A DNA stretch of 64,000 nt from a virus. This document shows, piece after piece, positions 1-64,000 of the stretch. Where the stretch lies: positions 1 to 64,000 of IMG/VR virus record IMGVR_UViG_3300050120_000255; one strand, 5' to 3'. The notes below the pieces were generated by a model. That model made no database searches. It was not told the origin of the DNA and saw only the letters and a program-made list of their open reading frames with translations. The translations under genes were made by a program, and so were the position numbers. Each line of letters starts with the position of its first letter. Position 1 is the first letter of the stretch.

Positions 1-132
1 CATTTGGGTAGCGCGCCGCCTCGTCAATCTGGCGACGTGGATCGCTGATGGCGTGGAGAGATCAAGAGTCGGTAAACTGAGCCGACGATAAAAGGAGCCA
101 GACCCATGTGCCTGGCTCCGAAGAGAGAGAGG

Positions 133-414
133 TTATTTCGACTGCTCTATCATGTTCTCTGGCGTGACAGCTTGTGGATGAATGCAAGAACTCGGCGCTT
201 TTTGGCAATCCACCTTCATTGTCGGTGCAGCTGATGGCCCGGCGCTTCCGGCATCCGGTAAAACGGCGCTGTCTTCGACATCTGGCTTCTTTGAGTTTCC
301 GCTCGGATCATTCGCGGTCTGGGCGATCGCCCCACCGCCAAGGAAAACGCACAAAGCGGCCGCAGCTATCAGAACGGCAAGAGCAACAGCAGTTAACCAC
401 GCACTCCCGGACAT
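133..414 (-). CDS. small secreted/exported hypothetical protein
   Basis: N-terminal hydrophobic signal-like stretch ending AIA-Q; terminator-like hairpin GGAGCCAG/CTGGCTCC at ~94-119 downstream. Confidence 0.55.
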   Translation of the reverse strand: MSGSAWLTAVALAVLIAAAALCVFLGGGAIAQTANDPSGNSKKPDVEDSAVLPDAGSAGPSAAPTMKVDCQKAPSSCIHPQAVTPENMIEQSK

Positions 415-1000
415 AGTTACCCCCAAAACGCTAAGTTACTGCCGAAAAACTTTTAGAGTAGAGCTAAGTTCCCGCAGCCGAAGCAAATCTTCAGGAGCGG
501 CTTTACCCCAAGCAAGGTAGCTTCCGTCTGCAGGAACCCTGGAGAAGCGGCGGCGGCAGCATTACAGCCACCGGAGCACGATCGTTGGACCTTGGGTAAA
601 ACAGGAGGCCCCCAAGGGGATGGCGAAACGGTCCAGCTCCTGCGCAGGCTCAAGTCCCCGCGTTTGGGCCGGGCTTAAGTAAGGTGAAGAACCGGCCATA
701 AGAGCTAACGCACGATTTTGCGCCGTTAGCATGGCAAGTGGCTCGCGCTATATCATGGACGGGGCCGTTCAGCAGGCTATGCGGCAGTGGTTGCAGCGAG
801 ACATGCATCGATCCGCACTATACCCCGAGCGTCGATAACGCGGAAAGCGTAAGGGCATCCCCATTCAAATGTTTGGACGGAACCTAGGGAGGTCGCCGCG
901 ACAGTCTGGAAAGGCAATCAATCGTTACCCGGAGCGTTACCCTACAGAAATCTGGCCTATCTTTCGCGGTCAGGTTTACGATCTAACTCATTGAAATCAT

Positions 1001-1022
1001 TGGTGCGCAAGAGGGATTCGAA
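1001..1022 (-). repeat. att site (degenerate tRNA-Thr 3' end), left boundary of island
   Basis: TGGTG-CGCAAGAGGGATTCGAA matches 10666-10688 TGGTGCCGCAAGAGGGATTCGAA with a 1-bp deletion. Confidence 0.85.
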
Positions 1023-1074
1023 TTGTTAGCCTAAGCTATTGATATTAAACGAAATATTTCTTATGTAGAATATT

Positions 1075-1095
1075 TATACCAACTAATATACCAAC
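1075..1095 (+). promoter_or_regulatory. integrase arm-type binding repeats (TATACCAAC x2, 12-bp period)
   Basis: same core as TGTACCAAC x2 (10532-10552) and inverted TGTTGGTATC x2 (10502-10526) beside the integrase. Confidence 0.7.
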
Positions 1096-1611
1096 GGATT
1101 CGCGCACTAGGCGCGGTCTCAACTGCCTCGAGTCATCGTCGCCCCTTTGAAAGCGACGGAGCGCGGACGCCATTGGGGCGTTTCCGGCGCATGCCGAAAA
1201 CGACGCCGTCCCCAGCCCTACCATCGCACGGATTATTGGAGCAGATCGGTTCCGACGAGAGGTCGTTCCAATAGGAGCCTGAGAACTATTCCTTGCGGCT
1301 GATCAATTGTCATATGCACGACGTTTTCGAACATATCATGAACATTTGCCACAAACGGGGTAGCTCTTTCAAAAAGGCCAGGATTTGAGCATAACGATTG
1401 AAGACGTACCACAACGGTGCGCCGCGCGCCCCCCGTTTGGGGGTCGACGAGACAAAAAGAGTCGCACAACCCCTGGCAGGGCACATGCGACTCTGTGGGT
1501 TTGACCCCGCGCTCGGATAGGAGCGGGACAATCCTACCCAGCGCCGCAGTCGCAGTCAAAGACTGTTTGCGTGGCTGGCTCGTCCAATATTATGGCGAGA
1601 AAGGTTGGTCC

Positions 1612-1851
1612 ATGGCTCGATCGAGCGATGGCGTCGGCATACGGCTGCACGCAGATAATCATATTCCCCAAACAGGATTTCTCCGTCTCTCTTCCATCCT
1701 CGGACCACACGGACCTATCCCGGTGGGTCGGTCGACCTGGTGGGCTGGCGTCAAAACGGGGCGGTTTCCGAAGCCCGTCAAACTTGGTCCACGAACGACG
1801 GTCTGGCGGATCGAAGACATCCGCGCGCTCATCGCCTGCCTGGGGCAATGA
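1612..1851 (+). CDS. alpA: AlpA-family transcriptional regulator/excisionase
   Basis: FLRL..I...IPVGRSTWWAGVKTGRFPKPVKLGPRTTVWRIEDI signature. Confidence 0.9.
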   Translation: MARSSDGVGIRLHADNHIPQTGFLRLSSILGPHGPIPVGRSTWWAGVKTGRFPKPVKLGPRTTVWRIEDIRALIACLGQ

Positions 1852-1854
1852 GCG

Positions 1855-2334
1855 ATGGCCAACCGACGCCACAGCGCTCGACGGATCAGACGACTCAGGA
1901 CTTATAATGTTCAGCAGGCGGCGACGGCCATCGGCGCAGCGCCGGGGACCGTGCGTCATTGGCATAAACACGGGTTGGAAGCCGTGGCCGGTCACTGGCC
2001 GCTTATCTTCCGCGGCTTGGACATTATCGCCTTTTTTAACAAGCGAAGCAGTGCGCGAAAGCAGCGATGCGGCCCGGGACGAATCTATTGCTTGCACTGT
2101 AGGGGTCCCAAGGCGCCCGCACTTGGGATGGTGGACTACCGGCCGGATACGCCGAAGCGCGGCATGCTCACAGGGCTCTGCCCGGACTGTGGCGGTCTCA
2201 TTTATCGGTGTACATCCCCCTCCAATCTGAAGGATGCAGCAGGCGATCTGGAGATTTCAATAAGGAGAGCGGAGTCACGCCTAGGCGAGACGCATGAACC
2301 CTACTCAAATCATAACTCCGGCCGGGAGGCTTGA
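1855..2334 (+). CDS. HTH DNA-binding protein with CxxC/CxxC Zn ribbon
   Basis: TYNVQQAATAIGAAPGTVRHW MerR/Xis-like HTH; CLHC and CPDC. Confidence 0.75.
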   Translation: MANRRHSARRIRRLRTYNVQQAATAIGAAPGTVRHWHKHGLEAVAGHWPLIFRGLDIIAFFNKRSSARKQRCGPGRIYCLHCRGPKAPALGMVDYRPDTPKRGMLTGLCPDCGGLIYRCTSPSNLKDAAGDLEISIRRAESRLGETHEPYSNHNSGREA

Positions 2335-2338
2335 ACCC

Positions 2339-3445
2339 ATGTCGAAATACTGCCCCGAAAACGTGAAAATGAAGCGCGCCTATGCTTTCTTTCTGGAGAC
2401 GGCCGACGGCAAGCAGGCCGTCACCGTAGACGCGGCATTGAAAGCCATTGAGCGCTTCGAAGCATCGACAAATCAGAAGCCGTTTCGCAAATTCCACATT
2501 GAACAAGTCCGCGCCTTCCGGAGCCGGCTCGTTGAAGAGACCGGTCGCAGCGGCAAGGGCTTGAGCGCCGCGACGATCACCTCCACACTCAAGCATCTCC
2601 GACATTTCTTTCTGTGGTTGTCACGGGAACCCGGCTTTCGCTCCGCCCTCAACTCCAATGATGCGAATTATTTCACGCCATCGGAGCAGGACCGGCGCAT
2701 TGCCGGCGCGCGGCGGGAACGGCCGGTGCCGACGCTGGACGAAATCAACGCGACGCTGGCGGCCATGCGTTTTGATACGCAAGTTGAGAAACGCGACCGG
2801 GCCGCGATCGCCTTCGCCATCGTCTCCGGCGCGCGCATCGCCGCCATCGCGAGTTTCCGGCTGAAGCATGTGAATCTCGAAGCGCGAACCATTTTTCACG
2901 ACGCTCGCAACGTGCAGACCAAAGGACGCAAGACGTTCACCTCTACTTTCTTTCCAGTCGGATCGGCGGTCGCGATCGTCGAAGACTATGTGCGCATGCT
3001 GAAGGAAGAACTCGGCTTCGGGCCGGATGATCCGCTTTTCCCGTCTACCCGCATGGGTCATGATGCGGACCGAAGCTTTGAGGTGCAAGGTCTGTCGCGC
3101 GAACCCTGGAGCGGCGGGGAGCCTATTCGGCGCATCTTTCGCACGGCCTTCACGGCAGCCAGCTTGTCCTACGCCAACCCACATTCGTTTCGGACGACAT
3201 TGACGCGCCTCGGCGAACGCCTTTGCCGCACGCCGGAGGAATGGAAAGCATGGAGCCAAAATCTAGGCCATGAAAGCGAGACGACGACCTTCGTCGGCTA
3301 TGGCCATGTGCCCACGCACCGACAGACGGAGATAATGCATACGATGTCGAAACCACGATCAATAATCTTGACGGATGGCCTCAACATAGCCGCGCTCGAA
3401 GCCTTCGTCGAAAGCGCGAAATCCAGTAGCACCGTTTATGGATAG
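2339..3445 (+). CDS. tyrosine recombinase (XerC/D-like)
   Basis: SGARIAAI (R), TKGRK (K), HSFR, LGH, VGY catalytic set intact. Confidence 0.9.
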   Translation: MSKYCPENVKMKRAYAFFLETADGKQAVTVDAALKAIERFEASTNQKPFRKFHIEQVRAFRSRLVEETGRSGKGLSAATITSTLKHLRHFFLWLSREPGFRSALNSNDANYFTPSEQDRRIAGARRERPVPTLDEINATLAAMRFDTQVEKRDRAAIAFAIVSGARIAAIASFRLKHVNLEARTIFHDARNVQTKGRKTFTSTFFPVGSAVAIVEDYVRMLKEELGFGPDDPLFPSTRMGHDADRSFEVQGLSREPWSGGEPIRRIFRTAFTAASLSYANPHSFRTTLTRLGERLCRTPEEWKAWSQNLGHESETTTFVGYGHVPTHRQTEIMHTMSKPRSIILTDGLNIAALEAFVESAKSSSTVYG

Positions 3446-3473
3446 GGGGTAGTGTCTCAGTTTGAAATTCGCC

Positions 3474-4259
3474 TTAACCTTTCGCCAGCGCAGATGCGCG
3501 CGGTTCGATATCATCCCAAAGCGAATTGATTTGACGACAGGCGGCACCGATTCTTCGAACGCGAGCCGAGTGGTCAGAGGTTGAAAAGCCAATACGTTCG
3601 CCGAGGCGAATATCGGCAATAATTGACGTTTCTCGATCCAAGCCGCCAAGGTCAGCGAACATCATATCGGCCATGGCGAGCATGTAACGCGCCATTTCGC
3701 GGCGATGTTCTCCGCGCTGGCGTTTCGTTTCTTCAAGCCTGCAGGCGGCGGGGTCTGGGGCTTTCTGAGGTCGGAAAAATATGACGCCGGTTTGTTCGGC
3801 GTCTGCTACGAGCCTTTTAATGAGTAGGTCAGGTTGGATCGATACGAGAACGCCATTGATGTTCATGGGCGCGTAGCGGGCCGTGCTCTCAATAGACGCG
3901 GCGCGAATGCCAAAAGCGTTCTCGGAACTTTCAAAAAGATGGATCGTTTCGATGCAGCGCCTTGATTCTTCTCTTTGTTTGGGCCTAATGGTTTTATCCA
4001 AAGAACGCTGATTTAACGCTTCCTTAACCTCATCTAAAATAGCCTTCGATCGGCGGGGATCTGCGCAATAGGCGCGTATCGCGTTCAGTGCCACCGCGTG
4101 TGGAGAGACAACGAACGAACTGGCAAAACGAGAGTCATGCAATAACCGTTCTTGCTGGTCGGGTGTCATAATTAGATATTCCGCCAGTGTAGCGGCGGAA
4201 ACTCGTGGACGATGGTGCTCACGAATCGAGGGATGCAACTTGGTGATGACCTTAGACAT
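3474..4259 (-). CDS. hypothetical protein, possible degenerate PD-(D/E)xK fold
   Basis: 261-aa ORF with AAAGG RBS; VSIQPDLLI segment. Confidence 0.65.
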   Translation of the reverse strand: MSKVITKLHPSIREHHRPRVSAATLAEYLIMTPDQQERLLHDSRFASSFVVSPHAVALNAIRAYCADPRRSKAILDEVKEALNQRSLDKTIRPKQREESRRCIETIHLFESSENAFGIRAASIESTARYAPMNINGVLVSIQPDLLIKRLVADAEQTGVIFFRPQKAPDPAACRLEETKRQRGEHRREMARYMLAMADMMFADLGGLDRETSIIADIRLGERIGFSTSDHSARVRRIGAACRQINSLWDDIEPRASALAKG

Positions 4260-4497
4260 CGATAATGACCTTTCAGTAAAACTTGATTCTTCAAGAACCC
4301 TTTGGCTGACGGAAATATCGCGCCAAACTTTTACGGATCAAGGGCTTGAGTCTCTTGAAAGCGACGATGGCCTATTCATTGTATTAGAAGATACCATGAA
4401 TAGTTCGTTTGATATACTTGCAAAGGCCGCCTCCCCCGCCTGCGGCATAGAATTGTTAAATCTTTTTGCATTTCGGACCCGGCCGAGGGCTGTTTAA
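4240..4497 (+). CDS. small acidic hypothetical protein
   Basis: 85-aa ORF with GAGGG RBS filling the gap; overlaps the start of 3474-4259 head-to-head. Confidence 0.4.
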   Translation: MVMTLDIDNDLSVKLDSSRTLWLTEISRQTFTDQGLESLESDDGLFIVLEDTMNSSFDILAKAASPACGIELLNLFAFRTRPRAV

Positions 4498-4523
4498 GGC
4501 GCACGTTTCTTATAAGTGCCGCG

Positions 4524-6992
4524 CTATTCCACATCTTGGCCTTGTACTGATGATGCGTCGACGATCTTCGGAAGATTCTCTGCTAGAGCCAGAACCGTCG
4601 CAGCGGCACCTCTTGCCGCCATTCGTCTGAAATCATCAATATATTCCGCAAGGCCCACCGCCTCTTCCCCTTTGCCCTTTTGAAGGCTTCGAAAGGCATG
4701 TTCGTATCCGAGAAGAAGTATCCTCATTCCCAGGATGTACTTCTCTGTCACGACCGCGCGAGCGACGTCGCTCCGTTGTTCCCGTCGATATTTCTGATGA
4801 TAGGCGTTATCGTAGTTGATTTTGTACACTACCTCGTCACCTAACTCTGCGATGTTGCCGCCGTCCGTCTCGGTGAAATCGTCGGGCCATTTTTCGACCG
4901 AATATCCTTTTATTTCCCCCCCATCTTTTGTCAGCAGAATACAGCGGGGTAAGCCGTGAGTCGGTGCGGCGTCCCCGCCACCTTTCTGCTCCTTGCCTTC
5001 GCCCCCCTTTGGCGATTGAGGAGGATTGGCCGGTCTCCGTGGGTTGTCATCCGCTTGAGCGTCGACAATTCGAAGTGTGACCTCTTCGCTTGCGACCGCC
5101 GCGGGCATGGCGTCGTCCTGCAATCCGATCTGTAAATTGAAGGAAGCGCCCACGTTAATACTCTCGCCTGTCGGCGCGAAATACATCGTCAATCGACCGT
5201 CTTTAAGATGTTCGCGAACGGTGAAACTGCGTCGAATCTTGTCGTCTAGAATGATGCGACCTGGATTATCCGTGCGCTGCAGATATCCGTTTTCTGCATC
5301 CGTCCGCGCCGCAAGTGGCCTGCTCCGATTTACCGGAATCTCAAGTCCCTTCTTTTCGAACCGTTCCTCAAACCGGACGTAGGTAGGACTGTACACGCCC
5401 TCGAACTCAGCGCTTCCGGCTTCTTTGCCGCCATTGCTTCCGCCGGCGGAAGGAAGCCGAATCGTAGGGTCGCGGCTCGACAACAAGCCGGCTAAGTTGG
5501 GGTCCTTGTCGACGAGCTTTTGAAACAGGCTATTGCTCTCAGCCTTCGATGAGTTCTCCAGCTCCTCCGCAGCAACTTTTGCCTGAAGCTGCTTGAGCGC
5601 CTCCGACTCACGAATGGTTTGCGTGACCAGGTCGCGATAGCGCTCGCCATCCAAAGTGTTGCTGATATGCTCGCGGTCGCCCTTCCAGACCTCATTGTGG
5701 CCGGAGAATGAAAGCCCGCTGGCATCGACGATGATGACGACTCGATCTTTCAGAGCGGGGAAGCCGCAACTTTGAGAAAGATATCCTCGAGTTTGTTTGA
5801 ATTGGACCTGGCCGTTAACAGCATGGAACACTCGGTTGATCGAGTTTTGCGGTTTAAGCCAGCCTGGTATGTTACGCTTTAGAGGAATGGCGCTGATTGA
5901 GACTTCTCCGAGAATTGGATCAGTAAATTTTCCCACGAAAAGACGATCCTCGCCGGCCGCGTCCTCTTCATCCTCAATGCCGGCCTCCATGTGTGAGTTT
6001 AGGAGCAAAAATTCCATTCCAAAAAATCGGCGTGCGTCGACTCCCAATGCTCTGTCGGGGCCCTTCTTTTCGTCCGGTTTCTGTCGGAGGTCGAGAATGC
6101 GGAAGGGCAAGATGGTCTCGACGAGGTTTTCAATGAGCGCGTCACGAGATCCCTTAAAGCTCAGAAAGCGCGAACCGACTTGATAGTCGTAAAGTTTCAC
6201 GATGCTCCCTGTTTCGAGGTGAACGCGATCGTAACGCCTCCGCGAACCCGTTTGGAAAGGGAAGAGTTCGGCGGCCTGAAATCGCGAAATCTTTCCGCCG
6301 GGCATGACGAAAAACTCGGCGATCGGCATTTGATTTCGATCCCCAGGGCGCCGGCGCATTAGCGTCCACCCCCAGTCTTTTCCGTCATAGCGCCGGGACA
6401 CGATCAACTTAAACCAATGGCGGCCGCAATACCGCAGCACGCCCGACGAGCCCATGTTGAATTTGCCTTGTACGAAACCGATGCTTTTCTTGTGGCCCGC
6501 GCTTAGGGAAAGAAAGGTACGTTCAAAGTCGTCCGGATTCTGCCCCTCGCCGTTATCGGCAAACGTATAGCAAGGCAGACCTTCGGACTTCGACTTTGCG
6601 CCCGAAACCCCGATGACCAAATTTTTCTGGGCGAAATTTATCAACCATGGATCTTTCGGGTCCAAGTTGACGAGTTTCCCGCCCCGCATCTTTTTAATTA
6701 GGACATCGACTGCGTCGTACATGGTACGAGGAGCTTTTGGACCTTTAGGATCGATGCCTTTCTGATAGGCGTGCTTCAGCAGGACGGCGTCTACCATGTT
6801 GGTCATGAGCTCGGTCAGGGCCTTGCCGCCGTCCGAGGCTTGGTTGCCGGTGACATTAAAATTGGTCTCTCGACCGTCCAACGGCTTCCAGTTCTTCGCT
6901 TCCTTCATCTCGGGAATGGACCCAATGATCTCCTCGACGACTTTCTCAGACTCCGCCGAGAGAAGTTTTAGGCAAATTTCTTTTTGATCCAT
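4524..6992 (-). CDS. GHKL (MORC/MutL-like) ATPase, RM-associated
   Basis: motif I ELMTNMVDA, motif II DNGEG, motif III QGKFNMG, motif IV TGSIV; 822 aa. Confidence 0.8.
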   Translation of the reverse strand: MDQKEICLKLLSAESEKVVEEIIGSIPEMKEAKNWKPLDGRETNFNVTGNQASDGGKALTELMTNMVDAVLLKHAYQKGIDPKGPKAPRTMYDAVDVLIKKMRGGKLVNLDPKDPWLINFAQKNLVIGVSGAKSKSEGLPCYTFADNGEGQNPDDFERTFLSLSAGHKKSIGFVQGKFNMGSSGVLRYCGRHWFKLIVSRRYDGKDWGWTLMRRRPGDRNQMPIAEFFVMPGGKISRFQAAELFPFQTGSRRRYDRVHLETGSIVKLYDYQVGSRFLSFKGSRDALIENLVETILPFRILDLRQKPDEKKGPDRALGVDARRFFGMEFLLLNSHMEAGIEDEEDAAGEDRLFVGKFTDPILGEVSISAIPLKRNIPGWLKPQNSINRVFHAVNGQVQFKQTRGYLSQSCGFPALKDRVVIIVDASGLSFSGHNEVWKGDREHISNTLDGERYRDLVTQTIRESEALKQLQAKVAAEELENSSKAESNSLFQKLVDKDPNLAGLLSSRDPTIRLPSAGGSNGGKEAGSAEFEGVYSPTYVRFEERFEKKGLEIPVNRSRPLAARTDAENGYLQRTDNPGRIILDDKIRRSFTVREHLKDGRLTMYFAPTGESINVGASFNLQIGLQDDAMPAAVASEEVTLRIVDAQADDNPRRPANPPQSPKGGEGKEQKGGGDAAPTHGLPRCILLTKDGGEIKGYSVEKWPDDFTETDGGNIAELGDEVVYKINYDNAYHQKYRREQRSDVARAVVTEKYILGMRILLLGYEHAFRSLQKGKGEEAVGLAEYIDDFRRMAARGAAATVLALAENLPKIVDASSVQGQDVE

Positions 6993-7005
6993 GAGTTTTG
7001 TTGTC

Positions 7006-7233
7006 CTATTCGAGAGTAAATTTTGTCAAACCGCTTCTCTTTTTGGAGTCGAAGCGCTTCCGACAGAGCGCTAGCTCGTCGTTCAGCGCCTTAAAAATTC
7101 TCGTAATGTCATCGTCTGTGTAGTCATAATTCGATTTATTTGACAAATTTCCAATGAGTTGGATGTCCTTCAAAGCTCGCGTGACACGAGACTGCGCGAG
7201 CTGGACGAACTTTTCGCGGTCGCTATGTCGCAT
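7006..7233 (-). CDS. small conserved helical protein of the type found beside C5 methyltransferases
   Basis: KFVQLAQSRV...IGNLSNKSNYDY...IF signature. Confidence 0.75.
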   Translation of the reverse strand: MRHSDREKFVQLAQSRVTRALKDIQLIGNLSNKSNYDYTDDDITRIFKALNDELALCRKRFDSKKRSGLTKFTLE

Positions 7234-7259
7234 ATATAATGCCCCTATCCAATCCTCGT

Positions 7260-7282
7260 TCGTACATATACAAAATGTACGA
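7260..7282. promoter_or_regulatory. inverted-repeat operator candidate in the divergent control region
   Basis: TCGTACAT-N7-ATGTACGA; also TATATTCAA x2 at 7410-7428. Confidence 0.5.
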
Positions 7283-7440
7283 CAATCTCAAGGGCTGTAT
7301 CTGCTACAGCGCAACAGGATTGTCGGCTGAGTTTTGCGGAATCGGTCCAAGCAATTGATGATAATGAAGAAATTCCCCACTGAGCACTTGCTCCTTATCG
7401 AGTTACAAGTATATTCAACTATATTCAATGGGAGGTGCCC

Positions 7441-7623
7441 GTGAGCCGAGGCCGCACGTTCTCCACCGTCGAGGCGGCGAAGGAAATCGGTATTTCCAGG
7501 CCGACGCTGCTTCGGTGGATTCGGGACAAAAAGATCGCCGACGTGAAGCGGGACAGGAACAAGTGGCGCGTTTTTACAGTGGCAGACGTCGAGCGCATTA
7601 AGAGAGTGGCTGGAAATGAATAG
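7441..7623 (+). CDS. MerR/Xis-like HTH protein (putative controller)
   Basis: FSTVEAAKEIGISRPTLLRW; GGAGG RBS before GTG; overlaps MTase start. Confidence 0.8.
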   Translation: MSRGRTFSTVEAAKEIGISRPTLLRWIRDKKIADVKRDRNKWRVFTVADVERIKRVAGNE

Positions 7624-8848
7624 AGCCGGCAGGGCGAAGCACGCCGAGCCCAAGCGCGCTCCCCGTTTTATCGCTGTCGACTTCTTTTGCGGCGCTGGGG
7701 GGACGACCCGCGGGCTCATCGACGCGGGCGGCTATGTAATTGCCGGCGTTGACAAGGATATTCGCTGCGAGAAGACCTTCGTGGAGAATAATGCAAACGA
7801 GACGCTCGACTGCGCACAACCCCGGTTCTTGAATTACGACATATTTCCGAAGTCGGAAGGCTACCCGGATGGACAGCGTCGTGAGCTAACGCACGCGCTC
7901 GATGAGTTAATTCCACACTACCTAAGGAAGGCGCCGCGCGTTCCCTTACTATTCGCGATTTGCGCTCCCTGCCAACCGTTTACTCGCCTATCGAGGAAAG
8001 AGTTAAGCGAAGAAAGGAAGGAAGGGCGGGAGCGAGACAGCAATCTGTTGCGCAAGGCAGCCTCGTTTGTTCGTCGTTTCGAACCCGAACTTATACTTTC
8101 CGAAAACGTCGCCAGCATTAAGGACCCAAAGTATGGTGGGGTTTGGGACAACTTTAGGAAGACGTTGGAGAAAGCAGGGTATGTGACGGGATCCAAAATT
8201 GTCTGTACATCGCGATTTGGCATCCCCCAATTTCGCAAACGGTCGATCTTGATCGCTGTTCGGCGCGACCTCGTGCGCTTGGAACGCTTCGCAGATCTAT
8301 TAATGGATGAACTTCTTGTGCCTGAGGCGGATCCGAACGCTTCGGTGGTTTCCGTCGCCGATGCAATTGCATACCTGCCTCCTCTTAAGGCGGGAGCAGT
8401 TGATCCTGACATCGCGAATCACAGAACCCGGACGCTAAGCGATTTGAACATCAAGCGAATTGATTGCGCAAAGCCAGGGCAGTCGAATGCCTACATGGAA
8501 GACACCAAGTATGGCGATCTGTCGCTTGATTGCCATCGAAAGGTGAACAAGCGTCTTGGTGATAGATGTTTTAGCGATGTTTATACGCGCATGCACCCGG
8601 ATAGACCTTCGCCTACGATTACGACCAAATGTCACAGCATTTCGAACGGCCGATTTGGTCACTATGACGCCAAGCAAAACAGAGGCATCTCCCTTCGCGA
8701 AGCTGCCATACTTCAATCATTCCCCGACAACTACGTTTTTCATCCGACTGAACAGATCGAGCCGATCGCCCGGATGATCGGCAATGCTGTGCCTCCACGG
8801 CTTGCGCGATATTTCGCGAGTTATCTTGTCAATTCCATTGAGAGTTGA
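7616..8848 (+). CDS. DNA (cytosine-5) methyltransferase
   Basis: DFFCGAGG (I), CAPCQPF (IV), ENV (VI), PQFRKR (VIII), REAAILQSFP (IX), IGNAVPP (X). Confidence 0.95.
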   Translation: MNRAGRAKHAEPKRAPRFIAVDFFCGAGGTTRGLIDAGGYVIAGVDKDIRCEKTFVENNANETLDCAQPRFLNYDIFPKSEGYPDGQRRELTHALDELIPHYLRKAPRVPLLFAICAPCQPFTRLSRKELSEERKEGRERDSNLLRKAASFVRRFEPELILSENVASIKDPKYGGVWDNFRKTLEKAGYVTGSKIVCTSRFGIPQFRKRSILIAVRRDLVRLERFADLLMDELLVPEADPNASVVSVADAIAYLPPLKAGAVDPDIANHRTRTLSDLNIKRIDCAKPGQSNAYMEDTKYGDLSLDCHRKVNKRLGDRCFSDVYTRMHPDRPSPTITTKCHSISNGRFGHYDAKQNRGISLREAAILQSFPDNYVFHPTEQIEPIARMIGNAVPPRLARYFASYLVNSIES

Positions 8849-9275
8849 TTCGTAGGGAATTTCCCGCTGTCCTCAGTAAATCGATGGTTTTCGCCAAATT
8901 CTCTGACAGGCGACATTCCCATATCGTTATCACGTACCAGCCCTGTTCACGGAGGGCTCCGGAGCTTGCATTATCCCGGCGGACGTTGCCGGAGATTTTT
9001 GTCGCCCAAAAGACTTCGTTAGTAGTTGGCAATTTGCCGCGCGGGCAGTCGTGTCCATGCCAAAAACAACCGTGAACGAAGATGGCTGTCTTAAACTTCG
9101 GCAATACGATGTCCGGGCGTCCAGGCAGGTCACGCCGATGAAGGCGAAATCGAAAACCGGCACGATGCAACGCCGACCTCACCGCGAGCTCGGGTTTTGT
9201 ATCGCGCCCTTTGACTTGGCGCATTAGACGACTGCGAACTTCTTTTGTGAGCCGATCTGCCAATTGGGGACCCAT
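8829..9275 (-). CDS. vsr: very short patch repair endonuclease
   Basis: RS..M..VK..DTKPE, LPGRPDIV, FVHGCFWHGH, IWEC. Confidence 0.95.
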   Translation of the reverse strand: MGPQLADRLTKEVRSRLMRQVKGRDTKPELAVRSALHRAGFRFRLHRRDLPGRPDIVLPKFKTAIFVHGCFWHGHDCPRGKLPTTNEVFWATKISGNVRRDNASSGALREQGWYVITIWECRLSENLAKTIDLLRTAGNSLRINSQWN

Positions 9276-9290
9276 ATTTGCTGCATAAGA

Positions 9291-10502
9291 CTAATGCTCG
9301 GAGCGCACCACAATGCTCCCACGCCGCAGTTCATCGCAGCGATCCGCCCACCACGCCATCATGCGGACGCGTTCGTCCCAAAAGTCGGCGCGGGCATAGG
9401 CCCGGCGGACGCTATCATTATCGACATGGGCGAGTTGACGTTCGATGGCGTCGGCGTTCCATAGGCCGCTTTCGTTCAAGATCGAAGACGCGGCCGAACG
9501 GAAGCCGTGGCCAGTCATTTCATCTTTCGCGAATCCGAGACGGCGAAGCGCCGCATTGATCGTGTTTTCGCTCATGCACCGCGCCGCCGAGCGGACGGAC
9601 GGGAAAAGGTACTTCCCGTGCCCGGTCATCGTCCGAAGTTCCCGCAAAATGGCGACGGAGCGGGAGGAGAGCGGCACGAGATGCGGACGCTTCATCTTCA
9701 TTTTTTCGCCCGGTATCGACCAGACGGCTGCTTCGATTTTGAACTCCGCCCATTCCGCCGCACGAAGTTCTCCGGGCCGAACAAAGGTCAGGGCAGCCAA
9801 TTCGAGCGCCACGCGCGTTTCCGGCGTCCCCTCATAGGTCGCAATGGCACGGAGAACACCGCCGAACGCCTTGGGCTCAATAATGGCTGCCCGATGCTGA
9901 ACTGTCGGAGTGGTTAGTGCGCCTTTTAGGGCGCCGGTAGGATCGGCCTCAGCGCGGCCGGTCCCGATTGCGAATCGGAAAACCTGCCCGATGGTTGCGC
10001 GGAGCCGCCGGGCCGTTTCATGCCTTCCACGCGATTCGACCCCGCGCAGGACGGCCAAAACTTCCGGCGCGGTGATCTCGGCGATTGGACGTGAGCCTAT
10101 CGCCGGCCGCGCGAGACTGAGCAGCCATTCGAGCTTACCCACGGTCCGATCAGCTTTCGACTCTCGCTTTTTCTTCTCCAGAAGCTCGGCGGCTATTGCA
10201 TCGAATGTATTCGCGGACGCGGTGGCCTTCGTTGCCTTGGCAAGCTGTTTCACAAGAGACGGATCCGTTCCAACGGCCAAAAGCCGTTTCGCCTCCTCCC
10301 GCGCGTCTCGCGCCTCGCGGAGGCCCGTCGCGGGGTAGACGCCGATCGCGAGTGTTTTTTGCCCCCCGCCGAACCGATAAGCGAGGCGCCACCGCTTGGC
10401 TCCATCCGGCATGATCCATAATTGCAGGCCACCGCCATCCGATAGCTTGACGAGGCGCTCGCTGGGCTTGGCCTTGCGAATTTCGATATCGGTAAGGGCC
10501 AT
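9291..10502 (-). CDS. int: P4-like integrase with arm-binding domain
   Basis: MALTDIEIRKAKP...DGGGL...W...YRF, RPGELR, HGFR, LAH, RAY. Confidence 0.95.
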   Translation of the reverse strand: MALTDIEIRKAKPSERLVKLSDGGGLQLWIMPDGAKRWRLAYRFGGGQKTLAIGVYPATGLREARDAREEAKRLLAVGTDPSLVKQLAKATKATASANTFDAIAAELLEKKKRESKADRTVGKLEWLLSLARPAIGSRPIAEITAPEVLAVLRGVESRGRHETARRLRATIGQVFRFAIGTGRAEADPTGALKGALTTPTVQHRAAIIEPKAFGGVLRAIATYEGTPETRVALELAALTFVRPGELRAAEWAEFKIEAAVWSIPGEKMKMKRPHLVPLSSRSVAILRELRTMTGHGKYLFPSVRSAARCMSENTINAALRRLGFAKDEMTGHGFRSAASSILNESGLWNADAIERQLAHVDNDSVRRAYARADFWDERVRMMAWWADRCDELRRGSIVVRSEH

Positions 10503-10665
10503 GTTGGTATCTGTTTTGTTGGTATCGACGTTGTACCAACAAATGTACCAACTTTTTGATCGGATATCAACGCACGTCAAAGGACGCTATCGGACCAATG
10601 CTAGACCATAAACTATTTCTTTTCAGTATGTTACAGACATTCTCGGACGCTGCCGGACGGTGATT

Positions 10666-10715
10666 TGGTGCCGCAAGAGGGATTCGAACCCCCGACCCCC
10701 TCATTACGAATGAGG
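10666..10715 (-). repeat. 3' half of tRNA-Thr(CGT): att junction between island and prophage
   Basis: revcomp CCTCATTCGTAATGAGG-GGGTC-GGGGGTTCGAATCCCTC-TTGCGGCACCA has anticodon arm, T-arm and CCA but no D-arm/5' half. Confidence 0.9.
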
Positions 10716-10915
10716 GTAGCCATAGACCAAGGCTACATAACTTTTACCTCTATTATCAGCATGTTACCGATTTACCACCGAGGTCTTTTTGGCTTCGGGT
10801 ACAGGATCGGGTACAGCTTGCTCCTCCGTCGCGCGATCGCCGGCCGCTGAACCGCCCAGGTCAGGACAAACCCGGCGGACCGCTTGGCCCCATCGAGGGG
10901 CTTTTGGGTCCTAAA

Positions 10916-10949
10916 AGAAAAGGCCCGCGATCGCTCGCGAGCCTTTTCT
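10916..10949. terminator. bidirectional intrinsic terminator after RNR
   Basis: AGAAAAGGC-CCGCGA...TCGCGA-GCCTTTTCT hairpin. Confidence 0.7.
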
Positions 10950-10970
10950 CCGATCAATGCGGTCCTCCGA

Positions 10971-12626
10971 CTATCCGCCGCAGGTCCCACCTTTGCCCGA
11001 AATATCGCAAATATCATGCGACTGGATAGCCTTGGTAAATTCCACACCGAGCAGATCTTTGGCTTCCGAATAGCGGACCGAGGTGAGGGGTTGTCCGCCG
11101 CGGGCGCCATCCGGATAGCAGGTGAAGCCGCGCAGCCGCTCCGCGTATTTAGCGAGGATCTTCGCGAACGGAACGACCTTGTCCTCGTTGTTCAACTCCG
11201 TCCCCCACTCTGGTAGATTAATGGTCGACGAGATCGCCTGGTCGACATAATCCTGAGTGTCCGCTTGGAACTTGATCCGGCGCTCCGGGTCTGCCGAGAG
11301 GTCGATCGCTGTTTCGATCGTATCCGGATCAACGCCGGTTTGATCGATGAGGAGTTGCGCGGTCGAATCCACAGTATATTGGTGATGCCAGTTCGTGCCG
11401 TCTTTAAGGTAGCGTCGCATGTAGGCGACCGCGAACAGCGGCTCGATGCCGGTGGTCGTGCCGGCGACGAGACCGATGGTTCCGGTTGGCGCGATGGCGC
11501 GCTTGGCGATCGGCCGGCTGATCCCGAGGGTGTCGGCGAATGAATCGGCGGCTCGGTCGCTTTCTTCCTTCCAGACGGCATACCACTCATGAAGCTCTGG
11601 CGTGACTTCGTAGCGGTATCGACGCTGCAGCAGCCACTCATGCACGCCCATGAGGCCAAGGCCCAGCCGACGGTTCTTCTCGCGCGTCTTGTAGACCTTT
11701 TCGAATGGCAGGTCGGCGCGGAGCGTTCCGAGGAGCAGGAAGCGGGACGCAAGGCGAACAACTTCGCGCAGATCCCGAGTGTCGGCGATGCGGCCAAGAT
11801 TTATCGACCCGAGGTTGCAGACGTCGCTGTCATCCTCGGACGTCACTTCGCAGCAGGCGTTACGGAGGGTCTCGTTTTCCTTGTCGTAGAAGTTGAACGA
11901 GAAACCAGGCTCGCCAGTCTTCAAGGCCTGATAGACGTTGTCAGTGAATATTCCACTGACGTCGCCGGTTGCCTTGTAGCCCTCGATCCAATCCGTGTCG
12001 TAATTGAGTGACACATTCGTCATGTCGAGCGGCGCCGGCCAATTGAAGTCGAGGCGCTTAATATCCGCAACGGTCAGATCAGTCCCCGGCACTTTGATCT
12101 TGTGCCAATCCTTATGAGTGATCAGTTCGTGCGCGTCGCCGTGCTGCCAGTTGAGGGATGCATAGATCGCGGAGCGCCGCGAGCCCCCCTGAAAGACGCG
12201 GCGCCCGATCTCGTTGGTCATCTCCATTTTTGGAATTGGGCCAGATGCGGTTCCGCCGGTGCGCCCAAGGGGCGCACCTTTAGGACGATAGATCGAATAG
12301 TCGTTCCCAATCCCGCCGCCCGTCATAAGCGCGGATTCGGCTTTCCAAGACGTGTTGGCCCAATCCTGCCGAGTATCCTCTTGCGACCTGAACAAATAGC
12401 AGTTGTTGAAGAACTTGGCCTTGCGGCCCGCGTAATAAAGGTAGCGGCCGCCGGGGATAAATTTCATATCGATCATAAATTGGACGAGTTGAGCTTTCTC
12501 GTCCTTGGGCATCTCCGTCCTACAGACATCCTCGACCAATGTGTTGCAGAGTTCGGGCCATGTTTCAGCCCCTTCGTGGGGATATTTTTGGTTGAAGATC
12601 GCCAACGCAAGCGGGTTGCGGAACAT
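10971..12626 (-). CDS. nrdJ: class II (B12-dependent) ribonucleotide reductase
   Basis: PGGR, NNCY, GGSRRSA, GEPG, NACCE, CNLGS, APTGT, C-terminal Cys pair; no small-subunit gene. Confidence 0.9.
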   Translation of the reverse strand: MFRNPLALAIFNQKYPHEGAETWPELCNTLVEDVCRTEMPKDEKAQLVQFMIDMKFIPGGRYLYYAGRKAKFFNNCYLFRSQEDTRQDWANTSWKAESALMTGGGIGNDYSIYRPKGAPLGRTGGTASGPIPKMEMTNEIGRRVFQGGSRRSAIYASLNWQHGDAHELITHKDWHKIKVPGTDLTVADIKRLDFNWPAPLDMTNVSLNYDTDWIEGYKATGDVSGIFTDNVYQALKTGEPGFSFNFYDKENETLRNACCEVTSEDDSDVCNLGSINLGRIADTRDLREVVRLASRFLLLGTLRADLPFEKVYKTREKNRRLGLGLMGVHEWLLQRRYRYEVTPELHEWYAVWKEESDRAADSFADTLGISRPIAKRAIAPTGTIGLVAGTTTGIEPLFAVAYMRRYLKDGTNWHHQYTVDSTAQLLIDQTGVDPDTIETAIDLSADPERRIKFQADTQDYVDQAISSTINLPEWGTELNNEDKVVPFAKILAKYAERLRGFTCYPDGARGGQPLTSVRYSEAKDLLGVEFTKAIQSHDICDISGKGGTCGG

Positions 12627-12658
12627 TAAAATTGATTCCTTCCTAAATGTATTTGGAA

Positions 12659-13291
12659 TTAATGGGTTGAATAGGGAGACGGGCCTTGTCGCAATACTGC
12701 AAGCAACTCGTCGATCCAATTCTGTAGATCGCTAATACTTCCTTCGTTGTAGACTATCGCGTCCTGCCTGACTTTGTAGCCTTCGGACGCATGCTCCGCG
12801 GTTCGTTCAACAACGGAAGAGCGAGCAATCCGAATGTGAACCCCTCCTAGATCGCGCACGGCCTGTGCTTCGTTCGCGAACCGGCAGTCGTCGACGACAA
12901 CAAAGCCGCCGCGATCCAACCGCGTCTGGACGCGCGATTTCCAGATCGTCATCCAAAAGTCAGCACCCATGCACTGGCGGGCCCATTCGGTCCCAAGCGT
13001 CTGCATGGCGTAGCGCGGCGTCTTGCCGCCAAGGATCTCTGCGGGGGTCTCTTTCTCCGCGCCGTCGACCTGCTCATGTGTGCAACCGAGCGACTTCAGC
13101 ATGTCCTTAATGGGACCGGCGAAGCGCGTATATTCGAAGCCGACTTTATCGACGAGGTACTTCGCGGCGGTGGATTTTCCCGCGCCGATCTCGCCGACAA
13201 ACGAGACAAGCCGGGGCCCGCGGTAGTCGTGAGTCCCCTGCATTGCTACGGCTTGAGCAAGCGCGAGTTCCTTCGTTAGCGAGTGGCTCAT
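12659..13291 (-). CDS. deoxynucleoside monophosphate kinase
   Basis: GEIGAGKST P-loop, FAGPIK, PRYAMQTLGTEW, DDCRFANE, HASE. Confidence 0.9.
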   Translation of the reverse strand: MSHSLTKELALAQAVAMQGTHDYRGPRLVSFVGEIGAGKSTAAKYLVDKVGFEYTRFAGPIKDMLKSLGCTHEQVDGAEKETPAEILGGKTPRYAMQTLGTEWARQCMGADFWMTIWKSRVQTRLDRGGFVVVDDCRFANEAQAVRDLGGVHIRIARSSVVERTAEHASEGYKVRQDAIVYNEGSISDLQNWIDELLAVLRQGPSPYSTH

Positions 13292-13629
13292 TGGAACAAC
13301 TCCGGGGGAGACGCGATGATGATTTCCTTGATGCCTGCAGCTTCGCTCTCGGCCTTGCAGGAGTTGCACGCGTAGGTATGCCCTTCGAGGTATAGCTTGC
13401 CTCCAATCGCATCCGGACCGGCGGCGATTATGGCGGAGACCTCGGCGTGAGCACCCTGCTTGCAGATGTCTTTGCAAAGGTGGTAGCCGACGCCACTTGG
13501 CATGTCGCCGCGCGGGCAGATTTCTTGTGGATTGGCGCAGTCGTTCTCGCCATAAAATCTATCACCATTTAAAGCGACGATGGTCGCGCGAACGACCTGT
13601 TTTGCGCAGGGACCTCTCATCAACATCAT
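13288..13629 (-). CDS. dCMP/cytidine deaminase-like protein
   Basis: HAE and ACNSC zinc motifs. Confidence 0.8.
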   Translation of the reverse strand: MMLMRGPCAKQVVRATIVALNGDRFYGENDCANPQEICPRGDMPSGVGYHLCKDICKQGAHAEVSAIIAAGPDAIGGKLYLEGHTYACNSCKAESEAAGIKEIIIASPPELFQ

Positions 13630-13648
13630 CCTCCTTCGTTGCGGAATT

Positions 13649-15373
13649 TTAGGTGCGGTATCGGCCGTTCTCGATGAAGACGAGCGCGCGCTTACCGTTC
13701 GAGTAGGCTGCGGTGTTGGCCTGCCTCCATGAACTGGGGCCCGCGCGGTTGAATTCGCGGCGCAGCAAGCAACTCACTCCGGCGATGTAGACGCCGTCCC
13801 AGATTCCAGGGGAGTGCTTGTCACCACCACTGGCCTTACCGGCGACTCGGGCCAGGGATGTCGGCGTTGCGCGCGACCCGTTGGGGCCTAGATCAAAGTG
13901 ATCACCACACTCAATGCCGCCGTGCGCTTGACAGATCTGGAATCCCTGCCCTTCGCGAAGCAGAATGACATCGTCTATCCGCGCAGCTTTGGAAGATCGC
14001 AAAGCGTGATGGATAATGTCGAATTCTGCATTTCCTTCGGCGATCGCGCGATGGCGGGCCAGCTCGAATTCGAGATAAGTGAGGGCATTCGCTCGGTCCT
14101 TGCGATGATCGCAACGGTCGAGCCATTTATTCAGCCATCGATCGTGATTGCTTCGAACGACGATGCTCTGTGAAAATTCGCGTGTCGTCTCTTGGAGGAG
14201 CCGTGCCCCTTGGTCGATCTCCCTCTGCAAAAGGTACTGACCGGCCACGTAGCGCTTGTAGCGCATAAGCGTGTTGTGTTCGTCGTGATGACTGATCGCG
14301 GCGTGATCAATCAAGTCATGGAAGAACTGATAGCGCGGACGAAGGAAGTCGGACATCCCATCGCCGGTCCGCCGCCAAGACTCGACGTCGAATCCCCAGT
14401 TCGCCATCGCGCATTCGGGGTCCAGATAGGGGCTATGGATGTCGCCGTAGGTGAGGGCCTCGATTCGATTGCCCGTCGTCACATGGCCATTTCTGTCGAT
14501 GCAAACGTCGAAATCTTGAAACGATCCGTCGGTCATTCCGAGGACATGACGCAGCGGCGTAAACCCGTCCGAACCTATCTCGGCGATCACGGCACCGTAG
14601 ACATGATGGAAGACGCCTTTATGCCCGGCCTTCGTATCGGTGTAATTCGGAACCGTGCATGTGCCGGTCGTCATGATGATTGGCGGCAGGTCGCTGTGCG
14701 CCGCAGGAATGGTCTCTAGGCCAACCTTGGCGTGCGGAAAGATTGCGTTGCGGCTCTGCCCGTAAGTGGCGAGCCCAGACAGCGGACGGTTCGCCGTCGG
14801 CAAGGTGTTCATCTCCGCGCAAAAGATTGCGCTGCCGATCGTCGTGCGCTCCCTCACGAGCACGTCTTGGATTTCGGGAGACCAACGATATTCCTGCTTC
14901 GTTTTCTTTTTTTCGTTGCGGTCGCGTTCGTCCGCCATGGCGGTTTGATAGGTGAACGGCGCACATAGAATTCGCGTGTTGCCGAGGTGCGCCGCGTAGG
15001 CGCGAAGGTTATCGAGGAAGGGCCGATTGACGTCTGTGTCGTTCTGCGCCGATGTGAGGAGCGCGTATTCTTTGCCGCGCGGCCGGGCCCAAAGAGGCTC
15101 GCGGCGAGGCAACTCTTTCAGCTTTTCGTTTGGCTCTTCTGGATCGGGGCCGATCTCCCAATCGACCTTCAACCCGAGGCGCTCATAGGGGCCGCCGGGA
15201 GCGACACGAGAGGCCAAAGTTCTGCGGGGAATCCTGAGCTGAGAAGCAGCGATTGCGATGGCGCCGGGGGTTCTTGCTGCGGGTTTTTCACCGATGCCGG
15301 CGAAGCCAGCGCGCAAAGCGCCCTCTACGGCCGCGATATCAATCTTCGCGGCCTCTATGTTCGTTAGCGCCAA
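13649..15373 (-). CDS. T5 A1-like metallophosphoesterase/nuclease
   Basis: LLTSAQNDT, GDIH, HDL, SNHD, GDKHSP motifs; N-terminal HTH-like segment. Confidence 0.8.
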   Translation of the reverse strand: MALTNIEAAKIDIAAVEGALRAGFAGIGEKPAARTPGAIAIAASQLRIPRRTLASRVAPGGPYERLGLKVDWEIGPDPEEPNEKLKELPRREPLWARPRGKEYALLTSAQNDTDVNRPFLDNLRAYAAHLGNTRILCAPFTYQTAMADERDRNEKKKTKQEYRWSPEIQDVLVRERTTIGSAIFCAEMNTLPTANRPLSGLATYGQSRNAIFPHAKVGLETIPAAHSDLPPIIMTTGTCTVPNYTDTKAGHKGVFHHVYGAVIAEIGSDGFTPLRHVLGMTDGSFQDFDVCIDRNGHVTTGNRIEALTYGDIHSPYLDPECAMANWGFDVESWRRTGDGMSDFLRPRYQFFHDLIDHAAISHHDEHNTLMRYKRYVAGQYLLQREIDQGARLLQETTREFSQSIVVRSNHDRWLNKWLDRCDHRKDRANALTYLEFELARHRAIAEGNAEFDIIHHALRSSKAARIDDVILLREGQGFQICQAHGGIECGDHFDLGPNGSRATPTSLARVAGKASGGDKHSPGIWDGVYIAGVSCLLRREFNRAGPSSWRQANTAAYSNGKRALVFIENGRYRT

Positions 15374-15410
15374 AGCGGAATCTCCGTCCGTCTATTAGTT
15401 GATGTGACAG

Positions 15411-15439
15411 ACGGTACATTCATCAAATAGATGAGTCAA
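15411..15439 (-). promoter_or_regulatory. sigma70-like promoter of the nucleotide-metabolism operon with flanking operator motifs
   Basis: TTGACT-N17-TACCGT on minus strand; motif copies at 15390, 15421, 15439. Confidence 0.6.
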
Positions 15440-15556
15440 TCTATCCGATGAATACGCCGCGGCTTATTGGGGGCCGAGGGCGCCGCTTGCGCCGGCATAG
15501 ATGGTCACGGATAGTGACAACCACCTTGCGCCTGCCGGTTTGACTGATGATTTAGG

Positions 15557-16708
15557 CTAATATCCGAGCAGTCGATCCAAGCACGCGAGCACTCGAGCGG
15601 GAATCCCATTTACGCGGTCTATGTATCCCGCCGGCGTCATATGCGTGCCGTCGTTCTGATACCAGTGAGGATCGTTCGAGTTGGATATAACCCTCGGATC
15701 GAAATGAAGGAAGGTTCGGGTGTCGATGACCTCGTCGACAAGAAGCGCCGCCTTGTTGGCTTGAACGTAATCAATCGCCTCGACGAACTTGGCGTTCTCT
15801 GAAACACTCGCGCCGCGCTGAATCGGACCGATCCAAACTACATTCGAATCGGGAACGATGGATTTGCAGGCGGTGATCAGTGGAATCAGCGAGTTGGTGA
15901 TGTAGTTTGGCGACTTCGCGAACGCCGCGCCGGGCGTCCCGACAGGAACGGACCCAAGCCCAGGGTTGCCGAGCAGATCAGCGTAGTTGAAGTCGTTCGT
16001 CCCGAGCCAGATGGTGAAGTTGACTTGCTGTCCTGGAAACACGACGAGCGACGACAAGAAATTGACGATCGCTTCCGCCCAGGGGCTGCCCTGAACATAG
16101 GCGAAGGCTGGTCCCCATGGTCCAGCGGGAATATTGCTCGCCCGGCAGCTATCCTGCCCAAACTTATAATGGATACGGCTTCGCGGTTCAGTCAGTGAGG
16201 AGCATGTGTAACAAAAGGCTGGCCCCTGAGTATCTCCGCCGCCAAGCTTATAAATATATGGAACGCCCATCTGAAGGATCGGCTGCGCAAAGAAATCAAC
16301 TGCAGGGGTTGACATTAATGGATACGTCCCGCCGCCGATGTCAGACGCGGAGATCGAGTCGCCGAGAAAGATGTTGATCTGCCGGTGAACGCCAGGGTTC
16401 CAGATGTTAACCAGGTTGGAGTTGAGCGAGAGCGCCGGCGTCGGTGCGGTATTCTGACTGGTATCGCCCGGTTGCGGCGCGTAGCCTGCGGCTACGAGCG
16501 ACGCATAGAGCGCATCCGGCAGCTCCGTCCATCGCGCGGTGCCGCTCTGCGTGAATGATTGGCTCAGCATTGCGGTCCCGCGAAAAGGCGCAACCTGTTG
16601 AAGCCTCGCATTCAGATACGAAAGATTTTGCAGCTCGCTCGACGCGGTTTGGGCAACGATGGATGTCGTCGCCGCGTAGGCTTGCTGCCCTCTCAGATAT
16701 TGCGTCAT
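15557..16708 (-). CDS. SGNH/GDSL hydrolase (putative virion esterase)
   Basis: LGDSI, LGTND, DGTH blocks. Confidence 0.8.
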   Translation of the reverse strand: MTQYLRGQQAYAATTSIVAQTASSELQNLSYLNARLQQVAPFRGTAMLSQSFTQSGTARWTELPDALYASLVAAGYAPQPGDTSQNTAPTPALSLNSNLVNIWNPGVHRQINIFLGDSISASDIGGGTYPLMSTPAVDFFAQPILQMGVPYIYKLGGGDTQGPAFCYTCSSLTEPRSRIHYKFGQDSCRASNIPAGPWGPAFAYVQGSPWAEAIVNFLSSLVVFPGQQVNFTIWLGTNDFNYADLLGNPGLGSVPVGTPGAAFAKSPNYITNSLIPLITACKSIVPDSNVVWIGPIQRGASVSENAKFVEAIDYVQANKAALLVDEVIDTRTFLHFDPRVISNSNDPHWYQNDGTHMTPAGYIDRVNGIPARVLACLDRLLGY

Positions 16709-17535
16709 GGGAAACTCGCAAAGTAAGCGTCATAAGTCGCGCGCTGCGCTAGAGTGGGGATACCGGCCCGAACAAATCCTGCGACGAACTCTGCAAACAG
16801 CCACCCAGCCGGAACAGTAATGGAATTGGCGCCCATGATTATGCCGTTGCCGCCAGGGTTGTTGTTGTTCAGCGCCCAAGGGAATGCTTCCGTGGGAGTC
16901 CATGTCTGCGTCGTATCGAGCACGCCGTTATGGTAGCTCGCATAGGTCGCCGGGCTTTGCCTGATATCGACTTCCCAGCCGATGCTAACCTTAGTCACCA
17001 CATCGGTAAGAGCGCCGCCGTTGGCGACGCCCACAGATTGATTGGCGGTCGTCAATGTCGTGTTGACGACGCCATCACGCACGGAGGAAGCCAGATATGG
17101 TTTGCGCCCGGTGCTGCCGTTGCTCAAAAATAGCTCGCAACGGCTTATACCGCCGGTGCCAGGTGGGGAGGTCGTTGACGCGCTCTGCGAGCAAAGAATA
17201 AGGGTCCGCGCGGAGCCGCCGGGGTTGAGATCGGGCCTCAGCAGCGCGTAAACAGTGATTGCATTGAGGCCATTGAACAGGTCTTGACGCACCAAGCTCA
17301 TGACGCCGGCGCCGTTAAAAAACGGGCCGCCGTTCACGCCCTTCGGCGGTTGCAACGTCTTGATCGGTTGCGCCCAATCGTAGCCGTTATTGGTCAAATC
17401 AGCGATATAGCTGATGGTTGGCGCCGCAAGACTGTCAGTCAGCGTGAAGCCTGTTTTTGTGACATCCCACCACGCCAGCAGCCCGGTCGTATCAAAAGGC
17501 GGCGTCGGGAGAATGATGGGCGCGGGGCGCGTCAT
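16705..17535 (-). CDS. LamG/concanavalin-like beta-sandwich virion protein
   Basis: LLAWWD...DLTNNG...QP N-terminus; YHNG; beta-rich. Confidence 0.55.
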   Translation of the reverse strand: MTRPAPIILPTPPFDTTGLLAWWDVTKTGFTLTDSLAAPTISYIADLTNNGYDWAQPIKTLQPPKGVNGGPFFNGAGVMSLVRQDLFNGLNAITVYALLRPDLNPGGSARTLILCSQSASTTSPPGTGGISRCELFLSNGSTGRKPYLASSVRDGVVNTTLTTANQSVGVANGGALTDVVTKVSIGWEVDIRQSPATYASYHNGVLDTTQTWTPTEAFPWALNNNNPGGNGIIMGANSITVPAGWLFAEFVAGFVRAGIPTLAQRATYDAYFASFP

Positions 17536-17538
17536 CGA

Positions 17539-18453
17539 TCAACGCTCCCGAAAAATGAAGGTGAGGTTTGCGGTCGCGGCGGTCGCCTGCCCATTCCAGT
17601 TGAGGCAATAGGACTCGTTTCCCAAATTCAAAACCCAAGGCTTGCCACCCTGCGCCGGCGACATTTCGGCGGGGATGCCGTTGCTCGGCGCCGTCGTCGC
17701 ATCGAGAGTCAACTTCAGAGAATCGACATTGCCGACAGAGGTGCCAAGAGTTGTCGGGCTGACCGTATAAACCTTCAGAGTCGCGCTCGCAGCGATATCG
17801 TTGCTGTCATTCAGGGCTGGAACTATCGCAGCGCCGAGCGTGCCGCCAGCATTCGCGGTGGTGCGCTTGACGAGAATAAGGTCGGCGAGCGCCAAGGCGC
17901 CAGATACGGCGCTGATTTTGACCTTGAGCAGCTCGACCTTCTTTGTTGTTGATCCGGAGATCGTCATGATGTCCGTCATTCCCGCGGCGATCGCTACATT
18001 GGGGACGGACACTGAATAGGTCGCGTAGGGTGCGCCGACGTTATCGACGGGCAGAGGATTCGCGGTGACGTTGACGGGAAAGGCACCAGGGCCGCCCTGC
18101 ATCGTTGCGAATTGGGACGAGGGAACCCCCGCGAGGCCATAGGCTGCCAGCAGAGTATTAACATAGGCCTTTGTCATGGCCATCAATGAGGGGGAGGACT
18201 GAACTCCGTCCCAAGCCGGGTCTTGCATCGAGCCAAGAGCTACGTCTGCTCCATCAGCGATCGTGATCGCTCCGCCGCTGGTGCCGCCGCCGGAGGAAGT
18301 GAAGGACTCCTGCCAACCGTTGGCCAGTAGAACTTCCGCATCGAAATCGGGCACACTGATCGAGGTTCCCGGCGTGCTCGTGTAGGTCCGACCATTGACG
18401 GTCACACTGTTACGGCTACCGTCAGCGGGCGGGACTACATTCACCATGGGCAT
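17539..18453 (-). CDS. putative structural/decoration protein
   Basis: Gly/Thr/Ala-rich; N-terminal domain paralogous to 41887-42183. Confidence 0.6.
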   Translation of the reverse strand: MPMVNVVPPADGSRNSVTVNGRTYTSTPGTSISVPDFDAEVLLANGWQESFTSSGGGTSGGAITIADGADVALGSMQDPAWDGVQSSPSLMAMTKAYVNTLLAAYGLAGVPSSQFATMQGGPGAFPVNVTANPLPVDNVGAPYATYSVSVPNVAIAAGMTDIMTISGSTTKKVELLKVKISAVSGALALADLILVKRTTANAGGTLGAAIVPALNDSNDIAASATLKVYTVSPTTLGTSVGNVDSLKLTLDATTAPSNGIPAEMSPAQGGKPWVLNLGNESYCLNWNGQATAATANLTFIFRER

Positions 18454-18471
18454 TAAAACGTCTCCAAAAAA

Positions 18472-18750
18472 TTAGCCGCCGTTGATATGCGGGACAGTCG
18501 GAAAATGATCTTTCAGCGCTACCCAAAGGAAGCCGATGAAACCTGTTATGAGGACCAAGATGAGCGTTCCGATCGTCTTGGATTTAATCAGTTCCATCGT
18601 CTCCCCCCACTCCTTGAGGCGATGAAAATCGCGCTGCATCTGAAGCGGGTTTGAGACATCGATTCCCATTCCTGAAAGAAATTCGCGGAGGGTCTCTTTG
18701 ACGGTTTCCTTGACGATTTCCTTCACCTGGTCTTCGGTCAGCGGAGGCAT
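18472..18750 (-). CDS. membrane protein (holin/spanin-like, C-terminal TM)
   Basis: coiled region followed by TIGTLILVLITGFIGFLWVAL. Confidence 0.65.
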   Translation of the reverse strand: MPPLTEDQVKEIVKETVKETLREFLSGMGIDVSNPLQMQRDFHRLKEWGETMELIKSKTIGTLILVLITGFIGFLWVALKDHFPTVPHINGG

Positions 18751-18794
18751 ATCGAATCTTTCCGGCGGGCGCCGATGAGTGGACTGGTCGGGCG

Positions 18795-18902
18795 TTAGGG
18801 ACCCAGGAGGGGCGCGATGAAGGAGAGGAATAATTTGTAGGCTACGCCGATCAAACAAAGGGAGATCGCCGCGACGCCGACACCGGCAAGTACGTTTCTC
18901 AT
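18795..18902 (-). CDS. 35-aa single-TM peptide
   Basis: MRNVLAGVGVAAISLCLIGVAYKLF; ATGA overlap and GGAGG RBS. Confidence 0.45.
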   Translation of the reverse strand: MRNVLAGVGVAAISLCLIGVAYKLFLSFIAPLLGP

Positions 18903-19099
18903 TTTCCCTCCTTGCCGCAGACGACGCGGAAGGTTCCGGGGATGCGCTGTCCCATCTGGAAGACGGCCCCCTGGTAGTGGGTACCGCAGGCGGATCGGTC
19001 GATTTCCACGTCCTGGGGGACTCTCCGTCCATCCAAGGCGAGGAACATGAGCGAGGCCTTGACGAGCAAGACCTTCGCTGCTGCCAAATGCAGCGCCAT
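18899..19099 (-). CDS. hypothetical protein
   Basis: translationally coupled to neighbours. Confidence 0.45.
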   Translation of the reverse strand: MALHLAAAKVLLVKASLMFLALDGRRVPQDVEIDRSACGTHYQGAVFQMGQRIPGTFRVVCGKEGK

Positions 19100-19428
19100 T
19101 ACAGCGGGTTCGGGATGCCGCCGAGCTTCGTGCAATCGGCCGCGGAAGCTGCGTAGACGTGACCGGCAAGAACTTGAATGGCCACATCGCCGGAGGCTTG
19201 ATCGTCGACGTAGGCGGCTACGTTGGCGGTGTCGCAAGCGACGGTCATTCCCAGCTTCTCGGCATCTTGAATGAGCTTCGCAAGAGCCGCCGAATTCAGA
19301 CCACTGATGACAGTGGTCAGACCGGCGTCGATGCCCGTGACAACCGAGTCGAACGAACAGGCGCCGAGACCAATGGCCAGGGCACACGCGCAGGTGAGAG
19401 CGGTAAATTTCTTGAGGTCAAAACGCAT
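19099..19428 (-). CDS. lipoprotein (spanin-like candidate)
   Basis: signal peptide with lipobox LGAC. Confidence 0.7.
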   Translation of the reverse strand: MRFDLKKFTALTCACALAIGLGACSFDSVVTGIDAGLTTVISGLNSAALAKLIQDAEKLGMTVACDTANVAAYVDDQASGDVAIQVLAGHVYAASAADCTKLGGIPNPL

Positions 19429-19437
19429 TTTTGTCTC

Positions 19438-19980
19438 CTATTTGATTGGTGTTGAAATATTTTCAGAACGGAAAAGGAGGTCCCATACGCCAGTCGTGAC
19501 GCCGTAGTTGACCGTATGAAATCGATGGTGCGCGACGTGCCGCAATTTGGCGCCGTAGAGCGGATTTCCTTTGCGAATATCGGCGTAGTGGAAGGCCGTA
19601 TGCTCGAAGGAGTAGAGGACGTAGCCGACGGAAAACCCGAGTGCGAAAGCACTGCTTCGGGGGCCAAACAAAATCCACATGGCGGCGTATATGGCCACGG
19701 TCACTAGAGGATGAACCGCGATGTATTCTTTCTGATTGCGATGGTGCAGCCAGTGAACAGCGCGGAAGACTTGTAACTCGTGCAGAACCCAACGGTGGGT
19801 TGCGTATTCGTAGAAAGTCCAGGCGAGCAGGCCGAGGACGAATCCAGGCAACCACAAGGGTCCGAAGCTGTGAAGCAGCGAATACCCCATCAACGCCAGC
19901 GTTAGTGGCGGCGTGATGAAGAAGTCCGCGAAATACTCGCGCTTCGTCAGTTGGAACACCTTGAGGAGGATCGCGGCCAT
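19438..19980 (-). CDS. fatty-acid hydroxylase / sterol-desaturase superfamily membrane di-iron enzyme
   Basis: His boxes EYATHRWVLH, HWLHH, EHTAFH, HVAHH, plus NYGVTT..WD.LF and TM helices. Confidence 0.85.
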   Translation of the reverse strand: MAAILLKVFQLTKREYFADFFITPPLTLALMGYSLLHSFGPLWLPGFVLGLLAWTFYEYATHRWVLHELQVFRAVHWLHHRNQKEYIAVHPLVTVAIYAAMWILFGPRSSAFALGFSVGYVLYSFEHTAFHYADIRKGNPLYGAKLRHVAHHRFHTVNYGVTTGVWDLLFRSENISTPIK

Positions 19981-19985
19981 TGCGC

Positions 19986-20123
19986 TTAGCAGTCGCCCGT
20001 TTGCTGACAGGAATGTGTGGCGCCCTCGATCACGACGTCGGCAAGATTAAGGATGCCCGACCTACAGCCGGCCATGCTGAGACCAAGGCCGATTATGAGG
20101 ATCGCGATTGCGATTTTCTTCAT
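19986..20123 (-). CDS. small lipoprotein
   Basis: MKKIAIAILIIGLGLSMAGC lipobox. Confidence 0.65.
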   Translation of the reverse strand: MKKIAIAILIIGLGLSMAGCRSGILNLADVVIEGATHSCQQTGDC

Positions 20124-20596
20124 CACAGCCCAAAGATTCCCTTCTGCGTGAAGTTGCCGTTCGCATCGAGTTGATGGGACGGATCGGTCGCCCAGGATTC
20201 GGAGATGAGGCCTCCCTTTCCGTCCGGCTTGAGCGTCGATACCCAAGTGACAAGTGTCGGGAGGACCACGGCCAAAACATCGCTGACCACTACAACCGCT
20301 TCCTCGGCGGCCGCGGCCGGCGGGTAGACGACGGCGATGGCTTTGAGGAGGCTCTCGATGATTGGAGCCCCGGCGGCGAGTTCAGCCTGAAGGTCCTTCG
20401 ATTTCCATGCGGCTTCGAGCGCCGCGAAGTCCGAACTGATAGGCTTCAACGCGGTGACGACGTTGGTCACATCCGCGACGGTGGTCTTAACCACAGCCGG
20501 AATGGCGGCGGCTTCAGTCTCGACGGCCGAAACTGTTGCCGCGATGGTCGTGGCCGCAGGCTTGAGCCACCCGATGATTGAGCCGAGCCAGCTCAT
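20123..20596 (-). CDS. amphipathic membrane-associated protein
   Basis: MSWLGSIIGWLK..., Ala/Val-rich, coupled to holin. Confidence 0.6.
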   Translation of the reverse strand: MSWLGSIIGWLKPAATTIAATVSAVETEAAAIPAVVKTTVADVTNVVTALKPISSDFAALEAAWKSKDLQAELAAGAPIIESLLKAIAVVYPPAAAAEEAVVVVSDVLAVVLPTLVTWVSTLKPDGKGGLISESWATDPSHQLDANGNFTQKGIFGL

Positions 20597-20817
20597 TTGC
20601 CAACGTTCGGAAGAGCAGCCGTGCCGGTCTTGTCGCCATCTTTGGCGAGGAGCCCGACGATGCCAAACAGGATGAACCCGAGGTCGACGTGCCAATTCGG
20701 AGAGAGCTGGCGGTTCACCGCATAAGCCAGCAAATCCGCAACACCCGCAAGAATGCCGGTGCCGCCGAAGAGCGACGTCTGCGAGTTGCGTTTGATGTTA
20801 TCCCATACGTTGGTCAT
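20593..20817 (-). CDS. putative holin
   Basis: two TM segments then GLLAKD; follows endolysin. Confidence 0.65.
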   Translation of the reverse strand: MTNVWDNIKRNSQTSLFGGTGILAGVADLLAYAVNRQLSPNWHVDLGFILFGIVGLLAKDGDKTGTAALPNVGK

Positions 20818-20818
20818 T

Positions 20819-21019
20819 TCAGATCCGTTTCTCGAAAATTTCTGCAAGAATAAAAGGGGCGAAAACCAAAACAGCGGAGACGATCGTGCAAACGACAACG
20901 GCAATACCGAAGCCCGTTCCAACGCGCCCTCGGGGAAGTGCGCCGGCTAAAAGAAAGCAGCCCATTCCGATGACGCCGATGAGCAGCGCGCCCGCTATTG
21001 GCCCGGGGTAGATGCTCAA
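20819..21019 (-). CDS. two-TM membrane protein (holin/antiholin candidate)
   Basis: TTG start overlapping endolysin stop; highly hydrophobic. Confidence 0.5.
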   Translation of the reverse strand: MSIYPGPIAGALLIGVIGMGCFLLAGALPRGRVGTGFGIAVVVCTIVSAVLVFAPFILAEIFEKRI

Positions 21020-21522
21020 CTTACCCTCGCGTATTGAAAGTGCATTCCATCCGGTCGCCCGTGCCAACGGCCGCCCCAAGTCCAACCCTCGGCTTCGAAG
21101 GTCTTCACGACGATCGAGTCTTCAGTGAAGCTGTGCTCATGGCCACCCGGCGCGGCGCCGAGTGGATTTTCAGGGGCATCGAAATCAACGGCGAGGCCGT
21201 AGGCGTGCATCGACACAGTCTTCATGCCACGCATCGAACGAACGACCCACGAACCGGAGAAGAGATCGGCGTGTGTCGCCCTGAGCTTTCCGAGATCTTG
21301 GTCGCAGGCCTTCCAGATACTCTTCAGGACGCGATCAAATGAATCAGCGCAAACCTTGTTGAGCGAGATCGACTTGATCGGGATCTCGCCCATAAACATC
21401 GGAAAAGGCGGCGGAATGCGCATGATATTGCGCACGGCAAACCCGGCCGAAGTCGGGTTGCCGAACAGCTCCGCGCAATCACGCTGCAAAGGGGTCTTTG
21501 CCGATGGGATTGAAGCTGACAA
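21016..21522 (-). CDS. M15-family peptidase endolysin
   Basis: SMHAYGLAVD, WGGRW, DGMHFQ. Confidence 0.9.
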   Translation of the reverse strand: MSASIPSAKTPLQRDCAELFGNPTSAGFAVRNIMRIPPPFPMFMGEIPIKSISLNKVCADSFDRVLKSIWKACDQDLGKLRATHADLFSGSWVVRSMRGMKTVSMHAYGLAVDFDAPENPLGAAPGGHEHSFTEDSIVVKTFEAEGWTWGGRWHGRPDGMHFQYARVS

Positions 21523-21582
21523 CGCCGCGCCTTCTATTCGATTAATTCAACGGTCTATCCATACATCGAATAGATAGGAGCG

Positions 21583-22197
21583 TCAAGAAGGCGGAATCCC
21601 TCCCCACGGGGGAAGCGGATCGCTGACCTTGCCGAAGGTGATGGACCGGCAGGTTTGCGGCAGCCAAGTGCCAGAGAACCAATCGAAGCCGACGAAGCCG
21701 AGCCCGAGCACCATGTAATAGCGAACGGGATTGCTAAAGTCGGCCTTCCCGATCGCGCTCCACGATTGGAGGTTCAGAATCCGCAGAGCCGGCGTCGTTC
21801 CCCTGCCCGGCAGGTCCAAGTCGACAATCGCATCGAAATAGAGGAGCTGATTGCCCGTGCTCCATACGGTCTGGATCAGAGATTCTATCTCGCAGGGCGC
21901 GGAGATCACGTCTCCGAGGCTCTGCGAAGTGCTGCCCCATTGAATCTCCTTTCCTGGAGTCATCCGTGTCACCCTCCCGTCTGGATAGACGTCAGCGACC
22001 TCGAGAATCCCCTGGCTCGTGAAGGCATACAGCCATGAGTCGTTCAAAACTCGATCGGCGCCCATAAATTCATCCATACGGACGACGCCGGGATAGGTTG
22101 GATCGAGCCAATATTTCAACGTGCGGTCCCCGACGACGTTGAATTGCGCGTCGCCGGGAGCCGGGCTGGGCCAATAATCTTGGGTGTTGAAAGTCAT
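21583..22197 (-). CDS. hypothetical protein
   Basis: ATG overlapping upstream RlpA stop; 204 aa. Confidence 0.65.
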   Translation of the reverse strand: MTFNTQDYWPSPAPGDAQFNVVGDRTLKYWLDPTYPGVVRMDEFMGADRVLNDSWLYAFTSQGILEVADVYPDGRVTRMTPGKEIQWGSTSQSLGDVISAPCEIESLIQTVWSTGNQLLYFDAIVDLDLPGRGTTPALRILNLQSWSAIGKADFSNPVRYYMVLGLGFVGFDWFSGTWLPQTCRSITFGKVSDPLPPWGGIPPS

Positions 22198-22547
22198 CAA
22201 TCTATCCTCGTGATGTGAACGGTCGCGACGCCATCTTTGATCATGCCAATGCGTTCCGCCGCGCCGCGGCTCAGGTCCGCGCATCGACTGGTCCACCTGG
22301 CCGGGCCCCAATCGTTGTGAACCACGTCGACGACGCGGCCCCTTAATGAGACCCGGTAGTGATGCCCGAAATCGTAAGAGCGCAGAGCGACCGAGAACCG
22401 ACTTGGATTGAACCGCCGGCCGTCGGCGGTATGTGTGCCACTCTCCCTTCCGTAAAATGACGCCCTGCAGGTTTCGGCGCGAACATTGATGACCTGGGCA
22501 ATTAATAGGGCCGCGCAAATAGATAAAAAAATCCAAAACTTTGTCAG
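22197..22547 (-). CDS. RlpA-like (DPBB) lytic transglycosylase with signal peptide, CTG start
   Basis: hand translation TKFWIFLSICAALLIAQVINVRA-ETCRASFYG...TADGRRFNP...NDWGP...CADLSRGAAERIGMIKDGVATV; AGGAGG 7 nt before CTG. Confidence 0.85.
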   Translation of the reverse strand: MTKFWIFLSICAALLIAQVINVRAETCRASFYGRESGTHTADGRRFNPSRFSVALRSYDFGHHYRVSLRGRVVDVVHNDWGPARWTSRCADLSRGAAERIGMIKDGVATVHITRID

Positions 22548-22604
22548 GGCCTTTCCTCCTATTCGATCATGTAATAGATTGAAGTCACTAATATGAGATG
22601 CTCG

Positions 22605-23729
22605 TTAGGGTAGATTGCCGGTCCAATCGCAATTCCAAACCGTGATGTTCGTCATTCGGGTTTCCGAGCCAAATCGACCACTAATAGCCGCGCTGGTAGC
22701 TCGGTTTCCGGTGACTAAAGACGTGAGCGCGAAGGCCCCGCCGCCGCTGTTCTGGAATCCGCCCGAGCCACTTCCGCCCTCAACGACGCTCAGAACATTC
22801 ACGGAAAAAGTTTGAATCTGATCAGCCTGAGTCGTATAAAAAACGCGCCCAGGGTCGACGCTTGCTCCACTGCCCCAATTGCGATCAACATATCCTCGAG
22901 AGTCCGGGACGTTGAAAGTGGTCACGCCGTCCCCAATTCCCCAATTCGTGCCGTAGGCGGCAAAGAGCGCGGGGTTCGCCGTCCGCGAGATTGCCGCGCC
23001 ATCCTCCGGCACTGATCCTAACGGGCACGTCGGGATACGCATGTGGATGACTTCGCCGGCAAAGTGAATCGACGGCAACGTTGTAGTCAGCAGCGGTGAG
23101 CCATCCGCGCGGGTATAGTCGGCCAGGCGCCAAACCCCACCGCCGGTATAAAGCGCGATCGCCTGATCTCCGGCTTTCGTCGTGATACTCGCCGAGGTCG
23201 GCAGCAATATCGTCGATATACCGTAGGTAATCGTGGTTACGCCAGAGAAATTCAAAAACTTCGCCTGTCCGATGCCGCAACTCGATCCGAATGACGTGAT
23301 CGGCGTCGTTCCGGAAATCGAGATCGACGATTGCGGAATGCTGCAAAGATCATCCGTTGCAGCGGAAGCCATGGTCGCGATCCCGCCGCCAATGTTCGGC
23401 ATCCAAACATGGTTGGTGGAATCGATCGCGCCCATGCCGAGCGCAACAGTCCCATCCTGAACACGCCAAATAGGAAACGCGCCTCTGGTGTCTAACCAGA
23501 CCTGCCCAGCAGGAGCCGCGCCGCAGCCATTTGCCGGGACAGTGCCGCCGCTATTGGAGGACAGAAGAGCCGCAAGAGCTGCGTTTATATTAGTCGTGTA
23601 ATCGACGCCGTCGATGACCCCCGTAAGAGGCAAGCAGGCGCTTCCTTGAGAGGCCTTTAAATCATTTGCTCCAAATAGCGCGAGCGTCATGATTAAACCC
23701 GCGAAAATATACCGTAACTTCGAAAACAT
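22605..23729 (-). CDS. tail fibre with tail-collar domain
   Basis: GEV...DGAAISRTANPALFAAYGTNWGIGDGVTTFNVPDSRG. Confidence 0.85.
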   Translation of the reverse strand: MFSKLRYIFAGLIMTLALFGANDLKASQGSACLPLTGVIDGVDYTTNINAALAALLSSNSGGTVPANGCGAAPAGQVWLDTRGAFPIWRVQDGTVALGMGAIDSTNHVWMPNIGGGIATMASAATDDLCSIPQSSISISGTTPITSFGSSCGIGQAKFLNFSGVTTITYGISTILLPTSASITTKAGDQAIALYTGGGVWRLADYTRADGSPLLTTTLPSIHFAGEVIHMRIPTCPLGSVPEDGAAISRTANPALFAAYGTNWGIGDGVTTFNVPDSRGYVDRNWGSGASVDPGRVFYTTQADQIQTFSVNVLSVVEGGSGSGGFQNSGGGAFALTSLVTGNRATSAAISGRFGSETRMTNITVWNCDWTGNLP

Positions 23730-23732
23730 ATT

Positions 23733-26700
23733 TCAATATCCTTCCACATCAATATTAAGTCCCGTGCGCGCCACCCCAACGCCTCCGTTGAGCACTTGCA
23801 CCTTGACGGATGACAGCGATAGCGCGCTGATCTGAAGCACGTCGCCAGCTTGGTTATTGAAGCTGACGTTGACGTAAGGCAGCGCCGCCGCGTTCGGGCC
23901 GCCGTTGAACGCGCCGGGGACTGATCCGCCGTCCGGTATGAACGTGATCGTCGTCCCTGCCGCTGCGACGCTGATATTTTGGTAATGATCAATCCGCGCC
24001 GGCACCGCGGCTTGAAAGCTGAAATTCACAAGAACCGGAATAACGTTGGTGTTGCTCGAGCTAAATCGAACCCTGAAATTCGCATACTGGCCTTGATAAT
24101 TGCCGGGAATGAATTTTTGCCACGGTGCCCATGTAATCCCTCCCGCTCCGTCGGAGATGCCAATCTGAACTTCAATAGAGCACAAGACGTATTGGATATT
24201 CTTCGCGCCGAAAACGTCAGTTTGCGCGAGAAAATCCGCAATACTGAGAATGTTGTCGTTAGCCCCGATTCCTGTCGCTAGCCAGGTTGCGTTGAGCGCG
24301 AGTACGCCAAAATATCCGAGGTTGACGATCTGACTAAGGGGAATCGTGTATAGGGCTTCCGCCAGAGGCCCCGCAGTCGCCGCGTCAAGCGCGAGGAATT
24401 GGTTCGGCGAAGCTCCGTCGACGACAATATTGCTTTTTGTGCCGGGCCATCCTTCTGCCTGCTGATCGCGTATGACGAGAGAATTGGCGATGAGCATATT
24501 GCCGGCAACAGACACGGGGGCTGACGGCAGACTCGTCGCGGTCAGACCAACGGCTGGCGAGCAATAAGCAGTCACATAGTAGGTTCCGGCGCCGAGCAGC
24601 AAGAACGGAGGGTGTGCGAGATCGCCGACCGTCTGCGCTCCTCCTGGTGAGGTTCCGCTCGTGACAAAATAGCGGATGTTCGGTCGAAAATCTGTCACTT
24701 CGTCCCACCACAATTCTTCGAATCCCGCAGAAAACACGGTACGAAGATTTTGAGGCGTCGCGATCTGGGAGAGCAGCGGCGATCCGGTGATCTTGTAGTT
24801 GTACGCCGGCACGCTGCTCAGTTCTTGACCGCCGCCGCCCCAGAGGTTGAACGAGATGAATTTCATGTAAACCGTAGAGCCGATATCAGTCGTCTTGTAC
24901 GGGGTCTTGAAGAGCGACACGTCGGCGCGCGTGAAAGGAACGCCCGCCGGATGAGCACCGATCGGAGATCCGTAGGCGCCACGCAATAGCGTCGTCAAAT
25001 TGTATTTGTTGGCCGCCGTGAGGGTCGCCGTCTGAAACGCGATAAACTCTCCATCCAGGTAGCAGATGGTGTCCGCCGCAACCAACGCTGCAGACGACAC
25101 AGAGACTAAGCCTCCTAAGCTTTCCGTCAGGTCGACGCCAAGCGTGCTGGTGCCGTCGATGGTCTGCCCCGTGTCGCTTTCAGTAACAGATGGAAGCGCG
25201 CTGGTTGTGGCGCCCATTCGGGCAACGCCGTTAATCGTTCCGGCGAGGGCGTACGTGATGTCGTCGGAAGAAATCCAAACGTCGCACCCTCCCCAAACGG
25301 TGATGTTCACGCCCGAGACCGCCGCCCACACCTCTAGCCCATTGGCGAGCGTATAGGGCGGTTCAAAGAATATCGGGGGGTTGACCAGGCCCGGATCAGC
25401 ATTCGTGTTCGGCGGGGGCGCCATCGCAGCCTGCGCACCATAGTTCGGCGCACCCAGCGTTCCGAACACTTCATCCGCGATAAAGCTGAGCGACCCATCC
25501 TGATTTTCGGTGATTTCAGTGATGCGCACCGCTTGGCGGAACATTCCCAATTGGGGATCGGTCAGCGTGACGATATCCATCGGGTCAAGCAGGACCGCCC
25601 AGGCGCCAAGGGTAAAGCCGTAGGTGCAAGCAATCTGCGCGCGATGAAGCTGCAAGCCAAGAGACTGCGCCGCCGCCGACTGGATGCAGAACATATCGAG
25701 CTGCTGCATGTCACTCGGACGGAAGACATTATAGGCGGCGATCGACCCCTCATCCCGGATCTCGACCGGCACAGACGCGTAGTATAGCCCGCGCTCCTGG
25801 TATGACCCGACCATCGAATTGATCATTTGCGAACGCGGCTTGCGGCTGATTGAAATAGGGGACTTACCCGCTGAATCGCCGGTGGATAGCGAACTTTGAT
25901 CGGGCATTAGATCATCGTCCGTCAGATCATAAATCGGACTCAAAGAAACGACATGCGTTCCAAAGGCCGAAGTAACCGTTTGATCGGTGTACGGCACCAA
26001 TTTTAGAACGCCAGAAGACCAAACGAACTCACTATTTGAGGCATGAGTTATTTTAATCAAAAATTGCTGCGCAGATGTTTGCGCAGTCAATGACACTGAC
26101 ATGAAAAGTCCAAGCGCCCGGCAATACATCCGGTAGTCGCTCAGATCTCCCAAGATATTGATTGGGAAAAGCGGCACGCCATATTCAACATTCGTCAGGA
26201 AATCGAATATGATGTCCGCAGGGTTCGCGTCGACGATGCCGGCGAAGCCGCCGCTTATCGGCGAGACTATCTCCGCGCTGATGTTGGTCAGCGATGACGA
26301 CTGTCCGAGATTGAGGTTCGATATGTTTATTGTGGCGTTGTTTCGATAGTTGAGCGACTGGCCCGGCTCCACGGAGTCCATATATCCCCATGTCCCCTGG
26401 ACACTCGAGCCATTGAAGCTGGTGATCGAACCCGGAATCATCCCGTTGCTGAAATAGTACGGGAAGAACTGCTGATACTGCCCGTAATAGATGCTCGGGA
26501 TGCTGTTTATGGGCCCTTCGCAGAACGAAAAGATGACCGAAACGTAATAGGTAAAGGTGCTTCCCTGGCCGCCCTTTCCGCCGCCGCCCCCACCACCACC
26601 TTTTCCTCCGCCCGATCCGCCGCTATTGCTGGTCGTGTAGTGAAAAAATCCATACCAGATGACGTTGCCCGAAACGCGCTGTTGCCCGTAGACGATCGGC

Positions 26701-26795
26701 ACCGGACGAGTCATCAGCGACGTCGTGAAGGACGTCAGCGAATAATCTGGACCCAGTTGCGTTACTTTGCTGCTTTTGGTTAGCCAATTTCCCAT
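23733..26795 (-). CDS. central tail/host-specificity protein (GTA gp15/J-like)
   Basis: PIVYGQQRVSGNVIW, ANPADII.D.LTN, LLRGAYGS..AH..G. Confidence 0.85.
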   Translation of the reverse strand: MGNWLTKSSKVTQLGPDYSLTSFTTSLMTRPVPIVYGQQRVSGNVIWYGFFHYTTSNSGGSGGGKGGGGGGGGKGGQGSTFTYYVSVIFSFCEGPINSIPSIYYGQYQQFFPYYFSNGMIPGSITSFNGSSVQGTWGYMDSVEPGQSLNYRNNATINISNLNLGQSSSLTNISAEIVSPISGGFAGIVDANPADIIFDFLTNVEYGVPLFPINILGDLSDYRMYCRALGLFMSVSLTAQTSAQQFLIKITHASNSEFVWSSGVLKLVPYTDQTVTSAFGTHVVSLSPIYDLTDDDLMPDQSSLSTGDSAGKSPISISRKPRSQMINSMVGSYQERGLYYASVPVEIRDEGSIAAYNVFRPSDMQQLDMFCIQSAAAQSLGLQLHRAQIACTYGFTLGAWAVLLDPMDIVTLTDPQLGMFRQAVRITEITENQDGSLSFIADEVFGTLGAPNYGAQAAMAPPPNTNADPGLVNPPIFFEPPYTLANGLEVWAAVSGVNITVWGGCDVWISSDDITYALAGTINGVARMGATTSALPSVTESDTGQTIDGTSTLGVDLTESLGGLVSVSSAALVAADTICYLDGEFIAFQTATLTAANKYNLTTLLRGAYGSPIGAHPAGVPFTRADVSLFKTPYKTTDIGSTVYMKFISFNLWGGGGQELSSVPAYNYKITGSPLLSQIATPQNLRTVFSAGFEELWWDEVTDFRPNIRYFVTSGTSPGGAQTVGDLAHPPFLLLGAGTYYVTAYCSPAVGLTATSLPSAPVSVAGNMLIANSLVIRDQQAEGWPGTKSNIVVDGASPNQFLALDAATAGPLAEALYTIPLSQIVNLGYFGVLALNATWLATGIGANDNILSIADFLAQTDVFGAKNIQYVLCSIEVQIGISDGAGGITWAPWQKFIPGNYQGQYANFRVRFSSSNTNVIPVLVNFSFQAAVPARIDHYQNISVAAAGTTITFIPDGGSVPGAFNGGPNAAALPYVNVSFNNQAGDVLQISALSLSSVKVQVLNGGVGVARTGLNIDVEGY

Positions 26796-26796
26796 T

Positions 26797-27255
26797 TTAA
26801 TGCGACTTGATGACTGAGAAAAATTTAGCGGGGGTGTTGTAAAGTTCGCCGTCTCTTCCGCCGCTGCGGATCACCGATCCAGCGCTTTTGTAGGCATGCA
26901 CGATTTCAGAACTCCATTTCACAATGAACGCGCCGTGCGCATAGCAGCGGCCTATTTTGTAGAGCACTATGTCGCCGGCTAAAGCTTCCGACTCAGCGAT
27001 CTCTCGGCCGCGCCTGAGAACGTAGCCCATGAATTTTTCTTCACTCCGATGAAGAAACCACTGAGGAGAGTAAGGCTCGATTTCGAGCGGCTCGATCGCA
27101 CCCGCCTCTGACAGGACACAATTCAAAAGATTGGCGCAATCGACGCCAACGCCTTTGAGGGCAGCTCCGTCATGGAAAGGCGTCGATATCCAAGAGCGCG
27201 CCGTCGCGACGATGTGCTCTCTCAATTGTATCTCTGTCATACCGTCGTCCATCAC
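26797..27255 (-). CDS. NlpC/P60 tail-tip peptidase
   Basis: ARSWISTPFH...GVDC...GDIVLY...AH...VHA. Confidence 0.9.
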   Translation of the reverse strand: MMDDGMTEIQLREHIVATARSWISTPFHDGAALKGVGVDCANLLNCVLSEAGAIEPLEIEPYSPQWFLHRSEEKFMGYVLRRGREIAESEALAGDIVLYKIGRCYAHGAFIVKWSSEIVHAYKSAGSVIRSGGRDGELYNTPAKFFSVIKSH

Positions 27256-28193
27256 ATGACCTGCTCCGGCGGAGGAATGAAAGGAAAGCCTCCGAAATTT
27301 TCTTTGTTGTTGACGGCTTCACAAGTCGCCAAAGTCTTGTTGCAACCGGGGAATATTGTGAAGGTGTCTCCTGCTGAGACCGCATAATTGAACGGGTTTA
27401 TTAGCGCGAGAGTTTTGGCTCCGTCCCAATTGGAAATGGTTCGCTGCAACCCCTCATTTTTACCGCTCGTCATGAGGATGCGTCCAAGGGTGTAAGTCCC
27501 GAAGCCCGTTGGCGCCGAGAGTGTGGCAAGGATGGATATCTGCGTCGAACCGGCAAGCACAGATCCATTTTTCGCAAAGGCCGCTGCGCTGAGCGTGCAT
27601 CCCGTGTCAAACAATGTGTGTCGGCACGCAGGCTGATAATAGTTGCGCGGCATGTTGATCGATAGGAGTTGCCTCAAGTCGCCTACGTCGCAAAACACTT
27701 CGCTGGTTGAGACGGAGACGTCCATAAGCAGACCGGAGAAAATGGTTATGGCCCCGATGGGGACGGCGCCCGCCGGAGGGATCGGATATGTCGGGCCCGG
27801 TGCGCTAAAGAAAGCCCGCTGCACCGTGACGGCCGATCCATCGAGCGCGCCAGCCCGCGCGGCGGCGAGCCATGGAGTGTTCCCGATCAGGTCCGGGAAG
27901 GTCGCTCCCGTTATGTCGTCTTGCGCCCTGGGAAACACCGAAAACGACCAACGATCGACGTCAAGGCCGATCTTCCAATGTCCCAGCGCTCTTTGCCCAT
28001 TTGTGTCAAATCGCGGACCTTTGCTGACGAAGGTCACGCCGGTAAGAAAAATGTCAAAATCCGAAGTCGTGTAATAGAGGTTCGATCCGCCCGCGAGGGC
28101 GAAGGTGTAAAGCTCCCAAAAACAGGCGGACCCCCCGATATTCGAGCGGAACGTGTTCATGAGATCGATGAGACTTGATGAAGCTGGTTTCAT
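27252..28193 (-). CDS. DUF2163/BR0599 tail hub protein
   Basis: CRHTLFDTGC and PGCNKT..TC....N..NFGGFPFIP. Confidence 0.9.
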   Translation of the reverse strand: MKPASSSLIDLMNTFRSNIGGSACFWELYTFALAGGSNLYYTTSDFDIFLTGVTFVSKGPRFDTNGQRALGHWKIGLDVDRWSFSVFPRAQDDITGATFPDLIGNTPWLAAARAGALDGSAVTVQRAFFSAPGPTYPIPPAGAVPIGAITIFSGLLMDVSVSTSEVFCDVGDLRQLLSINMPRNYYQPACRHTLFDTGCTLSAAAFAKNGSVLAGSTQISILATLSAPTGFGTYTLGRILMTSGKNEGLQRTISNWDGAKTLALINPFNYAVSAGDTFTIFPGCNKTLATCEAVNNKENFGGFPFIPPPEQVM

Positions 28194-28792
28194 AAAATGA
28201 CGCTCGTAAATGAGATTTTCTTTGCTTCCCAAAGGCCGACCATGAAGTTGCTGAAGTCCACTTTGTCGTCATCAAAGCGGCAGAGCCAATTGAACGATCC
28301 GGTCCAAGTCAGCGCCGCTCCGTGCGCGGGCGCGACCATGAACACGACCGCGCCGGAAACGCTGATCACGTAGTCCGTTCCCAGCGCCATAGCGGTCCCG
28401 TTGACAAAGATCGTCGGGGAACCGGTCGGGAGATAAACAGGCTCGACGAAGCCGCCAATCGCTCGCAAGATCTGAAAGGTGAGAGACACGCCGTCGCCAG
28501 TCCCGAATAGTTGCGTCGTGGCGCTGTTGTCCTCTGAATCCGTGTATCCAAAGGTGTAGGCGCGGCCGAGCACAGAAGCGTAGAATCCCGCCAGAGTCTG
28601 CATTTCAAGAAACGCCGCCGACGAGCGAAGCATCTCAAAATCAATCGTCCACTGCCATTTCGGAGTGATGCGCTTTGGATACGTGGTTTGCTTTCCGTTG
28701 ATGGATTCGTGGACCACTGTGTCAAAGGTTGGCCCCGAACGCCCGATCGGAAATGTCAGCCCAGGGAACGACGGAAATGTCTGCACTGCCAT
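28190..28792 (-). CDS. DUF2460 distal tail protein
   Basis: GTGDG...FQI, G.F...CRFDDD. Confidence 0.85.
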   Translation of the reverse strand: MAVQTFPSFPGLTFPIGRSGPTFDTVVHESINGKQTTYPKRITPKWQWTIDFEMLRSSAAFLEMQTLAGFYASVLGRAYTFGYTDSEDNSATTQLFGTGDGVSLTFQILRAIGGFVEPVYLPTGSPTIFVNGTAMALGTDYVISVSGAVVFMVAPAHGAALTWTGSFNWLCRFDDDKVDFSNFMVGLWEAKKISFTSVIL

Positions 28793-28795
28793 TGA

Positions 28796-31700
28796 TCAAT
28801 ATCCGCTCGGTCGAAGGGAAGGATTTTTGCTAAACTGATCTCCGACCATTTTTGCGATCTCCCTGCCGTGGGCGCGAATGGTGTCCAGAGAAGATCCAGG
28901 TGCGGCGTTGTAATGGACGTGAACCGTATGGCCTCCGCCGGAGCTTCCACCCCCGCCGCCTGACAGCGCGCTACGCATCGAGTCGGCATGGCTCGCCGGG
29001 ACGATCATTTCGCCTTTGTGGACTTGGGCGATCATGTCGCTCGGGAGTTTCCACGCGCCGACCGCAAATGATCCAGCCGCCGCTGCGACCGTTGCCTCCC
29101 CAGCGGCGGCAGGGCCAATAGCCGCTGGCCCCATAACGGGGGATAGAAAGCCGAAGATGCCCGCAAACGTCTCACCAGCGCTTGCCATAATTGACTTGGT
29201 TATACTTGCGATAGTCACTGCGGCAGATGTTGCCGCCCCGGCCCCTTCACTCGCCGTTCGCGCCGCGGTTCCGGAGGCAACCGCTGCGGTCTTCGTCGCT
29301 TCCCCCGTCGTGGTCGCCATGACCATGATCGCCTGTTTCGCAAGCCAATCGGCGACCATCTTCGCCGCCGCTTGCACGAACGAACTTTCGATCGAGGTGG
29401 CGATGCCTTTCAGCGCGCTGCCGGCGGTCTCCGTGTGGTTGACGATTCCCACGAAAGCACTTGCAGCGGTCGAACCAGCTTTTTCGAACGCCTTCTCATA
29501 GGATTCAGCGATCGCTTGAGCGCTCTGCAAATTAACTTTGTTGATCTGCAGAGCGCTCTGGGCGGCGGACTCCTGCATTTTCTTTTGGGCGGCGTCGAAT
29601 TGGGTAGTGCCCTGCCCCCAGATCGTCATGAGGGACTGGTAGTGCGCCTGCTCTTGCGCAAGCTCTTGCTGCAGGACAGCCGTCTCCTGGGAGGCCCCCT
29701 GCTGCTGGGAAAGCTGCTTGGTCTTGGTCTCTTCGCGGATCAGCGCCATCTTCTCTTCAGACGCTTTCTGCGCAGCGTTGAAGCTCACGTCTTCAGTGTC
29801 GGTCGCGGTTTTCGCGGTAGCGCCCTCGTAGGTGTCCTGCGCCGTCTTGACCTGCCCTTGCGCAGCGGAGTTCCGCGGATCTCTTTTGTCGGAATATTGC
29901 TGAAGGGTCAGGTTCGCCGACGCGATCTGCGCATCGCGAAGCTGCTTCGGATCGTTGCTGCCTGTCTTGACCGACGTCACGGCCAAATCCGCGATAGCCT
30001 TCCGACTCTCGTAGATCTTTTCGTTCAACGCCGCCTGATCGTTCGACGCTTGCTCCTGCGCCTTGTTGATCGTCGCTTGGCTGGCGCCGGCAGCCTGCAA
30101 CTCCACAAGATAAGTTTGCGAGGCCGCCGCTTTTTGCCGAGCTGCCTCAACCGGAGCAACGGCCGCTTCCGCGTTCTGTTTCGCCAGAGCCAATTCTGCG
30201 AGTTGGGTCGCGCTGCCGCCAGCACGCAGATCATTTTGGGTCTTGATCGATTCGTTGATCTTCTGCTGTTGATCCTGCGTATCGGCCAGGGCATCGTTGA
30301 TATTGTTTGTCGACGCTCCACTCGTGACGTTGGCCGCCTCTTGCTGACGTCGACTCGCATTCACGCCACCGTTGTCGCCCGTGTGCGCGAGGATGGAGCT
30401 CGATATCCCCGTGTCGCTGCCGGTCCGCGCCGCGCTCGCGACGTCAGACGGTAAATGGCCGTAGTTATATTGGATCGACGTCAGCGAAGCTTTGGCTTGG
30501 TCAGAGAGCTTTGCCCACGCTTCGCCGACCTGCGTCGCCGCGGCCGTCGCCGACTCTGCCACGCGCCGGGAAAGATCCCGCTGCGCATCCTCCTCCGTCG
30601 TCGTGGTATCGGCGGTGACATTGTGAACGCCGCCGCTTTTATCAGTCGTCGTGTCGGACCCGTAGCCGGCGCGGAAATGATTCACATCCCATTTTGCCTG
30701 GGGCTGGAAGCCTTCGAACCCTTTGATCATGGAAGTCGCATCGCCGGTCTCGGCGGTGCTCCCCATCTGGTTCGCGCCGCCACCCGCCTGCCCGATGCGC
30801 TGAAGCGCCGTGCGAAGCGTGTTGGCCTTGTCGATGTTCTCTTGGAGCTGCGCCGACAGTGGGTTGTCTTTGACGGCGATCGAATTCGCCGCCGCAACCA
30901 CCTGCTGTAACGATGGGGCGAGTTTACGCGCGGCGTCCGCGGCGGCGTCTAATTCTCCCGCGGTCTTGTGGGCCTCATCTGTAAATTTTCCAGTGGCATT
31001 TCCCGCGATGCCGGCCGACAGCCCCAACGACTTGAACACGTTGATCGAGTCGATGAATTTCTCGAGGCCGCTCGTGTGAACGGCGGTGAGATCTTTGTGG
31101 GCTTCGGCGGCTTGCTCGGTGACGCGGGCAAGGGCGCCAACGAAAATCGCGAGCTGCTGTTGCTGGTTGCCGGACGCCGCCGCCGCTGCCATCATGTTCG
31201 ATTCAGCAGCGGTCACTCCGCCCAAGGAATCGATCAGCGCAAGACCAGCGGTCGCAGGTTTGGTGAACGCCGCGGACATGGCATCCGTGGCGGCCGGGAT
31301 GTCGGAGTGCATCATGTCTGCCACAGTCTGGATGCTGTGCGACAGCCCAGATCCGAGCAAATTGCCCGCGTCGTTCATTTTGAGAACGGCGGCCGTAAAT
31401 TTATTCGCTGAATCGGACGATTGGTCCGGCAGCTTGTTCACTACGTCGAAATCAGATTTCGCCGACCCGAACGAATTGTTCGCGTTACCCGTCGAGTTTG
31501 ACTGAACCAAGAGGCCGTTGATGTTGTTTTTGGCCTCTTGAGCTTTGTAGCTGAAATACGCCGCCGCGCCGGCCGCCGTAAGGAACCCAGCCGACAGGCT
31601 GAGGATGCCGGCATTGCTCGCGAGGAAAGCGACGCCGATGCCGCGCGCCTGATAGGCTAGGTTCGCCAAGGAGCCGTACATCTGGCCCCAGCGCCCTGAC

Positions 31701-32983
31701 AACGCTTCATCGGTAACGGCATGCAAGCTGCGCACGAGGCCGCCCATGCCAACCATGCCGGCGCGCGCCGCGCTCGCTGCGGAATTGACCGCCGACGGAA
31801 TCGTCGCAGTGGCGATAGCCATAGCCGAGGCGGCGGCGCCGGCGGAGGACATACCCCTTGCGACGACATCCATCGCCTCCCGCGCCGAAGCGACGTTTCT
31901 CGCGGCGATGCCCGCCTGGGTCATCCCCTCAATGACGGTGATCGTCTCTGCGCCGAAGACGGCCGCGGATTCTCGTGCGGACTTGAATGACAATCCCGCT
32001 GATTCAGTGTTCCGAATCAGCGCGCCAAATTGCGATCCCGAAAGTGTGGCGACGGACCCGCCGACGTCACCTAGCGCCGCTTCGAAAACCGAGGCACTCT
32101 CCTTAGCTGAGGCGAAAGATTGCCGCTGTGTGGCAAGCGAGGCGACTAGTGCCCCGAATTGCGATCCCGAAAGCGTGGCGACGGACCCGCCGACGTCACC
32201 TAGCGCGGCTTCGAAAACCGAGGCGCTCTCTTTGGCGGACTTGAATGTCAATCCCGCTGATTCAGTATTTCGGACCAGTGCCCCGAATTGCGTTCCCGAA
32301 AGTGTGGCGACGGACCCGCCGACGTCACCTAGCGCCGCTTCGAAAACCGAGGCGGATTCCTGGGCGGACTTGAATGACAATCCCGCTGATTCAGTGTTTC
32401 GGACCAGTGCCCCGAATTGCGTTCCCGAAAGTGTGGCGACGGACCCGCCGACGTCACCTAGCGCCGCTTCGAAAACCGAGGCACTCTCCTTAGCTGAGGC
32501 GAAAGATTGCCGCTGTGTGGCAAGCGAGGCGACTAGTGCTCCGAAGTCGGAAGCGGCTAATGTGCGAACAGAAGCTCCGATCGCCGCGTTCGCAACGGCC
32601 GCTTCAGCCGCCGTCGCTCCCTGCGTCGCAAGAGCAGACGCGAAAGTCGCGGCGCTGCTCCGAGCGGATTGGAAATTACGATCAAGTCCGTTGGTTTGAT
32701 TGATGAACTCTTGGATGCCGCCGGCGCCCGCCGATGCGGTGGCCACCTCCGAAATGCTCGCCTTCAAGGCGTCCATTTTGGACTTAACCCCGTCGAGGGT
32801 AGCGTTAAGAGTTCCGAGGCGGGAAATTATACCGGAATCAGTAGCCGCGCCAAGGGCGATAGCGCCATCCGCCATATCGCGGATGGCCTTTGTGGTGACA
32901 CGGATCTGAGCGGCGGTGATGTCCATCTGCGCTTGCAGAGTGGATGAATCCGCGCCGATGGAAATCCGAATGTCATCCGCCAT
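28796..32983 (-). CDS. tape measure protein with internal GH24 lysozyme-like domain
   Basis: 1395 aa Ala-rich; MIKGFEGF...WD...AGYG...YNYG...RRQQEA; C-terminal A.VHKGEMIVP. Confidence 0.9.
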   Translation of the reverse strand: MADDIRISIGADSSTLQAQMDITAAQIRVTTKAIRDMADGAIALGAATDSGIISRLGTLNATLDGVKSKMDALKASISEVATASAGAGGIQEFINQTNGLDRNFQSARSSAATFASALATQGATAAEAAVANAAIGASVRTLAASDFGALVASLATQRQSFASAKESASVFEAALGDVGGSVATLSGTQFGALVRNTESAGLSFKSAQESASVFEAALGDVGGSVATLSGTQFGALVRNTESAGLTFKSAKESASVFEAALGDVGGSVATLSGSQFGALVASLATQRQSFASAKESASVFEAALGDVGGSVATLSGSQFGALIRNTESAGLSFKSARESAAVFGAETITVIEGMTQAGIAARNVASAREAMDVVARGMSSAGAAASAMAIATATIPSAVNSAASAARAGMVGMGGLVRSLHAVTDEALSGRWGQMYGSLANLAYQARGIGVAFLASNAGILSLSAGFLTAAGAAAYFSYKAQEAKNNINGLLVQSNSTGNANNSFGSAKSDFDVVNKLPDQSSDSANKFTAAVLKMNDAGNLLGSGLSHSIQTVADMMHSDIPAATDAMSAAFTKPATAGLALIDSLGGVTAAESNMMAAAAASGNQQQQLAIFVGALARVTEQAAEAHKDLTAVHTSGLEKFIDSINVFKSLGLSAGIAGNATGKFTDEAHKTAGELDAAADAARKLAPSLQQVVAAANSIAVKDNPLSAQLQENIDKANTLRTALQRIGQAGGGANQMGSTAETGDATSMIKGFEGFQPQAKWDVNHFRAGYGSDTTTDKSGGVHNVTADTTTTEEDAQRDLSRRVAESATAAATQVGEAWAKLSDQAKASLTSIQYNYGHLPSDVASAARTGSDTGISSSILAHTGDNGGVNASRRQQEAANVTSGASTNNINDALADTQDQQQKINESIKTQNDLRAGGSATQLAELALAKQNAEAAVAPVEAARQKAAASQTYLVELQAAGASQATINKAQEQASNDQAALNEKIYESRKAIADLAVTSVKTGSNDPKQLRDAQIASANLTLQQYSDKRDPRNSAAQGQVKTAQDTYEGATAKTATDTEDVSFNAAQKASEEKMALIREETKTKQLSQQQGASQETAVLQQELAQEQAHYQSLMTIWGQGTTQFDAAQKKMQESAAQSALQINKVNLQSAQAIAESYEKAFEKAGSTAASAFVGIVNHTETAGSALKGIATSIESSFVQAAAKMVADWLAKQAIMVMATTTGEATKTAAVASGTAARTASEGAGAATSAAVTIASITKSIMASAGETFAGIFGFLSPVMGPAAIGPAAAGEATVAAAAGSFAVGAWKLPSDMIAQVHKGEMIVPASHADSMRSALSGGGGGSSGGGHTVHVHYNAAPGSSLDTIRAHGREIAKMVGDQFSKNPSLRPSGY
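31965..32545 (-). repeat. 126-bp (42-aa) tandem repeats in TMP, two variants
   Basis: ESASVFEAALGDVGGSVATLSG(T/S)QFGAL x4 plus partial. Confidence 0.9.
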
Positions 32984-32991
32984 TTTAGTCC

Positions 32992-33572
32992 CTATGTCGC
33001 CGTCTTAATTCCCGCGAGCGACGCCTCGAGGTCTTTGATCCATTTCTGCTGGCGCAACTGATCCGATGGGAGGTTGTTGCGAGGAGCTTTCTTCAGCCTG
33101 GGGACCCGCTTGAGGTGGACCGCCGCGAGGATCTCGTTTGCTGGGGGGTTGTCGCCCCAATATTCAAGGAGAAGCTGCAGGTCGAAAACGGTCATGTCAT
33201 CGACCTGCTCGTATGAGCGGCCTGCGGCTATCAGGCGACCATAGGTAAGGCGCCAGAAGGCTTCCCTATCTAGGCCGCCTTCTCTTCCCCCGGCTCGCCC
33301 GCCTCAAGGAAGCCGGACAGACGCAGAATGGCGCCTTGAGCGAGCATGACCTCCATCGACGTCCCTTCGAGATCGTCGATATTTGAGGCCTCCTCTTGAT
33401 AGTCGCGGCGGAGGGCGACCGCGACTATGTCCATGGCCACGGGGATGTTTCCGCGTGCTGCGCGCGCCGGGTCCAAAAGGATTTCCTCGACCTTCCGGAC
33501 TTGACCAAGGGTGAGGGGCCGGATCGTGAAATCCAGGTCCCCCAGCGTAACGGTGATCGGATCAGGCCGCAT
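32992..33572 (-). CDS. tail assembly chaperone G (33270-33572) and -1 frameshift product GT
   Basis: slippery GGGGGAA at 33285-33291; -1 frame is open into the 32992-33195 ORF; sits between tail tube and TMP. Confidence 0.8.
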
Positions 33573-34339
33573 TAGGACACCTGCGGGTAGATGAACTCGC
33601 CGATGTTGCCAGCGGCGTTCACGAAGGAGCTGAACTCGAAGGCGGGCATCATGAAGTCTTCGAGTTTGGCGGCCATGGACACCTTGCTGCCCGTACATTG
33701 GAAGAGGCGAACAAGGAACGGCGCGTTATTCCGAACCGTGTAATAGTCGAGCTGGAAAACGGGCGTGTTGCCAAGGAGCTTGTTGGCGATCGTCAGCGTT
33801 TGACCAGTCGTCACGGTCGAACGGTAGGAAATGAGAATCGCGACCCCTTCATCAGCCAGGGAGAACGCATATGAACCCGTGGTCGGGTCCACCGTATATT
33901 GACCAACTGTTGGCGCCGTCGCCACTTTCTGGAAGGGCAGTCCGGAGCCGGCGTAAATAACGCCGAGATCCCCACCAGCGACGGACTTGTCAAAGGTCGC
34001 GCCGTTCATCACTACTATCGTGAACGGAGTGATCGCGGGAATCGAATGGGGCTCTAGATCGTTCATCTGGTAGCCGCCAGGGACGAAGGTGTTTCCGAAG
34101 AACACCGAATTCCACGCGATGCCGGAGATGACCGCGGCAGTCATTTTACCTGTCACCTTTGCAACGCCGCGCGCGACGTCGATAGGGTATTGGTTCTGAC
34201 CGGTCAGCTCTTTGATGGTGCCGGAAAAGTCGACTTCGAAATCCTGGGAGAACCCAATATTTACGGGAGTTCCATTGGCAACATCTGTCCGGGTCACAAT
34301 GACCTTTCCAGGACCGAAGGCGCTAAACGGGGTGGTCAT
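33572..34339 (-). CDS. major tail tube protein
   Basis: position; FGPG...KEL.GQNQYP...ARG; KLEDF. Confidence 0.8.
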   Translation of the reverse strand: MTTPFSAFGPGKVIVTRTDVANGTPVNIGFSQDFEVDFSGTIKELTGQNQYPIDVARGVAKVTGKMTAAVISGIAWNSVFFGNTFVPGGYQMNDLEPHSIPAITPFTIVVMNGATFDKSVAGGDLGVIYAGSGLPFQKVATAPTVGQYTVDPTTGSYAFSLADEGVAILISYRSTVTTGQTLTIANKLLGNTPVFQLDYYTVRNNAPFLVRLFQCTGSKVSMAAKLEDFMMPAFEFSSFVNAAGNIGEFIYPQVS

Positions 34340-34360
34340 TAAATTAGTCTCCTCAAATGT

Positions 34361-34789
34361 TTAAAGTGTAATTTTGATTGGAACGATGAGCAGGCCATCG
34401 CCGTCTATGTCGCCTGGGTCTTTGAACGGGTCTCCTGCGATGCGCGCCCAGAACGCCGCGCCTCCGAGTGTGTTTCGGCCTTCTCTTCCTTGGCCTTTGG
34501 CCATCGCCGCATCGAGCGCATCCATGATCACGTTGAGAGCGGAGGACCCGACGACGCTGGGATCTTTCGCGTCGATGTAGACAAACAGGCGGACCTCGAT
34601 CTCGACCCGAGGCTCGACTCCCTGCTGCCAGACGTATCCCTCCTTGCCGCCTTCAAAGAGGAAGCAAGCAGGTCGCATTTCGACGGGAACGGAATCCCAC
34701 AACCTCAATCGCCGCGACGGCGGCGTCGCCCACGGATAGGCGCCGGCAACAAGATCCTCGAGCGCGATCACTGCAGCTTCGCGGCTCAT
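34361..34789 (-). CDS. tail terminator
   Basis: position and size; NTLGG. Confidence 0.65.
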   Translation of the reverse strand: MSREAAVIALEDLVAGAYPWATPPSRRLRLWDSVPVEMRPACFLFEGGKEGYVWQQGVEPRVEIEVRLFVYIDAKDPSVVGSSALNVIMDALDAAMAKGQGREGRNTLGGAAFWARIAGDPFKDPGDIDGDGLLIVPIKITL

Positions 34790-35268
34790 CGACCTACCGC
34801 CGCGTGGACAGCGGCATCCAAATCAGCGATGAATATTTCGCGGATGTCTTCGAGCGAAGAGCGCATATATGAGCGCTCTGGCATCTGTGATCCGGGATGA
34901 TGCACGACGCGCCTAAAGACCTGCTTGCCCTCGAATACAAACGCTAGCACTTTGGCCTTCGTCGCGATGATGTCGTGGGGTGGAGTTATGCCGCCGTATT
35001 CGTGAATGGCGCCGTAAGCCGCGCCGCTGGCCGACTGAGTGACCGATCCCGTCACTGACGTCCCGCCGTCGTCGACTTTGGACGAGATGGAGGCGCGGAG
35101 CTTTCCCGTCACGGCCTGAAGAACGCCGCCGGAGAGCTTGTCGCGGACGATGTCAGCAAGCTGAGAGGTATCTTTGGAGACGACACCGACGACAGCCGCG
35201 TGGACAGCCTCGGACATCCGCCCCAAGCGCGCCACGATCGCGGTATCATCAACGTCGAATTTGATCAA
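34786..35268 (-). CDS. HK97 gp10-like neck protein
   Basis: TGKLRASI, YGAIHEYG, HPGS.MPERSYMRSSL. Confidence 0.8.
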   Translation of the reverse strand: MIKFDVDDTAIVARLGRMSEAVHAAVVGVVSKDTSQLADIVRDKLSGGVLQAVTGKLRASISSKVDDGGTSVTGSVTQSASGAAYGAIHEYGGITPPHDIIATKAKVLAFVFEGKQVFRRVVHHPGSQMPERSYMRSSLEDIREIFIADLDAAVHAAVGR

Positions 35269-35331
35269 AGCCCTTACGCCCTCAAAGAATAGACAACGAC
35301 AATCTATCAGTTCATCTAATAGATTGCAATA

Positions 35332-36168
35332 TCAGTCTGGCGTGAAGAATGAGCGGAATGGATCGATTGCGGATTTGACGTGCATCGAGAGGGCGTTCGC
35401 AGCAAAGGTTGTGGTTTCCTGCCCGGCCAGCGCCTTTGAGTTGATGCCGATGCGCTGCCTATATGCATAGCGATCGCCGACTGCAGAAGTGCAAGCCTCG
35501 GCGAGCGCAGACGGCACGTATCCGTAGGAAATCTGAGCCTCCGAATAGACGTCTTCCGGGCTGAAAGTGTAGACGCCTCCGGCCACCGAATATTGGCCAT
35601 GCGCGGGGTTCGCGGCCACTGGGGTTAACGGCAGCCCGCTCAAAGAATAGACGACGCCGGCATCGCTCGCCCAGGCGCCGAGCGGCTCAGAAAGGGTGAT
35701 GGCGAATGGCGAGGCCGGAACAGTCCAGGATTCCGTTTGCTGATAGCCTGCGGTGTATTGAATGAACGTGCCTTGCGGATCGTGGCCGCGAGTCAGATTG
35801 CGGAAATAGACCGTCGTCTGGCGGCCAGGTGGGAACGGATCGACCTGCTCCATCGTCCATCCGGTCTGCCGCGTGGCGCCGGCGACGAGTGGCGGCGCGG
35901 GCGGAATCAGAACTCCGTCAATGGAGATCGATTCGATCTCGATAACCGGCCATCTGCGCAGCATGATTTCTCGCCGCGGCCAGAATCCGTCCCTGACCTC
36001 CGAGTAAGACACCGGAAGAAGAGACCCTCGCCCAAGATGGGTGAGGATCTGCTGACTGGTGCTCGTGATCAGCGAACTCAGAATCGCATCACTGGTCATC
36101 CCCGTGCCGACACTTCCAATCCACGCCTTTACGGCGGCGAGTGACGTGAGATCGCTGAGGCTCGCCAC
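35332..36168 (-). CDS. head-tail connector with inserted Ig-like domain
   Basis: LTSLAAVKAW...LI...; YTAGY; VP.AL..AC. Confidence 0.75.
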   Translation of the reverse strand: MASLSDLTSLAAVKAWIGSVGTGMTSDAILSSLITSTSQQILTHLGRGSLLPVSYSEVRDGFWPRREIMLRRWPVIEIESISIDGVLIPPAPPLVAGATRQTGWTMEQVDPFPPGRQTTVYFRNLTRGHDPQGTFIQYTAGYQQTESWTVPASPFAITLSEPLGAWASDAGVVYSLSGLPLTPVAANPAHGQYSVAGGVYTFSPEDVYSEAQISYGYVPSALAEACTSAVGDRYAYRQRIGINSKALAGQETTTFAANALSMHVKSAIDPFRSFFTPD

Positions 36169-36171
36169 GAA

Positions 36172-36744
36172 TTACGCGCCTTCGCCGAAGGGGAAAGGCG
36201 GCTCCACATGGGTCGCAACCGCTTCGACAACGGCCTCATCTTCGACGAAGACCTCGGCCAACTTTTTCTCGAACACGCTCAGGGCGATTTCGCGCAACTC
36301 GACGTCTTTCGACGCGGCGGTCAGCTTGAACCCTTTGCCTTTAAGGAACCGGAAGAGATCCGGGCGCCGCATCGTGGCTATATCCTCAACCTTCACCTCG
36401 TCCACAACGAGATGGCTGCCAGGGGCGTCCTCTTCGCCGGGCAGAGTGCCGTTCGACGGGGTCGCGGCGGCGAGGCGCGCGCGCAGCTCGTCGGCGGACA
36501 GTCCCTTGATAACCTCGAGGGTCCGCTTCATGACTTCGGTAACAAGCTGGCTGTGCGACATGGCTTCAACCTCCGGCTCCTCCGAGCCATCGGCCCAGTC
36601 GCGGAAGCCATGAGACTTCAGGTCGTCCACTTCGGAGGGGAGGACCCAAACACTTCCATCGGCCGGATCAGCATCAATCGCTCGTCCGTTGTAGCTCATC
36701 GAGCCGAAACCATCTGGGGCTTTTAGTTTGACAAATCCGCGCAT
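36172..36744 (-). CDS. hypothetical head-associated protein
   Basis: follows capsid gene; acidic. Confidence 0.6.
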   Translation of the reverse strand: MRGFVKLKAPDGFGSMSYNGRAIDADPADGSVWVLPSEVDDLKSHGFRDWADGSEEPEVEAMSHSQLVTEVMKRTLEVIKGLSADELRARLAAATPSNGTLPGEEDAPGSHLVVDEVKVEDIATMRRPDLFRFLKGKGFKLTAASKDVELREIALSVFEKKLAEVFVEDEAVVEAVATHVEPPFPFGEGA

Positions 36745-36780
36745 ATTTCAATCGGTCCTTGTTGCTGGTGCTGAGGGGAC

Positions 36781-36802
36781 CTGGGGGCCCGAAGGCCCCC
36801 AG
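36781..36802 (-). terminator. stable hairpin after capsid gene
   Basis: CTGGGGGCC-TTCG-GGCCCCCAG (cUUCGg loop). Confidence 0.65.
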
Positions 36803-36807
36803 ACGAA

Positions 36808-38328
36808 TTATCCGTTGGTGATATTCGAGATGACGGCCATGCTCGGCGGGAAGAAGTGTTGGAGCACTTCGTCGGCATAGACGCCGTATTCGTATTTGCG
36901 CGAGCGGAGCGGCCATTCGATCTGGAAATAATCTTGACGAGTCCGGATCTGCATCACGTTGCCGACGCCGGAAAGCGGGTACGGGATCGACACCGAAGTG
37001 AAGAGGACCGTGCCGGCTGGCATATTCGGATGGACTTTGATGTCCACGACCGAACCACCCTGCATCGAGAACCGGTTCAGGTAGGTGCGGACCATGATGC
37101 CGCCGCCGATATTGGCCTGCTCCGTGTTGAAGACGAAGCGCTGCGCCGAAGACTGGCCACCTTGAAGGATCTTCTTCGAGATGTTCAAAGCTTCCTGCGA
37201 GCTGACCCACATCGTATCCGGGCCGAGCTTAAAGCCATCCCACATCGCCTTCAGAACGATGTCGATTTCGACGATGCCGCCGGAACCGTCAGCGGTCAGC
37301 GGAGTGCCGATGCCGGCGGCGCCCGTTGGCATCTGGTAGATGGTCGCGCCCGATCCGGGAGCGAAAGCTTGGGTCAGAAGACCGTCGAACGACAGTGAAT
37401 TGGTGCTGGCGTCGGCGGAGAACTGAGCTTCGGAGGCGAGGACGCCCGTGGTGCCGGTGGACGTTCCCGCCGCAGTCGTGATCAACACGCTGTTGATGGT
37501 TGTAATCGCTCCGAGGCGCTCGTTGCCGACGGTGCCCCAGAACCAGGCATAGCCGATCGCGTTTGCTTTGGCGTTGGTCGTCGCGAGGACGCTGTTTGTC
37601 GCGCCAGCGCCGGTCGAGACCGAGGCCGCGGTGGACTTGGCGCTTGATCCGCCACCGAACGCGTCGGAGGACCCATCAACGTTGGTCCGGCTAACCCGGC
37701 CTTGAATACCCGCCGCGAGCGAACCGTTGAGGAAGCCATCCAAGGTCAGGGCGACAACGATGACGCTAACGACCTGAGTCGCAGCGATCGCGCCGCCGGT
37801 GAGGGCGGTGGAAACGACCGGAGTCGAAGGGGCGCCAAGAGCCTGCGAGCCGTTGCCGCCGAGGATCATAGCTTCCTCGCCGAGCATCAGAGATTCGAGA
37901 CCCGTCTTGGCGCCGATCGCCCGGATGTCATCAAACCCTTGGCCAGCATACTCAGCTTCGAAGTCGACGCTGGTTTCGATGCCGATTCCCTTATAGGAAG
38001 CGGTGTAGTCCTGGGTGCTGACAACCTGCGCAGCGTTACGGTTGCCGCCGGACACGCCGATGCGAATGCCGTTGACGTTGACATTGGTCACTGCGCGCCA
38101 AGCGGCCTGGATGCCACCCTTGCCGGACACACGGGGGGTCGTGTTGCGCAGCGGGGTCAGAACGGGGTAGAGGAACTTCGCGCCGAGTTCGAGGTCATAG
38201 TAGGTCAGACCCGAAGTAGCGGAGGCGGATTGAACGAAAGACGAGGCTTTGCCGAGTTTCAGATCGGGGGAGGCCTGTGCAGCTTTGATAGATTTCAGAG
38301 CTTCTTGAATATCGGCGCCATCAATCAT
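36808..38328 (-). CDS. major capsid protein
   Basis: position after protease; YDLE..AK.LYPVLTPLRN..PRV; 506 aa with strong codon bias. Confidence 0.85.
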   Translation of the reverse strand: MIDGADIQEALKSIKAAQASPDLKLGKASSFVQSASATSGLTYYDLELGAKFLYPVLTPLRNTTPRVSGKGGIQAAWRAVTNVNVNGIRIGVSGGNRNAAQVVSTQDYTASYKGIGIETSVDFEAEYAGQGFDDIRAIGAKTGLESLMLGEEAMILGGNGSQALGAPSTPVVSTALTGGAIAATQVVSVIVVALTLDGFLNGSLAAGIQGRVSRTNVDGSSDAFGGGSSAKSTAASVSTGAGATNSVLATTNAKANAIGYAWFWGTVGNERLGAITTINSVLITTAAGTSTGTTGVLASEAQFSADASTNSLSFDGLLTQAFAPGSGATIYQMPTGAAGIGTPLTADGSGGIVEIDIVLKAMWDGFKLGPDTMWVSSQEALNISKKILQGGQSSAQRFVFNTEQANIGGGIMVRTYLNRFSMQGGSVVDIKVHPNMPAGTVLFTSVSIPYPLSGVGNVMQIRTRQDYFQIEWPLRSRKYEYGVYADEVLQHFFPPSMAVISNITNG

Positions 38329-38367
38329 GATGGATTCTCCTTGAAATGGGATGAGAGGGTTGTTGGC

Positions 38368-38513
38368 CTAGATGCCGTCGCCTGCCCGTCCCCGGAGCGT
38401 CGTCTAGATTGCCTTCCTATTCGATGTGGTGATAGAAGCCAGCCCGTCCCCGGAGGCATTCCGCGAGTTATCAAATTTAGCGAGCTTTATATCCGTCCCC
38501 GGATCAGCTCGCT
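38368..38513 (-). promoter_or_regulatory. three CCG-GGGA-CGG stem-loops in the capsid-gene leader
   Basis: CCGTCCCCGGA at 38386, 38444, 38493, each within a longer stem. Confidence 0.7.
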
Positions 38514-38519
38514 CCGGTA

Positions 38520-40304
38520 TTAGCGATCTTGCCCTTTGATGAAGGGTTTCGGATCGTTGTAAGACTGCTTGAACGCCGCCAGGGCCAAAGCTTGTGGATT
38601 TTCCGCGAGGACCTTCAGCATACGGGTCAAATCGGCGTTCTGGTCGGGCTCGGCCTCGCCGCCTTTATTGACGGCGCCGGCGCGGGCCTGAATTGGTAGA
38701 GGGAGTGGCTGCTCCTCGATATTTTTCACACTCTTGAGTAGATCGAGCATTTGCTCGGACATGGTCTCGAATTTCTTACCGAGAGCCTCATTGAGAGCAT
38801 GGACCTTGCGAAGCTCATCCGAGTCGGTTGCGACCTTGGCAAGCGCCACATCGGCTTCCACCTTGGCCACCTTTTCGAGTTCTACCTTCGCGGCCTCAGC
38901 TTTGAGAACAGCGCGCTTGGCGATCAGCGCGTCAACGAACGGCTGAGGCAGATATTTGCGGACCGCTTCGAATTCGCCTTCCGGCAGCGCGACGGCGCAA
39001 GCCATCCAATCGACAACGAGCATGTCATCAACGTTCTGACCTTGGGTCAGTTCGGCGGTCTCTTCCTGAACCATCAGCACGAGGGTCGCGCAGAGGTCTT
39101 CGAGGTTCGAATGGAGCATTGCCGGGAGCGGCGAGTTGTCGTTTTCCTCCTTGGCCTCCATGTGAACGGCCATCTTCACGTCGAAGATTTCTTCGATGAG
39201 ACAGGAAAGCCGCGAGATGGTGCGCATCCCCTTCTCGAGACCGAGCTGAGCGACAAGTGTCTTCTCGCCTTTGGCCGCGGTGAAAGACTTGAGCAAACCG
39301 GTTTCGACGGCCACGACAGCGGCTTCTTCGACAACAGCGGCCGGCGCGGCGCGCTTAGAGACTTCGGCCGCCAACTCCGCGAGAACCGCGTCGGACGCCG
39401 CCGTCTTGGCCGCAACCACCGCCGCTGCATCGAACGCCTCGTTGTGGGCGATCATCTCGGCTTTCTTTTTGAAGAGCGAGCCGTCACGGCTCGACTTCCA
39501 AACCTGTTCGCCGTGCTCGTTTTCGACCGGCGTAGCCGTCTTGACGACTTCGACGGCAGCTTCGATCTCCGCGGCCTTCTCGACCTTGTCCTCGACGACC
39601 ACTTCGGCCACCGTCTCGACTTTGGCGACGCCTTCGACGACCAGAGCGGCCTTCTCGATCACCGTGCCGCCGTCGCCCGTTTCGGCCATCAATTGGTCAC
39701 GCGCGGCTTCAACGAAGTCGCCCCACCCCTTGGCTCCTGCAGCTTTAGCAAGCTCCTGGGCGCGATCGGCAACTTGGTGACTCGTCGGCATTGGGACCTC
39801 TTTGGAATGAAATTTGCGCAGCTCGGCGACGCCGTCCGCTTTGATCATGGAAAAAGTTGCATCAGGAAGGCACGGGAGATCCACAAGCGAAACCTCGCAC
39901 GGATCGGCGGTGTAGCGCTGCAATCCGGTGTCTTTATCGAGCCAACGCTTCACATATGCGCCGCCTTGACTGAAACCGGTGTAGACGCCCTCGACCACCT
40001 TGTTCCATTCGGCGTCATCAACGACCTTGGCGCAGATCTCGATCTGCTTGGCATCGTCGTTGAACTCGATCATCGTCACTTTGCCGGCAGCGACATTGCC
40101 ATGCATCGCCCGGACGTTGCCAAGCGACTTCCCGTCGGTCGACTTGGAAATATCGGACGACCACTTCTCATAGAAGGGCTTCGTCGTGGCGTAATCGCAG
40201 ATCTCCCCCGACCGATCCTCCGTTTCCCCGGTCGCGATGCCGTAAACGAGCCTTTTGGCTACGTCGACCTTCGTGATCGGAATGAAAAGTTTGAGGTCGG
40301 CCAT
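38520..40304 (-). CDS. prohead protease/scaffold fusion (XkdF-like)
   Basis: IPITKVD...LVYG, RAMH, GVYTGFSQGG, EVSLVDLPC.P.A; Ala/Glu/Lys-rich scaffold tail. Confidence 0.85.
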   Translation of the reverse strand: MADLKLFIPITKVDVAKRLVYGIATGETEDRSGEICDYATTKPFYEKWSSDISKSTDGKSLGNVRAMHGNVAAGKVTMIEFNDDAKQIEICAKVVDDAEWNKVVEGVYTGFSQGGAYVKRWLDKDTGLQRYTADPCEVSLVDLPCLPDATFSMIKADGVAELRKFHSKEVPMPTSHQVADRAQELAKAAGAKGWGDFVEAARDQLMAETGDGGTVIEKAALVVEGVAKVETVAEVVVEDKVEKAAEIEAAVEVVKTATPVENEHGEQVWKSSRDGSLFKKKAEMIAHNEAFDAAAVVAAKTAASDAVLAELAAEVSKRAAPAAVVEEAAVVAVETGLLKSFTAAKGEKTLVAQLGLEKGMRTISRLSCLIEEIFDVKMAVHMEAKEENDNSPLPAMLHSNLEDLCATLVLMVQEETAELTQGQNVDDMLVVDWMACAVALPEGEFEAVRKYLPQPFVDALIAKRAVLKAEAAKVELEKVAKVEADVALAKVATDSDELRKVHALNEALGKKFETMSEQMLDLLKSVKNIEEQPLPLPIQARAGAVNKGGEAEPDQNADLTRMLKVLAENPQALALAAFKQSYNDPKPFIKGQDR

Positions 40305-40307
40305 AAA

Positions 40308-41858
40308 CTACTCTTCCTCTTCGGGCTCATAGCCCTTTCGCGCCGTCATCGACGGCCCGGTCTGAACTTTCGGCGTTGTCGCCGCCGGGGACCCCTGTGT
40401 TCCCTTCGGAACTCCTATCCCAGGAGCCCCCGGAGGTTTTGGGGGAGAAATCTTCGCCCGAGCCTTCAATCCTTCGATTGTGTTGGCATCCACGGGAATC
40501 ATTCCAAGGGCGGTATAAATCATCGGAACGTCGAAGGCGGGGTTATCGATCCTATCTATCCCCACTTCTATTCGTGCTTCGTTTAGACTCTTTATACCTA
40601 ATTTCACCTGTCCGTCAAGTATGGTCGCCTTGGCGGACTCGTCGACGCTATCTTCGCGGCCAAAAATGAACTCGACGTCGGGTGCCTCAAGCTCTGTGTC
40701 TATTACATCATCGATTAGTTCCTTGACCCAGGCCATGATCGGCACGAGGCCTTCTTCCTCGGCCGACGCCTTTTGCGTGTCGCCGGACGCCCGGTTCGTC
40801 TGCTTGATGAGGCTGTTCGGTGAAACCGAGAAGGCAAAGCAAACGACGCGCGACAGCCAGTCGTCGAATTCCGCCTTCAGATCCGGTTCTTTGGTCTGAT
40901 GGAAGTTGGCGCCGGTCCCGCCCGGCATGAATTTGACCTTCCGGCGTGCGCCCTCGGAGCCGCCGAAGTAGACGTCCCAATATTTCTGATAGGCCTTGAT
41001 TTGGTCAGGCGACCAGGTATCCGGGACGTTGGCGATCGCGTCTGGAATATTTCCTTCCGTGAAATAAGCTGTCGTGAAAGCTTGCCGGCGCAGCGCCAAG
41101 TTGACCGTGGCGATGATCTGCTCGGTCGGGGAATACCCGTAAAACGAATTGGAGCGAACGTTGCGCGGCTTATAGATCAAGTCGCGCACGGAATAGTCAA
41201 CCGCTGGGTAGCCCTTGAGGATTTGCTGATAGGCGACTGGATAGATCGTTTTCCCACCCTGCTTATACGGCAGCGGCGTGCGTCCGAAGCTGTCAATTAC
41301 CGGATTCAGCGTGGCTCCATCGATCGGATACAACGCTGTCAGCTTTCCGCCGCGATTCCGTTGCTTATAGACCGCTGGCGCGTCGATGACGAATAGATCC
41401 TCGAGCAGCATCCCGAGCCACTCGGAAAACGTGTGAAAACCGTCCGGCTTCTTAAAGAATTGCGTGACCCGCTGAGTTTGCTCGGAAACATCTTTCTTGG
41501 TGTGCCGGTTTTTCGGCTGCAGGCTCCAATGGAGGCGCTTGGCCTGATCTTTGCGCGTCTCGATGACGAGGCGCAGCAGATCCCAGTTCTCCGCCATGGC
41601 CCGCAGAGTGTGAAAATCGACGGGCTTATAGACACGGGAAACCGTGTTTAGGTTATATCCGGAAGGATAATCGGTCTGGCGGCTGGCGACCCCCGGGGGC
41701 GCGATCGGGAAGATCGGCTGAAGTGGTCCGAACCAATCCGCGCCCTCAACAGGCTTTGGAGCCGGGGCGTTCGGATTCCCATACGAAATTTCAACCTGAT
41801 AAGCGCTCTGGTTGACGTATGCTCCTGCGCGGCCGCCGCGGGTAGGGGCGTCTGCCAT
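40308..41858 (-). CDS. portal protein
   Basis: LEDLFVIDA, IDGAT, YG.SP.EQI, YFTEGNIP, SLNEAR. Confidence 0.9.
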   Translation of the reverse strand: MADAPTRGGRAGAYVNQSAYQVEISYGNPNAPAPKPVEGADWFGPLQPIFPIAPPGVASRQTDYPSGYNLNTVSRVYKPVDFHTLRAMAENWDLLRLVIETRKDQAKRLHWSLQPKNRHTKKDVSEQTQRVTQFFKKPDGFHTFSEWLGMLLEDLFVIDAPAVYKQRNRGGKLTALYPIDGATLNPVIDSFGRTPLPYKQGGKTIYPVAYQQILKGYPAVDYSVRDLIYKPRNVRSNSFYGYSPTEQIIATVNLALRRQAFTTAYFTEGNIPDAIANVPDTWSPDQIKAYQKYWDVYFGGSEGARRKVKFMPGGTGANFHQTKEPDLKAEFDDWLSRVVCFAFSVSPNSLIKQTNRASGDTQKASAEEEGLVPIMAWVKELIDDVIDTELEAPDVEFIFGREDSVDESAKATILDGQVKLGIKSLNEARIEVGIDRIDNPAFDVPMIYTALGMIPVDANTIEGLKARAKISPPKPPGAPGIGVPKGTQGSPAATTPKVQTGPSMTARKGYEPEEEE

Positions 41859-41886
41859 TAGATGGCCTCGGTGCTAAATGCCACGC

Positions 41887-42183
41887 TTAGACTTTTCCAC
41901 CGGTGACGCTGTGCGTCCAACCACTTCCGGTCCAGGTCACAACCGCGCCGACGGTCGTGTCGAGGTATCGTTCCCCAACTTTGGGCGCCGTTGGACGAAG
42001 GGCGGTCGTCCCGACTTGGGCATTCGGTCCGGCGGTGTTGATCCAGCCATTAGCGATCAGGACCTTGGCGTCGAATTCTGGCACGTCAACGGTAGATCCC
42101 ACGTTGCACGAATAGGTGCGCCCGTTGACCGCCATCGGCTCGTGAGTGTTATTGTCAGGGGGTGTCAAACGCCAATTGGCCAT
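41887..42183 (-). CDS. small structural protein
   Basis: VNGRTY...VPEFDA.VL.ANGW; GTTALRP...G..YLDTT...W.G.GW. Confidence 0.7.
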   Translation of the reverse strand: MANWRLTPPDNNTHEPMAVNGRTYSCNVGSTVDVPEFDAKVLIANGWINTAGPNAQVGTTALRPTAPKVGERYLDTTVGAVVTWTGSGWTHSVTGGKV

Positions 42184-42251
42184 GGATTCTCCTATCTATC
42201 CGCAATGCTTACAGCAATTTCGGCGCAGAGTCTAGGTCGCCGCTCTGCCCG

Positions 42252-43712
42252 CTAATTCAGGTAGCGCTCAACCGTATGGACACCATTGTTCCGATCTTCC
42301 TGCTCCGCGGCGAGGCGGCGGTAGAATTCAACCATGCCGGACGTGTCAGCGGTCCCGAGGAGGTCGGTCGCGGCCCAGACATATGCGTCGGCGTGGTCAG
42401 GCGATCCCGCGCCCTTGTAGCCACCCTCTGAGAATGCGCAGAGCTGATCCTCGAGAATCGGAAAATCCCCGACGTGATGGATGCGGCCGGCAGCGGCGTG
42501 GACCGAGATCGGCTCGGCCCGGACGATCTTGCCTCGGGTCGCGGAAACGAGCCTAACGGGAACGTTCGGGTCGACTGCTTGTATGGTGGACCGAACCATC
42601 TCCCCGCCGAAGTTTGCCTCGGCTATGATCGCGTCGGCGCTGTATTGGTGGTAGAGAGCGACCGCCCTCGTCGCCCATTGCTGCGGGCCGGCGCGCAGCG
42701 ATCCGTCCTCAAGCACAAAGGCGTGGCCGATCATATTTTTGGCCATGACGACAATTCCGATTTCGTCCTTTGACGTGTCCTCTTCGTTTCGGGCGCCCGA
42801 TGGATCGACCGCGACGACCACGCGCTGGCGATCGGAGATGGGGATCTCGCTCGGCTCGACGCGGTTTTTCGCGATGCTTTCGTAGGTCCAGAGCGCGCCC
42901 TCGACCTCGTCGACGAACACCCCCTCAAAGAAGCGCTTGCGCTGCTTGTCCGGCTGGTAGGCTAAGCTATCCAGAAACTTTTTGCTCAGGTTGTGAGCGT
43001 TATCAACCGGATTGAGGTTCGCATAGACGTATTCGTGCGGATCGCGGAGCTTTTTCTTGCTGACCGGGTCGACCTTTTGAACGAAAAGCTGGTTGGTCCA
43101 ATGCGACTTGCCGACGGGGTTCAAATCGACGTAGGCGCGCTGCGGTATGGCATCATGCACCTGCGCCAGGCGGGTCATCGCGACAAGGAACGACGCGAAC
43201 GGGATCTGCGACGCCTCGTTGAGGAAAATCGTTGAAAACTCGGTGCCCAGGATCTTTTCGACGCGTTCTTTGTCGTCGAGGCCACCGATCCAGATCTGAG
43301 AGCCGTTCGGAAGCTGAAAATATCCGTCCTGCCGGGCTTCTTCGAGCTTGAGGCCGGGGAAACAGATCCGAACGACGTTGGGCAGCGTGTCGAGCGCCAA
43401 TGAGTGCCGCGCCGCGTTGCCGCGGAACCTCAGCATGGCGTGGCGTGTCCCCGCCGCCATCGCCGCGCGCTTGAGGATGGCCCGAACGATCAGAAAGGTC
43501 TTGCCGGAGCGCGTCCCGCCGTAGAGGCAGGAATGCCGCGCGACCGGCGCGGCTAGCGCCTCCCACGCCGCGCGCTGCTTCGGGCTGACTAGGATCTGCT
43601 CCGGTTTCAGCTCCGGCTTCCGGCCCTCCCCTATTTCGAGGAGTTGGGCTCGCGTCGCCTTTGGCCCGAATATTGACATTTCCTTCACGGACGGGAGGAG
43701 ATACTCGGACAC
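42252..43712 (-). CDS. terL: terminase large subunit
   Basis: GGTRSGKT Walker A, FLNEASQ Walker B, VAVDPSG, EANFGG, SPDHADA. Confidence 0.95.
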   Translation of the reverse strand: MSEYLLPSVKEMSIFGPKATRAQLLEIGEGRKPELKPEQILVSPKQRAAWEALAAPVARHSCLYGGTRSGKTFLIVRAILKRAAMAAGTRHAMLRFRGNAARHSLALDTLPNVVRICFPGLKLEEARQDGYFQLPNGSQIWIGGLDDKERVEKILGTEFSTIFLNEASQIPFASFLVAMTRLAQVHDAIPQRAYVDLNPVGKSHWTNQLFVQKVDPVSKKKLRDPHEYVYANLNPVDNAHNLSKKFLDSLAYQPDKQRKRFFEGVFVDEVEGALWTYESIAKNRVEPSEIPISDRQRVVVAVDPSGARNEEDTSKDEIGIVVMAKNMIGHAFVLEDGSLRAGPQQWATRAVALYHQYSADAIIAEANFGGEMVRSTIQAVDPNVPVRLVSATRGKIVRAEPISVHAAAGRIHHVGDFPILEDQLCAFSEGGYKGAGSPDHADAYVWAATDLLGTADTSGMVEFYRRLAAEQEDRNNGVHTVERYLN

Positions 43713-44326
43713 TAGAGACCCTTATCCTCCTCGCCGAAATTCAGCGTAATCGGATCTTGGTTGACCTTCTCGTCGATGCTGAACGCCACGCGCTCGAGGC
43801 CCTGGACCCGTGTGTGGATACGAGAGAGCTTCTCGATGATGTCGGACACCGATTCCTTGTTGTTCATGAACGGCGCCTCTATCTCAGATCCATCCACGAA
43901 GATCTTGATAGGCTTACCGTCCATATAGGCGTCGAGGCGCTCGGTCAGTTTCGAGGTGATGCCGCGCAGGCGCCGGAGGTCTTTTCGATGTTCTAGAACA
44001 ACGAGAACCGCCGACTGCGCCATCGCCTGAACCATTCGTTCCTCGTCTTCAAGGAACTTGGTGTTGGAGGGCGCGAGGTTGCGACCTTTGCCGTCATCAT
44101 CAGGTTTGTGCTCTTCGGCAAGCCGGCTTTGCAGAGCGATCTTAAAACGGTCTTTGAGATCCCGCTGCCAATTTTCAGACTTGGCGCGCTTGAGGAGCAT
44201 CTGCGTCGACATATTGAATTGTTTGGCGAGAGCCGCGTCGGAAATATTCCCGATACGCCATTTAAGCTCTACCGCCTTCCAATCGTACCGCGGCCGGGTG
44301 TCGGGAATTTTTTCAAGCGCCGTCAT
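43712..44326 (-). CDS. terS: terminase small subunit
   Basis: DW..VE..WR.G.IS...LA.QF......KRAK..NW.RDL; directly upstream of terL. Confidence 0.8.
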   Translation of the reverse strand: MTALEKIPDTRPRYDWKAVELKWRIGNISDAALAKQFNMSTQMLLKRAKSENWQRDLKDRFKIALQSRLAEEHKPDDDGKGRNLAPSNTKFLEDEERMVQAMAQSAVLVVLEHRKDLRRLRGITSKLTERLDAYMDGKPIKIFVDGSEIEAPFMNNKESVSDIIEKLSRIHTRVQGLERVAFSIDEKVNQDPITLNFGEEDKGL

Positions 44327-44670
44327 GAATCCAATCCTACGAAAAATACACATCTCGCGCCCGAGGGGCCGCTGTCGAATACCCGCATTTTAACGCGGTC
44401 AGCGGAGATCATCGGCCAGACCGGGGCGTGAACGGTTTGGGGAATTCCCCGCTGTTTGATCAGGCGTTGCGATTGGATCTCGGCCATGGCCTTACTTTCA
44501 GCGTCAGAGACGTGGACCGCCCACTGCAACTCCTCGATCGCCTGGTCGCGATAGATGTGACCGTGCTCACCAGCCATTGAGGGTAGAGTGAAGGTCTTCT
44601 GCACCATTACGAAAGGCCAGCTCGATCCGACGGCGCGGTCCTCGTCCTGCTTCGAATTCTTCCGGCTCAT
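44323..44670 (-). CDS. hypothetical protein
   Basis: translationally coupled ORF. Confidence 0.55.
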   Translation of the reverse strand: MSRKNSKQDEDRAVGSSWPFVMVQKTFTLPSMAGEHGHIYRDQAIEELQWAVHVSDAESKAMAEIQSQRLIKQRGIPQTVHAPVWPMISADRVKMRVFDSGPSGARCVFFVGLDS

Positions 44671-45032
44671 TTACCGCGCTCGTCGCGCGCCGATGCATAG
44701 ATCGGGTTTTTACACTCCGCACTCCATTCCCCGGTTGCCGCGTATTTGGCGATGGTGTCTGCATTCTCAAACAGCCGCCGGATCGTCGCGGAATTGTCGA
44801 AGCTGTGCTCGCCGATCAATAATTCGATTGCCCGCAGCCGGACGTTGGCCAGCAGGCGGACCCCGGCGAGTTCGGAATTGGTCAGCGCCCTCGCCTGGAT
44901 ATCTGGGTCTGGAAGCGGATGGGCTGTCCAAGTCCCGACCTTGACCTCAAGCTCGTAGACCTGGCTTTGGAGCCCCATCTGCTGCAATCGGAGGGTACTG
45001 AGGTCGCTTGCCGTTTGTGCGTCTTGAGTCAT
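44667..45032 (-). CDS. hypothetical protein
   Basis: GGAGG RBS; coupled to next gene. Confidence 0.55.
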   Translation of the reverse strand: MTQDAQTASDLSTLRLQQMGLQSQVYELEVKVGTWTAHPLPDPDIQARALTNSELAGVRLLANVRLRAIELLIGEHSFDNSATIRRLFENADTIAKYAATGEWSAECKNPIYASARDERGK

Positions 45033-45366
45033 TTTTTTAATCCTCCGTTGCGAGGGGAAGTCTGGCGGGGCCGGAGACGCTCTCATGGTCAAAGCATCTG
45101 TTTTGGTAGGAGCGCTCGCGCTATCCCCGCCAGATTTAATCATCGTATAGAAGATGATCTATTCGATGTCAAGATAGATAGAAAGCGGCGTTTAATTTAT
45201 CCACTCAGGAAAACGCCGAAAGACTGAGGCAACTCCCTGTAGCCGGAGGGAAAGGACAAAACCTTCACGGCAGGGATGGACGCCATTTCTCGGGCTTGGG
45301 CTAAATGAGCATGGCACCGAGGCGTGTCCATTTTGTAACAGTGATCTATCACTATGTCAAATAGAC

Positions 45367-45393
45367 GAAAGGGCCCGGATTTCTCCGAGCCCT
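45367..45393 (-). terminator. intrinsic terminator of the 48349->45474 operon
   Basis: AGGGCTCGGA-GAAA-TCCGGGCCCT-TTC. Confidence 0.6.
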
Positions 45394-45473
45394 CCTGTCG
45401 TGGCCTACTGACCAATCATCGCCGCTCTTCCCTTTCGGGCGCTTTCAAGCGTGTTGGGATTTCGCCACGGCAT

Positions 45474-45953
45474 TCACGGCGTCCCGGGCCATCTGGTTAC
45501 GGAGCCCGGCGCGGTCAAGTGCACGGTCTGGATACCGAGCGCAAGTTTCGTGTCGTTGAGATTGCTGATCAGGGTTTCTTGCCGCCAGGCCAGCGTCGCC
45601 CACTCCTGGTTCGCTGTGTCCGCCTTCTCGAGTGCCGCTTGGACGCGCTCCAGTTCCTTTTCAACGATTTGGATATACCCTTCCCTATTATCGTTGATCC
45701 TGGCAAGCGCTATGATTTCGGCTTTCTGCTGCTCGTTGAGGTCATGCAAGGAGGTATTGGCCGCTAGAAGGACTTGAATGTTTACCTGCTCGCCGTCAAC
45801 CTCGGAGGTCAGGCCGGCATCGACTTCCTGATCCAGGGCAGCGTTTACGGTTTCAAGCTCATCCTGCAGCCGCGCGCGATCGGCGACTGCGGTTTCGTAA
45901 TGCTTAAACAAGAGGCCGGCCACTCCGGCGTCGACTCGCAATTCGATTGCCAT
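45474..45953 (-). CDS. acidic coiled-coil protein
   Basis: AAGGAG RBS; heptad pattern. Confidence 0.65.
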   Translation of the reverse strand: MAIELRVDAGVAGLLFKHYETAVADRARLQDELETVNAALDQEVDAGLTSEVDGEQVNIQVLLAANTSLHDLNEQQKAEIIALARINDNREGYIQIVEKELERVQAALEKADTANQEWATLAWRQETLISNLNDTKLALGIQTVHLTAPGSVTRWPGTP

Positions 45954-45988
45954 GAAATTCTCCTTTGGTTGCAAAATGGATCTAGAAA

Positions 45989-46219
45989 TTACGCGGTGCC
46001 GGGGGAAGCCTCGGCGTGGCAAAGCATATGGAACGCGACGGCCCACATAGCGTTGAGTACCTTCATCGTCTCGGTCGAGAAACCCCGCAGGATTGCATCC
46101 CCGGCAGCCTCATCAACTTGACGAGCGGCTGCCGACATGGCCTGGGAGCGCTCTTGGTTGCCGAGCTTCCATTGCGCGTCAGCAGCCCTCCGCAGCTTCC
46201 CCGCTATGTCAGTGGTCAT
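45989..46219 (-). CDS. hypothetical protein
   Basis: GAGG RBS; operon context. Confidence 0.55.
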   Translation of the reverse strand: MTTDIAGKLRRAADAQWKLGNQERSQAMSAAARQVDEAAGDAILRGFSTETMKVLNAMWAVAFHMLCHAEASPGTA

Positions 46220-46619
46220 AGAGGACCTCGCGCCAATGGAGGACCGAGCCACCGTCTGTCTTCGTCACGGCGCCGTCGGCAGGAACATGGGCTTTGTTCC
46301 ACAACGAGAAGAACAGTGGCGGCGCTGGCTTGGCGAAGTCCTCGTCTTCTTCCTGTTGAACGAATTCCTCGTCGACGTCCTCATGAATCCACTCAACCAA
46401 TCGATCGCGATTCTGGGAACGCCCTGAGATGTCGTATTCGAGGACCTGGGCGACCCAATCGATGCCTTCGCGAAGGATGAGGACGCGCAGCGGTCCGGAG
46501 ATCGGCGGCCTTGTCGAGTTCGCCGCGGGTGGCGGGGCGTAGTTGCCACAGGTCTTAGCGAGCGGTTGAAGAAGGGACATACGCACCAGCTCGCTCGGGT
46601 ACTGATTGACTTCGGTCAT
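46209..46619 (-). CDS. hypothetical protein
   Basis: coupled to the array; LILREG.DWVAQ.LEYDI segment resembles an antitoxin HicB-like N-terminal fold. Confidence 0.55.
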   Translation of the reverse strand: MTEVNQYPSELVRMSLLQPLAKTCGNYAPPPAANSTRPPISGPLRVLILREGIDWVAQVLEYDISGRSQNRDRLVEWIHEDVDEEFVQQEEDEDFAKPAPPLFFSLWNKAHVPADGAVTKTDGGSVLHWREVLYDH

Positions 46620-46852
46620 CAAATTGATTTTCCTTTCCGCGGGCTCTCCGCCCAAACAGTTTGAAGACTTGCAAGACGGATCTCTCCCGCGGCGCGGCGC
46701 TTGCGGATGATCGCGACGGCCGAGACGTGCGCTTCGAGATCAGTGGCGCCGTGCAGCTTCGCGACCGACTTGAGGCCATCGCCCGTGAACGGACTCTGCC
46801 GCATCAGCGCGGCGACGTGCTGCTCGAAGGCGGAGCGGTTGAAGGCGCTCAT
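46619..46852 (-). CDS. winged-helix-like mini-protein 7
   Basis: AFEQHV...PFT...A..HG...RKRRAAGEI...W. Confidence 0.7.
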   Translation of the reverse strand: MSAFNRSAFEQHVAALMRQSPFTGDGLKSVAKLHGATDLEAHVSAVAIIRKRRAAGEIRLASLQTVWAESPRKGKSI

Positions 46853-47061
46853 GTCGTGAACCACCGCTTCAATCCTCGGTCGTAAACAGCCTCGTCGGCG
46901 CGGCGCATCCGTTGCATGAGGGCGCTGGCGACTGCCCGCGCGTTCTGCGCGTCGCATCCGTACCGGATCGCGATGGCCGCGATGTCATCGATCAGAAGAG
47001 CCCAGCCGTACAGCCGGACCCGCACATCCTGGCGAAACTGGATTTGGTTGAAGGCGCTCAC
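46849..47061 (-). CDS. winged-helix-like mini-protein 6
   Basis: QFRQDV...DIAAIA..YG...QRMRRADEAVY...W; GTGA overlap. Confidence 0.7.
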   Translation of the reverse strand: MSAFNQIQFRQDVRVRLYGWALLIDDIAAIAIRYGCDAQNARAVASALMQRMRRADEAVYDRGLKRWFTT

Positions 47062-47276
47062 TTCGACACCTCCTGCCACGCATGAACCGTGGGACAATAT
47101 TTGACCTCCCCAGCCAGGCGACGGATGGAGAGATAGTTGTCGGCGGCCTTTGCCAGTAGCCAATCAGGGCAGCCGAAATTTCCAGCAATCCCCATTATCT
47201 CAGACCGAGTGAATGATCCGTCGGCGGTGCGCTTGCGCGCGGCCGCCTCGAATCCGAGCCTGTCGGACGAGGTCAT
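47058..47276 (-). CDS. winged-helix-like mini-protein 5
   Basis: GFEAAA...SFT..EI..IA..FG...AAD..L..RRLAGEVKY...W. Confidence 0.7.
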   Translation of the reverse strand: MTSSDRLGFEAAARKRTADGSFTRSEIMGIAGNFGCPDWLLAKAADNYLSIRRLAGEVKYCPTVHAWQEVSK

Positions 47277-47509
47277 CACTTGGCGACCTCGAACCACATT
47301 GTTGCGCGGCCGGACCGCTCGTGAAAAACCTCGCCGTCCTTGCGGCGCTTTTGCAAGAATCGATCAGCTACCCGATCCGCTCGACTAAACGGAAAACCGA
47401 ACGTTTTGGCGAGCTCCCCCAGTTCTCGTTGCTGGCAGGGTCCGGCACGCAGCGCCTCCCGCGCCGCCTTCTCGAACCCGGCGTTGTCTTCTTGCAGGGG
47501 CGCGCTCAC
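47276..47509 (-). CDS. winged-helix-like mini-protein 4
   Basis: GFEKAA...EL.ELA..FG...VADRFLQKRRKDGEV...W. Confidence 0.7.
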   Translation of the reverse strand: MSAPLQEDNAGFEKAAREALRAGPCQQRELGELAKTFGFPFSRADRVADRFLQKRRKDGEVFHERSGRATMWFEVAK

Positions 47510-47760
47510 GAACGAAGATCCAAGGACCAGATGGTCCCTAAATTCATCGTCCGGTACGGCAGCGTCAGTTTGCCTGCCTTGCGCAGCTTTCGGATCAGCC
47601 GGCGGACCGCGGCGCGCGGCGAGAAGCCGACATCATATTTGCGCGCCATGTAGACTAGGGCTTTGGTGGGGCAGGTCCATTCGCCGAGGCGGTGGATTGC
47701 GGCAGCTTCGAACGCCTCGACGCCGCCGATTTCGATGTCAGGCGTCAGGGCGGCGCTCAT
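47506..47760 (-). CDS. winged-helix-like mini-protein 3
   Basis: AFEAAA...MARKY...RRLIRKLRKAGKL...W. Confidence 0.7.
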   Translation of the reverse strand: MSAALTPDIEIGGVEAFEAAAIHRLGEWTCPTKALVYMARKYDVGFSPRAAVRRLIRKLRKAGKLTLPYRTMNLGTIWSLDLRS

Positions 47761-48029
47761 GATCCGCGTCTCCAAAACCGGAGAAGTCGGCCCGTCCGGC
47801 GGAACATCGTTTTGTTGGACATGCAATCATGGAAGGCGACAAACCGCCCGTCCTTCAGGCCATCAGCAACGAACTTGCGAGCATCAATGAAGGCTTCCGA
47901 GAGGGACCCGGCGTGAAACTGTGTGATGACCGCAATGTCATTCACCTCGAACGGGCTGCTGCGAATGCGGGCCTCTACCAGTGCCTCGGCGATGATCTGA
48001 TTATCAGGCGCGGGAGCCGCGGCGCTCAT
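47757..48029 (-). CDS. winged-helix-like mini-protein 2
   Basis: RSSPFEVNDI...ARKFVADGLKDGRF. Confidence 0.6.
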   Translation of the reverse strand: MSAAAPAPDNQIIAEALVEARIRSSPFEVNDIAVITQFHAGSLSEAFIDARKFVADGLKDGRFVAFHDCMSNKTMFRRTGRLLRFWRRGS

Positions 48030-48349
48030 AGGAACTTGCCCGCGATGAAGCCGGCAGCGACAGCGAGCGTAAGGAAGACGACGATCTCCCAAACGACGGT
48101 TGACGGCGCCTCGTCATCTGAGCCGGCCTCGAGTTTCTGGTAGAGAACTTCCTCGCCGACGCGCACCGGGATGACAGTGCCGCCCTCAAGGCCGTGTACA
48201 ATTTCGGCTTCAGCAGAAATCCGGGCCCCCTGGCCAAAGATCCCCTCGTGCATGAGGAAGGTGGACAGACTTTCGACGCTGAACGGTGCGCCTTCCAAAT
48301 ATTCCTTGCGGCGCGCGACTTTGGCGTCGTCGGACAGGGTCAGTGCCAT
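48026..48349 (-). CDS. winged-helix-like mini-protein 1 with C-terminal TM anchor
   Basis: GAPFSVESL...IVHGLEGGTV; WEIVVFLTLAVAAGFIAG. Confidence 0.6.
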   Translation of the reverse strand: MALTLSDDAKVARRKEYLEGAPFSVESLSTFLMHEGIFGQGARISAEAEIVHGLEGGTVIPVRVGEEVLYQKLEAGSDDEAPSTVVWEIVVFLTLAVAAGFIAGKFL

Positions 48350-48385
48350 GAAATCGAATCTCCTTTGTGATTTGGTTGCATTGCT

Positions 48386-48414
48386 ATCCTGACGTCTAAT
48401 AGACTAGGAGTCAA
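48386..48414 (-). promoter_or_regulatory. sigma70-like promoter of the wHTH array with operator motif in spacer
   Basis: TTGACT-N17-CAGGAT; CGTCTAATAGAC at 48393-48404. Confidence 0.55.
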
Positions 48415-49122
48415 GTGATAGATAGGTCAGAGACCGATCTTTTTTGGGCCGGTTTGGGCCACGATTTAGGGGTGATTTAGGGGCGCTTTTGTTCGTTAAA
48501 AGTGATCAGAAATGAATCGAGGCTGGCTATTTCACCAAAACAGTCCGGGAAATCGGCCTGATCATGTGTAAAATCAACAATTTAGTCCCGATTTAGCCCT
48601 TAGAGTGACTCGGCCTGTTTGAGGGGCGCCGGCCGCGCGGCGGGACTGGTCGTATCCTGTTGATTTTGCTTCGAAGTCGGTATGCCGGCATCGGCCTCGG
48701 AGAACTTTTCTGTTAACCCGGATTTGGAGAACTCCGGGGTAAAAAATCCGAGGGGGAGTATCTTATTGAAACTATTTTGTAAAATAGGATTGGGATGGCC
48801 TAGAATAAAAATCAGGGCCTGTTTGACCGCATTGATCGCTAAGTCATTGGCACTATTTTGTACAATTGGGTTTGGGAGGTCGCGAGGAAAAATTGGGTAA
48901 ATAGGGTATCCACGGCGCCCAATCCGATCGATTCAAACGCCTTGCCCTCCTCGAGCCGCGTGTCGCTCGATATCGGCTTGCCTTCATCGAACAGGTATAT
49001 CTATCTATCCTATCACGTCTTTGTGATAACAAACGTGTTCCTAACCATCGAATAGATAGTGACACAATGCGCATAACAAAATACGGTCTATCTTGTAGCA
49101 ACGAACGAAGCGAGCAAAGACA

Positions 49123-52100
49123 ATGAACGGCATGTTTCAAGCACTCTGCCCGGATAGCCGAAGCATATTGGCAAGCATCTACATGAACATAGAAGTTTGG
49201 CAGGACTGGTTAGACTTTCTCGCCGTCATTGACAAGCGCGGATATGGTGACTTCATGTCTTTCGCGGAATGGTGCGGTGTAGAGCCGTACCGCGCCGACA
49301 CTGGTATAATTTGGTGCTAATCCTATCATCACATCTAACAGGAGCGACTCCCATGCTTATTTCAGACAACAATGAACCGGCTACTATCCATGATTTGGAC
49401 AAGGCGCGCAGAGCCGCAAACCTTGCGCGACATGAGATAGTTAAGCGCCAGTCTGAACAACGCGCCCATGATCGTCGCACCGTTGCGGAATATCGTGACG
49501 GACGCAAAGCACGCCGCTTCGCTGGATCACTCTTTATCATCGAGGATTGATCTATCAGTACAGCGCATAGCACGCGCTGTATCAATGGATCAATTCCGAT
49601 CTAACAGGATGACCGGCTATGGCGCAGAAACTTGACACTTTGACGGTTTGGAATTTTGAGACTGCCCGCTTCACAATCGCCTTGGAAATCGATTACCTCG
49701 ATTACTTCACCTATGACGGCGACGACGAAGGCGGCGAGATTCAAGCTAATTTACGAAAAGGTGATTACGTAGCGTTCGATTCGCAAGTTGTTGTTTATCT
49801 GGATGGTCAAGAAATCGGGTTTGCTTCGCTTGGCGGTTCGATCTATGCCCGGAACGAAGTAAGCGACTTTTGGACGGCTCATCGCGACCCGGACCCAATG
49901 AATCGCAATTGCTCGACCATGCGCGCGGCGCGCGGCGAAAATTGCTCAGTCGGCCACTATTTCCCCGACATGATTCGCGAAGCGGTTGCGGGGGCGCGCA
50001 AAGCTTTGCGCGCCCGCCCCGCTATTCGTGCGAACGCCGCGTGACCGGCGCCGCGATCAAGGCGCACGCGCAGCGCGGTGGAATGCAGCTAGCTGAAGTC
50101 AAGCGCTTAATGCGCACAAACGACAACTGCAAAGCGACAAAGTTTTTGCAGTTTTGGCGCAACCGGCCGGACGCCAAGTTTGGCGACGCCTGGAGCGCAT
50201 ACCAAGATCAACATCTTAGAGAGAAAGGATTCTGACATGACCATTATCAGTCAGGGCAAACGATTCGAGTTAATTTCATACGGCAACGGCGCGGCCTATT
50301 GCTTGCGCGACAAGCCTGCCAAAATGTCAATCGTCACGCAATACGGCGACGACTCGGCCGTTTTCCGCAATGACTTTGACGCTATCGAATCGGCTCGGCC
50401 GGATGATCCAAACGACTCGGTACTAGGCGAACTTTGGGACTGGTACGGCGACGTAGCGCAGGAGGATTAGTTGAACTATTTTGTTCAAACCGGCTCCCCG
50501 TCTATTGCATGTTCGAACAGATTTGGTACTATCCATCCGATGAAACGCAAATGAGGGATAGGAAGATGACTAAGCGCAAGAATGTCGAGGAATTTTCCGA
50601 GTCCCTCGACGGGCGCAGGCACAAGGCGGATGACAAATGGCTGCGGCGCATGGATGCCCGCGACCAAGACATAAAGACCCTCGGCCAACTCTGCCGCAAC
50701 GGAGCCACGATTTATTATTCCTTCGCGGTCGGCGGGAAATACCTCGAAAGCGCTAACCCTTACGACCTAGTTTGACCTCTCACAAGGCGGCGTTCGCGCC
50801 GTCTTCACAACCAAACGAGGATACGGATATGACAAACGAAGCCAACAACACCAAGACGGTTCGTGACTTCCAAGACTCCGCCTCGGCTCGCGCTGCCAGC
50901 TTCTCTTCCCTTCAATGGCTGCGCGCTTTCACCGTCGAAGAGCACGCTGAGCGCATTCGTATCAGCCAAGATCAACCCAAATGGTTTGATAATGCCGAAT
51001 GACCATTCACAAGGCGGCGTTAGTCGCCGCCTCAATGAGTGATCCACTAGCAAATCAAGGATATGAAGATGAAATATTACGTCAAGGCCAATATTGACGA
51101 GAGGGGGCGGGTTCTAGGCTACGGTGTTTATTTCGAGCCAGTGAAACAACCGGGAATAAACGTTGAGGTTGATGCAGGCTATTTCGAGGTTCGCGGAAAG
51201 CAAACCGCCGCAATTGCGTTGTACCTCGCTAACATGCTGCGCGACGATCTAAACAAACAAATTGCCTGACCATTCATCACTGCAACCGAAACTAAGGGAA
51301 CAGAAAATGACTAAGTGGGCATATATTGTCACTGACATGCCTGTGACATACAGTAGACATACCATCCGAAGGGAACACGGTCATGATAAACAGCATCCAA
51401 TCCTACAACATCGATAAGGACGATGACGCCTCGGCTTGGGGCGCTAGCCTCGGTCTTGGTAATGCGATGTTTAAGGAAGTTCCGGTCGGCGCGCCCTTCC
51501 GGTTCGCATCAAGCGAGCAACGTTTCATCAAGACGCGCACGGGCTACAAGCAGCCGGGCATTCCGCATGAATTTAAAACCGGCGCGCGTACTGCGGTATT
51601 TTTGATCTAAGCGGCACGATAATTAGGACATGACGCCAATACTAAACATAATTGTTCAAACAGATTTGTAATTTGGCGAACGGGACAAATCGAACTTTTC
51701 TGCCCGTTTTGGACGTTTCGCGCGCTTTGGACGATGAAACAAACATGCTCTAACAGTTTTGTTCTTTCCGAAATGGGTTGCCGGATTGAGGCCGAATCGC
51801 CCCCTATATGCTCTGTACCGATCGGTCCACTCTGTACCGATCGGTTTAACACATGACCGCGATGCGATCGATTGGTAATCGAATAGTGGTATATTTATCA
51901 CAGAATTGCACTGAAATAGATTCCCCCTATCATATCCTAATACACAATCGTTTTTACAGATGATCGGAGTCAGATTGAAGCACAAAATTGGCATTTGTTG
52001 GAACGGCGCGGTACGCCATGGCGGCATGAAAACTCGTTATCTTGTCGGGCGTTCGCCTTCGATCGGCTTTCAATGGCCTTGGCGCGGACCGTGGCATTTC

Positions 52101-52238
52101 TGGCTATCTTACATGCCTAAATTGTCCGCTCCGTTCCCCTCGCAGATTGACGCGGCGCAAGCGGCGGTTGATTCCGGCCTGGAATTATCCGAACCTAAGA
52201 ATCCGAAGGCGAGTCATAGGCATGGGCGCCGACATTGA
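49123..52238 (+). other. cluster of small early hypothetical genes (49123-49320, 49353-49550, 49619-50044, 50041-50235, 50237-50470, 50566-50775, 50829-51002, 51063-51269, 51383-51610, 52026-52238)
   Basis: co-oriented short ORFs, most with RBS, separated by hairpins and promoters. Confidence 0.6.
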
Positions 52239-52249
52239 GGAGTCAAACT

Positions 52250-52483
52250 TTGGCCGAAAACGTCGATAACCTAGTGCTAGAGCATCTTCGTCATATTCGC
52301 GCGTCTCAAGATCGCCTTGAAACGCGTATGGATGACCTAACGACTCGCGTCGGGCGAATCGAAACCGGCATAGCGCAATTAGGCGTGACGCTGGCGGAGC
52401 ATTCGATCCGCTTCGATCATATCGAGACGCGTATTTCGCGGATCGAAAAGCGCCTGGAATTGTCCGAGGCGCTGCCGAGATAG
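52250..52483 (+). CDS. conserved coiled-coil hypothetical protein
   Basis: NLVLEHLRHIRA...RISRIEKRLEL; GAGGAG RBS before TTG. Confidence 0.7.
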   Translation: MAENVDNLVLEHLRHIRASQDRLETRMDDLTTRVGRIETGIAQLGVTLAEHSIRFDHIETRISRIEKRLELSEALPR

Positions 52484-52601
52484 ATGTTGCTGATATGCCA
52501 CGGGCATTCGGAAACGAGGGGGGAGATTTCAAAACGATTATGCCTTTTGATTTAAAATCTGCTTTTGTTGCGCGGATTTTATCCTTTGAAAGGAATCTAT
52601 T

Positions 52602-52988
52602 TTGAATAAATTTTTCTTAGTTTCCGCGTATGCTCTGGCATTGGCCGGATGCGCGACGGCCCCGCCAGTGTTTTGGGTCCGAACGGACGGCCAAAGAGTC
52701 GGCAACAGTCCCGCGCTACAGCAACAAATATCGATTGATAAAACCATATGCGCAGGCGAGTCACAAAAAGCGAATCTATCTGCGGGGACAAATTATCTCG
52801 GCGGCTTTGCGGGCGGATTCGAGGCCGTTCGCCGCGATCAAGCTGCCGGGGAGGTCACTAAAGGTTGCATGGCCGAAAAAGGCTATCTCTTAGTTCAAGC
52901 GGATCAAGCGGAACAAACTTCCGAAGCTTTTGCGGCCACGCAAAAGGATAGGCCGAGGCCGCCCAACCCCACCGCACCCCAACACTAG
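52602..52988 (+). CDS. lipoprotein (moron-like)
   Basis: lipobox LAGC; CMAEKGY. Confidence 0.75.
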   Translation: MNKFFLVSAYALALAGCATAPPVFWVRTDGQRVGNSPALQQQISIDKTICAGESQKANLSAGTNYLGGFAGGFEAVRRDQAAGEVTKGCMAEKGYLLVQADQAEQTSEAFAATQKDRPRPPNPTAPQH

Positions 52989-53657
52989 GACGCTCGCAGG
53001 CCGCCGGCAGTAGCCTAAAGCCTCCAATGTACCGCGCGGAACCGATTCGGCCGCCAGACCCCCGTTTCCGCCGGATTCTGACCCTACCCTTTGGCTCGCT
53101 CCGTATCGATTCGTCTGATAGGTCCGATTCCTATCCGATACGTCCGACTTTTTCCGCCGCGCCCTATCAGTTCGCCGCGATCATCAATCCCAATTGAGCC
53201 ATTGCCCCCGTTCAATGCGCCCGCGTCTCCCTTGCGTCCTAATCGTCACGCCTTGGCCTGGATGATCTTGTGCGCCCTATTGCCGCCTGGCCGCTCCTAG
53301 CCGCCCCCTAGCCTAACTCCGCCGCTCGATTGGGTTTGATGGAAAGAGACGGACCCCGACCAACGGGGAGCGGGGCTGTCTCCCTTATTCCTTCAATCCT
53401 TAATCTGACGCGGCCTTGCGAACATTTTTGTAATTATTTTCATCAAACAGACGTTCTATCTGTTGACTCCTCTAATAGACGCGCATACTAAGAAAGCATG
53501 GGTAATGGTCGTTCTATACGGGGATCACCTAAAGGTTCCCCCGATAGAACTCCTACCCTCCTTCTAAGTGTCCTCTAGGATTCGCGCGCGATATGTAAAG
53601 CCACACTAACACCTTAACGAACAGATAAGTTTCAATCTAATAGAGCGAGAAACAAAA

Positions 53658-53915
53658 ATGGCAAAGCTTCTAACAATAGACGAAATGGTTTTATGCCTTC
53701 GCGAGATTGACTTCGATCAGGCCGACAGATTTGCCCGAACCTTCGAAACGCTGGCCACTGAGCTAGGGGAGGCAATCGCAACACAGCTTGGCGTAAGCTG
53801 CGGCGAGGGTATTTTCGATGAGGGTGGGGTAATGGTCGCCTTTGCGCCGAAAAACGAAAATGACCCCTGCCCGGCCGCCCTTGAGCCTTTCGACCAGAGC
53901 GCAGATTGGGACTAG
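53658..53915 (+). CDS. acidic hypothetical protein
   Basis: preceded by repeated leader. Confidence 0.65.
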   Translation: MAKLLTIDEMVLCLREIDFDQADRFARTFETLATELGEAIATQLGVSCGEGIFDEGGVMVAFAPKNENDPCPAALEPFDQSADWD

Positions 53916-53979
53916 CCGTCGCGTCGATCTAACCGATCATCGAACAGATTAGTTCAATCTAATAGAGCGAGAAACAAAA

Positions 53980-54237
53980 ATGAACATTTTCCTTTTGACC
54001 GCTGAACACTTCGAAATTCCGGGCCTGATCCAGCGGGCCTTCCATTCGGAGCTCGGCGCGGATGCGGAAGCGGCCGAACTGGTCAACCTCATGGTGGGTG
54101 ACTCGGACGACTCCGAAGTCGGCGAAAAGCCCGCGCCCTCGACTGCGGCGAACTGGGATACCGCGCTGGAATGGCTTCAAGGCATCCACGGCGCCGCCCA
54201 TTGCTACGTCGAAGTTTCTTCCTTGGCGGTGCTCTAG
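53980..54237 (+). CDS. acidic hypothetical protein (paralogue of 56034-56300)
   Basis: AEHF.I.G.I.RAF.SE...WL...HGAAHCYV. Confidence 0.7.
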   Translation: MNIFLLTAEHFEIPGLIQRAFHSELGADAEAAELVNLMVGDSDDSEVGEKPAPSTAANWDTALEWLQGIHGAAHCYVEVSSLAVL

Positions 54238-54287
54238 CACTTCAACGAATAGATTAGTTCAATCCATCACATAAGGAATCAGAAAAC

Positions 54288-55586
54288 ATGAAATTCCAGA
54301 TTAACGCCAAATGCCTCGCCACCGCCCTCGCCGCCTCTTGCAAGATTGCCGACAAGCGCGGACATTCCCCGGTTTTGACCATGATCAAGGTCACGGCGCG
54401 CGCATCCTGCATCGAGCTTACCGCCACGGATCTTGACGTGTGCCAGACGGTCCGCGTTCCTGCGGACGTCCAGACCCAAGGCGTGACTCTTCTCCCTGCG
54501 CATTCGCTTCTAGCCTTCGTTAAGTCGCTTCCGGTTAGCGGAACGATGCAGCTTGAAACCGTCGAGACGGAAAAGGATTACCACGGCGCTGCGCAACGTG
54601 ATGGCGCCGCCCTCCATATGAGCGATGGCAAATGGCGCTTTGCAGGCAAGCACAAAGCGGAATGCTCCGACAGCGAAACGAGCGGCGAAGCGGCGAAGAA
54701 ATATTGCGAGCTTGCAAACATCGGTCCGGACTCAAAGGGAGTCGCAACGGTTTCTTGCGGCTCGGCGCGCCTCAACCTGAATTATGGCGCTATCGGCGAT
54801 TGGCCGGAGTTTAAAGGCCTTCCTATGGACTGCGCAGCGTTCGAACTTGCCGCGCCTGATTTCCTTAATGCTCTTGACCGGACAACCTTCGCGATATCGA
54901 GCGAAGAAACCCGATACTATTTGAACGGCATTTTTCTACACGTGACCGAAGGTCTTTTACGCCTGGTCGCGACGGACGGTCACAGAATGGCGATTGCTGA
55001 TTTACCGGCGCCTGCGATCGAAGGAATGTTTCCCGCTGTCATCGTGCCACGGCTCGCGGTTGAAAACCTGAATCGTTTGCTCAAAAAGGTAACGGCGCCG
55101 GTTCGCGTTGCGATCTCTGGTCCGCAATCGACCTGGACAATCGAAGCGCGCGACGGAACCGTCACAACGTTCGAGACGAAGCATATTGATGGAACCTTCC
55201 CGGACTATAGCCGAGTTGTTCCCAGCGCAAACGACAAGTTTGCCACGATTGACCGCGCCGCTTTTTCCGACGCCGTTAAGCGGATCTCGTCGGGATTGCG
55301 CGGCTCCCAGTCTCGCGGCTCTGCGTTGAAACTCCTTTTCAGCCAAGGTGAGCTTAAAATTTCGCGCACAAATGCCGATATAGGCAACGCCTCCGAAAGC
55401 CTGCCTTGCGATTTCGACGCGTTCCCTTTGGAAATCGGTTTCAACGCAATGTATCTCGCCGACGCGATCGAAGCGACGGACGGTCAAGACGTGCTTTTGT
55501 CCTTGTATGATCCCGGATCGCCAACCTTGATTGCCGCCCGTCGCGGCGCCTCTAATCGTTCCGTCCTCATGCCAATGCGCATCTGA
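54288..55586 (+). CDS. dnaN: DNA polymerase III beta-clamp homologue with insertion
   Basis: LTATDLD, FAISSEETRYYLNGIFLH, VATDGHRM, IDGTFPDYSRV, IGFNA.YL, VLMPMRI. Confidence 0.9.
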   Translation: MKFQINAKCLATALAASCKIADKRGHSPVLTMIKVTARASCIELTATDLDVCQTVRVPADVQTQGVTLLPAHSLLAFVKSLPVSGTMQLETVETEKDYHGAAQRDGAALHMSDGKWRFAGKHKAECSDSETSGEAAKKYCELANIGPDSKGVATVSCGSARLNLNYGAIGDWPEFKGLPMDCAAFELAAPDFLNALDRTTFAISSEETRYYLNGIFLHVTEGLLRLVATDGHRMAIADLPAPAIEGMFPAVIVPRLAVENLNRLLKKVTAPVRVAISGPQSTWTIEARDGTVTTFETKHIDGTFPDYSRVVPSANDKFATIDRAAFSDAVKRISSGLRGSQSRGSALKLLFSQGELKISRTNADIGNASESLPCDFDAFPLEIGFNAMYLADAIEATDGQDVLLSLYDPGSPTLIAARRGASNRSVLMPMRI

Positions 55587-55663
55587 CAAAAGCGGCGCGG
55601 GATTGCCCCGCGCCTCTTACCCGCCTGCCACCCCTTTCCATCGAACGCATGAGGCTTCAGACC

Positions 55664-55963
55664 ATGGCAACTTATACCGGAAAAATCACAACGACTCGCC
55701 TGGGCAAATCGAACGGCCGCGAGGTCTTGATTATCGACTTTCGGAAAACCCCCTCTAAGCCGTTTGAGGCGGCAAGCCTTAAAGGCATCATCGAAGCGAT
55801 TGCGGCCTTCGCGAAAGAGCTTGAAGCCGAGCCGGAAGCCTACAAAACATCGGTTAGCCTCGCGAGAGGCGTCCGCGCCCCGGCCGGGTTCAATGCCCTC
55901 AATGCGCAATATTCCGGCGAGCTTAGCCTCAACATCAACGCGCATTTGGCGCCGGAATGGTAA
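55664..55963 (+). CDS. hypothetical protein
   Basis: GAGG RBS. Confidence 0.55.
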   Translation: MATYTGKITTTRLGKSNGREVLIIDFRKTPSKPFEAASLKGIIEAIAAFAKELEAEPEAYKTSVSLARGVRAPAGFNALNAQYSGELSLNINAHLAPEW

Positions 55964-56033
55964 GCGCGGTTTGTTTTCCTGCCAATTCTAATTTTCCAAT
56001 CCGTTCAACACTCTATCACATGGGACTATAGAC

Positions 56034-56300
56034 ATGACTAAGCAAGAGGTTTGGATTTTAGAAGCCGAGCATTTCAACATAGATGGGCGCATCGCGCGCG
56101 CGTTCGGCTCCGAGGCTGCCGCAAATCGCGAAGCTGTGAAGTTAATCAATGGACTGCTCGACGAAACAGATTGCAGCGAAAAACCCGCGCATACGACCGA
56201 CGATGAGGAATCCATGAGCGCAACCGCCGAATGGTTGGAGAACTATCACGGCGCAGCGCATTGCTACGTGCGGGTGGTCTCGGCACAAATCGAGGCATGA
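56034..56300 (+). CDS. acidic hypothetical protein (paralogue of 53980-54237)
   Basis: shared motifs with 53980-54237. Confidence 0.7.
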   Translation: MTKQEVWILEAEHFNIDGRIARAFGSEAAANREAVKLINGLLDETDCSEKPAHTTDDEESMSATAEWLENYHGAAHCYVRVVSAQIEA

Positions 56301-56360
56301 CTATTCACAGAACGGCGTCCGCGCCGTCTCCGCACTCTATCACATGAGGTAGCAGACAAC

Positions 56361-58316
56361 ATGACATCATTCACCGCCACGTACAGCCCGGAAGACAACA
56401 AGCTTCGCCTTTACGCAAGCACTCGCCTCGACGCTGAAACCTATGCGCGCGTCAAGGCCGCTGGATTCAAATGGGCGCCGAAGCAAGATTTGTTTGTTGC
56501 GCCGATGTGGACTCCCAGCCGTGACGATTTGCTAACCGAGCTGGCCGGAGAAATCGAAGACGAAGACAAAAGCCTTATCGAGCGCGCGACCGAGCGCGCG
56601 GACCGCTTCGACGATTACAGCGACAGCCGCGCGGCCGACGCCGAAAGCGCGCGCAAGGCGGTTTCCACGATCGCGGATCATATCCCCTTTGGTCAACCTA
56701 TTCTCATCGGACACCATTCCGAAAAGCGCGCGCGCAAGGATGCGGAGCGCATTGATAGCGGAATGCGCCGCGCCGTGAAGATGTGGGAAACGTCCGAATA
56801 TTGGCAGAGCCGCGCCGCTGGCGCCTTAGCCGCCGCGAAATACAAAGAACTGCCAGCGGTCCGCGCGCGCCGGATCAAGACGCTTGAAGCGGAAATGCGT
56901 TCGCATCAGCGCGACGTGGCCCTGGCCACAAAGTTCCTTGCCGCTTGGTCGATCCAAGACCTATCGCTTGACCAGGCGCGTCGGATTGTGAACGGCGGTG
57001 ATTGCTGGCTTACGGTTGAACGGAACGAGGCAAACCCATATGGGCGTACCGCCTATGACGTGTTGCGCGAGCAGGAAGACGGTTCAACGTTTTGGACTGT
57101 CGCCCAAGTTGTCGAGGTCGCGTTGCGCGTTTACCCCGCGACGATCGCCCACGCGCAGCGCTGGATTTCCCATTATGAAAACCGGCTGATTTACGAAAAG
57201 GCGATGCTTGACGAACAAGGCGCAAGCGATTTGATCGCGAAAAAGCCGCGTCCGAAGCAATTGCCGCTTTTGAACTATGAGGCCGAATCCTTCCTCGTGG
57301 CTTGCCTTTATCAAAGGGGTGAATTTGAGACGTTGAAACAGGTCCGGCTTACAGCCGAGCAATACCAATCGATTCCCGACGAAATGCGCGGAACTCGCGA
57401 GATCGAAAAGTCGCACCGCATCCGCGTTGCCCGCATCGAGTTTGACGATGCAGGAAAACTGAAGCGCTGGCCCTCTTTTAAGGCCGCATTGATGGCGGTT
57501 TTCTTGACGGACAGCAAATTCCACCCAAAGCCCGACGCGCCGAAGGCTGAAACGCCAGCGGCGGCCAAGGAACCCGATCGAGACGTTCCCGCGCCCATGC
57601 CCCCACGCGAATTCGTTGCCGCGACGCGCGAGCCGTTAGCCGAAAGCCGCGAGGCATTCCGTGCGATGGCTGCAAGCCTAAAGGCCGGTGTGTCCGCGCC
57701 CGCGCTCACCCCCACGCGCGAATTCGCTGCCGCGACGCGCGAGCCGTTAGCCGAAAGCCGCGAGGCATTCCGCGCGATGGCCGCAAGCCTAAAGGCCGGT
57801 GTGCAAGTTGTTGTGGCGCCGCAACTGTTCCCGACTTCGGAGGACATCGCGGCCGAAATGGTAGAGCTTGCGGAAATCAATCCGGGACACCGAGTCCTTG
57901 AGCCTTCGGCCGGAACCGGCAACATCATCAAAGCGATGCAAGAAACGTCGCCGGGCCTGAATATTTGGGCGATTGAGACCGTTCCGCGACTCGCGTCTGC
58001 CTTGAGCCAAAAATTCCCAGACGTTCGAGTCCGTGAGGATGATTTCTTGAGTTGGATTGATCACGGGCTTTTTGACCGCATCGTGATGAACCCGCCTTTT
58101 GAGAATGGCGCGGATATCAAACATATTCGGTACGCCGCAAGTATGTTGGCGCCTGGCGGCCGATTGGTTGCCTTGTGTGCCAACGGTCCGCGCCAACAAA
58201 TCCAATTGAAGCCGCTCGCATCGGAATGGCGCGACCTTCCGGCTGGATCGTTCAAGGCCCCAGGAACCGGCGTAAATGTGGCCATGCTGGTTATCGATCG
58301 GCCGGAGGCTCAATAA
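56361..58316 (+). CDS. DUF3560 domain fused to an amino (N6-adenine-type) methyltransferase
   Basis: ATYSPEDNKLRLY, GQPILIGHHSEKRARKD; LFPT, LEPSAGTG, MNPPF. Confidence 0.9.
   Translation: MTSFTATYSPEDNKLRLYASTRLDAETYARVKAAGFKWAPKQDLFVAPMWTPSRDDLLTELAGEIEDEDKSLIERATERADRFDDYSDSRAADAESARKAVSTIADHIPFGQPILIGHHSEKRARKDAERIDSGMRRAVKMWETSEYWQSRAAGALAAAKYKELPAVRARRIKTLEAEMRSHQRDVALATKFLAAWSIQDLSLDQARRIVNGGDCWLTVERNEANPYGRTAYDVLREQEDGSTFWTVAQVVEVALRVYPATIAHAQRWISHYENRLIYEKAMLDEQGASDLIAKKPRPKQLPLLNYEAESFLVACLYQRGEFETLKQVRLTAEQYQSIPDEMRGTREIEKSHRIRVARIEFDDAGKLKRWPSFKAALMAVFLTDSKFHPKPDAPKAETPAAAKEPDRDVPAPMPPREFVAATREPLAESREAFRAMAASLKAGVSAPALTPTREFAAATREPLAESREAFRAMAASLKAGVQVVVAPQLFPTSEDIAAEMVELAEINPGHRVLEPSAGTGNIIKAMQETSPGLNIWAIETVPRLASALSQKFPDVRVREDDFLSWIDHGLFDRIVMNPPFENGADIKHIRYAASMLAPGGRLVALCANGPRQQIQLKPLASEWRDLPAGSFKAPGTGVNVAMLVIDRPEAQ
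57601..57803 (+). repeat. 111-bp (37-aa) tandem duplication in the MTase linker
   Basis: REF(V/A)AATREPLAESREAFRAMAASLKAGV x2. Confidence 0.9.
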
Positions 58317-58624
58317 TGGCGAACCTCTCGAAGTCCCAAGCCACCGCGTTAAATGCCGCCGTATTCATAGGAAGCGCTTTTGATTGCCGCCCCTTTCGCC
58401 GTCCAGGCGGCCTGCGCAGTCAGGCTCTAGTGCGTAGAATTATGCGCATGGTGCGGGACGGTCTTTTGACCTATGACACGCCCTGGCCCAGCGCGACCGA
58501 AAAAGGAATCGATGCGCTCAAAGCGCATTATCCGAATCTCGATTATTCAAAAGCCGTCCGGTTCGGGGCGCATTGGAAGGCCTGGAAGGAAGCGCCCCTC
58601 GCCGAAGCGCCGGAGGCGCTTTGA
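58316..58624 (+). CDS. possible winged-helix protein
   Basis: RMVRDGLL....ATEKG..AL pattern. Confidence 0.55.
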   Translation: MANLSKSQATALNAAVFIGSAFDCRPFRRPGGLRSQALVRRIMRMVRDGLLTYDTPWPSATEKGIDALKAHYPNLDYSKAVRFGAHWKAWKEAPLAEAPEAL

Positions 58625-58944
58625 TGGCGCCGCGCCGGACAAAAAAGGCTGAGGTTCCTACCCTGCCACAAAGTCATTTGATTAAAATAGACAGGCTTGG
58701 AATGCGCACGGTTGCTTACCTGTCAACATTCGTCGCAACGGCCGCTGGCCGTAACGAATGGCTGCCGCGCGACATCATCGGAAACGATGGTAAATCACTG
58801 GTTATTTACCGCGAGGGCGGGGACTATCACTTTGCGGGGTGGGAGCCGTGGCGAGACGGTCATTTCGGAGGCCGGTACGAAACAATCTTGGGCGCGCTGG
58901 CCTGGTTTGATTGGCTCGAAGCGGAAAACAAGGAGTCGTTCTGA
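58624..58944 (+). CDS. hypothetical protein
   Basis: TGATG coupling. Confidence 0.55.
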   Translation: MAPRRTKKAEVPTLPQSHLIKIDRLGMRTVAYLSTFVATAAGRNEWLPRDIIGNDGKSLVIYREGGDYHFAGWEPWRDGHFGGRYETILGALAWFDWLEAENKESF

Positions 58945-60041
58945 TGGCGCTCCTTTCCGACAAGACCGAACTCGCCGACATGCTCGCCTACGCTGAATCG
59001 GTCGGGCGCGGCGACTATGTGCCGCTGTCCCGCGCCGAGCTTGACCAGGCCTTGACCCTGGCGCCCGGCCACGTCAGCGGCGACCGCCGCGTCAGCGGAT
59101 CAACCGGGTATTACTGCAACTATGCGAAAGAGGGCGCCCCAAGCCGCTGGTCGCTCGTTGCGATCGGGCCGCACGCCTGGAATATCGGGAGGCCCATTGC
59201 AGAATGGCTCAAGAGCCTGCCCAAGCGCGGCGCGGAAAATTCTGACCGATGGGTCGTTAAACGCTTCTATTCGACCTATGAGCCCGCCACGCCAATCTTA
59301 GACACAGTTAAAGAGGGTGACTTCGCTTTTGCGAAGCTCCGCGACGGCTCCGGCGTTGTGCTTGCCCTTGTCATAGCCGCCACCGATGGCAAGCCGGATC
59401 TTGTTGACCTTTCCATGTCGGAAAGCCAGCAACGCCGCGCGGCTGATCTTTCGGACAAGTGGCAAGTGATGCCGGAGCGGCAAGAGGAATGCGCCAAGAT
59501 GTTTCAATCGGGACGGACTCGGTTCCCCGATCGGTGGCAGTTTGGTTGCCAGATTGGGCGTCGGCATAGGCGCGACAACCTGGGCGCGACGCCATTGAAG
59601 AAAAACGAAACGGCTTTCGCGCCGGGCAATTTCGTTTGCGGCCACATGATCGATGCGCCTGCCTATGCAACTCAGCTCGGCAAAGTCTTAGAGGTGGACA
59701 AATCCGGCCGCGTCCTGACCGTCCAAATTGGCGCCGGGGAGATTGTGCCGCGCGGCGCCGCGAAGAAATGGAAGCTGGTAGAGGACAGGAACGGCAATTG
59801 CGAGTCCCTACTCGCCGATGGCGGCAAGTTCAAGAGCGGGTTCGCCTTCATGCGCGCGCTGCGGAAGCTGCCGGCGGCCAAACCAAGACGCGCGGCTACT
59901 GATACCGCCAAACCGATCGGCGCCGACCCGGTAGCCTTGCGCGTGCGACGGCAAACCCATAAGGAGGCCATTGCGGCGGGCATCCCGCAAGAAATAGCCC
60001 AAAGGTTGGCGAAAGCCGCCTTCGACGCCGCTTCGACGTAG
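58944..60041 (+). CDS. hypothetical protein (paralogue of 60182-60904)
   Basis: LAYAE.....YVP...GYY..YA...W.LVAIGP. Confidence 0.7.
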   Translation: MALLSDKTELADMLAYAESVGRGDYVPLSRAELDQALTLAPGHVSGDRRVSGSTGYYCNYAKEGAPSRWSLVAIGPHAWNIGRPIAEWLKSLPKRGAENSDRWVVKRFYSTYEPATPILDTVKEGDFAFAKLRDGSGVVLALVIAATDGKPDLVDLSMSESQQRRAADLSDKWQVMPERQEECAKMFQSGRTRFPDRWQFGCQIGRRHRRDNLGATPLKKNETAFAPGNFVCGHMIDAPAYATQLGKVLEVDKSGRVLTVQIGAGEIVPRGAAKKWKLVEDRNGNCESLLADGGKFKSGFAFMRALRKLPAAKPRRAATDTAKPIGADPVALRVRRQTHKEAIAAGIPQEIAQRLAKAAFDAAST

Positions 60042-60181
60042 CTGATAGAGACCTATCCCCCGATATTCTCCGCCTCAATTGTTAATTTCGGCTTGGATGG
60101 GTACAAAGACCGTGCTATTCCATCCTTATTGCAGATAGGAGCTTATCTAATTTATCCAAATACACATAGGAGACATGGAAA

Positions 60182-60904
60182 ATGGCTGCACTATCCAACA
60201 CAGGGGCTATGGCAAGTTTGCTAGCCTACGCGGAGAAACTCGGCCTTGAGTACGTGCCTATGCGGGCGGAAGCTGTCGAGGCAGCCGCAAATGATCCCTT
60301 TGCCTACGAGGAAGGGACGTTTATTGAAGATAAACAGCCCCACGCCTCCGGCTATTATAAGAAATATGCTTCCGGCTGGGCGCTCGTTGCGATCGGCCCG
60401 AGCCTTGGCGGTCGCGTGCTGTCTAAGAAGGAATGGCTCCGCGTGCCGAAGGGCGACGGATGGGCGACGCGTGACGAATGGCGCCGCGCCCTTGTGTCCG
60501 ACTCGGCTAAGTCCGGCGACATCGTTTATAATGTCGCGCCTAATGGCGTTGTTCGCCTAGCGGAAGCCGTGGAGGTCGATGCGCGCGGCTATCCCACGTC
60601 CCTATTGCTTCGAGGAGATTTGATAGATCCTCGCGACGTTGACGGCGTATGGGAGAAGGCGCCGGGCCGCGAGGAGGCGGCGCGCTATCTCTATGACCAA
60701 GGGAAAGACTCCTTTATCAATCTTTGGACCTACAAGACGCAGCTCGGCAAGCGGATTCGGTTGCTGAAAGAAGCGAAAATGCTGGATCACGAAAGAGATT
60801 CCAGGAGAACATTCGACCATCAAAAAGCGCTCGATAAGGAGAACTCGGCTTTCGTCGCCCGCGTCAAACGCGCCAAACTTGAACGCCTGAAATCTGGCGC
60901 ATAG
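60182..60904 (+). CDS. hypothetical protein (paralogue of 58944-60041)
   Basis: shared N-terminal motifs. Confidence 0.7.
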   Translation: MAALSNTGAMASLLAYAEKLGLEYVPMRAEAVEAAANDPFAYEEGTFIEDKQPHASGYYKKYASGWALVAIGPSLGGRVLSKKEWLRVPKGDGWATRDEWRRALVSDSAKSGDIVYNVAPNGVVRLAEAVEVDARGYPTSLLLRGDLIDPRDVDGVWEKAPGREEAARYLYDQGKDSFINLWTYKTQLGKRIRLLKEAKMLDHERDSRRTFDHQKALDKENSAFVARVKRAKLERLKSGA

Positions 60905-60912
60905 GATCGATC

Positions 60913-60940
60913 GGGGCGCTTCGGCGTCCCTCTCTCTCTA
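60913..60940 (+). terminator. intrinsic terminator
   Basis: GGGGCGC-TTCG-GCGTCCC followed by pyrimidine run. Confidence 0.6.
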
Positions 60941-61040
60941 TTTGAGCCCAAATTATTTAGAACTATTTTGTTAGAAATATATTGACGAATAGATAGGACC
61001 GTCTATCCTCTGTTTCAGACGCAACGGAGGACAGAACGAA

Positions 61041-61421
61041 ATGAAAATCTGGGCTTTGATTTCCTGCTTTCCTGAAGAGACGGCCCCCGTATACCCACAT
61101 CTGTTTTTGACGCGGGAGTCGGCCGACAAGGCATTCGACGAAATCATGCGCGAGGAATGGGACCACTACGCCCCTGGAGACGATGATGGAGAGCCGTTGC
61201 CCTATCCCGGCGATCCGGCCGCGGCAAACGAGGCTATCCACGAAAACGACGCGGAAGAATCCTGGGGTCAATGGGAACTGATCTGTGTCGAGGTACCACG
61301 TAAGCCAGTTGAGGCGCCCCCAACGCTCTCCGATCTGAAAAAGCAAATCGAGGATCTGGATAAGAAAGTCGACATTCTTTCTGTTTGGCGCGATCGTTTG
61401 GTTTTCGCTGCGGCTCAATAG
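61041..61421 (+). CDS. acidic protein with shared coiled-coil tail
   Basis: promoter TTGACG-N16-TATCCT upstream, GGAGG RBS. Confidence 0.7.
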   Translation: MKIWALISCFPEETAPVYPHLFLTRESADKAFDEIMREEWDHYAPGDDDGEPLPYPGDPAAANEAIHENDAEESWGQWELICVEVPRKPVEAPPTLSDLKKQIEDLDKKVDILSVWRDRLVFAAAQ

Positions 61422-61453
61422 CGCCAAGGCTCATTTTGAAAGGTCCAGATATC

Positions 61454-61873
61454 ATGTGGTTTTTTAAGCCAAGACGAACAGCCGCAGAAGAACTGTCACC
61501 CTCGGCTGACTTTATGAGGCTGAAGGCTCGGGCGGAAAAATATCCTTTCTCAGTCTCCGTTCGCGAATTCGATGAAGCGATTGGGGAGCGCACGCGCTGC
61601 GCTACCCTACAGGAAGCCAAAGAGGCCGCGTCAGAGATCGCCGCACGTCTATCAAAGACACGCCGAGCCTGGATAACGAGCGATCGCGGACGGATCATGA
61701 CCGATTGGGCGACCGACGGGAACTTTACATGGCCCGACGACTGGACACCACGTAAGCCAGTTGAGGCGCCCCCAACGCTCTCCGATCTGAAAAAGCAAAT
61801 CGAGGATCTGGATAAGAAAGTCGAAAAGCTTCTTTATGCTCAAATGCAGAGCGCCGGCACTCTCCCCAAGTGA
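61454..61873 (+). CDS. hypothetical protein with identical coiled-coil tail
   Basis: 78-bp identity with preceding gene. Confidence 0.7.
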   Translation: MWFFKPRRTAAEELSPSADFMRLKARAEKYPFSVSVREFDEAIGERTRCATLQEAKEAASEIAARLSKTRRAWITSDRGRIMTDWATDGNFTWPDDWTPRKPVEAPPTLSDLKKQIEDLDKKVEKLLYAQMQSAGTLPK

Positions 61874-62004
61874 ACTTCTAACCCCCCATATCGTAATTCT
61901 TATCCGTGGCGCGCGATCGCCGCGACCGGATAACTGCGCCCGTTTCATACCTTCAACCTATCCGTTTAAGTGATAGAACCCCAACTGAAAGGAGACCCAC
62001 AACC

Positions 62005-62346
62005 ATGCTCAATTGGATCAGCCAAAACATTCTCCGCCCGCTTTTCGAGCCGCTTGCGTGGCATCCCATGGGCAGCCCCAAACCGCTCCCGCCGTGCACG
62101 ATCACCGAAAAGATGATTCAGGAGGGTGGCGGAATGAGCCGCGAGTTTCGCCTCGCCGCGATCATCCTTGGTGGCGCAAGCGTCCTATGCCTCTCTACGG
62201 TCGTCTGGTCCCTTGTGAACCAGCGTCGGACGGAAGTTGACTGCGTCGCTCGCAACCTCAATCAGGTGAGCCGCATGGCCTTCTCCGAAGAGGTCGACCC
62301 CGGATTTGCGTCCGCCCAATCGCCGAAAATTAAAATCGTCGAATAG
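62005..62346 (+). CDS. single-TM hypothetical protein
   Basis: AAGGAG RBS; LAAIILGGASVLCLSTVVWSLV. Confidence 0.55.
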   Translation: MLNWISQNILRPLFEPLAWHPMGSPKPLPPCTITEKMIQEGGGMSREFRLAAIILGGASVLCLSTVVWSLVNQRRTEVDCVARNLNQVSRMAFSEEVDPGFASAQSPKIKIVE

Positions 62347-62537
62347 GCCATCTGTGCTATTCGCTGCTTGACGGCGAGCATAACAACGGTCTAGATAGAT
62401 CCAGGCCCCCCCAGCCAAGAGGCCTCGCAACATAGGAGGCGGCCATGATGTAGCGGAGGCGAAATCCTTCGGCAAACGGCGGGATAGTGGCGCCGTTTCG
62501 CGAAGAATTTCCTTCAGTCTATTAGGAGGACTTATAG

Positions 62538-62816
62538 ATGTCAAAGACACACACACACCACCAAACGATTGAAATGCTCGGCCCCATCGATTCGATGGAT
62601 CTTACCGTCGAGGTCGTTTTCACGAAGAGCCGAGACTATCCCGCTACCTGGGATGAACCGGCGCACGGCGGCGAGATCGGCATCACAGAGATTCATCTCT
62701 TCGACACGGCTACCAAGAAATACCTCGACGTCGCCCCTTGGCTCCAGACCTTTTTGCGCAAGGCGATCGACGAGGGCGCCCTCTTCGAATACGCGCGCGA
62801 AGAGACCTTCGCATGA
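62538..62816 (+). CDS. hypothetical phage protein
   Basis: AGGAGG RBS; YPATWDEPAHGGEI. Confidence 0.7.
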   Translation: MSKTHTHHQTIEMLGPIDSMDLTVEVVFTKSRDYPATWDEPAHGGEIGITEIHLFDTATKKYLDVAPWLQTFLRKAIDEGALFEYAREETFA

Positions 62817-63187
62817 TCGGGCGCTTTCTCATCGTCTGCGCCGCCGCCGCCGGCGTCGCCGCGTCCGCTGCCCTTGCCGCTGATCCGGCGCCGAAGTGTG
62901 ACCTCAACGTGGAAGGCGCCTGGCTGTGCCACGGCGCGGCAGGCGATCACTGCGCACAGCCGGTTGACGCCTCAGCGCCCCGCGACCCGAACGCCACGCC
63001 GCATCAAATCTGCGAGGGCGAATACAGCACGAAAGAGTACATCAATCAGATTTTGGCCGGGACGCTCAAGGCCGAAGGCCGCGCCCGGTTGATCCGCCTT
63101 TGCGAGTTCACAAAGACCCAGCGCCAACCCGGTCATGTGACCTACGCCATCATCACATCAGCAACAGAGAAGGAGTCCGCACATTGA
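62813..63187 (+). CDS. secreted Cys-containing protein
   Basis: signal peptide ending ALA-A; several Cys. Confidence 0.6.
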   Translation: MIGRFLIVCAAAAGVAASAALAADPAPKCDLNVEGAWLCHGAAGDHCAQPVDASAPRDPNATPHQICEGEYSTKEYINQILAGTLKAEGRARLIRLCEFTKTQRQPGHVTYAIITSATEKESAH

Positions 63188-63771
63188 GCGATTTCGATTG
63201 GAACAAACCCTTCCGCGCCAAGAACGGGGACAAGGCCGAACTTCTGGGCACCTTGAACACAAATTCCGGCTACCCACGAATCGTTCGGTTCACGGGAAAC
63301 GACGGAGTCCAACGCGCCTGTGGGGTGAGATTAGACGGGACAATCACCTACGACCCCCGTCACAGTCTCGAAAACTACGAGGTCGAGCAGGCCTGTACAG
63401 TCACGGACACTCGCGCCCCGGCTCTGATCAAGGCCTTCGATTGGAATAAACCTTATCGCGCTGAAAGCGGTAGAAAGGCCGAGCGAATCGACGTTCTTAC
63501 GACAAGGGGATCGCCATATAAGAACGTCATCAAATACACCCACGCGAACGGATCTCAAGAGGTAGATACTGTCCAAGACGGCGGGAGCGCCGGGGGTCTC
63601 GAGCACTCGAGAAACCTCGTGAACTACGAAGTCGAGCGCACCATGTTCGCGCCGATTTTCCGCTCCCCACATGGGGATTATGTCGGAACTCTTGTGCCGA
63701 CCGAATCGGAGGCCCAGCGCCCTAAAAACTATGCTTTCCTTGGTGTCGCAACCGTGACGTGGAAGGCCTGA
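63184..63771 (+). CDS. hypothetical protein with two internal repeats
   Basis: FDWNKP(F/Y)RA..G.KAE...L.NYEVE x2. Confidence 0.7.
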   Translation: MSDFDWNKPFRAKNGDKAELLGTLNTNSGYPRIVRFTGNDGVQRACGVRLDGTITYDPRHSLENYEVEQACTVTDTRAPALIKAFDWNKPYRAESGRKAERIDVLTTRGSPYKNVIKYTHANGSQEVDTVQDGGSAGGLEHSRNLVNYEVERTMFAPIFRSPHGDYVGTLVPTESEAQRPKNYAFLGVATVTWKA

Positions 63772-64000
63772 TCGATGTTCAACAATACCTCAATGGTAAA
63801 TTTGCTTCTGAACAAAAGCATGTTCATGAAATCTTCAAAACACCGAGGCCCCGGCGATCAGACGACCGGGCCGGAGGCGGCCGGGAAGTTCCGCGCGCGG
63901 CACAGCGGCGGCCGCCCGACGATCGCGAGGCTTGAGCGCGAGGCCCGCATTCACAACGGCGCTCGCCCGCTGTCATTCGGCCAAGCCGGCGGGCGCGAGC

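Follow-up and report, generated by a model that had tools for sequence, protein, structure and literature searches.

Seven overlapping genes in one transcription unit

The DNA analysed here (hereinafter the window, 64,000 nt) is part of the 78.5-kb contig of an uncultured peat phage, whose host is probably an alphaproteobacterium of the Beijerinckiaceae. Seven short genes (hereinafter designated m1 to m7) follow one another in one direction on its minus strand, from 48349 to 46619 (as read from the sequence; all coordinates include the stop codon). m1 (48026..48349) encodes an acidic protein of 107 aa with a pI of 4.6 and a net charge of –8. The products of the other six genes are basic, with net charges of +2 to +7 and pI values of 8.7-10.9: m2 (47757..48029) encodes 90 aa (pI 9.8), m3 (47506..47760) 84 aa (pI 10.2), m4 (47276..47509) 77 aa (pI 9.5), m5 (47058..47276) 72 aa (pI 8.7), m6 (46849..47061) 70 aa (pI 10.0) and m7 (46619..46852) 77 aa (pI 10.9). 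All seven frames carry a TerL-like coding signature (GC3 0.69-0.80 versus GC2 0.41-0.53).

An earlier sequence-only reading held that the seven genes are coupled by start/stop overlaps. The junctions, 4-nt overlaps when read on the minus strand, bear this out: ATGA joins m1 to m2, m2 to m3 and m6 to m7, GTGA joins m3 to m4 and m5 to m6, and GTGATG joins m4 to m5, the last of which starts at ATG 47276 or, alternatively, at the in-frame GTG 47279. Two finer details of that reading are also correct. Five of the genes (m2, m3, m4, m6 and m7) start with (A/G)TGAGCGC, and two of them share 15 identical nucleotides, 46837-46851 and 47046-47060 both reading TGAGCGCCTTCAACC, which are the first 15 nt past the start base of m7 and m6. 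The entire array is found with 0 differences on one contig of a separate peat assembly (46531-48917), and its sequence is identical across three peat DNA samples (sequencing runs), which therefore yield neither variants nor copy-number information.

The only strong stand-alone ribosome-binding site within the array is a minus-strand Shine-Dalgarno sequence, AAGGAG (48360..48365), 10 nt 5′ of the m1 ATG. Further upstream on the same strand, a –35-like TTGACT (48409..48414) was read from the sequence and marks a putative m1 promoter; a consensus scan called no full σ70 promoter, since CAGGAT, which ranks first among possible –10 elements spaced 17 nt away, matches poorly. A dyad of the form CTAT-N11-ATAG (48384..48402) lies over the spacer and –10 region of this putative promoter, an operator-like position. 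The exact motif occurs 11 times in the window against 0.25 expected, a count reached in 0 of 100 shuffles, and a related 12-mer is present in 28 copies against 5.6; across the whole contig there are 14 copies of the dyad, mainly heading operons. CCTAAATC showed no enrichment across the window, and no Rfam model matched there. The suggestion of one operator-controlled promoter for the array is thus supported in the sense of a single predicted transcription unit, with a –35-like box and an overlapping dyad.

At the 3′ end of the array, m7 is translationally coupled through a TGATG overlap to g8 (46209..46619, minus strand), which encodes an acidic 136-aa orphan with no similarity to the array family either in pairwise comparison or with a hidden Markov model (HMM) of the outside relatives described below. 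Two further minus-strand genes complete the operon: orf87 (45989-46252, likely start 46219), with one homologue (36%) in L007, the closest related phage contig, and the orphan orf160 (45474-45956). Neither g8 nor orf160 matches an entry in Pfam, PHROGs, NCBIfam or PADLOC. The unit begun at m1 is closed by a minus-strand intrinsic-terminator-like hairpin (45368..45395; 12 pairs followed by a T-rich tail), so that m1-m7 are translationally coupled within one unit of ~3 kb, from the –35-like box to the terminator. Dyad copies at 45346 and 45159, then orf158 and TerS, lie after the hairpin.

Fold and paralogy of the array proteins

The AF2 model of m4 (pLDDT 91.5) has the topology H1-b1-H2-H3-b2-b3, with helices at residues 9-22, 27-36 and 41-57 and strands at residues 25-26, 61-66 and 69-74. 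All of its top structural matches are winged helices, in agreement with the topology that had been read by eye from the sequence. The fold probably extends to m2, m3, m5, m6 and m7, judging from their gap-poor alignment to m4, and proteins of the family stop 3-10 residues past the wing. The winged helix is a generic fold that is also found binding RNA or proteins. A search of the ESM Atlas with m4 returned leads below 0.9 only, and a PDB sequence-profile search gave only chance matches (for example, ribosomal bL34 with E 0.27).

Paralogy was assessed with a family HMM built from ten outside relatives alone, the array members being left out. It scores m2 at 16.2, m3 at 25.0, m4 at 65.4, m5 at 29.8, m6 at 30.4 and m7 at 30.8 bits, while 0 of 1000 shuffles score above 8.7 bits. 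In Smith-Waterman comparisons among m2-m7 (500 shuffles), 10 of the 15 pairs reach z of 4.4-17; m2 reaches 6.1 with m4 and 5.5 with m7, and m3 reaches 6.2 with m4. The closest pairs are neighbours, m4-m5 (z 17; 37% identity over 70 aa) and m6-m7 (z 8.8), suggesting local duplications. By sequence comparison, m2-m7 are certainly true, strongly diverged paralogs, m2 being the most divergent of these certain members. m4 is the ancestral-like copy and is 46% identical to the outside relative P0013. In a tree, the array members lie on far longer branches than the outside relatives, and monophyly of the array is neither supported nor excluded.

The earlier description of seven paralogs therefore stands for m2-m7, and membership of m1 is probable. 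m1 scores 1.7 bits on the outside-relative HMM, a value matched by 20-29 of 1000 shuffles (p ~0.02). Its hhalign match (E 0.08) is collinear with the family, and in Smith-Waterman comparisons it shows similarity to m2 only (z 3.1). An Atlas model of m1 of moderate confidence has only winged helices as structural neighbours (TM 0.56-0.64 over residues 7-80); the AF2 single-sequence model (pLDDT 51.7) is uninformative, as is the structure search from it. Taken as a sequence- and model-based assignment, m1 is a probable degenerate seventh copy. The membrane anchor ascribed to this first member is clear as a prediction, a C-terminal transmembrane helix at residues ~85-105 with a Kyte-Doolittle value of 2.36 over residues 85-103.

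The copies vary on the putative recognition surface

Neither the wing tip nor the solvent-exposed side of helix 3 varies among the outside relatives, which share the signature GPF..A..G..RxADRLIQxxRKxGxI..G..W. At R46, D49, Q53, R56 and K57, entropy is 0-0.47 bits in these relatives versus 0.65-2.25 bits in the array. All five residues, together with the basic wing tip, are kept by m4 alone. The other five copies (m2, m3 and m5-m7) retain the fold core and vary exactly at the helix-3 and wing-tip positions, a loss that could reflect lost DNA binding rather than new specificity.

A rare family missing from curated collections

About 17 members of the family are known in all, ~11 of them outside relatives that are each single-copy as far as seen. 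No family in Pfam, PHROGs, NCBIfam or PADLOC matches m1-m7, the best PHROGs scores (E 0.0024 or weaker) being to families of unknown function; the family can be called undescribed in so far as it lacks an entry in these four collections. A literature search found no description of the family or of such six- to seven-fold arrays within an operon. A word-indexed search of 5.8 billion proteins (A1, m1, A3) recovered the window's own proteins and two known relatives only, with no homologue of m1 beyond this phage. The P0010 pattern scan returned nothing in viral contigs and, in metagenome contigs, nothing beyond one chance hit within an integrase, and the A3 and A4 pattern scans that completed found no relative in viral or genome contigs. 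Two long exhaustive-search matches, P0008 and P0009, were discarded as artefacts made up of many summed repeat matches of at most 7 bits each, and P0011 was rejected as a family member since its similarity is at the helix-turn-helix (HTH) level only. A weak similarity at the HTH level links the family to a 4xHTH-HNH protein and speaks for DNA binding.

None of 160 loci with a related TerL, 80 from IMG/VR and 80 from prophages, carries a similar array. No array was found in five named genomes or in 802 genomes of the host order: a set of 401 Hyphomicrobiales genomes contains one true single-copy relative, and a set of 401 from the likely host family has only winged-HTH domains within larger proteins. 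One relative sits in a mobile island next to RES-Xre and Fic modules. Near G197, the only relative with genomic context, the dyad is not found beyond chance, so that the family and the motif could not be connected. Most likely, the family consists of rare, unnamed stand-alone winged-helix proteins of ~75 aa, and the array is a lineage-specific tandem expansion.

Among characterised proteins, Stf76 of the Sulfolobus plasmid-virus pSSVx (PDB 2mlg) is comparable in size: this winged helix of 76 aa is reported to bind its own promoter at two sites (PMC4027180). Stf76 is archaeal and encoded by a single gene, and the array proteins, which are putative binders, have no sequence relationship to it. 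BlaI/MecI, the LexA N-terminal domain and ArsR/SmtB repressors carry further helices or additional domains for dimerisation, sensing or proteolysis; by contrast, the array proteins end directly past the wing and match no Pfam or NCBIfam model at threshold. Assignment to BlaI/MecI (PF03965, Penicillinase_R) was rejected, with one of 16 members matching at E 0.082, short of the gathering threshold, and the C-terminal helical dimerisation and cleavage domain missing. ArsR/SmtB was also rejected: HTH_5 and HTH_20 give no match, and the m4 model has just three helices, without the α1/α5 dimerisation helices.

Interpretation of the array

As phage regulators, small winged-helix proteins are nothing unusual. 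We favour, at roughly even chances, the view that small DNA-binding regulators expanded in this lineage and diversified in specificity, all encoded in one early operon with a phage-wide dyad at its promoter. By analogy with LexA/BlaI/ArsR-type and Stf76-type proteins, the ancestral protein would bind nucleic acid, most likely double-stranded DNA, via helix 3 and the wing. Local duplications would have been followed by divergence of the copies in the reading surface, so that the operon would supply one m4-type binder and five binders of altered or lost specificity. Since m4 alone retains the ancestral DNA-reading surface, the array looks like an expanded set of nucleic-acid-binding regulators. 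Its products would be made in fixed ratios, probably early in infection to judge from the operon's position, and would regulate phage or host transcription. The dyad may control the operon via one of its own products or another phage factor, making the array a candidate regulator set for a phage with one dyad motif mostly at operon heads.

Should each copy recognise its own DNA sites, the array would offer a natural experiment on the diversification of binding specificity among duplicates that share a transcription unit; should host factors be the targets, it would represent a new counter-defence family. Either way, an unnamed protein family is added to phage 'dark matter'. Acid-peat Beijerinckiaceae include methanotrophs, and few of their phages have been studied.

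The chief competitor to the regulator expansion, though a clearly less probable one, is a counter-defence or host-takeover battery, in which protein- or RNA-binding inhibitors meet variable host targets and surface diversity records an arms race. The operon is accessory and lineage-specific, without counterpart at the 160 TerL-related loci, and the array heads this probable early operon amid orphan genes; one surface diverges fast over a conserved core, and the relative beside RES-Xre and Fic modules is in keeping with such a role. However, no PADLOC model or anti-defence family matches, and the basic charge of m2-m7, with Arg and Lys abundant in helix 3 and the wing, is typical of proteins that bind nucleic acid. 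The invariance of this surface across unrelated elements is also more readily explained by a conserved nucleic-acid target than by host proteins that vary. A further suggestion, that the proteins act as decoys, conflicts with the same charge, since m2-m7 are not acidic DNA mimics. The anchor on m1 invites an unlikely explanation, in which m1 holds the basic copies or their DNA at the inner membrane, either sequestering regulators until release or organising phage DNA in the manner of phi29 p1 and p16.7. The earlier idea of a hetero-oligomer tethered by m1 is a hypothesis of the same kind. phi29 p1 and p16.7 are small early membrane proteins that anchor replication to the membrane (PMC4974454), and m1 might play a comparable part in linking DNA or DNA-binding proteins to it. 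The translational coupling of m1 to m2, the opposed charges of m1 and m2-m7, the predicted transmembrane helix and the probably winged-helix-like soluble domain of m1 all suit tethering, but the membership and fold of m1 are unproven and only one of the seven proteins is anchored. Moreover, the phi29 proteins and m1 are unrelated in sequence, and p16.7 is anchored N-terminally, the opposite of the C-terminal anchor in m1. Elements of these readings combine in a self-contained regulatory or counter-defence device, with m4 and five re-tuned copies gated, or their DNA gated, by m1 at the membrane until a signal; we consider it improbable, and, if true, such a membrane-gated phage battery of winged-helix effectors would have no described counterpart.

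An architectural role, with low-specificity coating or compaction of phage or host DNA by nucleoid-associated proteins like histone H5 or the Sso10a type, is also unlikely: in the outside relatives the exposed side of helix 3 is polar and unvarying (R, D, Q), which suggests base-specific reading, coating would not need six diverged copies, and the structural ties to such proteins are generic. That m4 is the sole functional copy and the others are drifting relics left open by chance would account for ancestral residues in m4 alone and for the long branches of the other copies. Such decay is quite improbable given seven intact frames, each with the coding GC3 signature, conserved start/stop overlaps and MSA N-terminus, retained fold-core residues and identical sequence in the three peat samples. 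Least probable is the proposed likeness to Z-alpha domains, which bind left-handed Z-DNA or Z-RNA. Z-alpha is tied with dozens of B-DNA regulators among the structural neighbours. Domains of this class (ADAR1, E3L, PKZ) contact Z-DNA through an Asn and a Tyr of helix 3 and a Pro-Pro pair that precedes the wing Trp (N173, Y177 and P192-P193 in ADAR1). With the Gly that follows helix 3 as the alignment anchor, their equivalents in m4 are D49, Q53 and R68-A69, and the contact residues are absent from every array member and outside relative; unlike Z-alpha, the array proteins are encoded by a bacterial phage and are basic throughout helix 3. Of the residues compared, the wing Trp (W72) is the only one common to both.

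Array genes m2–m7 are paralogs with a winged-helix fold

The array comprises seven short minus-strand genes (m1–m7, 48349 to 46619), in which each start overlaps the preceding stop by 4 nt; five of the junctions read ATGA or GTGA, and that between m4 and m5 reads GTGATG. The gene start (A/G)TGAGCGC is used by five of the seven, and the 15 nt after the start base are identical in m6 and m7. All seven frames carry the GC3 excess typical of real genes in this genome (0.69–0.80; TerL 0.78). The layout, start motif and 15-nt identity described in the sequence-only reading proved accurate when the minus strand was reread, and the ORF calls confirm that longest-ORF prediction pushes most array starts upstream.

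m2–m7 form one similarity network, with Smith-Waterman z scores of 4.4–17 against 500 shuffles in 10 of the 15 pairs. The closest pairs, m4–m5 (z 17, 37% identity over 70 aa) and m6–m7 (z 8.8), are both neighbours, as expected of local tandem duplication. The strongest test of paralogy is an HMM built solely from ten outside relatives and hence independent of the array sequences: m2–m7 score 16–65 bits with it, while the 1000 shuffles of each stay at or below 8.7. The downstream gene g8 shows no relationship to the family.

The proposal of seven paralogs therefore stands for m2–m7 and is borderline for m1, which resembles only m2 in the pairwise test (z 3.1) and matches the family with an hhalign E of 0.08 and an outsider-only HMM p of about 0.02. 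Weak as it is, the match runs collinearly and without gaps over residues 17–60. The AF2 single-sequence model of m1 was too poor for use; the structural neighbours of its ESM Atlas model (moderate confidence) are all winged-helix, over residues 7–80. The protein is acidic (pI 4.6) and ends in a membrane helix, and is probably a degenerate copy in which the basic motif was lost, the charge turned acidic and a linker and the C-terminal membrane helix were gained. The winged-helix fold put forward earlier is borne out, and we consider the fold class firm, with no subfamily indicated.

Outside relatives of the family

The family is in no curated library searched, including Pfam, PHROGs, NCBIfam and PADLOC. 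Searched exhaustively by HMM, 1.84 billion cluster representatives yielded ten outside clusters (E 2e-8 to 9e-4), all unnamed metagenomic singletons of 72–83 aa, like the array proteins, with the common signature GPF..A..G..RxADRLIQxxRKxGxI..G..W. Weak H2-turn-H3 similarity to the family also picked up P0011, a 316-aa metagenomic protein in which four HTH modules, repeated in tandem at ~50 aa each, precede an HNH nuclease domain. When 401 Hyphomicrobiales genomes were searched in six frames, they gave one 87-aa relative, present in single copy among unknown small genes in what looks like a mobile island; a RES toxin with its Xre-type antitoxin and a Fic protein adjoin it (L175, G197:C58, 87–3038). 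The search for similar arrays in related prophages suggested by the sequence-only reading returned none: neither a family member nor an array occurs in 80 viral and 80 prophage loci with terminases 39–67% identical to that of this phage, or in the likely host family (401 genomes).

Helix 3 is conserved in m4 and diverged in the other copies

At twelve positions, at least nine of the ten outside relatives share the residue; five of these positions lie on helix 3 (R46, D49, Q53, R56 and K57, m4 numbering), and the wing tip of these proteins is basic. m4 keeps all five helix-3 residues and is closer to the outside relatives (46% identity to P0013) than to any array neighbour. The other copies hold the fold core (F12, L30, A34, G38, A48, G59 and W72) but of the five helix-3 residues they keep, between them, just one to three. 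At R46, D49, Q53 and K57 the column entropy is 1.8–2.25 bits in the array versus 0–0.47 in the outside relatives, and the diverged copies lie on much longer branches than the latter. Such a pattern marks one conserved copy accompanied by duplicates whose ligand-contact surface would have been re-tuned or released.

The most likely mechanism, which we hold at about even confidence, is that m2–m7 would use helix 3 and the wing to bind DNA, array expansion supplying altered DNA specificities. This reading draws on the basic charge, the Arg/Lys-rich helix 3 and wing, a polar helix-3 face that is invariant across unrelated elements, structural neighbours that are B-DNA regulators, and a likeness, by analogy, to another small viral winged helix, the 76-aa Stf76, which is reported to bind its own promoter (PMC4027180). 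The diverged copies may possibly have lost binding.

A counter-defence or host-takeover battery appears unlikely. Tethering or sequestration at the membrane by m1, for which phi29 p1 and p16.7 offer an analogue (PMC4974454), would be an improbable role, and architectural DNA coating by the copies is equally so. That the copies are simply decaying duplicates, their retained fold core notwithstanding, is less probable again. Z-DNA binding is the most remote reading: the Z-DNA contact columns hold D, Q and R-A in m4, on which Z-alpha identity was rejected, and N, Y or PP stands at these columns in no aligned family member, so the Z-alpha likeness proposed earlier fails for every member. The fold and general role are familiar and the family is new to libraries; the arrangement, in which one ancestral-type copy is joined by five apparently re-tuned ones and by a probable pseudo-copy with a membrane anchor, is undescribed.

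Operon and operator-like dyad

Upstream of m1 lie a -35-like TTGACT (48414–48409, minus strand) and a strong AAGGAG ribosome site, with a CTAT-N11-ATAG dyad between them (48384–48402). The window, which covers 64 kb from the start of a 78,490-bp IMG/VR viral contig, holds 11 exact copies of the dyad versus 0.25 expected (21555, 22559, 35304, 38417, 45159, 45346, 48384, 49552, 56013, 61958 and 62519), and the 78.5-kb contig holds 14 (also 69786, 74289 and 74808). Most of them head operons, which span all gene classes, including replication, structural and lysis; the fuller form of the dyad is CTAT(C/T)-N9-(A/G)ATAGA. The core 12-mer CNTCNAATAGAY occurs 28 times versus 5.6 expected, on a strand independent of gene direction; the dyad thus behaves as an operator would and not as a directional promoter. 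Both 53460–53480 and 48393–48414 carry the string TTGACTCCT with the CTAATAGAC core after it, which suggests a promoter-operator module shared by the m1 promoter and 53460. The motif does not occur beyond chance near the 87-aa relative, the only one with genomic context, giving no link between family and dyad.

On the minus strand, m1–m7, g8, orf87, orf160 and a terminator with a 12-bp stem (45395–45368) make up one unit, in keeping with the single operator-linked unit envisaged earlier (the promoter being predicted), and the terminator separates it from the terminase operon downstream. On the facing strand lie small genes, a phage-encoded DnaN-type sliding clamp with all three Pfam domains (54288–55586) and a 651-aa protein in which DUF3560 is fused to a methyltransferase domain (56361–58316); together with the terminator, this arrangement suggests that the array heads a divergent, probably early operon. 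Most of the operon is orphan. Homologues exist for orf87 and TerS only, both in one related contig; m1, g8, orf160 and orf158 have none there. orf87 (45989–46252), the only gene of the array operon with such a homologue, matches L007:3576–3938 (36% over 64 aa).

The 1.2-kb divergent intergenic region (48350–49620) is low in GC (0.51) and without a convincing gene. Two copies of CCTAAATC lie in it 11 nt apart (48463–48481), with GCTAAATC at 48590, a 48-nt direct repeat (48765–48812 and 48846–48893, 73%) and a 21-nt inverted repeat (49546–49594). The region possibly serves as an origin or as an iteron/control region.

Host and reproducibility

Prophages of Methylocapsa, Methylovirgula and Methylocella have the nearest terminases, and peat metagenomes contain the contig, so the host is probably a Beijerinckiaceae bacterium. 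Three peat samples yield identical sequence without array variants, in one of which a single contig spans the array in full, and the array is thus reproducible. Elsewhere in the window, an 822-aa protein that matches nothing in PHROGs or Pfam adjoins a C-5 cytosine DNA methylase (7616–8848; PF00145, E 5e-37).
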